A stretch of DNA of 63,985 nt, counting the filler, from Craspedostauros australis (taxonomy: Eukaryota): the NCBI GenBank assembly GCA_030167865.1. It is 13 parts of 13 records of this genome, joined end to end, with 100 filler letters (N's around TTAATTAATTAA, not from the genome) between each part and the next. Parts side by side here need not be neighbours in the genome. Positions count along the whole stretch, not along the records: positions 29,473 to 35,767 come from JALAGF010005952.1; 12 more parts are not named here. One strand, written 5' to 3'. A program made the position numbers and the translations under genes. Positions 1 through 63,985 of the stretch are shown in pieces. Each line of letters begins with the position of its first letter. The first letter of the stretch is position 1. The notes below the pieces were generated by a model, which saw only the letters and a list, made by a program, of their open reading frames with translations, did no database searches and had not been told where the DNA came from.

Positions 1-1005
1 GTTGGTGCGCCTGATAAGCCCAAGCCGAAGTATAGCCTCAAGAAATTCTTCCGCGAAAAAGAAATCCCCGCACTGGATTCGCTCACCAGCAAAATCAAGG
101 CTGAAACGGGCAAGAACGTGGTGATTCGGTACCAGATGGATGGCGCGGGGCCACACAGAGACACGGAACTACTTAGATTCATCAATGAGGAGTTCGACAG
201 TCGCGGATGGCACTTACGACTGCAACCACCAAATTCTCCCATCACGAATGTGAAAGACGATGCGATATTCCCAGCGATGTCGAAACACGTGTCAGCATAT
301 CAAGGTGAGCACCACGGAAGCCGATTGCTTACCACTGAGGCATTGTGGAAGGCCTGTGGAACCTGTTGGAAGCAATTTGGGCTGGACAAGGTGGCTAGCG
401 CGTATGTTCACCACCATCAGATCGCCTACGCAATTTGTGCTGCAAAAGGAGGTGACGAATTTGTGACGGAGAACAAGGGACTGCACATGAACGTGCGGAA
501 ATCAACGTCCACTGAATTCGACAAGGAGGGCAACGAGATCGGCGTTACCGTGTCTCACATAGACTTCGCGTTGGAAAAGGATGACACATCCAACACGACC
601 ACCAAGAAACCAACTGCAACAGGCAACAAAGGCAAATCAGCTGGCTTCAAATACACCAAGCCCAACATCGAAGGTATGTACAATGATGCACTTAAGGTGA
701 TGGCTGTCAGTGGACTGCAGTGCCTGAAAACGAACCTGCCAACAACCAGCAGCCTCATTCCGTTGCTGGAGAAGCAAATCGTTGAGACCATCAAGTGCAA
801 CAATGAGACTGAACAACAGAATAAAGGCAAGAAGAGAAAGAAGCAACCCAGCAAGAGCAAAGCCAAGATCATTGAGCCTTGCAACAACAACAACAGCAAC
901 ACCAAGGCAGCACCCACCATGAACGCATTCGAAGTGGCCATGTTCGCTGGCAAGGACGAGCATCACAGCAAAGCAGAGCAGGATACCAACACAGCAGAGA
1001 TGTAA
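1..1005 (+). mobile_element. Tc1/mariner-superfamily transposase, 3' part (5' end outside the window)
   Basis: Frame is open from base 1. It contains QMDGAGPH ... LQPPNSPITNVKD, matching the QQDNA.PH ... QPPNSPDLNVLD motifs around the 2nd and 3rd catalytic Asp of plant-type mariner transposases, with 38 residues between the two Asp. A K-rich low-complexity tail follows. No TIR found. Confidence 0.75.
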
Positions 1006-1378
1006 CTGCAAATCGTAGTAGTAGTGATTATATGTTATAGGCACACCTGTGATTGGAGTGCCTGTGTGCACATCGTCTGTTTGATGGCATGGAGGATTGT
1101 GTGGTGTGGTGTNNNNNNNNNNNNNNNNNNNNNNNNNNNNNNNNNNNNNNNNNNNNNNNNNNAGCAACACCAAGGCAGCACCCACCATGAACGCATTCGA
1201 AGTGGCCATGTTCGCTGGCAAGGACGAGCATCACAGCAAAGCAGAGGAGGATACCAACACAGCAGAGATGTAGCTGCAAATCGAAGTAGTAGTAGTATAT
1301 GTTATAGGCACACCTGTGATTGGAGTGCCTGTGTGCACATCGTCTGTTTGATGGCATGGAGGATTGTGTGGTGTGGTG
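895..1378. repeat. Near-identical duplicate (895-1112 vs 1163-1378) across an N gap, probably haplotype or assembly redundancy
   Basis: Same sequence on both sides of a 50-N gap with a few SNPs and small indels. Confidence 0.8.
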
Positions 1379-2568
1379 TGTGGTGTGGTGTGGTGTGTGA
1401 TGTTTGTTTTGTGTTTTGTGACGAGTGGTGTGAATTGTGTGACGCGGACCGTTATTTTTGTGTCGTGAATGGTGTGCGTTGTGGAGCCATCGCGTTGTGA
1501 AGCTGTCACGTTGTGTTGTGCCGCTCTGGTCGGAAAAATTCCAGCCGAACCACACACAAAAAACGCACCAAGGCCTCAACTGCGTCGATCGGCGTGCCAG
1601 CACAATCGGTGTGTGTTGCACAAACCAATCGAATGGCAAAGCCTCCTCTTGGTTGGTACCGCACTCGTACATCTGTACCACATCATACCATGCCAGAACT
1701 CCACTTCCTTTTCATCACACATGTGCAACCCTCGCGATCTTTGCTGCCGTCAAGTCCACGCGTCTGTACTCGTCACTGGAGCACCAACGATGCATCCTCT
1801 GATCATTCATCTCTGCTCGTGCCCTGCCGACGGCACCGCACTAGCACGATTGTCATGTATTGGAGCAGAGTAGAATAGAGCAGAGCGCAACAAATACACT
1901 CCATACAATGCTCGTATGCTATACTATGCTATGTTGTGATGTGCTNNNNNNNNNNNNNNNNNNNNNNNNNNNNNNNNNNNNNNNNNNNNNNNNNNTGTGG
2001 TGTGGTGTGGTGTGGTGTGTGATGTTTGTTTTGTGTTTTGTGACGAGTGGTGTGAATTGTGTGACGCGGACCGTTTTTTGTGTCGTGAATGGTGTGCGTC
2101 GTGGAGCCATCGCGTTGTGAAGCCGGCACGTTGTGTTGTGCCGCTCTGGTCGGAAAAATTCCAGCCGAACCACACACAAAAACGCTCCAAGGCCTCAACT
2201 GCGTCGATCGGAGCGCCAGCACAATCGGTGTGTGTNNNNNNNNNNNNNNNNNNNNNNNNNNNNNNNNNNNNNNNNNNNNNNNNNNNNNNNNNNNNNNNNN
2301 NNNNNNNNNNNNNNNNNNNNNNNNNNNNNNNNNNNNNNNNNNNNNNNNCCTCGCGATCTTTGCTGCCGTCAAGTCCACGCGTCTGTACTCGTCACTGGAG
2401 CACCAACGATGCATCCTCTGATCATTCATCTCTGCTCGTGCCCTGCCAACGACACTGCCACTAGCACGATCGTCATGTATTGGTAGAGCAGAGTAGAATA
2501 GAGCAGAGCGCAACGAATACACTCCATACAATGCTCGTATGCTATACTATGCTATGTTGTGATGTGCT
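1365..2568. repeat. Near-identical duplicate (about 1365-1945 vs 1996-2568) across N gaps, starting with a (GTGTG)n microsatellite
   Basis: Direct comparison of the two blocks shows only scattered SNPs and small indels. Confidence 0.75.
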
Positions 2569-2578
2569 AGTGCAGCTC

Positions 2579-5500
2579 CTACAATATATTACATACTCGT
2601 ACACTAAGAGCACAGTCCACTACTCCATGTACTGCTTCGGGCTTGCTAGATGGAGCAGATTGGACTTCCTCTCTTTGGGGTGCGTCGCCATTGGACGCCT
2701 CTTCGTTGATTGTCGCGTCCTCCTTGCCATCATGTTCGCATTCGTTCCGCTTGGCCTCCTGTCCTGTTTGTGTCGATTGGATGCTTTGCTCCTTCGCTGC
2801 AGAAGGGTCCATCTCTTCGCTGCCATCGCGTGTTGACGAAGACCCCATTACCTGACAGGGATCATCTTGTGCTGAACATGATCGAGTCTTTGCGCCGGTC
2901 TCGTCTTGCGGAGTGGGCACCGCAGATGCAGATGCCGTCTCCGAAATGATGGTTGTTTGTGAAGACTTCTTGGTGCTGGCATCGGCTTCTTTCGTTTGTG
3001 CGTTGTCTCTTGCACGTCCCATGGTGCTGAGAACCCCAATGGTGGCCAACGATGCAACAGCCAAGGCCAACAGCTGTGATGAGGTGATGCCCGCCTTCTG
3101 CTGACCTTTGCTCTCCTCAGACACCACTGCGCCTTGTTTTGCCTGTGAGTTTGTGGCTGTGGCCGTCGCGGATTGGGCCGGGTTGTCCACGACTTCATAG
3201 GGATCCATCTCGTGGCACACAATGACATCGCTGCTCTCACCATCGTACACCTCAAAGCTTGTGCTGTCGTTGTTCATGAGGTCGATGACTGGTGCTGCAC
3301 CAGCTGGGTTGCTGGTAGACTTGTCGGTGCCAGTGCTGTGTGCTGAATTGCGTGATGCAGGGGTGTCGTCTCCGTCACCAGTCCATGGATCCCCGTACGA
3401 ATGCTGCCCCTCCATGGAGTCGCTGATAACGATCACGCCATTGGAATGACTCTGCGATGGTCGATTCTGCTGGTGATCATCGTTACCCTCGTAGTCACTG
3501 GAGCAGTGGTCATCTTTGTCGTCGAGCACAATGATCTCTTCGACATTTCACGAGCGGGAGGCGCTCTCTGCTGGGTTTTTTTGCTCGATGGAATAATTCC
3601 CAGGTGACGCACCACCCTGGTTTCCGTGGTCGGTGACATCAATTGGGTCATGTCCAGTAGGAGCATCACCAACATCAGCATTGTCGCAATCCTTTTCTGC
3701 ATTCATCAACGACTTGGTCATGATCGCTGCGCCGACCCCAAGGACAACTGCTGCACCTGCGGCTACTCCAGTCGAGGCGTTCTTGGTGACATCGTCCAAT
3801 GACGACTTCGCTGAGCTGATCGACTTGTGGTATGAGTTACGCTCGATGTGACCAGTCGAAACAGTTGCTGATGCTTCTTGAGCGGCGTCGGCAACATCGT
3901 TTGTTAAGGCCGCAGACGCGTTGTCGGTGTAGCTGCTATCGACAGGATTCGAGTTGGCGCTTGCGCTCGTCACCACGCTGACTGCAGGGCTGCCATCATC
4001 TGTGACTTTGGCTTTGGCTGTGGTCGTGGTCGTGGTTTTGGCCGCAGCTGCCACAGATGCCGCCGTAACGACTGTTGCGGCCACGCCAATAGCTGCGGTG
4101 GTTTTCAATGCGTTGGCGTCGTCGTCCTTGCTGCTGTTGTCATCTTTCCCGAAGCCGCGATCGCTCTGTGTTGTGGATGGGCTTGATTGGTCTTGGTGCC
4201 CAACCAGCGCCCCAACCTTTTCCGAGTCAGAGTCCAACAGGCTGTTCAAGACGGACTCATTGAACGACGAAGGGCGTTCGTTTTCCGCAGAGCTGGAAGA
4301 CAACTTCCTGGTGGAAGCTGCACCAGATCTCACCGACTGTTCATTCTCGGAGACGGTGAATTCGGAGGTTGTGGATTGACTGCTGTTCGTTCCTCGCGCA
4401 GGCATGAGAACGTCCATGCTCTGGACGACTGGGGTGTCATTGGATGAACGTACGGTTTCCACGAGGTGGCCGACTATCACTGGGTTGGCTGCACCGGCGA
4501 CTAGTTCTTGCTCTTCAGATACCGGTTGACATGCGTCATTGCTGGCAGATTCGTCCTTGTTGCTGGCTTCGTATGAACTACCAGCAGCCAGTTTGGCCGC
4601 AGCAAGATCCATGATGTCTTCGAGAGGAGCCGGAGGAGGGCTGCTGGTCTCTGTGAGAGGTTCGATGCCTTCTCTCTGCATCTGCAAGTGAATCATTGCT
4701 GCAATCTTCACCTCGTAGTCGGATGATGTCGAAGAAGAGAGGTCGACGGCACGGACCTTGCCATTCTTGACACCTTCGGAACGATTTGTGTAGACGTCGC
4801 TGGATGCCAGGCTGGATGTTCCACTTGCGCTGCTCTCTGCCGACGGACGTGGCTGCTTGCTGCCACCGGCGTTCTGCGTTGTTTCTGTTGCTGTTCCACC
4901 GACGGATGATGATTTGTCTCGTGTGTTGGAAGATGATGCAGCTGCAGCTGCCACGGCCGCTGCAGTGCCAATTGCGGCTGCTCCGACCACGGCCCCAGAA
5001 ATGAAAATACCGTCGCTGGTGCTGCCATTGGAACGGTTGGAGCGTGACTCTCCGTTCGAGTACGTCGAATCGTCGTAGTATACCGATCTGCTTGACAACG
5101 TGTCGTTGCACCATGTAGGCCTGTGTGACGAGCTGGCTCCTGTGATTACGCTTGGTCGGCGGTGTTGGTGGAATTGTTGCGTGCTGGACGAGTCTGATTC
5201 GTTGAAGCGGACCGACTTTTGCGATCCTTCATCTATGACCGAAACGGCCCGCACTTCGATGTTGTCGGTCTGTTCTCCGCTGTCGGTAGCTTGCGTCATG
5301 GTCACAGGTGGGGGTTCGGCCTTTCGTGCCAATTTCTTGGCCTGCTGTTGATCGTTTGACTGCTGGTCGGCCTCGGACCCAGAAGACAAGGATGCGGAAC
5401 GCGCTGTTTGTGCCGGTTGCCGCTTATTTGGAGCAAGCACACGGTTCGCAACGTATGCTCCCGCTGGAAGATCGATGCCTGTTGCAGAGGCTGTTGGCGA

Positions 5501-6244
5501 CGCGATTCGGACCTGCATCATGCTGTTGTCGCGTCGCTGGTTGGAGACGCGATCCGTGACGTCCATGGATGTGGTCTGACCATGATTGCTGTGAATGCTT
5601 CAGATGGTGCTCTTTTTGGTTCCGGCGCTCGCATTCTTGCTTTGTCCAATCCTGGATGGTGGTTCCTTGCGAAGCGAATTGTTGTAGAACGTTGGCATCG
5701 ACTGAGAGGCAGCAATTGCACCGAAGGCTGCCACCGCCTGCTTACCACGCATCTTTCTGACCGAAGTAGGTGCAGGGATTACAGATACCGAACCTTCTGC
5801 CTCTTCCCTGGACTGTGCCACAATGGCAGGGCTGCTTCGGGCTTGGTTCTCTTCGACTCGGACGGAGCTCGACGCCACCGAGCATGCGCTGGTTGTGGCA
5901 TGTTGAGTGGGGTGTGTGGACTTGACTGAAGTTACTCCGCTGCCTGCCGTCGTGGCATCGCGTTGGTCGACGGATGTTGCGGTTGAGCGTCCGTAGTTTC
6001 CCCACCCTTCTCTGACTTGGATGCATCATTGCCGGCAGCCTTTCTTCCAAACATCGTCCCTACAAATCCCAACGTCGCGGACACAAGGCCCAGTTTGGCC
6101 CCTTGCTTGCGCTGCTGCTGCTGCTGCGATGGCAAAGATGACACCGTAGCATCGTGTGTGCTCGTTGCTTCGCACAGTCATCATGTTGTCTTGTGGAGGA
6201 AGAGTCACACGATGTCTCTTCCTCTGTTGAGACTCGTTTTTCAT
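2579..6244 (-). pseudogene. Long S/T/A/D-rich disordered protein gene with repeated hydrophobic Ala/Gly segments, broken by in-frame TGA codons and probably a 5' frameshift
   Basis: ORFs 5600-5878, 3548-5566 and 2579-3529 share one frame and are separated only by single TGA codons (5600-5602, 3548-3550), with coding-like sequence continuing through each. The 5932-6144 ORF, in another frame, has a similar hydrophobic motif. Confidence 0.6.
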
Positions 6245-7537
6245 GACGTGGAATCCGTTCCCTGTGACGTAGAAGACGGATCAGCTAGAGCAAACACGAA
6301 ATAGCTCTAAATATCCAATCGCCGTTTCTCCCAAAAGCAAGCAAACCAGTGGCAACAAGGGGCCAAAACTCCACAACTAGTGTTATCGTTGGTGCATCAA
6401 CTACGATTTGCACCTCGTACTATTCGAGTATGCAAATGCCGTACGAGCTGTACCCCCGCAGGTAATCGATGTTGGCGCTCTTACTACTACTCTTGCCGTT
6501 TCGAGCCAAAGGATCGATAAGAGACAAAAGAGGCCATTCTTCGACAGATCTTTTGCGCAGAAGGAGTTGACAGAGTTGGTCGTGATGGTACATTCTGCAG
6601 TAGAAGCGCTTCACGACAGGAACCACGTACTACTACTACTACTCCTCGTACTGTGCCTTGGGAAGACAGCAGAACGAGACGGGACGTAACAGGAATGGAA
6701 GAACAGCGGCAAGAAGGCTGATTCGCGAGGAACAAGTAGTGGGGAGGACGTGTGGATTGGCAAAACAGATGGCTTCGTCCAATGAACGGGTGTCTTTCGG
6801 ATGACACTAAGCGATGTTGGTCGACGTGGCCAATTACAGTTTGTGTTGTTATTGGCTGATCTAGGAATGCGACACAAACGGCTTGTTCTTTGTGGACATG
6901 GTGGTAGGACATGTACTGGGCGAGAGACACAAGAAAGACAGCACAGGGCAACAATGGGGGACGCACCGCTGTCATCCGCACACGCACGAATGTGGTTCAA
7001 TTCGACATCCTGGAGGCTTCTGATTGGTGGAGGCTCGGCACAGCAGATTGTGAAGTGGCCTGCACCAACGACCATGACGTAACGAGACACAACATACCAC
7101 GGCCTACGACAGCGTACGTCAATGTGCGACACGAGACAAGGGTGGGGAGCCACCACAAGAGAACACTGACGGCAACAGAACCAGCGGGCCACAGACATGA
7201 CAAAGCAACGACGAACGAACGAACGAGAAACGGCAGCGGTTGTTCCCATTGGTGCGGTGCCGCCAGAATGCTCTCTGCCTGTTGTCACAGTCTCGCACTA
7301 TCGTGGTGGTGCGACACGCTACGACCACACGCTGTACGAATACGCAGTTTCGTTGTGACAAAACAGCAACGACGTTGCGGATACAGTGGAGTCGAGCGCT
7401 CTGAACGACCCACAACGACAACGAAAGGTGTACAAGAGAGCGCAGAGCACACGGCGAAAGGTTTTGCGGACCATCCTGTCTCTCCGTGGCCTCCATTCGT
7501 ATTCGTGTCGGTACTCGCAACCAGGGACAGCACAGAT

Positions 7538-7602
7538 CAACGACAACAACGACAAGAACGACAACAACGACAACATCAAGAACAACAACAAAAGTAACAA
7601 CA
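7538..7602 (+). repeat. Imperfect (CAA/CGA)n microsatellite in the divergent intergenic region
   Basis: caacgacaacaacgacaagaacgacaacaacgacaacatcaagaacaacaac. Confidence 0.7.
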
Positions 7603-8548
7603 CTGTTCGACAGAGTCCAACATAGAGCAATCCAATCCATTGCTGTGTGGACTGAGGATCAACCAAATACGCTGGAAACCAACAAACGTGTGGTTTGTTG
7701 AACTTGCGCATTCGTGCTCGTACTTGTGCTCGTACTAGCACATGGCAGCACATACGTCGGCTGCTTCACAACTTCAACATCGACATCATCGACATCATCA
7801 GTATCGCACCAGCGACGGTATCAGACACGGTATCAGACACGGCATCAGCGACGGCATCAGAAGCAATTGCTACCATCGCCCCTGCTAGGACTGCCGGAAT
7901 TGGCATGAGTCGAAGGCTCGATTGCGACAACAGCAGCGACAATAGCAACAACAACGATTGGTGGTGGTACACTCGGTGATCAACAAGGCCGGCCAAACGA
8001 AACGGCGGCAACCAGTTGGGAATCGCATCCGGAAACCAGCACAAGAAAGCGGGAGATCTTGCGCCATCCTCTGTGTGGCAGTCCCTTTGTGGTGCAGCAA
8101 TCGGTTTCGCAGAAAGTGATCATTGCAGCCAAAACAGCTACAGCCCCAAAGAAGAAGCCGACAATCAAATCCACGCTGTTGGATTTGAGATCATCGGTCG
8201 CTGACGTACTCGAACTTGTGCGCAACAGCACCAACAACAGCACAAACAACGGCACCAACGGCAACAGGAACTCTCCTCGCAGAGCCCAACAAACGCAAGA
8301 GGCTCAGAAAGATCGCTCGAGTTCAGATTCGCATCAACCTCCGCATCGAACGATACAGAAACAGGACTTCGATACCAACAGAGTGAGTGCCAGTGCACTT
8401 CTATCGTGTATTACTTCCCACGCTGGTGCATCCTCCAGCACTCCGCAACAAAACGCGCCACACAACACACGAGTACGAGTACTACTGCAACCACACTCCA
8501 TCTTTGACCTGCCATACCAGACAGAAGTGGAGAGATCGGACCAGGACA

Positions 8549-11500
8549 ATGGTGGAACACATCGCTGCTGCAGCACCAATAGCTGCATCATCAACACCAG
8601 CCACAACAACAACTACAACGATGACAATGGCAGCTGCTACAGCCTCAGCTTCACAACCAGCACCCACCCCAGTTGCTGCTCCACTACACTCTCCTCCGAG
8701 GGCACGCGTTGCCCCTACCGCCCCTTCAGTTGCAACCGCAAGTGTGCAAGCAGCAACGACAACAGCAGCCACATGCCACGTTGGAAACACAATTGCAGCA
8801 GCAACCGGAAATGTGAGGATAAAGATGGAGGCGACAACGCCGATCGATCAGATTGCGCCGTCGCAGAAGAGGCAAAAGATCGAACCAACGATTGCTTCAT
8901 CAGTTGCCGTCATGCCACCAGCATCCGCAGCCACACCTCATGTGGCATTGCAGCACAAACAACAACAACAACCGTCACTGCAACAACCAATGCAACAACA
9001 AACACTCCAGCCAACACAGGGCCAAGCAGCGGCGCATGCAACGACCATCAAACTGGAACCTCAGGAACCGCCTCCTTCATCTTCTGTGGGCACTGCTCTC
9101 AGTGGTGCAAGCCCAACATCCCATCAGGCCGTCCCAGCTGCGCACCCTCCCGCTGCGCCTACAGCGATCGCACCAGCTGCAGCAATCCACACCCACACCC
9201 ACACCCACACAACCATGGCGAAACAGGAACCGCAAGTCCACATGCCATTGGTAACAGCAACAGCAGCAACAACTACTGCTAATGCCGCGAATGTCAATGT
9301 CAACATCAACGCAAGTGTTATCGCGAATGTTAATGCCAATGCTTCTACCACACTGACGCCCGCACCGGCACCGGCACAACCTCAAGCACACCTTCAAGCA
9401 CAGCCACCAATGCAACAAGTCACGCAGTCTGGATCTTCGGTGGTCACAGCATCGCCGCTTTCTTCATCGGCAGAGTCCTTGCCGAAACCAATGCATCCTA
9501 GAACAACGCGATCGACTCAACCGCAACAGCCACAACAACCTGTGCAACAACAACCTGTGCAACAACAACCTGTGCAACAACAACCTGCGCAACAACAACC
9601 TGTGCAACAACAACCTGTACAACAACAACCTGTGCAACAACAACCTGTCCAACAACCGCAAAGACAGCTACTGCAACCGATTGCACCATCGCCAACCGCA
9701 TTCCAGCCTCCTATCGCCACAGCAACAACTCAAACGCAAATCAAAACACAAATGCAAATGCAAACTCTACCTGCTACAATGACAACGGCAACGACATCAA
9801 CACAAATGCCAATGCCAATGTCAGCAACAACGAACACGGCACCGGCGGCAGTCGCAACGACTGTCACGGTTACTGGGTCCAGCATACAACCACCAACGGC
9901 TCCTATCCTTTCTACATCCACAGCTACACCTACGACCGCACCCACAACGGCACACCCCATACCTCAGACGCAGACGCAACCGCAACCGCAGATTGTCACA
10001 CATGCGACACACGCTACTACTATTACAACCGCCACACATGCAACATCCACCATGGCTACGCCCATCGCGCCAGCGCCGACGCAACAGCTCCCTGCGGCAC
10101 ATCCAACAGCAACAGCCGCTGCCCCAGTACAACAACCAGACGCGCCGCTCAAGTCGACGCGCATGTCACATCTCCGCACCAAGTACATCGGAGAGCTTGA
10201 GTACATGCTCCGAGAGTTCAAGAAGCTGGAACGCCAACTCCTGGGAGCTAAGGGCGGTGGGCAGCTGGAGGAATCGGCTGGTTCTCGTGAGCGACGCGAG
10301 AAACTGCATTCCTTCATCCTCCATTTGCAAGATACGGTGCGGCAGATTCAGGCCGGGTGTCAAGCAGAAGCCGAGGGCAGGAGCACCACTAGTGCCACTG
10401 CGACCGCACCAGGAAGCGCCGTGCCGCCAGCTGCAGCCGCAACGACGGTGACCGTCCCCAGCCACAACCAGGAGCAACCAGCAAGCAGCGACCATGCCAA
10501 GGTGCGGCTTGCCCAATCCTCGGCTCTGGCAAACATGACCAAGGAGAAGGAAGAGGAGGAGAATGTCCAAAAACTCGAGGAGCACATCCTCGCGAATTTG
10601 TTGCCCGTCAAGGTCCGTTTGAAGAAGCAGCTGGCGGCACAGCAAGGCGCGACGAGGAATCCAGTCGGAATGCCCCTGCGCAGAGGATCCATGCAACCGT
10701 CATCCGTGGCTCAGGGCAAGGGGACCTTCGCGGCAGCGGCGGAGCAGAGACGCAAGCAGGCGGAAGCCGCCAGGCTGGCGGCGTTGCAGCGTCAGGAGGC
10801 GCTCACTGCGGGAGAGCAATCGCCCGCTGTCGACGATCCCACTCAATTCGGCCAACCGCTTAGCGGCGGCGGTTCGTCACTCACGCAGAAGCTGCATGGA
10901 GCCACCTTGGGGTCCAAGCAGCGTGCTTACGGACACGGGGTGGGCAGCACCAAGGACATGGCCACGAGTGTCCCGACCGTTGAACGCAAAATACTCTATG
11001 CTGGCATGGTCCCGGGCAGCACACAGCACGAATCCAGCATTGCGGCTGCATCTGGTGCCCACGAGTTGGTCATCGATGATCCGGAGACGCTGTCCAGTCC
11101 ACCACCTCCAGCCCCAGTGGCGGGAGCAATCGTGGCACCAGCTGCTCCCGTTGCTCTCGTGCAACACCAACCGCACCATCCGTTGCAACCGCAACAACAG
11201 CATCAGCAAGCGATACCACTCGCCACGCAACAGCTTCCTCAGCACCATGCCATAGCACCCACGGTCCCGGTGGGACAACCAGCAGCGACCGTGGCAGTGC
11301 ACGCATCATTGCAGCCGAGAACAGTGCAGGTCGCGGCGACCACACCCCACGCTGCTGTTGCCGTTGTCCCACCAGTCGCAGCACGTCCGGTCATGCTTGC
11401 TCCGTCAAAGCCAAAGGCACAAGCGACCGCAGTGGCCATCGCTCCATCCAGAAAGCCACCACCAAAGCTGGCAGTGGCACCAAGAACAGCGACTGTCTCG

Positions 11501-14500
11501 GTCAATGCAAAGGCATTGTCCGGTCGGCCGACATCAAAAGACAAGCGCCAACCCGTCGACCTGTCCAAGATGACAGAGGAAGAAAAGAGGAGGTACAGGA
11601 AGCTGCGAAAGAAGAGAAAGCTGCTCAAGCTCGCCAAGCGGAGGGAGAAGGAGCGGAAACGACAGCTCGCCATGCAGCAATCCAATCAAACCTCATCCGG
11701 CTCTACCAAGGGCGGGCGCAAGAAGTCATCCGGCGGAAAGAATCAAGCGAAGAAGAAAGGTCCACGAACTGTGGAGTATCTATGTGGACTGTGCAGCGAA
11801 GCTTACTCTTCGCCTTGCGAATTCAATCCTTGGTGGGCGTTGGCGCAGCATGAATGTCCGAAGTGTCGAAAGACGCAGGTACGTTGATGCGGTGATGCGG
11901 TGATATGGACGCGTGTTCGAATGTCTGCTTCTGTCATGCAGGTTGAATCATTCTCATTTGTGGCGGTGGTGCCACTGCGCACACTGCGCCATGCACTATC
12001 TACTACCTGCGTTATATGGATGTCGGAATTTGCAACTAACAGACGCTGTGCATGATGAACTCATTCTGGTTGATTTTGACTTTGTTGCCGCTGTTACGCT
12101 GCTGTGCGCCACACACCAAAACTTCTTGCAACTTCGACATGATGTGATGACTCTCGCCACATGGATGAATGCATGAATACACACCAACATGAAAATGAAC
12201 ATGAACACGAATATGAACAACAAAAGGTCCCAAGACTTGACATATCATCTCCATCCAACCTCATTGAGTACCATCCTGCGCTATTGGCGCATGCGGATGA
12301 TAGCAACGGTGGGAGTGGAGGCAACAACTCAGCTAGCGTTGCAGCGGCAGTGGCAGCAAATACACACTTGGCCCCAGTAGTCGCCGCCCCGTCGGCATAC
12401 TCCAGGGGCGGATCATCCAAGCTGAATGGAGCAGACAGTGATTCCGATTCGGATTCGGACTTGAGCGATCTCTCTGATGGCGACCTTTCGATCACATCAC
12501 TCGACTCCGTCATGTCTGCGTCAGACCTGCAGGCCATGACGCCCGCGGAGAAGGCCGAGTACGAATCCTTCGGCCTGGAGTACAAGGGTCCAGTGATTTC
12601 AGACGATGAAGCATCCCGTCTCCTCACCCTCATGGGCCATGCGTCGACATGCCCTTGCCAGTAAGTCATGCCTTCGATGTTTGTCTGCGGGATGCATTTG
12701 TAATATTCTATTTTATGCTTGCCGTGAGAACCCAAGCAATTTGAAGATATCTCCGCGAACCAGGAGCGAGGATGATGATGCTGCACTGTGCCGTGCCATC
12801 ATGCGGGGTGTACATCGGAGGATTCATTTGCACTTCCACTCACGTCCACATTCGGACGAATTGTTGTTGTTGTTGGTTTTTGCCATCACACGTTTTTCTC
12901 CTTCCCTCGCCACACGATCACGTTGACAAATAGACACAAGTCACCAAAGCATAGAGATGTGTGCAGAAGCACCAAGTACATGATGCTGCACGTCCGAGAT
13001 TGTCCCGGCACCACAGCTTCATTCGATGTCTGCCCATTCCCGTGGTGTCGCAAGGTGAAGCATCTGCTCTTCCACTTGGTCTCCTGCGTACACCCAGAAT
13101 CTTGCGCCATTTGCAAGCCCGCAAATCCATCTCCCGCCATGTTCAATTTGATGAACCTAAATGTGCACAGATACGAAAAGCGGAAGCTGAGGATGCAAGC
13201 AGCCATGAAGGCTGCTGCTACGGCCGCTGTCATCAAACCAAAGCCCACATCGAAGAGCCACACCGGAGGCAAGAAGTCGGGCAGTAAAGCAAGCCAACGG
13301 TCTGGTTCATCCCGAAGCAAGACGTCCAGGACGACGAAACAAGCCAAGGCATCCGCATCTGCGAGGGCCACTGTGCCACGAGCGCTGCCTCCAGCCGCCA
13401 TCGTTGCCAGACAACCTGTACGCGTGATCCAGCAGGCTCCGCGGAGAGCCACAGCCAAGATGCACGTTCAGGCTCGCACTCACGTCCCGATCGCGCCATC
13501 TACAGCGGCCCACAAACCTGCTCCTGTTGTTTCGACCCGCGTTGCCGTTCAACCGGCTCCGATGCATGTCACGACCGTCCAGCGAAAGATGGTTGTCGCG
13601 CAATCGCCAAGAGTTGTGCCTCTGCAGCAGAAGGCCGCCACGCAAACGCTGCCTCCGAAGCTATCCGTTCCCAACCCAATGGCAGCCTCAACCGTGATGC
13701 AACACTCGCCCCATGTCGCCGCAGTTGCGAGGGCGCCTGTTCCTCTTCCCGCAGCTGCTACAACGACAATTGCTCCAAGCCTACCAGCACAGCCGCCCAG
13801 CAGAGTCGAACAGTCGATCAAGCCTATGGTTACGCAAGCAGTTGGTCAGCATGCTACTCAGCTTGCTGTGGACAATGTCGTGCAACAGCCGCAACCTCAG
13901 CATCAGCACCAACTCCAGGCGCAGCAACACCAGCAAATGGCGATGCCCAACGGGGCAGTGCACGTTGGCACGGCAATCGGCAAGCCAACCATACGATCAC
14001 AGCCGACGAGTGTTCCCATTGCCCAACGAACTCATGTTGGTCAGATAACACAGCCAATGGTCGTTCCAAACCAATCACTGCAACCACGCGTGGCGATCGC
14101 TTCTAAACCCCTCCAAGCCCCACCGGCACCAGCTGCACCAACCCCCGTGGCTGGCGTTTCGTACGCTCCATCTCCCGCCATGGCCATCAGTGCTCCCGTG
14201 GCCGTTGCCAATCCAGCGCAGACTTACAGAGCGAAACCGGTGGCAACAATGGCGGCACCGGCAGCGTCCCATCCCAACGCTGTTTCCTACGCGAAGCCCA
14301 TTTCGGCAGCAACCGTCCAGCCTCCAATCCAAGGGTCCGTTCAGGTGCTGACGCAACCGAAGGCGCAGCCACACGTACAGGCATATATACAGGCACAAGC
14401 ACAACGACCGGCAACCATGCCTGTTGCCGTAAAGACGGAGGTGGCACAACAGCAGCGACAGGCAGCAGGCACGGTGACCATGCATACAAGACTGACGTCG

Positions 14501-14920
14501 CCCACATTGCTCCAAAACATAAAGTTGGAACCTCACGATGGAGTCCACCCCACAACGACCACCGCTGCTGTTGCTGCACCAGCAGCTCCTCCTCGTGCGG
14601 GGCCTGCGCTGGCGAAGCAAGAGGACGCGACTCCAGTGACCAGAGTCCCGCAGCCTGCCGGGGTGCCCATCATGAACCAAGCGCCGCCAGCACAACAGAA
14701 GGCGATTGTTCCAGCGGGAGGCGCACCGAACGTAATGGCTGCGAATCCTACGGCAACAACGACATCCACCATCTCTCATCCACCGGTTGCAGTTACGGCA
14801 CCTCCCGCACCAGTGGCAGCAGCCACCGCACCTGCACCAACAAACCCGAATGCAAACACGGGACCACCAACGGTAGCCTCTGGCAACGACATCGTCGAAC
14901 AAACGGTGAAGGTGGCGTAA
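8549..14920 (+). CDS. Three-exon Q/P/T/A-rich putative transcriptional co-regulator with C4 zinc finger and TAZ-type zinc finger (exons about 8549-11878, 12227-12660, 12934-14920)
   Basis: Intron 1 is GTACGT(11879)..AAG(12226), phase 0. Intron 2 is GTAAGT(12661)..TAG(12933), phase 2. Splicing gives CGLC..CPKCRKTQ|VPRLDISSPSNLIEYHPALLAH and HASTCPCQ|HKSPKHRDVCRSTKYMMLHVRDC..CPFPWCRKVKHLLFHLVSC..CAIC (TAZ His/Cys pattern). A basic NLS-like stretch RKLRKKRK is present. The start is taken as the first in-frame ATG. Confidence 0.85.
9539..9655 (+). repeat. Coding 15-bp tandem repeat CCTGTGCAACAACAA (PVQQQ, about 8 copies)
   Basis: Directly visible tandem array in exon 1 of the TAZ gene. Confidence 0.9.
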
Positions 14921-15850
14921 AGCAACAGCAGGATCAGCCACCGAATTCTGTTCAAGCGCGAGGACACAAAGAGCCCCAAATGGAGGCAAAGCTATTCTGC
15001 CTTCCAGCCACAGGTGTGGCACGTACATTCATCATTTTCAAAAGCCTATTCCACTCTAGTGCTCTATTTTTTCTTCAGCTGCTGTATCACATTCTGTTAT
15101 ACTCTACTCATCGTTAATGCAGAGTGACAACTTCCGCATACACGCATTATATTAGGCATGGTTTGGTCCTGCGATGGTGTGCTCGTACCGTTACATCTGC
15201 CAGCCTGGGATGCCAAGACAAGAGTCGCGACGAACTGAGAAACGAATGAGATCCGCAGCAGTCGTTTTTTGCGCATGGCAGACGCGTGGTTGTTGATTCA
15301 CCAGTGAAAGATCCATATGGGTTTAGCGGTAATAATATAATATTTATAATACACATACGTTTATATTCAAATATTATTTCAATTGCCTATAATATATCGC
15401 GATGTATGTTTGCCGCGGCTTACAATGAGTACTGATAGAGTCTCGTCATTGACGATGAGTGGCAAACAACGTGCATTTGGGCAGCCAAGAGCGAAAACAC
15501 GATGACCAGCACCCACGGAGCCTGTGGGCGAAGCCGAACGAAATGGCAAACCTCCTCGTGTGTGTGAAGCCGCCGGTCTCCCCCCGAACGAGCCGTGATC
15601 CAACCCAAGAGCCAAATCAATCCGAGTCAATCAGAGTCAATCCATTCGTGCTGGGTCGAGTTGAGGTGAACACCATTCCGCAAAGCACCAACGGCCTGCC
15701 CAAGCATTCGCATTGCCGCCTCTCCCAACTGGATCTGTGCTTCTCAGACGTTCGCAGGCGCCGACTTGAGGCTTCATCGACCGACAGCAGCTGACGACCA
15801 AGCACCCACTGCCATACTCGTACGAGGGCGACAGAGAGAGACGATCCAAC

Positions 15851-18800
15851 ATGGAGGCATCAAAGCCAGTGGCCAACGGTGACAAATATGGCAGCAACAA
15901 TGGCAGTAACGGCAGCAATGGCAACAACGGCGGAGCAGCGCGAGAACCAGACCGAGATGAGGCGCTGCGCGAAGCCCAGCAATGCCTCGATCTGCTGCGG
16001 GAGGAGGACTTCCTGCTGGATGGCTTCAACCTCCTGGGCATAGTCGCCAACCCGGGAGGTCCGGCGCACCCAAGCTCTCACCCCAGCTCTCACCCTCCCC
16101 GCTCTCCGGCGGCCCCGCAGCCACCCAGCGGAGCGCCTGCGACCGCGACAACGCCAGCTGCAGGCGCAGGCGAGACGGATGCTGCACCCGCCACCGCTGC
16201 CGGCGACGCGGATCCAAACGCTTCCTACTACTCTGAATACCTGAGCGGCACGGTGCAGTCGCTGGAGCAGACGCTGGGCCAGGTCACCGAGCAGATCGAC
16301 ACCCTCAACATGTTCCTGGAGGAGCTGTCCAAGGAGTACCTGGGCGAATACGGCGACGAGACGGCGCACTTGGAGTACTACCTGTCGCAGGAGGAAGAGG
16401 AGGAAGAGCTGGACATCACGGGGATTCCAAGGGAGCTCCTCAACACCACCACCGGCGCGGACACGGTCAGGTCGTACCTCGCGCAGTCGGGGGCGTTGGC
16501 GGATTCCCTCAAAAACAATGAGCTGCGTCCGTCACCGCACGTGCTTCCAAACCCAGAAATGCCGCACATCGTCATGGCCCGCAACACGATCGAGGACGAC
16601 CAGTCGCAAGCGGCCAGCACGCACGACAAGGTCGAGGCCCTCCTCAAACACCTGCCCCCGCTCATCGTCAACCCGGATCTAGACCTCACGGACCCCTCGG
16701 CCTTCGCGCGCCTCATCATGGGCAAGGACCTCGATCAGATCTCGGAAGTGCCCGCCGCCAAATCGTTTGCGAAGCGACCCATGTCCGTCAAGGAGAGCAT
16801 GCTGCAGCCAACGACCGAACTCGTGGCCGCGATAGATCACGAGACATTCGTGCACCATCTAGAAAAGGTCGAGCTGGCGCTCCTCGAACAGGTCCGAGAG
16901 AAGAGCGGTGCGTTCTTTCAGGAAACAACGCGCTTTCGCCAGCTTTCCACCGGTGTCATAGGCCTGCTGGGTCAGACTTCCAAGCTTCGGAGGGTCGTTC
17001 GCAGCGTCCTGGACTCCTACAGCGGGGTGGGCGACATCCCTTCGTTGGATCAGGCCAGAGGCAAGCTCGACACCCTCCAGTGCGTGCTGGAACAGATCGT
17101 CGACCTCCTCAATGTCAAGGGAAGCATCGGCGGTCTCGTGTCAGCGAACGATCACTTCGGAGCGGCCGAGCAGATCCAGTATGGGCAGAGCCTCCTCCTC
17201 GGCAAGACGGATGAAACTGCGGACGCCGCCAACGCGGAAAGCACAGCAAATGGGATTGCCGCAAGACCCAGCGACATCGCGCGTCTGGATCAGCTCAATG
17301 CGTTGCGATCATGCGGAGAACAGTTCAAGCAGTACCAGTCTCTCGTGGCCCAGAATCTCTCAGAGGAAATCACGGAAATATTCTTGAACTGGACGATACC
17401 GCCGCCGGGTCGGACCTCCACGCAGGATACATCTCGTGTCGTTGGCATGGTCGAGGCCCTGCGCATGTGCAACTCGTGGAACTCAGCAGGGCAGGTTTAC
17501 ATCAAACGGATGCACCAGACGCTGCGCATGACCGTCCGGACCACGATTGCGGAATTCGTGGATTCCAACAAAACCAACAAGAAAGGTGGCGGCGGTGGTG
17601 GCGTGGTCAAGATGCCATACGCCAGCTTCTCCAAGTGCCTGGACATGCTCCTGGAAGAATTGCTCAGGATATTACACGCGGCCAAAGCGGTGGACGATTT
17701 CTGCCTCGCCAACAACGTCTTTGATGATGATGAAAACAGCCCGGAGAATGGCACGACCAAACATCAGGCCAACGCCGCGAATGGGAGCAAGCAGAGTACG
17801 TGTCAGAGGTGGACCATGGAAGCGGTCGCGACCGGTGTGGAGATTGCATCGGAAGATATTGCAAGGATCCTCCGACAAAGACGCGAGGCGCATTCGCTGA
17901 TTGCGCTGGACGACATGCGACGGCTATGGGATCGATGTTCGGACTTCAGCACACAGGTGGAGAAACTATCCAAGACGAAGGCGAACGGTTTGAAGTCCAC
18001 CCTCGTGGGACAGGCGAAGGCATTCTTGGAGCGCGCACACGAGAGGAACATGTCAGCTCTCGCGGCCGCCATGGAATCGGAGCGGTGGACGCAATGCGAG
18101 GTGTCCTCAGAACGCCAGGATGCTCTCACGCGGTTATGCTCCGGGCGAGCCGTCGTCTCCAACTCCCAAAGGCGTCGCAACGCGGAGGATGCTACCTCCA
18201 ACACTACAGTCGCCCGCAATCCAACGGCCATCGTAGAGGGAAAGGAATACAGGGTCGTTTGGTCCTGCCTCCTTCTCGTGGAGATGGTCATGACGAACAT
18301 ATCTGCGGCGGCACATTTTCAAACCCTTGCGGCCAACGCGGTTGGCAAAGTATCCGAGCTGCTGCGCTTGTTCACCACTCGCGCGACGCAGCTTGTGCTC
18401 AATGCTGGTGCCATGCACTCGGCCGCGAGACTGAAATCCATCAATGCGAAGCATTTGTCCATGGTCACACGATCGCTTGGGATGATGCTTGTCTTGTTCC
18501 CGCATATCCGCGCAGCCTTGATGGCCCAGCTCCTCCCCAAGCAACATGCGCTTCTGAATGATCTGGACACCATCCGGGGTGCGTACGTGGATCACAACGA
18601 AAAGGTGATGAACAAGTTCGTCATCATCATCGGTGGCATCGTGGAACGAGGGCTGGCTCCGACCATCGCCAGCACCAACTTTGATGCGAGGGGGAAAGAG
18701 CTGCCAGAGAACGAGATCGGCGACAAAGCCAACAAATGCTGCGCATTCATGGACGGTGTCATCACGAGCACGAAGAAGCTGCATCAGGTGCTCAGCAACC

Positions 18801-19351
18801 TGCTTCCGCCGGACAATCTGCAGGATGTCTTTTCCAGAATATTCGCGTACGTCGACGAAAAGGTCCCTGCCATCCTCATTGCTGCCGATTCGGCCTCTTC
18901 GTCAACAAGCACGGCGAAGAATGCAAAGACACCCACGCAGCGCTTTGCGTTCCCAAGCACGGAACCTGGAAAACGTCGTTTGCTGCTCGAGTTGCAGCAC
19001 ATGACGCTTCAACTGAATGGCTTGGAAGGCGTGTTGGGCTGGGACTTTAGCGCCGTTGGCATCATCGAAGGTCGGATAGATTGCCAGCTGAATCCGCCGA
19101 TGGAGGAGGAGGAGGATGGCGAACGCATCGACAATGGCGATGCTGACGCGGTTGCAGCCACAGAAAATGGTGATGCGGCAGAGTCAGTTGACAAGGATGG
19201 CGCAAAACCAAACGGAGGTGACGAAAAGAAGGAGGAAAGCGAGACGCAACCTTCTTCGGAAAATCAGGATTCCAAGAAAGAAGCAGAGGAGCAAAAACAG
19301 CCGAACGGCAATGCTGATTCATCGGCGGAGGTCGAGTCTAAAGCTGATTAG
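15851..19351 (+). CDS. VPS54: Vacuolar protein sorting-associated protein 54 (GARP complex subunit), apparently single exon, 1166 aa
   Basis: Vps54-type motifs: HHLEKVELALLEQVREKSGAFF, MESERWTQCEV, YRVVWSCLLL and the C-terminal domain ELLRLFTTRATQLVLNAGAMHSAARLKSINAKHLSM. Confidence 0.9.
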   Translation: MEASKPVANGDKYGSNNGSNGSNGNNGGAAREPDRDEALREAQQCLDLLREEDFLLDGFNLLGIVANPGGPAHPSSHPSSHPPRSPAAPQPPSGAPATATTPAAGAGETDAAPATAAGDADPNASYYSEYLSGTVQSLEQTLGQVTEQIDTLNMFLEELSKEYLGEYGDETAHLEYYLSQEEEEEELDITGIPRELLNTTTGADTVRSYLAQSGALADSLKNNELRPSPHVLPNPEMPHIVMARNTIEDDQSQAASTHDKVEALLKHLPPLIVNPDLDLTDPSAFARLIMGKDLDQISEVPAAKSFAKRPMSVKESMLQPTTELVAAIDHETFVHHLEKVELALLEQVREKSGAFFQETTRFRQLSTGVIGLLGQTSKLRRVVRSVLDSYSGVGDIPSLDQARGKLDTLQCVLEQIVDLLNVKGSIGGLVSANDHFGAAEQIQYGQSLLLGKTDETADAANAESTANGIAARPSDIARLDQLNALRSCGEQFKQYQSLVAQNLSEEITEIFLNWTIPPPGRTSTQDTSRVVGMVEALRMCNSWNSAGQVYIKRMHQTLRMTVRTTIAEFVDSNKTNKKGGGGGGVVKMPYASFSKCLDMLLEELLRILHAAKAVDDFCLANNVFDDDENSPENGTTKHQANAANGSKQSTCQRWTMEAVATGVEIASEDIARILRQRREAHSLIALDDMRRLWDRCSDFSTQVEKLSKTKANGLKSTLVGQAKAFLERAHERNMSALAAAMESERWTQCEVSSERQDALTRLCSGRAVVSNSQRRRNAEDATSNTTVARNPTAIVEGKEYRVVWSCLLLVEMVMTNISAAAHFQTLAANAVGKVSELLRLFTTRATQLVLNAGAMHSAARLKSINAKHLSMVTRSLGMMLVLFPHIRAALMAQLLPKQHALLNDLDTIRGAYVDHNEKVMNKFVIIIGGIVERGLAPTIASTNFDARGKELPENEIGDKANKCCAFMDGVITSTKKLHQVLSNLLPPDNLQDVFSRIFAYVDEKVPAILIAADSASSSTSTAKNAKTPTQRFAFPSTEPGKRRLLLELQHMTLQLNGLEGVLGWDFSAVGIIEGRIDCQLNPPMEEEEDGERIDNGDADAVAATENGDAAESVDKDGAKPNGGDEKKEESETQPSSENQDSKKEAEEQKQPNGNADSSAEVESKAD

Positions 19352-19462
19352 AGTACATCCGTTGGTTGCAACCATTGTCCTGTGACGAGAAGAAGAGCAT
19401 GGCTGCAGCCGTTGAAACCTCCCCTTCTTTTCTTTTTGGCCTGTGTGATGACGAGATCATCA

Positions 19463-20059
19463 TCATCGCAAACCGTCGAGATGTCGGAAGAAGGCATCCT
19501 TGTAGTGCTCAACACGAGGAACGTACTTCTCATCTTGTCTTTGCCATGCCGCCCTCAACTCGTCGATTGGCAACCAGCAGTACGCATCCACTTCAGCCGT
19601 CCCAAGCTCGAATTTGCACGTCGCCTCTTGGACCGCGAGGAAGTACACATCCTCGAAGCAGTTGCAACCGCCGATGGGTGCCTGCTCCGCCGGACACGTG
19701 AAGGCACGATCGATCTGATGAGGTTGGATGACCAACCCGAGTTCCTCCTGCACCTCGCGACAAGCGGTTTCCTTGGAATCGTCGTTCGTCTCGATGTGAC
19801 CGGCCGCGCTGATATCCCACCGGCCAGGATAGGTGTCCTTCTGCATCGATCGTTTCTGCAGCACGACCAGCTGCTTCTCCACATCGACGAGCCAAATATG
19901 GACGCTGCGATGCCAGTCGCGATCCCGATGCACCAACGCGCGCTTCTTCCGCACGCCCGTGGAAGTCGGTCGATCCTGGAACATGTCGAACCCAGCGGAT
20001 GGTGGCGCCTCCATCACTTCGAACATCTCGTCATCGTTCTGCGCCATGGCTTGTGCCAT
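19463..20059 (-). CDS. Nudix hydrolase (IDI type 1-like / plant NUDT3 N-domain-like), about 198 aa
   Basis: VHRDRDWHRSVHIWL, LQKRSMQKDTYPGRWDISAAGH and Nudix box GHIETNDDSKETACREVQEELGL. First in-frame ATG at 20059 (frame open to 20218). Convergent with VPS54. Confidence 0.85.
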   Translation of the reverse strand: MAQAMAQNDDEMFEVMEAPPSAGFDMFQDRPTSTGVRKKRALVHRDRDWHRSVHIWLVDVEKQLVVLQKRSMQKDTYPGRWDISAAGHIETNDDSKETACREVQEELGLVIQPHQIDRAFTCPAEQAPIGGCNCFEDVYFLAVQEATCKFELGTAEVDAYCWLPIDELRAAWQRQDEKYVPRVEHYKDAFFRHLDGLR

Positions 20060-20721
20060 TTGTGGGAGTATTTCTCGTTGGCTTGATCGATTGGTTTGTG
20101 TCACGACGGTGCGGTGCTGGAACGCTCTACTCTGTACAGTATGGCGTGCATCCGACTTGATGAACGCAGCGAAGATCTGTGGACTTGGGGGAGGATGATT
20201 GGGTTTGGGCTTTGACACTGGTGAGCAGAAATGAAAAGATACGATGATCGTACTGATGTTCGTCCTGATGTTCGTCTTGATGTTGTGCGACAGAAGAATG
20301 GAAAAGCGGAAAGGTCAAGCACAGCAATAACATCATCAACAACAATCGATCAGGTCGGTGGGAACAACGTGTCCCACTGTTTGTATATGTTCGAGCGAAA
20401 GTGCTACACTGACACAATCGTAGCGCGATGGCCGAAGCAAGCGATACCCCAGATGGTTGTCTGTTCTGAAATGAGGCTGCCGGACACCCAAGCATGCACA
20501 GTGCGAACGAACGTGTCTGCAAAAGAGTTGGTACAGGTGGATGCCTGCTTACTTTGGTGCGCGTGTGAGTATTGGGATCCTCTCAATCATGTGCAGATCT
20601 CGTGAGCACGTGAAGATGGCCACACCAGAACCCAACAGAGTTGCCGCCATGTTGCCGAATCACCACATTCCACCCAACAACACGTTCCTGCAAACGGCGC
20701 AGTTTCCGCGACAAGCAAAAG

Positions 20722-20792
20722 TGCAACGTCCGGGAATCGAACCCGGGGCAACCGCTTGGAAGGCGGATATTTTACCACTAAACTAACATTGC
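20722..20792 (-). tRNA. tRNA-Gly(TCC)
   Basis: GCAATGT/ACGTTGC acceptor stem, D-arm TAGTGGTAA, anticodon loop CTTCCAA, T-loop GGTTCGATTCC, downstream T-run. 71 nt. Confidence 0.93.
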
Positions 20793-21587
20793 TGTTGCTG
20801 CATGAAAGAGCAATCTACCATTACTTAAACTTTTTCATTGGAGAAAGCCCTCTCTGTGGAGTGGTCTGCTCCGACAGGGCAGCGATACGAGACAACCACC
20901 AGCACAACCATCTCGAGCCTGCGGGGGCTTGCATCGTCCACAAGACCATCATTTTCCAATGTTTGATATCATCCACATCCTGTGATAGAAGTGTTGCTAC
21001 TTCTGATGTACACCATACATTGATGAGGCGTGGTAGAGCAACACATTCTCCCCGCAACAAGGCTTGTCGTTCAAACCCTGTCTTCCTGGGTCCGGGAGGT
21101 CGCCTCATCAGACCATAACGGCCATGCTGCAATAGATTTAACATATATTGCACCATTCTCCTTGCTATTACATTGTTTGTACTTCGATGGTGCAAATTGT
21201 ACAAGCTTTCTCTTTATGGAGCGCTTGCAGTGCGTGGAGCGGCAGCTTCGTCGAAAGAGCACCAACGAGAACGAAAGCAGGAATCGAAGACTGCTTCGCG
21301 AGTGTGACAGTCCGAGTTAGGAGAGTTGTGAAGTCGCGGCGAAAGATCGTTCAGTACTCTTACGGGAAGGCCAGTGTGGTCATGCAGGGGTGGCTGTGCG
21401 GTGGTTGCATTGTATGCACTATGGAGTACATGTTTGATGTGAGTAGTTGGAGTTGCATGCTGGTGCTCAGACGAGGAGAGCACCCAAGAGTTGGAACTCA
21501 GGCAGCGTTGTCTGGTTGGCGCTTCGGCGGCGTTGTCTAAAAGGATATAGAGATGTTTGATTTCTTTCCACAACCACCAAGTTGAGT

Positions 21588-21676
21588 GCCCCTATAGCTC
21601 AGTAGGCAGAGCGTCAGTCTCATAATCACAATAAGGAGTCAGCTGAAGGTCAACAGTTCGATCCTGTTTGGGGGCA
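21588..21676 (+). tRNA. Elongator-type tRNA-Met(CAT) with a 16-nt intron (21625-21640)
   Basis: GCCCCTA/TGGGGGC acceptor stem, A-box TAGCTCAGTAGG, TCAGT/GCTGA anticodon stem with CAT at 21621-21623, intron at the canonical 37/38 position, T-loop GTTCGATCC, downstream TTTTT. Mature length 73 nt. Confidence 0.92.
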
Positions 21677-22099
21677 CTTTACTTTTTGGCTCGCGACGGT
21701 GATGTTATGGAGCGTTGTTGTTTCATTTTTGTCGTCGCCGCATTGTTGGGAGTCATCGTAAAAGTCACAAAAAGAAATAATTTGTTCTTAGGTCACGAAT
21801 CAATGGCATTTCGTCGCACTTGAGTGAATCCACAACGGCAATCCCTTCGGTGGCTGGATCTCGCGCTGCGACAAGTCAGGTTTGTTGTGTTCGTTACTGT
21901 GACTACTAACGGTATCGGCTTATTCTACTGGTGCACTGTTTGTTTGTGGGTGTTTGTGGGTGTTTTTCGATTTTTGTGGTGTTGTTGATGTGTGTGTGTG
22001 TGTGTGTTTTTTGGTTGGTGCTCGTTTTTTCTCATTGTGCATTTTTTCTGTTTGATGTGTTGATCGAGCATCCTCTTGTGACATGCAATTGGATGGGTC

Positions 22100-22640
22100 T
22101 CATGCATGCACAGTTGATGCAAGCCCATCCTCAGAGACAGCAGCTGAATGACTTCCTGTTGTGACAGAGGCTGGGACACCATCCATTCGTTGGCGAACAG
22201 AATCGCCTCGGCTTGGGACATGGTCATTCTCGCGACGATGCACAAACCCTGCTGTGGGGGCTTGTGGCATGTCCGAGATGGAGAATCCGGTATCGTCAAT
22301 GTTGCTCGCTGCTGCTGTGCGCTGCTGCTCCACCATGCGAGCATACTTGGCCTTCTCCTCCTCAAGCACTCTCATTTGCTCAATGAGACGAGCATTGTGC
22401 GCTTGCGCAGCACGGACCTGCGCTTCTGCCTCGGTTGCCGCCCTCTGTTGTGCCAAGTTCGCGCGAGCGTTTGCCTGCTCAATGAGAGCACGGGCTTCCT
22501 GCTCCGTCTGGCGACGACGAGCCTCCTCCTGTTGCGCACGAGCCTCCGCTGCTTGGTTGTGGGCTGCCTCTTGCTCATTCTTGTGGCGCCCAGTAGAGCG
22601 CGGCACGAAGTTTGCTGCTTGGGGGATGTTGCCAAATTGG
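22100..22640 (-). CDS. 3' part of an unknown A/Q/E/R-rich coiled-coil protein, truncated by the scaffold end
   Basis: Open frame from the scaffold edge with helical heptad-like composition (EARAQQEEARRRQTEQEARALIEQANARA). No family recognised. Confidence 0.45.
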
Positions 22641-22948
22641 NNNNNNNNNNNNNNNNNNNNNNNNNNNNNNNNNNNNNNNNNNNNTTAATTAATTAANNNN
22701 NNNNNNNNNNNNNNNNNNNNNNNNNNNNNNNNNNNNNNNNAAGATTCAGAAGTGTCGCGGGTTTCAAGACGAAACCTGTGACAAGATGGATGCACGACTG
22801 TGGACTCCTGCCGCAAGAATGTAGGGCGAAATGAAATGCACGATGGAGTGCATGATGAGATGCATGATGAGATGCATGATGAGATGTACATGAAGTACAT
22901 GCTGCATGACATGATGATTACAGCAGTATCTCGTGATGCTACTGTGGA

Positions 22949-25900
22949 TTATGCATGGTATGGCAAATGAAATTGAAAAGAGATGAAAATGTTGTGCTCA
23001 CAGTTCTGAGAATGCAACAACAGGAATAGGTAATCAGATACAACTAATAAGGCTGGGTTACCCGGATTTCTCAACACATATCCGATGAACACCATCTCTT
23101 CTCCTCTATTCTTGAGCTTGGCAGAGATCCTGCCATAGGTGGTCTTCACAACAACCACCTCTCCGAATGTTCGAAGTGAATCGGCGTATGGTGGATTGCT
23201 GTCAAAGCTTTGGCAATGGCAGTGGCAGTGCTTGCAGCTGCTGCCCACAGGCCATGCCTCTATTTGTTGTTGAGTTGTGCTCCCTTGAGCATGGAACGGA
23301 TCTTGGTGTAGAGATACGCAAACTTGCGTTCTACTCTACCATTCCGCTGTGGCGTGTTGGACGCCATGAACTCGAATTTCGCATTCAGTCCTGCATCGAT
23401 GAGAGTATCCTGCGTGGATTTGTTCTCTCCGCTGTTATTACCTTGGAAAATGATTTGTTGATCACCTGTGTGTGACTTGATCGTCTGCACAAATCGTTTG
23501 ATACCCTGGTTGGTCCCTCTTGTTCTTCAGAAAGAAGCTCCAGCAGTAGTCCGTGAAGCCGTACACGATCAAGGTCCAGTAGCGTTTATCTCCGAAGCCT
23601 ATGTGTTTAGTGTAACTGATATCGATGAAGAGGCGCTTGCCACGGCAAGTCGCTCTTGGGATTCTAGTCTTTGAGATGTTCTTCACTCTCGCATTCGCGA
23701 CAGCACAGTCGCGACATACCAGCATCTCGCTGATGATCTTCCATCCGTATTGAGCGGCTGTCCGCTTCATGGTCTCGAGTGGTGCGTGACGGAGCATTCG
23801 GTGTAAGCTCACCGCGCTCACCTCCTTGGATGGGCTCTTGATGATGGCTGTGGAAGCCTTGTCATCCTCAGTTGGCATGATGGGATACATCAGCACTCCT
23901 GTGATGAATCCATTGGATGGTGGGAAGATGCAATCAAAGATGATCTTCTTCCCAGCTCTGTTGACGATGTCCATCAGAATGCCGTCGTTACCGATCTGGT
24001 AACTGTTGTACAGAGCCTTGTTCGTAGAGAAAAGGTTCACCACCATCTTGGGTGTGTACTTCACATTATTGAGCCAGATAATGTGGCAAGTGTTGTCACG
24101 TTGCTTGACCTTCAAGTGGATGGATCCGATCTTGGGAGAGTCCAGCTTCGTGCTGTCTCCCACTTGAACGAAGGACTTGATGTGCCGCACGTTGAAGAGA
24201 CCGGCGTCTGAGTTCACGATGTGACACAAGGCTCCGCTGTCGGCAAGCCAGGTATTCTTGTTGACCTTGTCCTTGTATTTGGTGCTCAGCTCGTGAAGCT
24301 GTTCCATGGCAGCCGCTGCCATGTCGTCATCTTGATCTTCTTCGTTCCCGTCGTCCATCCTGTGGTAGTCCATGCCATCGTAGTACGGTTCTCCGACTGC
24401 TGGAGTCATGTCTTCTCGGTGAGTTCCTGTCACCGAATCGTATGGCGTGACTTGTGGTCGCTCGCGCAGGAGTACCTGCATACATCCTCCAAGGACGTAG
24501 TGTAATTCCGTCTCTGGAATGGGCTCGTCTTTCCTCCAACAGCCGGTTGAGGATCACTGTGTTGGCGAGAATCTCTTCGATTGATTGGAAATTGTTGGAC
24601 AGTATGGTGCCAATCACGCGCACCCATACTTGTTGCAGTCCCCCCGTTGATCATCCCTGGGAAGAGATGCATGCCTGCTACCATCACGGCGTCGTGGATG
24701 AGCTTTCGTTGCATTGTCTCTGCTGTCAATGTAGGATATGGGATTGTATCATGCCTGTGTATGGTGTCGAAGCCTCTGGCATTCTGGACTGGTGGGAACG
24801 AGATGTCTGTTGGATAGATGACTCTCTTGTTTGGATTGAATCTGTCCACTTCTTGTTCTGATTCATTGCTGCTGTCTTCATGGAAGATACCCATTCTATT
24901 GACCCTCGCCACTGGAGGAGGCGGCGCCTCACCGCCGTTTGTCTCGTCGCCAGAGACGTCTTCGTTGTCTTGATCCGCGCCGTTCTCGTTGGTGTCGGCA
25001 TCGTCTGCGTTCGCGGCCGCTTCCAACTCGATGGCGATGGTCTCTGCTCCCATCTCAGCTGCGTCTCCGGACAGATCAATGATGTCGTTCACATTGAAGC
25101 AGTACTTGTAGCTGACTTCGCGACGTCGGTTGACTTCATGGATGATTGGCTCGTCGCTGAGCCACGCTGGCACGACCTCGTCGTTGTGTACTTCGTCATC
25201 GTTTTCAAAGTGTTGGAAGTGATCGAAGAATGAATCCTTGATGTCGTTGGATACCTCCAAGCAGAGCATCATGTCCAGTATGGAGAGCATCATCTCATGG
25301 CCGCTCTTCTCATGTCTTTCCTTTGCTGTGTTGGCCTGCTCGTCGGCCTTCTTCTTTTTGTTGAACTTCTTCTTTCGGCACTCTACCTTGCGATGTCCGA
25401 TGATGCCGCAGTAGTGGCACTTTCTGTTGAATCTGCTTCCCTTGCCCTTGATGTTTCGATTTTCGTTCTTTCTGTTGTTGTTGGCGTTTTTCTTGTTGTT
25501 TGCCTTCTTGTGTTTGGGACAATTCGCAGATCAATGACCATACACACCACAGTTGTGTCAGATTCCCTTGAAGTTGCTGGTGCTCGCAAAGCCAGTGTCG
25601 TTAGTCTTCATGCTGCTGTCTTGAAATTCGTCGATGTAGGCCTTCCCTCCTTGGTTGGTTATGTATGCTGAGCGAAGTAGTGCTCTGATTGCGTTGATTG
25701 TGACGACAGTGGGTTGAATGTGAGTTGATGTTCAAAGTTGACGACTTGTGCTTTGTACTCGGCACTCACTGTGCTGAGGATCTGCATGATCATTTCCTCG
25801 TTGCTGATCTTGTGCCCAACGTCTTGAAGGCAGGAGCGCAATAGCTTGAGCCATGCAATGTAGACATCTGGATCAGTGTCCTTCTTCATCTTCTTGTTGT

Positions 25901-27550
25901 TGAACTGCCTCTTGAGCTTGATCTTGGTGGCGGCGTCGGATGGCTTGCACTTCTCCGTGAGAGGTTTCCACACCTGATGTGGGTTCCCCTCAGGGAATAT
26001 GTTGGAGATGCATCGATTGTTGTATTGGATGGCTTGCTTGCCTGTACCCTTCTCTGCATCCATCATGAGGATCAGATCGCTGAAGCAGTCAGCTGCCAGC
26101 TCGTAGATCTCCTCCACTACTTCCTTGTCTGCTTCTGTGGTGGCTCCAATTTTGCTCTTGGTTGGGATCTTCGTCTTCCCCAACATCACATCTCTCGTTC
26201 TCTGCGCACGCATGTACGCCTTTTCTTGGGACTCCCAGGCATTGTAGTCCTCCTGACTACCACTGAATAGCGGTGCCTTGATGGGTTGCTTGTTCATGTT
26301 GGCTGATGTTGCCATGTTACTCCGTTGCTTCGTTGATGTTACGCGCATGCTTGTGATCTCCGTTTGTTTCTGTGTGATCACTTTTTCAATTTTCGCTCGT
26401 GTTTCCGCAGAGATGTCTTTTGTCACAAATTCTCCTCCTCATGTTGTCTCACTTTCTCTGCTCTGTTTGGCCGTGCGAATGCTCTTCGCCACACCTGTCT
26501 CTTCTTGCTTCATATTTGTGAGAATGCTCTTCTGCACAAGTTGTAGTCTCGCAAACCGTTCCTCGTTGGTCTCGTTGATCGCGCTTCCTTCTGCGCTAGA
26601 GAGGACAGTGGGTGCACCTGCTTCCTTCTGTGGTTGAAGTGGAGTCTCACTTGCACCTTCTTCTTGTTTGATAGTTGGGTTGGACAGAGGGATGTCTTTC
26701 AATTCCTCTTCCTCACTCATTCAGCCTGCTGCTCCTGAATGATGTGGTCTTCTTCGCACGATCCGATCCGCGGGCTCGCCCTGATCTATCGTTTATAAAC
26801 GTGTTGGAAAGTTCCGTAGACGGATACCTTGCGATCGTGGAAGACAGTGATGGGTGTTATGATGACAATTGCTATTTCATGACATTGCTCCTCTGATGTT
26901 CCTGGTGTCTCTCTCTGACTATGAGTTGGCACACAAGATGCTCTCTTGTCATTGCTCGTATTCTCTCTCTTGATATTTTGCGTTCACAACAAGCAATATT
27001 TCATACTCGATATGTGCTCTGTATTCGACACATGCTCAGCCATCTTGTCCTCTACTGGCCCACTACTCTGCGAGTATTCGCCAATGTTATGTCCAAACTC
27101 CTCCTTGTATATCTATGATCTTGATGTTGCCTGGCCATTGAATCTTTGCCTTCTTGATCTGATGTGGAGACAGCTGCCAACGTGGTGACATGATGACATC
27201 CTGTCAATGTCAGCTGTTGTCTTCCATGGTCCTTCAGATTCCAGATTCCATTGATGATGCAGTGGTCTGGTGAGGGTGTCGTCATTTGAGGTTTAGTTGG
27301 GAAACATATCAAGCCTGACTCGATATCACATGTTTTGTTGATGGATGGACAGACGATGTTCCTTATGCTCTCATAAATGGTTGTTCACAAATTTCCCCAA
27401 AATTTTGGTGGTTTTTGTGTGTCCGAAGTCGTGATGTGATTTCGATCAATCACAGTTCACCATCAACACGAATGTAGTTGCGCCATCTGTGTGTATAGTA
27501 TAAGAGAACAATGAGTGAGCGATGCACATACACATATGCACATTCCAACA
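22949..27550 (-). mobile_element. Degenerate Ty1/Copia LTR retrotransposon, 5' half (LTR-gag-protease-integrase)
   Basis: Minus-strand order: LTR; gag (KLKRQFNNKKMKKDTDPDVYIAWL); broken zinc knuckle *HNCGVYGH*SANC (25519-25560); protease WLADSGA; HRMLRH..CRDC; integrase LFIDIS..FTDYCWSFFLK and NTPQRNGRVERKF; then LRTFGE..KLKNRGEEMVFIGY. Several stops and frameshifts. Confidence 0.9.
26802..27550 (-). repeat. 5' LTR of the Copia element (749 bp)
   Basis: Perfect 8-bp terminal inverted repeat TGTTGGAA..TTCCAACA, about 80 bp upstream of gag. Homologous to 52862-53662 and 57658-58666. Confidence 0.85.
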
Positions 27551-27599
27551 TTGGTAGCCTCATCCGCAGGGACATCATTGTTGGCAGGAGCCTTAGAAA

Positions 27600-28140
27600 T
27601 CCTGGCATCGCTGTCTGCAGTGGTGTCAACTGCATCAAGTGCGGGATCTGGTGGTGGCGCGATGCATGTTGGCAGAGTGATGCTATTGGCACTTGGAACA
27701 GTGGTGAAGTGGTGCAGATACATGCGGAACTTGCAGGCCTGGAAGTTGGCAACCCAATCGTCGTCGCCATCATCTCCACAAGCATGAAACCATGATCAAA
27801 GCTTCCACCTNNNNNNNNNNNNNNNNNNNNNNNNNNNNNNNNNNNNNNNNNNNNNNNNNNTTGCAGGCCTGGAAGTTGGCAACCCAATCGTCGTCGCCAT
27901 CATCTCCACAAGCATGAAACCATGATCAAAGCTTCCACCTGCCACGGACATGGACAAGACTGCCACATCAATGCACCAATTGGGCATGGAAGAAGTCATC
28001 ATCACTGTTGAGCAAATTGTAGAATTCACTGTTGGTGGTAGTCTTGAGGTCATCCCACATGAGGGGAACCACGTCCAACTGAGCCACGCAGAGATGAGGG
28101 AGGCATCAACAAGAGCATGGCGCTACCATTGTTGACAGCC
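27600..28140 (-). pseudogene. Degenerate coding remnant of unknown family next to the LTR
   Basis: One minus frame reads QLDVVPLMWDDLKTTTNSEFYNLLNSDDDFFHAQLVH*CGSLVHVRGRWKL*SWFHACGDD..FQACKFRMYLHHF with isolated TGA stops. Confidence 0.3.
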
Positions 28141-28970
28141 ATAATGGAAGGAAGAAGGAAGCAAGAATGGAGAGCATGGGCAAAGACGTTGAGGGAAGAT
28201 ACTGTGAATGCAACGGAATGTCATGTCCCTGAGCACTTGCGAAGAGAGGAAGCAATGAAAGATTCACGTGACACGTGAAAAAGCCATCACTTGTCACTAT
28301 TGTGCGAGTGTGGTGTGTTTGAGATGGTACTAATGGTGGATTTAGAGTATTGGAGATGTGATGATCAAGGTCTGTGGCAGCCGAGGTGCCTCCATCAGCA
28401 TCTGTCATCATACGGAAGTACGTATGCCAACAAGCGAGTTTGCAAAAGCTGAACACAACAAAGCCAACTAAAAATACGCAAAAATGCTAACTTCGACCAA
28501 TTCGCACTGTCAGAATTTGTATTTTGGCACATTTCTGACAGCTGCATCATCGAAAACATAAGAAAATTAACAATTATGAACGCTTTCGAACACCTGATGT
28601 GACGTCACGACAGAATTGCAGGAAGACATCCACGAACAGAGGAGAGGGACGGAACGCATCGATGATAAAAACCTGTCGGAGCGACACACAGGATGGTATC
28701 GCATTCTGCTGTCGTGGTACCTGGCACCGCCAGAGACCAATGACGAGCGCGCCAGTTTCGAAGGAAGGAAGATTCACTAAAAACAGGCAATTTGGTTACC
28801 GCAACCCCCACTTTTGATGACGTCTTTGGTGTCTCAACACATGTCACAAAAAAGATAAGTGGAAATCATTTCGGAACGGAGGAATACAAAACACAACGAG
28901 GAAATTCATCAACCAGCCCTTTTGAAGTGCCGATTTGCATCAACCAGCCTGTTTTTGCAACACTTAGTGG

Positions 28971-29350
28971 CACAAAACGTCCAATTGTCCATGCGACATC
29001 CCATGGACACAGGGATTTCGCATCGACTGCCATGGTTAGTGCATAAATATAGACTACCTGTACCACACAGGAAAACTTCAAGCCACATNATATTATACAT
29101 GTTCATCATCATCTTCATATTGCCAGTATAGTCCACACGAATGTAAATCATCCAATGAGGGGAATACGTGACTACTTTAGTTGCAGATATGTACATCATC
29201 CATCTGTTTGCTCCAATTTCTTGCGTTGTGGATCGTATTCTGACGACATCTTCATTGCAAGGGACAAAAATAGTACAGTTTAACAAATTCAGCGCATCGA
29301 AGGCATTCCAATGGGTATACAAATAGCTTGTGAGTGACTGGATCCATCTA
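28971..29350. repeat. Unclassified dispersed repeat, diverged homologue of 40356-40735 and 41091-41269
   Basis: Shared blocks such as cacaaaacgtccaa..gacatcccatggacaca and catcatccatctgtt.gctccaatt..ttgcgttgtgg.tcgtattc on two different scaffolds. Confidence 0.75.
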
Positions 29351-29472
29351 GAAGGTGTTGCGGATTGTACGCNNNNNNNNNNNNNNNNNNNNNNNNNNNN
29401 NNNNNNNNNNNNNNNNTTAATTAATTAANNNNNNNNNNNNNNNNNNNNNNNNNNNNNNNNNNNNNNNNNNNN

Positions 29473-30183
29473 CTCCGCCATGAGCATCATTGTTGGTTCA
29501 TTGCACAGACAAAGAACGCAAGGCAGCAGCATGTTCACAAGCTGTGCGGTCGTCGCAGTGCGGTCGTCACCGTGCCGCCGGATTCGCACACAGAGCACTC
29601 TCCACTCCAAGTCACACACTGCCAAGCAGATTGAAAGCTACAGTGCCAATGCCAGCCAATCCAAGTTTCTGGAAGAGACGATCTACGAAGAGCACGTGGC
29701 GAACAAAGCAGAGGGAAATGACGAGAAGCCGCAAGGAGCATGGTTGCTACGCGATTCCATCGACCGTCCCGTATCGCGCTATTGTCCTCATCTCCAGGAG
29801 TTGCGCTCCCGCCATTGTGCCAAAACTGCAGTCGAGACCCTCACCAAGTCCCAGAAGGAGCGATCACTCGCCGTTGGAGCAACAAATGCCAGGGTCACCA
29901 TCCATTCCAATCTTCGAAGCGACCAGTGCCAGCGTGGCGGAAAGACAAGAACCGACGAGGTAGTGGAGTCCAAGCATCCAGAGAGCTTGACGAGCAACAG
30001 AAGCAACCAACGAACCAATGAGCAACCCCATGCAGAGTGCGAGTTCCGTATTGCGGATCATGGTTGACACAGAGTTTCCATATGGCAGATGAAGCACATG
30101 GTCAGCGATCCATGGCCCATGGATACCGTACACCCACATGTCCTCCTTCGTGGTGCTCCCAACTTCATTTGTGAGGTGGATGT
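29473..30183 (+). repeat. 711-bp direct repeat, copy 1 (scaffold start)
   Basis: Appears identical to 35057-35767 (offset 5584); the ORF track gives identical peptides for both copies. Confidence 0.92.
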
Positions 30184-31166
30184 TCCTGTCGATCACCTCG
30201 GTTGGGCATCGATGCTCTGGGAGTCACGAGCCAAGACGGCGGCACTCATGCCTATTGATAGAATGCGCATGGGTGTTGTGTGTTGGTGGTCCGTGTGGTA
30301 GGAACAGCGGAGGCGGCACAGTATCACTCCGCCTGATGCTTGCTGAACGTGTCAACCCATCCCAATACGCAATGTGGTGTTGGTTTGATGTTGAGGACTC
30401 TTGTTGCCCGCGCGGATGGTGATGGTTGCAATGCGGTGGGATGGCAACCAGCCAAATCCAAATGAGGCGGGTCGCAACCAACACAGGCAATCAACAAAGG
30501 CAGTCACATTGGTGGCTTCATCGGTGGCTTCATGGTTGTTCAAGGCATTGGCTCACACCTCAAGTTGGTGCTTGCGATGGCAGGCGGACGGGGGTCAGCG
30601 GTCTTGCAGATGCCACGATGACGCAAGCAAGCGTGGGCCATGGTGCACATGGTGGTGGCGGCGGTGGTGGCGACGATGACAGCTCTCTGTGTTTCCGAAG
30701 GCTTCCACGTTGTTTGCTTCGGATTGGTGTTGCGTTGATTGTGGCCAAACGAGAACTCTGTTGTGGTGCTTCTTTCTTGTTGTTGGTCGCACGCATTTTC
30801 GTGATGGATGGGAACAGAAAGATCCAATCCGCGCGAACCAGACACGTTTGATCAAGAGAAGGAGACAAACACAGGCAAACAGAAGGAGGAGACCATGCGA
30901 ACAAGACAACAACAACACACACACCACTCAACCCCATACTCAACCGCGTGAACAACAAACATCGAATTGCCACTCATCCTACTATTCATCACACAGCGTA
31001 TGGTACTCATACTCATACTCATACAAGCTGTTGCATACACAAACATCGATATCTCTTCCATAGGCAGCTCCGACCACAGACATCCTCGACAGCCAGTCCA
31101 ACGTAAATCGTCCAACGTCCAACGTCCAACGTCTATCGTCCAGCGACCATCCACCACACTCTCAAA

Positions 31167-34100
31167 ATGCCGAGTGTTGCGCAGTATCAACTCATTGATG
31201 CTGCCAAGGCAGGTGACTTGTCAGTGTTGAAGGAGTGGAAGAAGCAGAGCAAGACGCAGAATGAAGGAGATGGTGTCAACTTCAAAATCTACGATGGTTG
31301 GACTCCCCTTCATCTGGCATGCTGCTACGGCCACCTGGAGTGTGTCAAGTACCTCATCGAATCATGTGAGGCGGACATCAACTGCAAAAACAACCAAGGT
31401 TCCACTCCCCTTCATCTCGCATGCATGAACGGCCACCTGGAGTGTGTGAAGTACCTCATCGAATCATGTGAGGCGGACATCAACTGCAAAGACAAATATG
31501 GTGACAATCCCCTTCATCTGGCATGCTGGAACGGCCACCTGGAGTGTGTCAAGTACCTCATCGAATCATGTGAGGCGGACATCAACTGCAAAGACACCTA
31601 TGGTCGCACTCCCCTTCATCTGGCATGCTACAACGGCCAGCTGGAGTGTATCGAGTATCTCATCGAATCAGGTGGGGCAGACATCAACTGCCAAAACAAC
31701 CACGGTTCCACACCCCTTTCTCACGTATGCGAACATGGCAAGCTGGAGTGTATCGAGTCCCTCATCAGAGGACTTTCGCCTTCATCTCACACACAACTGC
31801 AGCAACTACAGCAACGCTTGCAACAAAACGAGCAAGAGAATGAACACAAACACAGTACCCACAAGAGGACCAACATCGCATCGCAGAAGTCCGGCTCAGA
31901 TCCTTCCAAACCGACAGCAGGGCAGACACCATCTACTCGTGTGGACAGGGCGACCAACAGCAACTANNNNNNNNNNNNNNNNNNNNNNNNNNNNNNNNNN
32001 NNNNNNNNNNNNNNNNNNNNNNNNNNNNNNNNNNNNNNNNNNNNNNNNNNNNNNNNNNNNNNNNNNNNNNNNNNNNNNNNNNNNNNNNNNNNNNNNNNNN
32101 NNNNNNNNNCCCCATGCAAGTAACCATCCCTCTTCCCAACCTTCAACCAAAACACGTCCGATACGTCCTCCAATGCATCTACACAGGCAAGATATCCTTC
32201 AACAACAATACTCACGACGACACCGATGATGATGACGCAAACCAGCGTCTCTTCATGCAATGCAACTCTGTTCGACGATGACGATGGCGACCCCTCCAAC
32301 GGCGCCGCATCCCTTCACATTGATACCACCACCACCAACACAAACAATCAGACAAACAATCAGACAAGATGATGAGTCGTCGACATCCAAGAGGCATTGT
32401 GGGAAGGCCCGCCAGTTGCTCCGCACCTTGACCCACCCATCGTACGACTATGAGTGTGGAACCTTCCATGAGTACGATCTACTCTGGGAGTTGCCACAGC
32501 AAAGCGTCCAGCCTGATAGGTACTCTGTTCAAACCTTCATCCAGCCCGTGCGGTCATGACGATCGAAGTTGCTGGAAGAGGACGGTGTCAGACTGATGGC
32601 GGAGAAGAACATGGAGACCAAGCAACCGCAACAGGCCGACACGAAATCAAAGGTCAGCAAGCCCACCAGCGTAGCCAAAGAGGCCAAAGCAGCTGCAAAA
32701 TCAGGTCGTCGTGCGAGTGTCAGCACAGATACACCAAGCAGGGCCAATAGAAGTGCAGCCAAAGATGCGAAAGCTTCGGCTGTGAAACGATCACATGTGA
32801 AGAGTCTGGAGATGCTCGACATGCAAGATCACGAGATGTCATTCGGCTCCTTTGATCCCAGCAAGTTCAACAACAACAAATCGATACCTGTGCCAAACAC
32901 CCCAAGTGGACTCAGCTTCGCAACAGCCACAGCACTCGGCGCAACCTGCGAACGGAGCAGCCAAGACAAGACGAAGTTTGCCCAGAGTTGGAGATGCAGG
33001 CCAAGGCCAACAACGAATTCCAACGCAACGACCAGCAGCGACAAATCGAGGAACAAGAGTTTGGAATTCTTGGAATTCTCGAAGGATGGGCACAACATGC
33101 CAGGCACATCAGACACATCAGGCGCGATGAGTGCAGCCAGCACCCGGCTCTATCTCGAGTTGCGACAACGAACAAGTCTCGCAGCAAGAGCCTGGAGTCA
33201 CTGATCAATCTGCCAAGTCTCTACGACGACGACGACGACGACGATGGCAGCGTCGACGTTGCGACAAGTGCTGCTGCAACGAATGGTGGGAGAAGCTCCG
33301 CGACCCATGTCAAACCTGGAGGTCGGAGCGCGGCATCTACGCCAGCCCCGTTCAGCCGCACACATGAAAAGAGACAACAGTCTTTGTCGTTGAACAAGCG
33401 CAGGTCGACGTTGGCAAGCATCCTCAAGATCAAATCATCATCATGACGTGAAGTGTCGTTGACCAATCCTCCCAAATCGAAGCAACGACCATCTCTGGAA
33501 TCCCGACCATCGCAATTGGCCGATCTTGCCTTGACTAAAGCATCTGCAAAGGAATCATCGTCATCATTGTAGTCGCCACCGTTATCATCATCACAGTCCA
33601 AATCCAAACTCAATCTTCAACAGTTCGAACACGAACACGAACACAGAGGTGTCTCGGCCACACCCCCAAGCCCCATCCAGTCCTGGAGCCTTGAGTTTGG
33701 GAATCGAATTGAAATCGAGCAAGAAGGACCGGGTGGCTCCTTCCCGCAACAGATCTGCATGCAGTTCGTTGCGCCCAAGCGAAGACTCAAAGCAACGACG
33801 TTCACGTGGACGAAGCACGGGTGCTCTGCGTGAGGCGATCAAGGAAAGGATTTCCAAGGTGCTTGGCAATGGGCCCCGATGTCACCACTCCAGCAAAACA
33901 AGAGACGCGTCATCACTATCGATATTACCATCGATATCACCGTCGCCACGACATCGGCGGAGAAGCGCACAGCACACCAGTGGCAAGCCGCACTCGACAT
34001 CGTCAACATCACAGAGTGGAGCGTTCGCCATCAATGCGTCATCGTCGCGACGGAGCAATTCACACATCCTCCTCTGGAAGAAGCTGCCGCTCGCCATCGG

Positions 34101-34702
34101 TGCGGATTCGTCGAAGAACTGCGCAAGTATCGATGGACTCATCGCCATCATCACGGCGACAAGGAACATCTGGCAGTTCGGATGATGTGAGCGCAGCCTC
34201 GAGTTCACGCGAAACCAGCTCAAATGTGCACTCCACTGGTACTGGTTTGCAACAGTGCAACGGCTCACCTTCCCGAAAGCATGCCCAAGGAAGTTGGCGA
34301 ACACCAAATCAACGTGGGCGTAGCCAATGGACACGACGTGCCGAAGATCAGCGAAGGAAGTCCTCCCATGGACGATCACCATCGGCGCGACAACGAAGCA
34401 GAATAAGAGGATATCGAAATGACAGCGTTGAACGGCACAGCAACGAGCAAGATGACAATGGACGACATGGCAAGGAACGGCATGGCAAAGAACAACATGG
34501 CAACAAACGTCCGTCATCACGCGGGGCCCTTCAATCAAATCGTCGTGGGCAAAGCAGATCGTCGACCCGCGATGCTGTCTACCATGAGAAGATGTCTGGC
34601 TCAAAGCAACTGCAACTCACACCAAAGAAAGCGGTCAGGAGCAAGAGCGCGTCTCAGTGCCACCATCCCTTGATGAATGGTACCAAAACTCTCACCCCGT
34701 GA
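31167..34702 (+). pseudogene. Ankyrin-repeat gene (5 repeats) with probable BTB/POZ domain and long S/R-rich tail, frameshifted in this assembly
   Basis: ATG at 31167, N-cap LIDAAKAGDL, 34-aa repeats G.TPLHLAC..GHLECVKYLIESCEADINCK. A shifted frame from 31844 reads IAEVRLRSFQTDSRADTIYSCG..[gap]..VTIPLPNLQPKHVRYVLQCIYTGKISF (BTB-like). Downstream ORFs 32260-32559, 32569-33204, 32988-33446, 33649-34185 and 33806-34702 are broken by stops and frameshifts. The ankyrin part is certain; the BTB and tail linkage are inferred. Confidence 0.7.
31284..31772 (+). repeat. 102-bp coding tandem repeat (ankyrin units starting at 31284, 31386, 31488, 31590, 31692)
   Basis: Framework ggccacctggagtgtgt(c/g)aagtacctcatcgaatcatgtgaggcggacatcaactgcaaa repeats almost exactly in units 1-3. 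Confidence 0.95.
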
Positions 34703-35056
34703 GGCATCACGACACGATGGGATGGAATGAGATGTGCGGGCCGCTCCGTATTTGTATCATACTCCTGACGGTGTGGTAGACTCACGTCGCTGTAATGTAA
34801 TACACCTACGAATGGATTGTAATGTTCTATGATATATGGGATTGGAACAGTACCGCATGCACTATATCTGCTTGTGCAATAGAATGCTGTGATGAAGTCA
34901 TCAGATGTTTCAAGAGATCGAAGGGCTGGATACTGCTCCCACGCTGCCTCCGCCCTGTCTACGACGAGTCTGGTGCGCTCTCTACGGTACAAACGCACAC
35001 AGGGATGTTGCCGATGTCATTCACCAGCAGATAGGACGCCCGTGGTTCCATCTACG

Positions 35057-35767
35057 CTCCGCCATGAGCATCATTGTTGGTTCATTGCACAGACAAAGAA
35101 CGCAAGGCAGCAGCATGTTCACAAGCTGTGCGGTCGTCGCAGTGCGGTCGTCACCGTGCCGCCGGATTCGCACACAGAGCACTCTCCACTCCAAGTCACA
35201 CACTGCCAAGCAGATTGAAAGCTACAGTGCCAATGCCAGCCAATCCAAGTTTCTGGAAGAGACGATCTACGAAGAGCACGTGGCGAACAAAGCAGAGGGA
35301 AATGACGAGAAGCCGCAAGGAGCATGGTTGCTACGCGATTCCATCGACCGTCCCGTATCGCGCTATTGTCCTCATCTCCAGGAGTTGCGCTCCCGCCATT
35401 GTGCCAAAACTGCAGTCGAGACCCTCACCAAGTCCCAGAAGGAGCGATCACTCGCCGTTGGAGCAACAAATGCCAGGGTCACCATCCATTCCAATCTTCG
35501 AAGCGACCAGTGCCAGCGTGGCGGAAAGACAAGAACCGACGAGGTAGTGGAGTCCAAGCATCCAGAGAGCTTGACGAGCAACAGAAGCAACCAACGAACC
35601 AATGAGCAACCCCATGCAGAGTGCGAGTTCCGTATTGCGGATCATGGTTGACACAGAGTTTCCATATGGCAGATGAAGCACATGGTCAGCGATCCATGGC
35701 CCATGGATACCGTACACCCACATGTCCTCCTTCGTGGTGCTCCCAACTTCATTTGTGAGGTGGATGT
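35057..35767 (+). repeat. 711-bp direct repeat, copy 2 (scaffold end)
   Basis: Appears identical to 29473-30183. Confidence 0.92.
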
Positions 35768-35866
35768 NNNNNNNNNNNNNNNNNNNNNNNNNNNNNNNNN
35801 NNNNNNNNNNNTTAATTAATTAANNNNNNNNNNNNNNNNNNNNNNNNNNNNNNNNNNNNNNNNNNN

Positions 35867-36203
35867 NGCCATCACGCGTTCCAAGTTGCTGCAGGAGCGA
35901 CGGCTTGAGACGAATCTGCTGCACGACATCGAAGTGGCGCAGCATCAGGCCTGGCAAAAGATGTGGACTCAGCCACGACACGCGATGTACTCGTCGCATG
36001 AGCTGCGCGAGGTGATGGGCATCGATCACGCGTACGCTGCGGCCAGCAGCCCAATCCAATTGCCGCGACACAGATCGTCGGTGTTGTTGCATCAAATGTC
36101 ACCCAACTATGCTTCGCCCAACCAATCGCCATCGTATACGAACGTGATGAAGCGTCGTCTCGATTCCGATATCACAAGGCACATCCAGTCCGTGCCATTT
36201 TAA
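35867..36203 (+). CDS. 3' end of an unknown protein-coding gene, truncated by the scaffold start
   Basis: Frame open from the scaffold edge (AITRSKLLQERRLETNLLHDIEVAQHQAWQKMW..RHIQSVPF*), GC3-rich codons, tandem TAA TAG stops. Confidence 0.5.
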
Positions 36204-37709
36204 TAGCATGCCCATGCTGCCCTTGCGCAAAGAGAGATCCACTCGGAATCACTCAAAGCAATGCACTTGAGTGCAATTGCGAAATGGGATGGGATAGTGT
36301 GGTGTGGCAGTAACAGATAACATCACCTCTCTCTCTCTCTCTCTCTGGTGTTGTTTGACGGAGGTCGTCCGAGTACCCAATCTCTTGCCTCCCGCAACAG
36401 TGAGAATCAACAACAGTAAGAATCAACAATGAATGAGGACAGAATCAAGATGTTTGGAAAAGTGTGGGACTTGTGCCATCTTGTGCGCACGCATTTCTCT
36501 CCTTCAACTTTATCACCGGAATCGTCGCGACCACTAATGACGTAGTTTTGTTCGGTGGAACTCTAATTGCTTGGACGGCTGATTCGTCAGTTGAGTTCTC
36601 TGGACAGAATCTGTGACTTTTCGCGTGTGCTTGTGGAGTCATGATGCCGTTCGCGTTTGTCTATCCCATAATTATCAATGTCACTCAGACAAGAAAAGGC
36701 ATCGCAACAAGATAGCGAAGATGGAGGTGTCTTGCGCACAATTTGCCTGTCCGAACAACGCATCCGATCAACACCATGACGCATGTCACGAGTTGTGGTG
36801 CCCACACGTTTTGTTCCTCCAAACCTTCCCACAACCACTCTGCCTCCAACACACACAGAGAGGGGACTGGAGCGTCTGATCATTCACAAGAGGACACGAG
36901 TGTCGGCACGGTATGGAACTGCGTTTCTGGGAATGCCAAACGCGTAGCCACTCTTCAGCCAGGTCATTCACCACGAAGCAAGCAACGACTGCTGTGGCGA
37001 CATCCTCCTCCTCCTCCTCCGAAGCAGACGGTCAGAGCACCATCTCTCCAAGAGCGCGATTATTCACACGAGTAGATAGTGATAGATAGTGANNNNNNNN
37101 NNNNNNNNNNNNNNNNNNNNNNNNNNNNNNNNNNNNNNNNNNGATGGAGGTGTCTTGCGCACAATTTGCCTGTCCGAACAACGCATCCGATCAACACCAT
37201 GACGCATGTCACGAGTTGTGGTGCCCACACGTTTTGTTCCTCCAAACCTTCCCACAACCACTCTGCCTCCAACACACACAGAGAGGGGACTGGAGCGTCT
37301 GATCATTCACAAGAGGACACGAGTGTCGGCACGGTATGGAACTGCGTTTCTGGGAATGCCAAACGCGTAGCCACTCNNNNNNNNNNNNNNNNNNNNNNNN
37401 NNNNNNNNNNNNNNNNNNNNNNNNNNNNNNNNNNNNNNNNNNNNNNNNNNNNNNNNNNNNNNNNNNNNNNNNNNNNNNNNNNNNNNNNNNNNNNNNNNNN
37501 NNNNNNNNNNNNNNNNNNNNNNNNNNNNNNNNNNNNNNNNNNNNAGAGACCCCCGCATCCTCGTACCTCCGTTCATGCCTCCATTCGTACCTGCACTCAC
37601 TGCCAACAAGTCAATCACAAACGAACGAACCTGATGCGATGGGACAGGATCGCACAGATGCGCAGTACATAGCGATGGGCATCGCGATGACGACATCCAG
37701 CCTGCTCTC

Positions 37710-38336
37710 TGTCAAACAGTGCAAGTAACTACGAAAGATGTATTGGCCCGTTGTTTCGTGCCCTGGTCGGAGCTCTTGTTGTTTATTTGTGAGTGCTGTC
37801 CGAAGACAGCCCCCGACCAGTATTTGACTANNNNNNNNNNNNNNNNNNNNNNNNNNNNNGAATTCTGTGAGAATTGTCACGCCCCTTGATCTCGAGGTAG
37901 ACCTGCATAGAACAGAGTTGTGACAAATGATGTGAGTTCTGGCTTGGCCAGTGCTTTCGTGAGCATATCTGCAAAGTTCCGTTTCGATGGGACATAGACT
38001 GGGACAAGGATTCCAGCTCCCACCGCTTCGCGGACTCTGTGGAATGAGATTGCCACGTGCTTCTTTTGAAGCAAGCTGTCTGCAATGGTCGTGTTCGATA
38101 TCACTGCATTGTTGTCGCCGAACGTGATCGTTGGCGCTTTGACTGTGACTCCCAGAGATCGGAGTGCGTATCAGAGTGCAATGATTTCCTCGGTTGCCGA
38201 GCGCATTGCATTGAATTCTGCTCCGTATGTTGACGTCGCGACTGATGTCTGACGTTTGCTGGAGAAGTGCACTGGGGTGCGCCCCAGGAAGATGATGATG
38301 CCGGTGTTCGATCTCCGCGTGACCAGATCGTGAGCG
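37710..38336 (-). mobile_element. Ty1/Copia 3' end: RNase H, PPT and candidate short 3' LTR (about 37710-37879)
   Basis: AHDLVTRRSNTG..KRQTSVATSTYGAEF..FGDNNAV..KKHVAISFHRVREAV..NFADMLTK with one in-frame TGA (38171-38173). CAAGGGGCG directly precedes TGACA at 37879. The distal LTR end is tentative. Confidence 0.85.
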
Positions 38337-38436
38337 NNNNNNNNNNNNNNNNNNNNNNNNNNNNNNNNNNNNNNNNNNNNTTAATTAATTAANNNNNNNN
38401 NNNNNNNNNNNNNNNNNNNNNNNNNNNNNNNNNNNN

Positions 38437-40048
38437 CGTTTCGAGGGGGTTCGGTTCTCGTTGGGTTCTGGTTAGCCGAAGGGTTTTTGATGTCGGACTG
38501 TACTTCATGGAGGTCTGTTGATACCTCGCCATGTTCACGCTCATAGTGTGTTCTTCCTTCGGTGGTGATGGTTCTTGCGTTTCCGTGGCCATTATATCGG
38601 GATCATCGTCTGCTCTGGTCGTCCTGCTCTTTGTTATGGCTTGTGATATGGTTTCGCTGTGGTATCCGGACTCATGGATTGAGTTCCAGAATATCGTTCT
38701 CGACGTGATGTGATGGAATGGTGTTTTGGAAAGAGGCTTGGTGAGTATGTCGGCGATGTTGTCAACTGACGCAATGTGGGCGAAAACGATGATTCCAGCG
38801 GCGATGCATTCCCGGATTTGGTGAAAGGCCAATGAGCAGTGTTTCTTCTTCAGCGTTGAGGATGGAACCGTAGTATTGAGTACCACNNNNNNNNNNNNNN
38901 NNNNNNNNNNNNNNNNNNNNNNNNNNNNNNNNNNNNNNNNNNNNNNNNNNNNNNNNNNNNNNNNNNNNNNNNNNNNNNNNNNNNNNNNNNNNNNNNNNNN
39001 NNNNNNNNNNNNNNNNNNNNNNNNNNNNNNNNNNNNNTTGCAGATGGTTTTGACGATGGTGTTGTTGATCAGTAGAACCACGCCCGTCATTGATTTCCGT
39101 GTGACCTGGTCATGGCCATGGTCGGCGTCCACGTAGCACGTGATTTGGACCGGTTTCCCTTTTGGTGTTGGTACTGATACGGGGGTGACCTCTGATGCGG
39201 TAGGGTAGAATTCTCTCCAANNNNNNNNNNNNNNNNNNNNNNNNNNNNNNNNNNNNNNNNNNNNNNNNNNGTTCCGGAATATCGTTCTCGACGTGATGTG
39301 GTGGAATGGTGTTTTGGAAAGAGGCTTGGTTAGTATGTCGGCGATGTTGTCAACCGACGCAATGTGGGCGAACACGATGATTCCAGCGGCGATGCATTCC
39401 CGGATTTGGTGGAAAGCCAATGAACAGTGTTTCTTCTTCNGCGTTGAGGATGGGACCGTAGTATTGAGTACCACCGCTTTGTTGTCTCCGAGCATGATTG
39501 CGGGTCCGTCGATGGGGACTCCGAGGTCTCTCAGCATGTAGCGCAGACCTGTGACCGCCTCGGTAGCTATCCTGGCTGCTACCAATTCGGATCTGTAGGT
39601 GGATGTCTCCACTGTGTTCTGTCGCTTGCAGATGGTTTTGACGATGGTGTTGTTGATCAGTAGAACCGCGCCCGTCATGGATTTCCGTGTGACCTGGTCA
39701 TGGCCATGGTCGGCGTCCACGTAACACGTGATTTGAACCGGTTTCCCTTTTGGTGTTGGTACCGATACGGGGGTGACCTCTGATGCGGTAGGGTAGAATT
39801 CTCTCCAATGGCTTGAGAGGGTGGTGTCGATGTTCGTGTGGTCCACTGGGTTGGGGTCGCAGAGGATGGCTCCCCTTTCTCGACCTTTGAGGTACCCGAT
39901 GATACTTTGGATGGTCAGGAGATGTCCTTCCCTTGGTGCCATGGCGAACCGTGCCATCGTCGTTGTGGCGTATTGGATGTCCAGCCTCCCGAGGGTCACG
40001 ACCCAATTGAGGCAACCCAGTATCGATCGGTAGGTCCTGGCGTCTTCA
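38437..40048 (-). mobile_element. Ty1/Copia RT C-terminus and RNase H (RNase H represented twice across gaps)
   Basis: LGRLDIQYATTTMARFAMAPREGHL, YVDADHGHDQVTRKSMTG, KRQNTVETSTY.SEL, LGDNKAV, NIADILTKPL. Confidence 0.9.
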
Positions 40049-40148
40049 NNNNNNNNNNNNNNNNNNNNNNNNNNNNNNNNNNNNNNNNNNNNTTAATTAA
40101 TTAANNNNNNNNNNNNNNNNNNNNNNNNNNNNNNNNNNNNNNNNNNNN

Positions 40149-40197
40149 GTACACAGGGGGTACACAGGGGGGACACAGGGGGGACAGAGGGGGGACA
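40149..40197 (+). repeat. Short tandem repeat of ACACAGGGGG(G/T), about 4 copies, at the scaffold start
   Basis: gtacacagggggtacacaggggggacacaggggggacagaggggggaca. Confidence 0.7.
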
Positions 40198-42021
40198 TTT
40201 TGGATGTTTTGGATGTGATCCAACGGCGAAGTTCTATCTTGTTGTGTTGCTTGGGTTTTGTTCCACAGAAGCCATTCGTTGCGCATCTGTGCGCATGGCA
40301 AACAGCAACCACGATAATGGCGAATGAATCTGCCTGTGTTTACAATACTTAGTAGCACAAAACGTCCAAATGTCTATGTGACATCCCATGGACACAAAGG
40401 CTTTGCATCAACTTCCAAGGCTAGTACATAATGTAGATCACCTGTACTACACAGAAAAAGTACAAGCCACATCATACATGTTTGTCATAGTCTTCACAGT
40501 ATGCATTTAATTAATCCATAAAATATAGTATCTAATGAAGAGAATAAGTGCCTGATTTAGTCGTAGATATGTGCATCATCCATCTGTTGGCTCCAATTCC
40601 TTGCGTTGTGGGTCGTATTCCGACAGAACCTACATTGGAAAGGATAAATATCCTACATTATAACAAGATCAGCGTATTGAGGGCATTCCAATGGGTATAC
40701 TACCAGCTTGCAAACATCTAGATCCATCTGGAAGAGACGCTGGTAACCAAATCTGTGAATCGTANNNNNNNNNNNNNNNNNCATCACACTGTACATTCTT
40801 CTTCATATCTATGCATTCCACAGACCGTTTGGAGCAATCCAACCATCCATATCACTCCAATCACACTCCAAAGAGTACATACATAGAGTGTGGAGTCCTA
40901 GATCCGTCAATGAGGGATCCAATTCTATGGATGCTAATATCACGCAATACTGCACAATGTTAGAACGAAATCAGGGATGGGATTCCGCACCGAAACGTAG
41001 AGTGATCAGATCGTTGTTGGGGTGAGGATGAGTGTTGTTANNNNNNNNNNNNNNNNNNNNNNNNNNNNNNNNNNNNNNNNNNNNNNNNNNAAGTACAAGC
41101 CACATCATACATGTTTGTCATAGTCTTCACAGCATGCATTTAATTAATCCATAAAATATAGTATCTAATGAAGGGAATAAGTGCCTGATTTAGTCGTAGA
41201 TATGTGCATCATCCATCTGTTGGCTCCAATTCCTTGCGTTGTGGGTCGTATTCTGACCAAACCTTCATCNNNNNNNNNNNNNNNNNNNNNNNNNNNNNNN
41301 NNNNNNNNNNNNNNNNNNNNNNNNNNNNNNNNNNNNNNNNNNNNNNNNNNNNNNNNNNNNNNNNNNNNNNNNNNNGTAACCAAATCTGTGAATCGTACGA
41401 TACCGCACGGCACGCATCACACTGTACATTCTTCTTCATATCTATGCATTCCACAGACCATTTGGAGCAATCCAACCATCCATATCACTCCAATCACACT
41501 CCAAAGAGTACATACATAGAGTGTGGAGTCCTAGATCCGTCAAGGAGGGATCCAATTCTATGGATGCGAATATCACGCAATACTGCACAAAAAGCATCAC
41601 GGTAGACAACGTTCTAAGCATATGTCAACATACAATGTTGGTATTATTGCATTCAAAGAAGCGTATCGCTTCGGATATACTCAAATGGGTGTGGTTGTGA
41701 AGTTTGAAGTCTTAGATCTGTCATGAAGGGATTGCTGTCTACAGATGCTGGTATGTCACAATGCTGAACGGTGATCAGATGCTGGTATGTCACAATGCTG
41801 AACGGTGATCATGTTGTTGTACAGCGTTCTGAGAATATGTGCCTATGGCATGTCGACCATATTCCAATCCAATGCTTTGATGACTCCGAACACACTCCAT
41901 AGAGCACNNNNNNNNNNNNNNNNNNNNNNNNNNNNNNNNNNNNNNNNNNNNNNNNNNNNNNNNNNNNNNNNNNNNNNNNNNNNNNNNNNNNNNNNNNNNN
42001 NNNNNNNNNNNNNNNNNNNNN

Positions 42022-44129
42022 GATCACTTCCAAATGGATACACTATTTCAAACTTCATGGCTGTAGCTTTTGCAATCTACTTGGAGTGGTGCGGTTGATA
42101 GCATCTCTCAAGAAGGCTGGCCAAATCCATAGATAGGCAGAAGACTGTACAGCGCCATGCCCACCGCACAGGCCTGTCCCACGCAGAAATCCGTGATATC
42201 AGCATTCATAGAATTGGGTCCCTCCGTGACAGATCTAGGGCGGCAGCTCTATGCAATGGCTGACAGAACAGTTGGACCGGGTCAGNAAGTGGTCAATGGG
42301 TATGAATACAGAGGGCGTATCATCGTCCCAAGCTCGGGGCCGGGACTGGCACAATCTGAGGTGCCAAGCTTGGAGTTTCCCGATCTGATCGGCCAAGTGT
42401 CGCAGACCAAATCTTGGGCAATCCAGGTTCATGATATCATGGGCGACATACTCACATTCACAGAAGCAATGTGATCTGGATTGCTCGTGGAGTGCAGTGA
42501 CGGTTCGGTCACAGCTTTGTAGAGGCGCAGATGGCGCAGGCATACACTCCAAGCATGGTGACAAAGCAGCCAGGCTGTGGATAATCCACCGCACACTGGC
42601 CACCAACAAGGTCATGCAATCGCACCAAGTGGAGCTGGCAGGCATTTACGGGGTCCTCGTCATGCTAGAGGTGATATGCGAGGCATGCCAAGTCACCCAA
42701 GGCAAAGCTGTGCCAGAGTGCAATACCGTGGGTGCTCTCAAGGATCTCGGCCGAGCTTGGAATTTATCCCCAGGGTCCGCAGATGCAGACCTGCAGAGAG
42801 CAGTCCACAATCAAAGTCATAAGCTCCCGATCGAGGTGCAAGGGCAGCACATAAAAGGGCACCAAGGCAGCAGCAGGGCGTGGGCAGAGCTAGACGACTG
42901 GGCCCACCTCAACGTGGAGGCAGATCGACTTGCAGGGGCGGTGCGCGCTTCCCTGTCAGAGGAGTGCGTTTACAGCGGCCATATCTGAGGGGAGCGAGCG
43001 TCATTCCACCGCCAATCCAAGCTGATGTCCATAGGATAGGACAACGTATCGGGGGAGCAAGCCACTCAATAGGCAATTGGTATTCTTCAGGCACAAAAGG
43101 TGTTCAGCAGCGGCGACCAGATACAGTGGGAAGCCATTGCAGGGGAGTTACGAGGCCCCGACCATTCCAAAAGGATTATATCATTCAAACTCATTGCAGG
43201 AGAGGCCGTGACAGGAAAATGCATGCAACGGTGGGGCCTGCGCAGCTCCAATATATGTCCCAGTTGTGGAGAACAGGAGAGCAGCGCGCACTTTTGGGAG
43301 TGCAAGGACCCTTCCAGGGTGAGAGCGGCGGCAAGGCCTGCGGCTGACACCCGCAACTGGATGAATCGATATACAACCAGCCCAGGCGTCTCGCAAGCGA
43401 GAGNNNNNNNNNNNNNNNNNNNNNNNNNNNNNNNNNNNNNNNNNNNNNNNNNNGTGGGTGCTCTCAAGGATCTCGGCCGGGCTTGGAATTTATCCCCAGG
43501 GTCCGCAGATGCAGACCTGCAGAGAGCAGTCCACAATCAAAGTCATAAGCTCCTGATCGAGGTGCAAGGGCGGCACATAAAAGGGCACCAAGACAGCAGC
43601 AGGGCATGGGCAGAGCTAGACGACTGGGCCCACCTCAACGTGGAGGCAGATCGACTTGCAGGGGCGGTGCGCGCTTCCCTGTCAGAGGAGTGCGTTTACA
43701 GCGGCCATATCTGAGGGGAGCGAGCGTCATTCCACCGCCAATCCAAGCTGATGTCCATAGGATAGGACAACGTATCGGGGGAGCAAGCCACTCAATAGGC
43801 AATTGGTATTCTTCAGGCACAAAAGGTGTTCAGCAGCGGCGACCAGATACAGTGGGAAGCCATTGCAGGGGAGTTACGAGGCCCCGACCATTCCAAAAGG
43901 ATTATATCATTCAAACTCATTGCAGGAGAGGCCGTGACAGGAAAATGCATGCAACGGTGGGGCCTGCGCAGCTCCAATATATGTCCCAGTTGTGGAGAAC
44001 AGGAGAGCAGCGCGCACTTTTGGGAGTGCAAGGACCCTTCCAGGGTGAGAGCGGCGGCAAGGCCTGCGGCTGACACCCGCAACTGGATGAATCGATATAC
44101 AACCAGCCCAGGCGTCTCGCAAGCGAGAG
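42022..44129 (+). mobile_element. Degenerate non-LTR (LINE) retrotransposon ORF2 C-terminal region with RNase H and CCHC finger, Ambal-like; 42728-43403 duplicated at 43454-44129
   Basis: RNase H motifs ELAGIYGVL..HIKGHQD..LNVEADRLAG followed by CPSCGEQESSAHFWEC. Frameshifts and stops present. Confidence 0.8.
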
Positions 44130-44230
44130 NNNNNNNNNNNNNNNNNNNNNNNNNNNNNNNNNNNNNNNNNNNNTTAATTAATTAANNNNNNNNNNNNNNN
44201 NNNNNNNNNNNNNNNNNNNNNNNNNNNNNT

Positions 44231-46087
44231 GGACCCGAACGGGTCAGGGGCGTCGAGGTCGACGCAAATACTACTCCATCGGAGGATCAATGGTTTGGGC
44301 GGCCGAACATCGTGCCTGACGACGGTGGCATGCGCGGGCAGAACGCTGCTGGCATGATATCGGACGACGACGACGACGGCGACGACATTCCAGATGATGA
44401 CATCTCAGTGGAGTCCGACGGCTCGGCGGCGGAACCCATGCCGGATCCACCGGAGCAGCGGACTCAGGGGCGTCAAAGCTCTCTTGCAGAGCGAGAACAC
44501 GATGAAATGTTTCAGAATCAGGTCGACAAGGTCGATCCAAATGAGCAAGACATCACCAGCATCATCGGACACAGCTTCCGAGACGGACATCTACACCTTC
44601 ACGCAAGGTGGGATAGCGATGACACACAATGGTTTCGATACGACATCCTACGGGCAGATCATCCGGAGCTCGTGGCTCGCTACATTGTCGCGAACAAGCC
44701 TACTCGACATGGACGGCACAATCGTCAATCGCAAACGATATTGAAATGGGCAACCCATGCACTACGAGCGATCAGACGGCGCATCCAACGAATCGAGCGT
44801 ACGCATCAATTCTCAATCGATGGCAATGACAACGTGACAATCATACGACGGGTCCGGCCAGGAAAGAAGAAGCAGAAGAAAGACTTCTTCGCAACTGTAT
44901 TTCAATATGGAGTCGAGGTTCCACGCAATATGAGACACGCTTTGCAACTCGACCAGGCCAACAATAACGACTTGTGGAAGGCAGCAGCCAAGAAGGAAAT
45001 CGATGCACTCATCGAACTCGACTGCTTCGAATTCCATCCGTCAACACATCGACCATCATCCGAATATCAGAGCACGAAGCTCAGACTCATCTTCGCAGTC
45101 AAACAGGACCTGCGACGCAAGGCACGACTCGTAGCGGGAGGACACCTCATCGAGTTGGCAGACAACATCCGTGTCTACTCATCGACAGTCAAGTCTACCA
45201 GCGTGAGAATACTCGACGTCATCGCCGACGCGAACAAACTGGACCAGCTCTGCGGCGATGTCGGCAATGCATTCGTCAACGCATACACCAACGAGAAGAT
45301 ATATGCAACAGCAGGCAAGGAATTCGACCACCGGGAAGGCCAGACAATCGTGCTCAAGAAAGCACTGTACGGGCTCAGATCCAGTGCACAACGATTCCAC
45401 GCACACTTCGCGAATACACTATCCTCGATGGGATTCAAGCCATCACGACATGACCAGGACGTCTGGATCAGACTTCGTGACGAGTCCGGATATGATTACA
45501 TCTGCACACATGTGGATGACTTCAAGATCGTGGCCAAGGACCCACAGAAATATATGAAGTCCATCCAGCAGGTATACACGATCAAGGATATCGGACCTCC
45601 CAAGTACTACCTTGGGAACGACTATTCCAGGAATGCCAAGGGCAAATGGAGCGTTGGATGTGACAAGTACATCGCCAACGCACTGGACAAAGTCGAGCGC
45701 CAACACGGGCAGCTACACAACCAGCACGTTCCTATGCGGAACAAGGATCATCCAGAGACGGACGATACCGAACTACTAACACCTGACGAGCAACAGCAGT
45801 TCCAGCAGCTCATCGGCATGCTGAACTGGGTCGTTCAGCTCGGACGTTTCGACGTCGCATTTGCAACTTCTTCACTTTCACGTTTCACTGCATCACCACG
45901 CAAGGGACACCTTGTGCGAGCGCTCAAGATATGGGGCTATCTCAAGCACAAGGCAACTCTCCGCACGCAGATCGACTCCAAGCCAATGATATTCGACAAC
46001 TTTCCATCGACTCCATCCAATCCGAAATTGGTGGCGCAAATGAAGGAGGAATACCCAGAAGCTATGGAGGACCTCGACAGCGGTGCT
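44231..46087 (+). mobile_element. Ty1/Copia pol fragment: chromo-like domain plus reverse transcriptase, uninterrupted ORF truncated at both scaffold ends
   Basis: YGVEVPRNMRHALQLDQANNNDLWK, RKARLVAGGH, GDVGNAF, KKALYGLRSS, YICTHVDD, YYLGND, LIGMLNWVVQLGRFDV. Confidence 0.93.
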
Positions 46088-46187
46088 NNNNNNNNNNNNN
46101 NNNNNNNNNNNNNNNNNNNNNNNNNNNNNNNTTAATTAATTAANNNNNNNNNNNNNNNNNNNNNNNNNNNNNNNNNNNNNNNNNNNN

Positions 46188-49032
46188 AGTTGCAAGCTAT
46201 CATACCACGCACACGAGTTCCACTCTACTATTCAATACTGAGTCAGCCGCAAGTAGAGCCTGGTAGGAATCCAGCGAATGTACATATTTTTGCAACTTAC
46301 CAAGATCTAGTCGACCCAACTTTGTGAGTTGTCCTATTTCTGATATCAACGGTCCTTTGATGCTGTTCCCGGCTATGCAACAACGAATGGATGTGCGAAC
46401 AACGTGTGAGGATGCAGTCTGAGCACAAGCCAATATGTACGGGCACGTTGGATTGGATCGCTTCGTTGGCATGTGAGTGTTGTTTTCTTCCTTTCTTTCT
46501 TTCAAAGCTGTTCGTCTCCCCTGAATCACAACGCCGCGACGAATGCAAGTGCACTCACAAAATTGATATTATAATACGTCCCATATCAATGAGCACCCCG
46601 ATCTCGGTCAACATCCTATTCTTCAGTCCATTATTGACTGAAGGGTCGAAGTTCAACACACACAGAGACAGGCAGTAGAGTCATGTGGAAGTATGGTTCG
46701 CAGGTGCAATCACGATCAAGGGATGGTGGGGAGTTATGTGCAGCAAGGGTGGAGCGAATTGCCAGACGAGGGAGACGATGTGGTGAGGCAGAGTAGGCTG
46801 TTGCGCAAATCATCAAGTATGTAGCTCTGTGCAATCAGCGCCATCATACAAACCATACATATGTGTAATCGTAAGCTGTTTTTTCACAGTATGTACCAAT
46901 GGATCACTCACGTGCGTTGATTTGATCCAAGTTGGCGGCATTATCATTTGTGCAACTGATTCCCAACCAAACAAAGGTCTCCAGTCCAGTCAACCAATCC
47001 TTGTTGAAGACCCAATTTGGTCCATCGTGCTGATAGTATAGAGCGATCATGATGTACCGATGCACCGATGTACCGCTCCAGCAACTGTTGTGCGGGGAGG
47101 GTTGGAAAGTTCAGCTTGGCGGGATCATCTTGGACCAACCACCACAGTGCACGATTGTACGGCGATTGGGGTTCGGAAATCGCAGCCGCTTGGCTTTGCG
47201 TGATGTTGGGATATAGCAAGCCCACCAGAAGATCGTATCGTTCCAAAAGTAGCCGCTCTTCCTCTGTGGAGGGTGCTGATGATGGTGCCAACGATGGTGT
47301 CAACGTCGGCTGTTGAGATGGTTGCCATGACGGAGCATCTGATTGCGTAACGGACGGCCTTCCTGATGATAGGATTGGTGCTGTCGAACCGCCAGAATCA
47401 CTTTCACCTGCCAGAAGTACAGCGATGATCACAACACCAGCAACGATGAAGACGAAAGCGATGCAACAAATCCATTGAGCCCGGCCCCGTTCCATCCCGC
47501 AAAGCGTCTTGTGGTCGTCTTGCGATTCAATGGCTTCCGCAGTCACAATCATCATTTTAGATTGTCCGGGGCCTTGTATAGCCGGAGTTTCCTCGTCGGT
47601 TGTCCTCGTTGTGACACCAGGAATTGTCGTGCTTTCGTCAAGACCATTCTCATTTCGAGCAGTTGTTGATGTTGCTGCAACGCTGAGCGGTGCGCTCCCA
47701 TCGCTATGGCGCTCCAGATCTTGTCGCTTCTCCATCATCTGTTGCCGTTGCGCTTCGAGCTGTTGAGTACGTGCCTCCAGCTCCTGNNNNNNNNNNNNNN
47801 NNNNNNNNNNNNNNNNNNNNNNNNNNNNNNNNNNNNNNNNNNNNNNNNNNNNNNNNNNNNNNNNNNNNGTCTCCGACTAAATGCCCTTCGACCATCTGCG
47901 TTTGTCCCCGCTTCATGGATGGCATGTCACTACTATCGTCACCGTGAATATGGGCTGCAAAGGCGTCGTCGGATTGCGCTTCATCGTTCCAAGCATCGTC
48001 GGAACTATTGTAGTCATCATTGGATCTGCCTGTGCTGTTAAACCCAGCAACGCGGATAGCTCCTGGCCGATGCAAATCGAAGGAAGGTGCCTTGGACGGC
48101 GATGCAGGACCGGCCGCCGCTATCGCAGCAGAATGCATCGATGAAATGTGAGGTCGGGGTCCCGTTTCTATTTTNNNNNNNNNNNNNNNNNNNNNNNNNN
48201 NNAATAGATGCGCTTGATGTGTTGTCGACGACACGTCCATTGCCATCCCATCTGCGTGATCGTCATACGCCACATCATACTTGTCCATGACATCTCTCAT
48301 CATGGGCTTTTCCTGTTTCGCGTTCGGGTCCGACCGAAGAGAGGCAACCTTGGATGGGTTGGGGTTCCCTTGCGTTGCAGCATGCAAATGCTCCTTGAGT
48401 AGCGATTTCGTCGGTGTGTTGCTTTTGTTCGCTCCTGGTTTGGTCGCCAAACCTGTTTCATCCTTGATGCATTTTGGCATGACTGCTTCCCGTTTCGCTT
48501 GCGACATTCTATCGTCGGATGCCGCAGTATCCAACTGGCGTTGGGTTGGTGCTGGCGCAGACAGACTTGGCGGAGAGGATTGGAACCTTTGCTGCTGCTC
48601 CTTTGCGTGCTCTGCGTGGCGGACAGAAGTCGGCTGTTCTGCCACTGCTCCAACACGCGATGATCTCGCTCTGCGTCCATAGCTGGAGCTCGGTACAGTC
48701 ACCAGCCCGCTCACGTCCCCAGACAGCGCCAATTTCGCAGCCGATTTTGCAGCTCGCATGGCAACCGAGTTTCGTGACGTCATCGTTCGATTGGTCGCCG
48801 ATGATTGATTGAGAGGAGCGACTCTGTCTGCATCACCGTCGCCGCCATGATCTTGTTGACTATTTGCATCGTACGCAACTCCTGCATTGGGTCGTCTCTG
48901 CCGCTGCACTTCGTTGAGCAACTCCAGCACCTCGTTGGGATCGTCTTGGACATCTTCCTCCTCCTCCTCGAAGCTGTCGTCCCTCGCTTGTCCGTGGTTG
49001 CTGGCGTTTCGGCGATGGTTGGGATCGCTCAT
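46188..49032 (-). pseudogene. Diatom-type single-pass membrane LRR protein gene (disordered N-terminus, TM, PS/PT stalk, LRR N-cap, single-LRR exons), frameshifted and 3'-truncated
   Basis: PGAIRVAG motif; TM WICCIAFVFIVAGVVIIAVLLAG; PSxxPT repeats; SPYNRALWWLVQDDP..LLERY; cap WVFNKDWL..WLGISC; donor GTGAGT at 46911. LRR exons at 46559-46637 and about 46301-46372 (72 nt, GNSIKGPLISEIGQLTKLGRLDL, AG..GTAAG). A 16-bp insertion at 47051-47074 shifts the frame. Confidence 0.8.
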
Positions 49033-49194
49033 GGTCCCAGTTCTTCATTCAATTCTATTCCACTCTGCTGTTTCTCGTTGTTGAGCTTGGTCCAACTCAC
49101 CGACTTCTGCCAAACCTCTCTTTCGCGATACCTGTCGATCGANNNNNNNNNNNNNNNNNNNNNNNNNNNNNNNNNNNNNNNNNNNNNNNNNNAA

Positions 49195-49994
49195 ACGCTC
49201 CTTGAGTAGCGATTTCGTCGGTATGTTGCCTTTGTTCGCTCCTGGTTTGGTCGCCAAACCTGTTTCATCCTTGATGTAATTTGGCATGACTGCTTCCCGT
49301 TTCGCTTGCGACATTCTATCGTCGGATGCCGCAGTATCCAACTGGCGTTGGGTTGGTGCTGACGTGAACTGCTTGCTGTGTGCCGACTCTGGAGCAGACG
49401 CAGACAGACTTGGCGGAGACGATTGGAACCTTTGCTGCTGCTCCTTTGCGTGTTGTGAGTGCTGTGCATGGTGGACAGAAGTCGGNTGTTCTGCCACTGC
49501 TCCAACACGCGATGATCTCGCTCTGCGTCCATAGCTGGAGCTCGGTACAGTCACCAGCCCGCTCACGTCCCCAGACAGCGCCAATTTCGCAGCCGATTTT
49601 GCAGCTCGCATGGCAACCGAGTTTCGTGACGTCATCGTTCGATTGGTCGCCGATGATTGATTGAGAGGAGCGACTCTGTCTGCATCACCGTCGCCGCCAT
49701 GATCTTGTTGACTATTTGCATCGTACGCAACTCCTGCATTGGGTCGTCTCTGCCGCTGCACTTCGTTGAGCAACTCCAGCACCTCGTTGGGATCGTCTTG
49801 GACATCTTCCTCCTCCTCCTCGAAGCTGTCGTCCCTCGCTTGTCCGTGGTTGCTGGCGTTTCGGCGATGGTTGGGATCGCTCATGGTCCCAGTTCTTCAT
49901 TCAATTCTATTCCACTCTGCTGTTTCTCGTTGTTGAGCTTGGTCCAACTCACCGACTTCTGCCAAACCTCTCTTTCGCGATACCTGTCGATCGA
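49195..49994 (-). repeat. Second allele or paralogue of the LRR gene 5' region (matches about 48390-49142)
   Basis: Same N-terminal ORF (MSDPNHRRNASN..) with in-frame 9-bp and 36-bp insertions and SNPs. Confidence 0.8.
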
Positions 49995-50329
49995 NNNNNN
50001 NNNNNNNNNNNNNNNNNNNNNNNNNNNNNNNNNNNNNNTTAATTAATTAANNNNNNNNNNNNNNNNNNNNNNNNNNNNNNNNNNNNNNNNNNNNGTATGG
50101 GGGATGCTGCGAATGATAAGCAAGGAGGTGCGAGGTTGATGATGGGATGAAATGAACCACAGCAGGCAAGGAGGTTGGGGAGGGAGGGTTGTTGCCATCT
50201 GGAGGAAAGCGAAGAAACAATGACGATGAAGAAAATCTTGGAGGAGGAGATGTCAGAACGAAGAGCTGGCAGANNNNNNNNNNNNNNNNNNNNNNNNNNN
50301 NNNNNTCCTATCGTGGAGATTTATCACGT

Positions 50330-50442
50330 GGAACTGAAAATTGTCTCCTCAGACCGGATTTTGGCGAACCTCCGGGTAACTTTGTCTCCTGAGCCCAAAA
50401 TGGCCATTTTTGGTCTCCCCAGACAGAATCTCTCTTTATGGA
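50330..50442. mobile_element. Right end of a second, diverged copy of the TIR element family
   Basis: tgtctcctgagcccaaaatggccatttttggtctccccagacagaatctctctttatgga|TA aligns with the right end of the 50584-52769 element. Confidence 0.6.
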
Positions 50443-50583
50443 TATGGGAATGATGTGTCCTTTTGGGATTGCCGGTCTGCCTTTGGACTTCCACCAGTTG
50501 GCAAACGGAATATCCACGTGCATGAAGTATTTCTGCTCACCACACGGGGCTTCCGCGAATGCGTTGGACATGTCAGCACCATA

Positions 50584-52769
50584 TCCATGAGGAAATTCTG
50601 TCGCGATAGAGGACCCCTGATGTCTCAGGAGACAAACTTTTTGACCTTCGTGCGAGGGCCTTGTCTCCTGGGACAAAACTGAAAATAACACGACGTTTCC
50701 CCGCGATGGGAAAAGTGGTCGACCAGTTGGACTAAAACTAAAATTGGACGCTCGTCTCGTCGCACATTTTCTTCGTGTATTTTCTTCGTGCTTTTTTGTT
50801 GTCCACGTTTTCACGTAGTAATGGCGTAGTTTCGGACACTCGGTAGGTGTTGTCGTAGTTTGCATTGAATATAAAGTTGCTTGCTCTCTATTTTTATGCA
50901 ATACCATTGCTAATAACACACTGGCAACTACCATAATAAGAATAACACAGAGATTAAACCCACATATGAGGCTGCGCTGGTGGCGCTATTCTCCGCCTCC
51001 TTTCACCTTCGTGCGGGGCACGAAGGGAGCACGGAATCTATGCGTTGTGTGTGTATGCTGTGTATGTGTTTTCTCCTTGCATGCTGCCAAGGGCGTCTTT
51101 TCCGGGGGGGGGGTGAGCTTGTTGTCTGCTTTTCAGCCACTTGAGCAGGGCGCCAGAGGCGGCCGGTTCATGTAGCGTCAGCGAGGCTTGCTCCACCCAT
51201 ACCGCGACCTGTGCCTCGCCAGCCAGCGCCGGCCAGCACCGCCTGGAGTAGTCGTAGATGCTTGGTGCAGTCCTGCTCGAGGCAAAGACAGAGTGACTCT
51301 GCCCTGTCATGTAGGGCCTGACCCGTCCCAGCTTCGGCTGAGTCTTGACCTTCAAACAATGCCTCATTGCATGCTCTCCATTGCTCCCAGGCAATGCACC
51401 AACTGCGACATATGAGCTGTCTGGACTACTTGGCTTCCAATTTCTGAGACTGTTGCTGCTGCAGGAATTTGCTCTGCATTGGTTCCCACTGCCTGGCTAG
51501 GATTCCTTTTTGGAGTGCCTGTGGACCCACAGCTAACTGCTGCCAAACCGCCTCATAGAGAGAGCTTCCCAGGCTTGTAGCCCTGAGATGGACCGACCCC
51601 TCAAGCTGGCTTTGCAGGATGGCGGTCATATTGATGGCAATTCCTGCATCCAGCGCTGCAACTCCCATAAATGCCTCCTCAAGATTTTATGCCGGTCCTC
51701 CCCTGCACACTGCCAGAAGTGCAACACATCCTTGCAGCCTCCACAACTGGGGCATTGGTCTGACACACTGGCAACTACCACTTGTTCTTCTCCACCAATC
51801 CAGTACCAGAATGTCACCAGCAACTGTTTTCATTTTGTTACATTCTCATTGCAGCTGTGGCCCTTTCCGTTCCTACTTGCTTTTGTTCTGTGGCTGTCAC
51901 AGGTCTCACATACTGCATTCATACAAATACCTTGCGCCTTGATCGATTTCTAAATCAACGTTGCGCTCCTTTGCGGTTGGATCCAATCTCATACAACAGC
52001 GCAACTGATTGGGAGTTTGTATTCGTGCTCTTGTCGTCCAAGAGGAGGCTTCTNNTTCTACCCAAGCATATGACTGATATGTAGTGAATGATGGAGTATT
52101 GGTTTTCAATGCAAGAGGGATGGAATGAATAGTAGCTTGCACTTGCACAGTGTTGCGGAGAATATTGTAAATGGTGAACTGGCCATGACAGATGGGCGCA
52201 GACAAGCATCAATCCTTGTGCTCGCCACAACACTGGAGAGATGGCACGAAGCTAGCAAGCGAATGGATGTGCCCTTCCAACAGAGCAGGTACAATAATGG
52301 CCAACAAAGCAAGCAACCGGAGAGGTTGGTTTGCAAGATGAACGGATACAACCGAACTGGGGACAATAGCATGTATCTTCGTCCCCTCAATCCCATGGCA
52401 AGCAACTACAACAACAGGTAGACAGCACCATGTATATTTTATGCAACATNNNNNNNNNNNNNNNNNNNNNNNNNNNNNNNNNNNNNNNNNNNNNNNNNNA
52501 TATGTCGGTTGATGGTCAAAAAGCACGGGAAAGTACGCAGTATTTGGCTTCCTGGTCGGAAAAGCACAGGAGACAATTTGCGGGTTTGGGTGTTGTTGTT
52601 TTTTGTTTTACTCGATTGAGTCCGCTGTCTTTCGGCTCCGTGTTAATTTACCACACTAATTTTGAGTTTGTCTCCTGAGACAACAATCTTGGTCCACATC
52701 CGGGTGCCTTGTCTCAGGAGACAAAATGGCCCGATTTTGTCTCCTGAGACATGAAAATTTCCTCATGGA
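50584..52769. mobile_element. Non-autonomous TIR DNA transposon with TA target-site duplication (Tc1/mariner-like insertion signature)
   Basis: Perfect 14-bp TIR TCCATGAGGAAATT / AATTTCCTCATGGA flanked by TA on both sides, subterminal palindromes TGTCTC-NN-GAGACA at both ends, and an empty site that restores the host RT frame. Confidence 0.85.
51170..51765 (-). mobile_element. Degenerate LINE ORF2 C-terminal fragment inside the TIR element
   Basis: CPSCGGCKDVLHFWQC finger followed by QQLAVG..KGILARQW..SWCIAWEQWRACNEALF. Similar to the CPSCGEQESSAHFWEC region at 43255-43305. Confidence 0.65.
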
Positions 52770-52861
52770 TATATCTTCTTGTTCTCCAATGCCAATATGG
52801 CCACGAATATGCGGAAATCCGTAGCGTCAGGAGTGGCGGTGAATGTGTGATCAGTGATGAC

Positions 52862-53662
52862 TGTGGGCAAGTTCCGCTCACGGAAGCCTACGATCGTGGA
52901 AGACGGTGTTGGTTGATAGTCGTTTCGTTTGCTATTTCATTACGTTGAGACTCCAATCCTCTGGGTGTCTCCATTCTCTTGCCCAATGCTCTTGGCGCGT
53001 TTGTCTGTTTTGTAGATTCAGTCTCCGACTATGAGTCGGTACGTGAGATGCTCTCTTGCTGCTATTTGTATTCTCTCTCTCAATAGCGTGTGCTCGTGCT
53101 ACACGATACTTCGTGTTCGATGCGTACTCCGCATTCGACACTCCATTCGTTCACTACTGGTTCCTACTCCATGAGTACTTACCATTTGAACTTCACCTTC
53201 TGTATCCATGATCTTGATGCCCTTCGGTCATAGAATCTTCACCTTCTGCTTCTGACTTGGAGACAGATGTCGACGTGGTGACATGATGACATCCTGTCAA
53301 CGTCAGTAGGCGTCCTTCTGCTCTCCAGATGTCACGTTCCATCGATGAGCGATGGTCTGTCAGATGATGTCGTCATCTGGGGTTTAGTTGGGAGGTATAT
53401 TGCGTTTCGCTCGATACCATACGTTTCCGTTGATGGATGGACGGACGACATTCCTGATTCTCTCAGAAATCGTTGATTGCAAATTTCCTCCAGAAATCTT
53501 GCTCATTTTCGTGTGTTCCATTTCCGCTGTAATTCTGACAAATCACAGCATACTATTGACACGAATGTAGTTGTACCGTCCAAGTACGTATGAGAGAATA
53601 ACAGGTGAGCGATGCACATATACATGTACATCTTGACATATACTCACATGTACATCTCGACA
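52862..53662 (-). repeat. LTR of the same Copia family, apparently solo
   Basis: TG..CA ends, homology to 26802-27550 and 57658-58666. No PPT or 5'-LTR-type flank, but also no clean TSD (atgac vs gtcgc). Confidence 0.75.
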
Positions 53663-54160
53663 GTCGCACCATGAAATTGTTTTGGCGCGTCAATTTTGGC
53701 GCGAAACCTCCTGCCAACAAATACGGGACAATCACTCTTTTCCCTCCTTCTCCCACTTTTACTCATGAATTTCTGCTGACTCAAAACTCACTTGAGTCAA
53801 TGGGATCAAGGCATTCTGGGAACTATATGCTCCTCTGAACCCTTGCGTTGCAGCCAACCTGAATTCCATTGTCAGCCATGCCAGCTGACGACCCTGCACG
53901 ACAACAGCAAAGAGATCCTCCCTGCTTCAACACAAGCAGGGAATCCTACTACAATTCCCGTGGCTTGACAACCTGCGTTCTCAAACACAACTTCAATCAA
54001 GGTGTCAAGGCTTTGTACTCGAACGTAGAACTACTATGATGAGATAGTGGAGAAAGAGAGNNNNNNNNNNNNNNNNNNNNNNNNNNNNNNNNNNNNNNNN
54101 NNNNTTAATTAATTAANNNNNNNNNNNNNNNNNNNNNNNNNNNNNNNNNNNNNNNNNNNN

Positions 54161-56350
54161 GCTACCATCAAACTCAAGTTCGCGAGTTCCAAGCGTGGGT
54201 GATAGAACTGTTGGTCAAGAGCGTCCAGCATGAACCTCATCTGTTTTCCGAGAAGGAGTACCGTGTCTGCACAGTTGTTGACCATGTCTTTCATCACGAC
54301 ATGGCAGGATCTGGGCTTTGACTTGCTGCACATGATGTGGGTGGCCCTTGGCCAGTTGTGGTAGCCATCCAATTCTGATTGTTGTCCTCTCTTCTTCACC
54401 AGTTGAATCTTATGGATGTGAAGTTGAACTATGCATTGGTTCTTCACAACCTCATGCTCATTGATTACTTCTGCCAAATCCTCCATATTCATGGTGCTGT
54501 GGCTGCCGAACAGCCAACCTGCTGCCACAATGTTGTTTTTCTGCATGTCAGACTTCCTGAAAGCCATCGCAGCTGTTACTAGTGTTCCATCATCCTCAAA
54601 AGTGTCAAGGTCCTGTTTGTGGCCAACCCAAATGNNNNNNNNNNNNNNNNNNNNNNNNNNNNNNNNNNNNNNNNNNNNNAATTGCTTCAGCATCTCACAG
54701 CTGGTCCATGCAACGTCCGCGGCCATCCAGGGTCATAGCTTTTTGCTTCTCCGCCATGCCAGGATTTTTGTCTTGGAGTCAGTGCGGAAAATGAATGCGC
54801 GTAACGCGTTCAATCCTGCGATGACTTGCACCAACAGAGTATCACTGCCGTTCCTTGACATTGGCAGACACACATCAAAGAAGCTCTTGTGGATGTTGCT
54901 GAGGACATCATTGATGCTCACCAGTTCTCAAGCTTGNNNNNNNNNNNNNNNNNNNNNNNNNNNNNNNNNNNNNNNNNNNNNNNNNNGCAGCTGTTACTAG
55001 TGTTCCATCATCCTCAAAAGTGTCAAGGTCCTGTTTGTGGCCAACCCAAATGCACATGTAGGTTATGAATTCTGTTCTTGCATAGAGAATCTCTACAAAT
55101 TGCTTCAGCATCTCACAGCTGGTCCATGCAACGTCCGCGGCCATCCAGGGTCATAGCTTTTTGCTTCTCCGCCATGCCAGGATTTTNGNCTTGGAGTCAG
55201 TGCGGAAAATGAATGCNCGTAACNCGTTCAATCCTGNGATGACTTGCACCAACAGAGTATCACTGCCNTNCCTTGANATTGGCAGACACACATCAAAGAA
55301 GCTCTTGTGGATGTTGCTGAGGACATCATTGATGCTCACCAGTTCTCAAGCTTGTGGGTTCTTCCTTGGGTACACCATTACTTTGTTTTTTTGGCTTGCA
55401 CAACTTCTTTTTGGATGTGGGGTTTGGAGAGTTGGCCTGTGGAACGTTTTCATCTTCATTTTGTCGAGATGGGTGCCCTTGACCTCCATGAATACCGTCC
55501 TTGCTGCAATCCATGCAGCTGTCACATGTGTGGATAGGATCTGTCCAATTTCCACATNGAAGAGGAGAAGATGTTGGATGTTGCCAACAGTNGCACCATG
55601 ATTTGCAACATCAGCAGGTTGGATTCTGTGGTTAGTTTGTTGTCGTCCGCGTTGCTGAACAGCTGCTTCCACTGTTCGAAGGATACTCCGTCCGCCAGAT
55701 CGTCCCTCATCTCCTTTACAAAGTCAATGGGCTCGTCAAATGTGCCCTCTTCCCCAGATGCAGCTTGGAAAGGTTCCAAGTCCCATGTCATCAGGTTCCT
55801 CTTGCAGAGGTTGTCACCCCAACTTCTCTCGTGCTGATGACTCCAAGTCCAATGGTTCTCGTTTTCAGTGGGTTGCTTTTTTGTTGTCTTGTTGCCTGGA
55901 GAGTCGCTTGCCACCTCGGCCTCCTTGTNCTGGACATCCTTGTGCCATGGTCGGCATCGATCGAGCACTCTGGTTGGCTTTGCCAGAGCCGTTTTNTGCG
56001 CCTGTGCGCANCATTGTCAAANNTTTTGTTNTAGTACTGATTCTACAGGTTCTACATGAGAATTTTCNTNCTGGTCCTACGTACGTCATCAACTGTGGAA
56101 GAGCCATGGGACATTCTNTAGTATGCAAAATATAGCATTATTTCACACTAAGCTTAGTTTGTGAGTACAAAGTCCTGTGCAACCTTCTTTGCTTCCATTG
56201 GACAGGGGATGCCGAGGTCATCTGCTGAGCTGTTGGCATGGTGCGGAAAGAGACTGGTGGCAGTGTTGTTGTTTTCCATGTTGTTTCTCGTGTTGTGATT
56301 CGTGTGCTTCCAGATTCATTGACACCAAAATAACAAGCCGAGAGGAGAGC
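54161..56350 (-). pseudogene. Degenerate TE-like ORF, probably LINE ORF1 (Ambal-like), with assembly duplications
   Basis: Fragmented frames including IWVGHKQD..AFRKSDMQ..VAAGWLFGSH..RATHIMC..LLGKQMRF, which resemble diatom LINE ORF1 from memory. CpG-poor with many ambiguous bases. Confidence 0.4.
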
Positions 56351-57324
56351 AGATGAACAACAGCCAGCAGCCAGAGANNNNNNNNNNNNNNNNNNNNNNN
56401 NNNNNNNNNNNNNNNNNNNNNNNNNNNTCCTACGTACGTCATCAACTGTGGAAGAGCCATGGGACATTCTTTAGTATGCAAAATATAGCATTATTTCACA
56501 CTAAGCTTAGTTTGTGAGTACAAAGTCCTGTGCAACCTTCTTTGCTTCCATTGGACAGGGGATGCCGAGGTCATCTGCTGAGCTGTTGGCATGGTGCGGA
56601 AAGAGACTGGTGGCAGTGTTGTTGTTTTCCATGTTGTTTCTCGTGTTGTGATTCGTGTGCTTCCAGATTCATTGACACCAAAATAACAAGCCGAGAGGAG
56701 AGCAGATGAACAACAGCCAGCAGCCAGAGATGGCTGTTGGCGACGACGAACAGAGAGGAGGTCCAACGGAACAAACAGAGAATAGATCTGAAATGAGGAT
56801 GAGGCTGCAATAAGAGTAGGCATATGGAGGGAAGGCAGTGTGTGCTGATTGGGACATGGACAAAGCTCAACGTCACGGAACATAAACGGTAGCAGAACCG
56901 AGAACAAGNNNNNNNNNNNNNNNNNNNNNNNNNNNNNNNNNNNNNNNNNNNNNAACCCACAACTCTGAATTTTGACAACTGATCCATGGCCCAGATGAAT
57001 CAGCATCCTTGGCATGCCTACCGCTGCCACGCAATCCTCAACATTTCTTCGAAATCAACCGCCTCACCAACGCGAAATGTGATTGTGTCGTTGATAGGCA
57101 CGACTGGATAACAAAATCGAAGCACGACTGGAGTTTCCAAACAAAATTGCACGTCTACGTCCGTATTCCCAACGTGTCTAGTCATAGACTAATGCGAAAA
57201 ATATAAACTTTTTAACTACAAGGATCAGGAGCTTGTTACTTCACACATATACTATCTACAACATTTTAGGATGAACGAAGTCCTCAAACTAAAAATCGGC
57301 ACGATAATACCTTTGTATCCTGAA

Positions 57325-57405
57325 TGGGGTCTTTAATAGGGCACGTTCTCAAACCATGCCCTAAATTAGGGCACCTTTTCAAAACGTGCCGTAAATAGGA
57401 CCCCA
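57325..57405. repeat. 81-bp imperfect palindrome with nested hairpins
   Basis: Left arm tggggtctttaatagggcacgttctcaaaccatgccctaa vs reverse complement of the right arm tggggtcctatttacggcacgttttgaaaaggtgccctaa. Confidence 0.8.
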
Positions 57406-57657
57406 CTTAGTGAGTCGACCTGCACTTTGTTACGGGACTCCAGAACTTTTGTCTCAGATATCCAAACAACGTACATATTNNNNNNNNNNNNNNNNNNNNN
57501 NNNNNNNNNNNNNNNNNNNNNNNTTAATTAATTAANNNNNNNNNNNNNNNNNNNNNNNNNNNNNNNNNNNNNNNNNNNNAATGCAACGCCCATGTGGTCC
57601 TCAAATAGGTGTTGGCTGTGCGTTTCGCGGTGCGCAGCGCACAGCTCACGTAATACA

Positions 57658-59261
57658 TGTTGGTAAGTTCCGCTCACAGATATTCTTGCAACTGTAGGTG
57701 ATGGTAGTGATTGTTACTGTTCTGTTTGCTATTTCGTTACATTGACACTCCGATCCTCTTGGTGCCTCTTGTTGCTCTGCCTGATGCTCTTGGTGCGTCT
57801 CTCCGACTATGAGTCGGCACGTGAGATGCTCTCTTGCTGTTCATCNTATTCTTTCTCTCTCTCTCTCTCTCTCTCAATATTGCGTGTTCACACCATGCAA
57901 TATTCNNTGCTNNATATGTATTCCGTATTCGGTATATACTCTGTCATCTCATTCTCTATTGGCCCGCTACTCTGTGAGTAATTGCCAATGTCTTGTCCAA
58001 ACTCCTCCTTGTACATCCACGATCTCGATATCCCTTGGTCATCAAATCTTCACCTTCTTGATCTGATGTGGAGACAGATGTTGACGTGGTGACATGATGA
58101 CATCCTGTCAACATCAGCTCTCGCCTTCCATGGTCCTCCAGATTCCATATTCCATTGGTGATGCAATGGCTTGGCGAGGATGTTGTCATTTGAGGTTTAG
58201 NNNNNNNNNNNNNNNNNNNNNNNNNNNNNNNNNNNNNNNNNNNNNNNNNNGTCATCAAATCTTCACCTTCTTGATCTGATGTGGAGACAGATGTTGACGT
58301 GGTGACATGATGACATCCTGTCAACATCAGCTCTTGCCTTCCATGGTCCTCCAGATTCCATATTCCATTGGTGATGCGATGGCTTGGCAAGGATGTTGTC
58401 ATTTGAGGTTTAGTTGGGAAGTACATTGATCATTACTTGATGCCATACATTTTTGTCTGTTGATGGACGGACAGGATTCCTGATGCTCTCAGAAATGTTT
58501 GTTCACGAGTTTCCTTCCNAAATTCTGATTGTTTTCATGTGTCCGAATTCGTGATGTGATTTGACAAATCACAGTATACTATCGACACTCGTGTAGTTGG
58601 ACCATCCGTACATGAGTACAAGAGAATAGCAGGTGAACGATGCACACACACATATACATCTCAACACCCTTCCTGTGTGCATTTGGTCATTCGAATGTTC
58701 TCGATGTGTCAAGGTACGACTTCTCATGCTCTCGTTGCAAGTCGGCCTTGATGTTCTTGGTGAATCCGTCGCTTGTGTTCTGCTCGGATTTGACGAAAAT
58801 GATTTCGATGGTTTTGTTGATTACCATGTTCCTCACGTAGTGATGGTGCACGTCGATGTGCCGCGATCGTTGGGATGTTGATGGGTTCTTGGCAATGAAG
58901 ATTGCTCCGATGTTGTCCATGCAGACCTTGATTGGTGTCTTCACTGGGACGCCCACACTTTCGAGTAGCTGTACGACGAAGAAGATTTCCTTTGCCGCTT
59001 CGGAAAGGGCAACGTATTCTGCTTCGGATGAGCTGAGTGTGACGGCCTTCTGTGCCNNNNNNNNNNNNNNNNNNNNNNNNNNNNNNNNNNNNNNNNNNNN
59101 NNNNNNNNNNNNNNNNNNNNNNNNNNNNNCTGATTCTCGTGTTCTTGTCTCCTGCATATTCGCTATCGCAGAAGAGCTCCATGTCCCAGCCGTCGTTGTC
59201 TGGACGCGCTGGATGGATCTTCAATCCATAGTCCTTTGTATCGATCACATACTTGATGATC
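57658..59261 (-). mobile_element. Ty1/Copia 3' end: RNase H (58687-59261), PPT and 3' LTR (57658-58666)
   Basis: FCDSEYAGD, QKAVTLSSSEAEYVALSEAAKE, DNIGAIFIAKN, RSRHIDVHHHYVR, NTSDGFTK. PPT AGGAAGGG abuts TGTTGAG. The LTR is inflated by a gap-spanning duplication. Confidence 0.92.
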
Positions 59262-59447
59262 NNNNNNNNNNNNNNNNNNNNNNNNNNNNNNNNNNNNNNN
59301 NNNNNTTAATTAATTAANNNNNNNNNNNNNNNNNNNNNNNNNNNNNNNNNNNNNNNNNNNNTCCACACTCAACCCAGACACTCGCAATGTTTCTCCCATT
59401 TGATCCATCGCACGTCACCGCGCCGGCCTTCAGTGCTGGTTTGGGTC

Positions 59448-60290
59448 ACTGTCCGTTAGCGGTGTCCGTTAAGTTCGTTAATTTTGTCCGGTCTATCCAT
59501 TCTGTCCGGCCGTTTTGTCCGGTCTGTCCGGTCATTTTGTCCGGTTTGTCCGGTCGTTTTGTCCGGTCNNNNNNNNNNNNNNNNNNNNNNNNNNNNNNNN
59601 NNNNNNNNNNNNNNNNNNNNNTGTCCGGTCTGTCCGTTTTGTCCGGTCATTTTGTCCGGTCTGTCCGGTCTGACCTAGTTTCTCCGGTTTTGTCCGGTCT
59701 CTCTTGATGGGCGTGAACGAACCACAATCGAAGTAAAATAGCGTAACCCTAAATATGCTTTTTGGGATTTCGGCTGATTCACTTTTTTGTCTCAACGCCG
59801 TGTATTAAGTCCCGTTAAGGTAAGTCACGAGCTAGAAAAGTGAAAATCGGACAAAATGTTGGGTGTTCCAGNNNNNNNNNNNNNNNNNNNNNNNNNNNNN
59901 NNNNNNNNNNNNNNNNNNNNNTGTCCGGTCTATCCATTCTGTCCGGCCGTTTTGTCCGGTCTGTCCGGTCATTTTGTCCGGTTTGTCCGGTCGTTTTGTC
60001 CGGTCGTTTTGTCCGGACTGTCCGGTCTGTCCGGTCGTTTTGTCCGGTCTGTCCGTTTTGTCCGGTCATTTTGTCCGGTCTGTCCGGTCTGACCTAGTTT
60101 CTCCGGTTTTGTCCGGTCTCTCTTGATGNGCGTGAACGAACCACAATNGAAGTAAAATAGCGTAACCCTAANTATGCTTTTTGGGATTTCGGCTGATTCA
60201 CTTTTNTGTCTCAACGCCGTGTATTAAGTCCCGTTAAGGTAAGTCACGAGCTAGAAAAGTGAAAATCGGACAAAATGTTGGGTGTTCCAG
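59448..60290. repeat. TGTCCGG-core tandem array of mixed 9- and 13-bp units (59484-59700; block repeated at 59922-60290)
   Basis: Units tgtccggtc, ttttgtccggtcg and ttttgtccggtca, followed by a non-repetitive tail that is also duplicated across the gap. Confidence 0.85.
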
Positions 60291-62094
60291 AAGAAGCATG
60301 TTTGTCCGGGAATAGCACATCAGGGCGAATCTTGACATCACTTATGACCCGCCTGAGCCAAAATAGTACACTAAAGTCGGCGTCGCATCACGGATCGGGT
60401 ATCCAACCATATAATACTCTTCCTATCAATGTTAGGTTTCTATTGAACACCTTCTACCTCTTGAAGGCGTTATATTTTAAGAGTTATGGAGGGCTAAAAC
60501 TCATGGTAAATCTACCTATTAGGTGAATAACGCACAGACGCCACGGTGCTCGTTGGCGCTTCAACTGAGTCGCAGTGGTCATTCATCCCAAAACGTTCTT
60601 TTTTCTTCCGTCGTTTGGGACTTGTTCGCGATTCTTGAATTTCCGGAGCGTGACTCTATCTTGTGCTCGCACAGAATCGTTGGTGTGAACACAAAACTGT
60701 TGTTGCATGGAGAGTGATATGATGTATCATATTGTGATGCGGTGCGATGTGCAATGGGCCGTCAACCAGGATGGTAGGCACGGCCCTTGGTACTCTTCCT
60801 CCTGTCTGTTATGTCAGCATGGTAGCAAGGTGGGTGCACTGGCTGNNNNNNNNNNNNNNNNNNNNNNNNNNNNNNNNNNNNNNNNNNNNNNNNNNNNNNN
60901 NNNNNNNNNNNNNNNNNNNNNNNNNNNNNNNNNNNNNNNNNNNNNNNNNNNNNNNNNNNNNNNNNNNNNNNNNNNNNNNNNNNNNNNNNNNNNNNNNNNN
61001 NNNNNNNNNNNNNNNNNNNNNNNNNNNNNNNNNNNNNNNNNNNNNNNNNNNNNNNNNNNNNNNNNNNNCAGGTCTTGACCCTCTGGCCCCCTAATCCCAT
61101 CCCTAACCCTGACATCGAGTAACTTCCTGGCTCTGTGTGAGTATTGTCAGCCGCACGCAGTTGCCTCCCTCGTCTCTCCCAAGTTGCCGAAACCCCAGCC
61201 GGNNNNNNNNNNNNNNNNNNNNNNNNNNNNNNNNNNNNNNNNNNNNNNNNNNNNNNNNNNNNNNNNNNNNNNNNNNNNNNNNNNNNNNNNNNNNNNNNNN
61301 NNNNNNNNNNNNNNNNNNNNNNNNNNNNNNNNNNNNNNNNNNNNNNNNNNNNNNNNNNNNNNNNNNNNNNNNNNNNNNNNNNNNNNNNNNNNNNNNNNNN
61401 NNNNNNNNNNNNNNNNNNNNNNNGCACTGTTTCGATCCATTTCAACGGCCGCCGTTCCAGCGTTTTTGATTCGATTTCAATCATTTTCGCTGTTTCTTTC
61501 ACCGAAGGTATGCTCCAGAACGCCCTTTGAACTCTTTGGCGCCAATGAAAAGTAATCAGTATTGTCGATTGTGACTGCGGTATCCGGACAGACGCCATAT
61601 CTGCTGAGTAAAACCAGGCGCCTTGGCGTGAAGGCTTCGTTGAGAATCTCAACGCACGAGCCATCCAAAGAGACAGACTTGGACAAACAAAGACAAGAAA
61701 CAAGTCAACACAAGAGACGAAAGGGNNNNNNNNNNNNNNNNNNNNNNNNNNNNNNNNNNNNNNNNNNNNNNNNNNNNNNNNNNNNNNNNNNNNNNNNNNN
61801 NNNNNNNNNNNNNNNNNNNNNNNNNNNNNNNNNNNNNNNNNNNNNNNNNNNNNNNNNNNNNNNNNNNNNNNNNNNNNNNNNNNNNNNNNNNNNNNNNNNN
61901 NNNNNNNNNNNNNNNNNNNNNNNNNNNNNNNNNNNNNNNNNNNNNNNNNNNNNNGCCGCTCGTGTTCAGTTGGTGGGTTGTACCGTTACGGTCACTCATT
62001 CCTGCTTGTGCGACCGTGACAATTCCAACGCATCACAATGCACCACGCCACAACACACCATCACCCACCACAACACACCACAACGCAAAGAGAA

Positions 62095-62430
62095 ATGAAC
62101 ATGGCAGACGATCCCTCCATCTCGTTGGAGGATGAGGATAGCAAATCCTCCATGATCTTCGACTCCAAGGCCAACGAGATGTGCCTCAACACGCTCGGCG
62201 GTCCCACCAGGCCCAAGACCAGATCCTGCTGCAAAATGAGGGACATCCTCCTGGCCGCAGCGGATTTTGATCCTTCGTCTCTCACAAAGGCAGGATACTC
62301 CAGGACGATCCGCGAGTGGGTCAGAGGCACGGATCTGGCATCGGCGCTCGTGGTCTTCGAAGGTGAAAAATCCGACATCGCGGTCTCCGCCTACGTTGAC
62401 GATCAGAGGGTGCGCGGCAGGGGCATTTAC
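62095..62430 (+). CDS. 5' part of an unknown protein-coding gene, truncated by the scaffold end
   Basis: ATG after a CA-rich leader, GC3-rich open frame MNMADDPSISLEDED..VRGRGIY to the scaffold edge. Confidence 0.5.
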
Positions 62431-62929
62431 NNNNNNNNNNNNNNNNNNNNNNNNNNNNNNNNNNNNNNNNNNNNTTAATTAATTAANNNNNNNNNNNNNN
62501 NNNNNNNNNNNNNNNNNNNNNNNNNNNNNNGCATGCAGAGCCGATGTCTGAGGCCAACCTTCATGGAGCGGATAGCTGGGGGGTATGCAGAGCGAATGAT
62601 CTGATCAGTTTGCTTAAATGCAAGGATGATGATGATGATCATGTGTGCTCATTGGAGGGCAACATTGTGCCATCGACCATTTTTTTTTCGAATCCACCAC
62701 ACAACACACAGCAAACCAACATGACTTCCAAAATATTTTCAATACTCATTTAACTTCGATATTCTGATCAACAGATAGCCAGGCGTCTGAGCGCAATGTT
62801 TAGTTTTAATTTTAAGCGATGTGTTGTTGAGATATGGCATGACAAGCAGATATTGGATGTGCTTTTTGGATGGCCTCTAGACTCGTTTTAGTAGCATGGT
62901 CTGCCACCCACAAAACTCCACAACTAGTG

Positions 62930-63985
62930 TTATCGCGGCAGTTCATGCCCATCACAATTTTCCGTCTCATCATCCAACACAGCCTCACTTTCTGCATTGG
63001 CCTTCATTGTGTGAGCATCACACCACATCTGATGATTCAGCTCCTCTTCTTCTCTCTGCAACTCTTCTTCTCTTCGTTCCTCCTCTGTTGCAGGTGGCGC
63101 ATTGTGGGTCGCCATGATTGCAGATGCTGTTGCTTTGTTTGTTGGGTTGGTGTTGGTGTTGGTGTTGGTTTCTGCCTTGATGAGGGCAGCCTGCTTCTTT
63201 TCTTTGCGTTGTTTGGTGTTGTACGCTGCAGACAGCGATGCTTTCACCCGCATGGGATTTGCGTGCAGTTGTACGTACCAGTCAGTTTTCGTTTTTTCGT
63301 GGTTCATCAATTGTTCGTGTGCTTCATGTTCGGACGGTCTGTTTTTCGAGTCCTTCGCGGACGCTTCACTGATGCCCTTCAATTTGTCCGCGATGTAGTC
63401 TGGTAGTTTCGCGTTGATCCGTACGGTTTTGCTCGCCCAGCCTGGCACTGCGAGTGGTGGGTGTTGTGTTTCCGCGGTCTTGTCCTTCAACTCCGCGGTG
63501 TTGTCGGACGGCACGCATCCTTGTACGTCTTGGATCGCTTTGCCGAACACCAGTCCCTTGCTCTCTGCCGCTGTGCGCCCGAGTTTTCGCGTCTTGTCCG
63601 TCTTCCTGAACGATTCGGACGTTATCGGCAGCTTGTCGGACTTGTGTGTGTGAACANCNNCAACGCCCAGCTGGTTGATGATCCANCCNTCCCATTCAGC
63701 GCTCTTNACNACGACGTCTTCCGTGATGCCAGATGCAGCCACCAACCGCGCCTGGTCATCGTCATACTTCACCTCGTGAGTCTGACGTACCTGTTGTCCG
63801 TTCGCGCGGAATCGTCGTTTTGGTGCGCCAGGAAGCATGGTGATGTTGCCTTGGAGGGACGACGCGTTGGCAAGTACCGTGGTTGTCCCCGCGATGTTAC
63901 TGGCTTTCAGTGCAAGGAAGAGTTGGAACGGGGTCTTGATGTCCTTGCCACTTTGCACGTATTTTCGCAGTACACGTGTGATGTA
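62930..63985 (-). CDS. 3' part of an unknown ORF, possibly a transposase-like protein
   Basis: Frame open from the window end: YITRVLRKYVQSGKDIKTPFQLFLALKASNIAGTTTVL..., ending in a K/E-rich tail. Family not confidently recognised. Confidence 0.45.
   Translation of the reverse strand, partial: YITRVLRKYVQSGKDIKTPFQLFLALKASNIAGTTTVLANASSLQGNITMLPGAPKRRFRANGQQVRQTHEVKYDDDQARLVAASGITEDVXXKSAEWXXWIINQLGVXXVHTHKSDKLPITSESFRKTDKTRKLGRTAAESKGLVFGKAIQDVQGCVPSDNTAELKDKTAETQHPPLAVPGWASKTVRINAKLPDYIADKLKGISEASAKDSKNRPSEHEAHEQLMNHEKTKTDWYVQLHANPMRVKASLSAAYNTKQRKEKKQAALIKAETNTNTNTNPTNKATASAIMATHNAPPATEEERREEELQREEEELNHQMWCDAHTMKANAESEAVLDDETENCDGHELPR

Follow-up and report, generated by a model that had tools for sequence, protein, structure and literature searches.

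Shuffled ankyrin arrays with a diversifying binding face, in part joined to a BTB-BACK module, in the diatom Craspedostauros australis

Introduction

The division of selection between the two ends of nematode adaptor proteins was reportedly first described in 2006 by Thomas. Nematode MATH-BTB and F-box genes, like their plant counterparts, form large birth-death families in which diversification falls on the binder and purification on the cullin side (PMC4334554), and chlamydial BTB-LRR expansions offer a further parallel (PMC4209131). The ANK, TPR, and WD repeats of Podospora NLR/HET proteins are described as having high internal conservation, and fungal repeat arrays under such a regime are reported to control allorecognition (PMC4986451). 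Among stramenopiles, the LRR-ROCO and NB-ARC-TPR candidate receptors of Ectocarpus carry shuffled repeats under diversifying selection (PMC3341825). By design rather than evolution, DARPin libraries are randomised at six positions (PMC9611651), and engineered DARPin-SPOP fusions have been reported to degrade their targets (10.1101/728071). Two diatom genome papers touch briefly on ankyrin or BTB expansions (10.1101/2025.10.24.684338, PMC7335047), one of them reporting sexual-stage expression of BTB/POZ families in Seminavis robusta, with fast-evolving genes among them (PMC7335047). In a literature search whose coverage excluded supplements and subscription journals, we found no paper on the ankyrin-BTB family described here.

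We analysed this family starting from one gene in a 63,985-nt stretch of C. australis DNA (the window), which consists of contigs joined by N-TTAATTAATTAA-N linkers. The closest named homologues carry a diatom label, in agreement with the host assignment of a first-pass annotation of this DNA. Two of four close homologues are labelled C. australis; one of the two derives from a transcriptome and has 92% identity to a divergent family member in this genome, an indirect sign of expression that extends to the wider family only. One sequencing run of uncertain kind shares 20% of words; its contigs cover coding and non-coding DNA alike, and none spans the array.

Results

The Ankyrin Gene of the Window

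The coordinates of the gene and its parts are given in table 1. Pfam reads only ankyrin repeats in the open reading frame (Ank_2, E 3.5e-70), which has no in-frame BTB. Its last codon is TA+N at the edge of an assembly gap, and we infer the stop codon because sister gene C1053 reads TAA at that place. By its tandem TPLH helix-turn-helix repeats the product is an ankyrin repeat protein; the array can be aligned with PDB entries for DARPins and ankyrins, its Pfam Ank and Ank_2 matches lie far above the cut-off, and in register alignment with solved DARPin repeats its units have one additional residue after helix 2. TRF calls the array at 31276-31718 with a period of 102 bp, 4.3 copies, 86% matches, and 0 indels. 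Of the five units read in the first-pass annotation, four are full units and the fifth is the C-terminal cap.

Table 1. Features of the window gene and its surroundings (window positions)
Feature	Position	Strand	Remarks
Contig of the ankyrin gene (G000:C5952)	29473..35767		5584-bp deletion form of a 7.5-9 kb cassette
ORF, 266 aa	31167..31967	+	N-cap, 4 ankyrin units, C-cap, short Gln-rich tail
N-terminal capping repeat	31167..31286	+	Codons 11, 14, 15 diversify across the family
Four internal ankyrin units, 102 bp (34 aa) each	31287..31694	+	From TRF and register against DARPin repeats
Bounds of the internal units	31287-31388, 31389-31490, 31491-31592, 31593-31694	+	
C-terminal capping repeat	31695..31796	+	"LIRGLSPS" type
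Gln/Glu-rich linker	31797..31877	+	1-bp loss near its end
Out-of-frame BTB remnant	31878..32246	+	Broken by assembly gap 31967-32109
Ser-rich ORF of the cassette	32560-33446		Broken in the window
Copia-type gag ORF (Pfam Retrotran_gag_2)	25659-26438	-	On a different contig

The original description of units 1-3 (phase start 31284) was accurate: the framework differs by two synonymous changes (CTG/CTC and GTC/GTG), the five surface motifs were quoted correctly, and 14 of the 16 polymorphic columns fall in seven variable codons, all of them changing the amino acid. We take the positions randomised in DARPins to be unit positions 2, 3, 5, 13, 14, and 33, and 11 of the 16 columns fall within the 18 nt of these six pre-chosen positions (hypergeometric p = 5e-7). 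The leucine after TPLH looks like framework in this array; family-wide, with 3.58 bits and 19 amino acids, it ranks second in variability. No unit of the window is identical to another of the 616 family units recovered, the nearest being 3, 6, 5, and 10 nt away.

The 1-bp loss in the linker shifts the frame at the BTB entry and is common to the window copy, C1053, and C5131, and after position 32246 the window copy is without approximately 2 kb that sister cassettes have. The contig begins and ends with the same 711 bp, and elsewhere in the genome cassette copies lie head-to-tail, with several family genes spaced 7.5-9 kb apart. We rejected a mobile-element reading of the cassette: eight ORFs, from the cassette and the neighbouring DNA, are without Pfam match, and one has weak Atlas matches only. 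The cassette may still be a non-autonomous element. The Ser-rich ORF, which reaches ~360 aa (L080:4413-5495), has no Pfam match and no convincing Atlas match. On C5131 (L083:7418-10000, L084), retrotransposon-like ORFs, two of which have no Pfam match, lie between family members, and the Copia-type ORF of the window is unlinked to the ankyrin gene. The window also contains many 50-N gaps flanked by direct duplications (e.g., 27731-27940 and 42728-43753); because this pattern is typical of unmerged scaffold overlaps, we treat duplications near such gaps as assembly effects.

Family Size and Unit Diversity

The window array is one of many in the genome. Scoring 40 of the 239 candidates from a genome DNA search yielded at least 82 matches, and the N-cap motif has 121 genome matches compared with 0 for a reversed control, corresponding to at least 121 gene starts, with gene counts possibly up to twofold too high because alleles and paralogues are not separated. 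The exact unit motif has 798 genome matches, and because 394 of the 616 recovered units match it, we estimate that the genome holds ~1,250 units. The sample analysed, which is biased to genes with a window-type N-cap, comprises 110 loci with 106 gene starts and 616 units, 599 of them in frame; among the 598 in-frame units free of N, 582 are distinct.

Genes contain from 1 to 60 units, and stop codons are present in 3 of the 616 units. The units are intron-free and abut at exact 102-bp steps, 60 of them in one frame in the longest case, and we therefore rejected the exon-shuffled receptor type of brown algae as a model. Positions 2, 3, 5, 10, 13, and 14 have an amino-acid entropy of 2.5-3.7 bits and 17-20 amino acids each, with third codon bases nearly fixed, compared with less than 0.75 bits at the motif core. 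Other subfamilies have unit types of their own, whose identity to the main consensus is 62-68% and 71-81%.

Several members stand out individually. The C3870 gene (L105, G000:C3870:19482 onward) has 60 ankyrin units, 59 of them distinct, in one open frame of 2444 aa that ends in an in-frame BTB module. A divergent ankyrin-BTB subfamily (L116, L117; P0003, P0004) has its own unit type, a varying number of units (535, 565, and 599 aa), and a hydrophobic C-terminal segment that is possibly a membrane anchor. Foreign low-complexity stretches follow the array in L069 (C4142; Asn-rich insert) and unit 1 in L102 (C6005; Tyr-Ser-Pro-rich). The database protein P0001, a patchwork of exact matches to many loci with an intact BTB and no internal ankyrin unit, is either a transcript-assembly chimera or a converted gene.

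Shuffling and Homogenisation of Units

Genes that are otherwise nearly the same differ in how many repeats they have and in what order, in line with the repeat shuffling proposed in the first-pass annotation, here in a comparison of genes within one assembly. C1560 and C3071 differ by one unit and agree exactly in four units and in a tail of 189 nt. C2306 and C5384 agree exactly in three units and the tail, and the array of one of them opens with a unit that fuses two units of the other. Blocks of several units recur within genes, and 12 of the 16 identical unit pairs are between genes. The 386 internal units form 374 hairpin-helix combinations, and the association between unit positions falls with distance (rho -0.36, p 1e-4). 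Units are thus gained and lost within this assembly; individual differences in unit number are possibly the result of mis-assembly, the assembly being fragmented and unit order open to mis-joining.

The nearest neighbour lies in the same gene for 124 of the 598 units compared with an expectation of 1.8%. A homogenised framework, the other part of the original claim, is present, but mostly as a property of the family rather than of single arrays: mean unit distance is 18.2 nt within genes and 21.4 nt between genes, and because these values are close the unit pool is largely family-wide. Identity to the gene's own consensus, a measure other than T-REKS, reaches 85% in only 13 of the 92 genes with at least three units (median 0.80; window copy 0.846), which is lower than in fungal HiC arrays because units mix across the family. 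This identity, together with the absence of any NACHT or NB-ARC match in Pfam from the window protein and five family proteins, led us to reject a fungal-type NLR with HiC repeats. The fungal analogy drawn in the first-pass annotation accordingly fails at its core and survives at the surface, where positive selection on the concave face is found here too.

Selection on the Binding Surface

The six pre-chosen codons have a pN of 0.47, compared with a framework pS of 0.19, a strong non-synonymous excess that agrees with the original claim. A count independent of any tree gave the same picture: along the 105 closest unit pairs (the shortest spanning-tree edges) these codons show 183.5 non-synonymous and 11.5 synonymous steps, the former at 3.5 times the overall synonymous rate, with a nominal p of 8e-23 that overstates significance since the edges are not independent. 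Multi-base codon differences make up 49 of 184 at variable codons versus 10 of 176 in the framework, which is consistent with exchange of whole codons. A codon model run on three subsamples of ~60 units each returned an omega of ~6 at the six DARPin positions in all three (2dlnL 38-42, p ~1e-10).

The N-cap, which is single-copy per gene, repeats the unit pattern of surface diversification: across 103 distinct caps, dN is 0.70 and dS 0.20 at codons 11, 14, and 15, compared with dN 0.10 and dS 0.21 elsewhere, codons 20-27 being fixed by the search motif. At five variable codons of the C-cap, dN (0.60) is not above dS at the same codons (0.63) and is above dS elsewhere (0.11). In a mostly BTB-less gene type dN at the six codons reaches 0.77 compared with a framework dS of 0.14. 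In the BTB module dN/dS is 0.44, and none of the 78 pairs exceeds 1. Selection is positive on the hairpin and helix-1 binding face, which it diversifies, and purifying on the BTB-BACK module.

We consider it very improbable that the pattern arose without selection, from relaxed surface positions, local hypermutation, or assembly chimeras among drifting duplicates. The assembly does consist of short contigs with gaps, most copies are truncated, and the tree model gives a framework omega of 0.7-0.9, near 1 and higher than expected of a constrained scaffold; recombination can inflate tree-based omega. The high framework value in part reflects semi-variable positions and recombination, and 17 core codons have an omega of 0.28-0.39. 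Relaxation, however, cannot lift dN above dS, and the tree-free counts show dN above dS. Moreover, variable codons keep their third base (T in 528 of 582 units at position 3) and framework adenines are unmutated (A in 571 and in 560 of 582), a pattern that speaks against mutagenesis acting locally or on adenines, and the scarcity of stops counts against drift. For the codon pattern, an origin without selection is therefore largely refuted. A diversity-generating retroelement target was likewise rejected, because all four bases vary at codon positions 1 and 2 while framework adenines are invariant.

The BTB-BACK Module and Its Loss

Full-length members end in a BTB-BACK module, which the first-pass annotation had missed; a Pfam BTB match is above the cut-off in four of five longer family proteins, and BACK/3-box helices, absent from the window copy, follow. 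Searched by sequence alone, the BTB part has no match in the PDB. The predicted BTB-BACK model has a pLDDT of 89.8, and its best Foldseek matches are SPOP (BTB chain, E 6e-7 to 8e-7, TM 0.81, 15% identity), whose BACK helices align with those of the model. Among 91 library matches to the BTB module, 32 of which were scanned, ankyrins are found in the closest, and MATH, BTB, BACK, and SAP in the next. In a quick, midpoint-rooted BTB tree, in which rows P0014 and P0020 were labelled MATH by eye in the absence of a Pfam MATH match, the ankyrin-BTB rows form one branch (SH-aLRT 99) nested inside MATH-BTB rows. Family members have no N-terminal MATH domain and carry ankyrins in its place, and from tree and fold we infer that ankyrins replaced MATH.

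SPOP contacts Cullin-3 through an acidic motif in its alpha3-beta4 loop. This motif is not kept in the family, where the aligned stretch is SGIQHQ-like compared with HEMEES in SPOP, and it is also missing from most related MATH-BTB proteins. The genome has a Cullin-3 orthologue. A complex prediction without alignments, in which a Cullin-3 from another diatom (79% identical) stood in for it, gave no answer for the BTB module (score 0.00).

Among the 106 genes, 19 have BTB in frame (C3870 included), 66 stop after the array, four break within it, and 17 are unclassified owing to gaps or contig ends; the window copy is among the 17, and by homology it is frameshifted, deleted, and cut just before BTB. 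Thus 66 of the 89 classifiable genes are without in-frame BTB, which excludes degradation as the role of most copies. Lesions are concentrated where the BTB module begins: at least ten different stops and 1-bp losses fall there, with 114 lesion calls in the first 120 nt, some of them alignment artefacts, and most later bins hold 0.05-0.15 calls per gene per 60 nt. An intron that would restore the BTB frame was rejected, as 56 linkers aligned and inspected by eye have no common splice signals. The dead BTB tail has ~1.4 lesions per kb, common by descent, whereas of the 74 non-intact genes only 7 carry a break in their ankyrin sequence, which totals 54.6 kb; BTB-less arrays therefore appear to be maintained, by selection or conversion.

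These observations bear on whether the repertoire works without Cullin-3, with BTB-BACK oligomerising the ankyrins for avidity and ankyrin-only forms as the main active stoichiometric inhibitors. The loss of BTB through so many different lesions at its entry, the persistence of selection in the mostly BTB-less gene type, and the missing acidic motif all favour this reading, which we nonetheless regard as unlikely: BTB-BACK is under purifying selection and has SPOP-like BACK helices, many further loci run from ankyrin to BTB without stops, and lesion clustering could reflect conversion repairing the common 3' part rather than an entry specific to one type.

Discussion

On balance we lean towards a lineage-specific, diversifying cytosolic binder repertoire built on a Cullin-3-adaptor scaffold, whose full-length members would have their targets degraded and whose BTB-less copies would act as blockers and donors. 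The ancestral gene would have been a Cullin-3 adaptor of the SPOP/BPM type (MATH-BTB-BACK) in which, as tree and fold suggest, ankyrin repeats replaced MATH, and a young branch would then have expanded through tandem duplication. The shuffling pattern points to unequal crossing-over and gene conversion among the 102-bp units, which would alter unit number and recombine codons, while positive selection diversifies the hairpin and helix-1 face. The full-length proteins most likely capture fast-evolving targets of foreign or selfish origin and pass them to Cullin-3 for degradation, and BTB-less members such as the window copy are most likely stand-alone blocking binders and donors of units. Non-self sensing, which the first-pass annotation had proposed as possible, may be the role of the repertoire. 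We find doubtful the bolder form of this proposal, a natural "DARPin-degrader" library in which a thousand-unit pool is recombined fast, possibly in clonal growth, into new specificities against parasites, with full-length members degrading via Cullin-3 and truncated ones selected as blockers and donors.

The selecting partner could instead be the diatom's own, such as mating or self-non-self factors, toxin-antidote systems, or drive elements, with no pathogen involved. Positive selection does not name its partner, and both the sexual-stage BTB/POZ families of S. robusta (PMC7335047) and the allorecognition role of fungal arrays under this regime (PMC4986451) speak for a partner of this kind. 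We think it quite unlikely, because 582 distinct units in one genome would exceed the plausible need of a few host partners and the cassette yielded no conserved partner gene.

The binder repertoire that we favour resembles each of the described systems in part. With fungal NLR/HET proteins it has in common ankyrin repeat-number variation, recombination among repeats, and positive selection at inner-helix and hairpin positions (PMC4986451), but it has neither NACHT/NB-ARC nor a death effector, and its output module is BTB-BACK. With the MATH-BTB and F-box expansions it shares the birth-death expansion, the split of selection, and descent of BTB-BACK from MATH-BTB proteins, yet its binder is a recombining array of 1-60 ankyrin units rather than one MATH or FTH domain, and the majority of its copies drop BTB. 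Compared with the SPOP/BPM Cullin-3 adaptors, whose BTB-BACK fold it is predicted to have, it carries ankyrins and a Gln/Glu-rich linker in place of MATH, its identity is low, the acidic loop motif is absent, and its relatives carry a C-terminal SAP match. The Ectocarpus receptors, as described, have one exon per repeat and a GTPase or NB-ARC (PMC3341825), unlike the contiguous blocks found here. A similar layout is found in DARPins and DARPin-SPOP bioPROTACs, with their fixed framework, caps, variable hairpin and helix 1, and a binder that replaces MATH (PMC9611651, 10.1101/728071); the diatom units differ in being natural, 34 aa long, and Cys-rich, with position 10 highly variable and position 33 modestly so.

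Each ingredient is known; what appears new is that a diatom combines them, on this scale and with most copies truncated. The family unites repeat shuffling with the arms races of ubiquitin adaptors in an architecture that engineers later built by hand, and its 582 natural units reveal which ankyrin positions and residues selection uses, position 10 included. Diatoms face viruses and parasites, and our literature search found no described diversifying recognition repertoire in them. The family provides concrete candidates with a measurable selection signature, and suggests an immune-like binder library in an alga.
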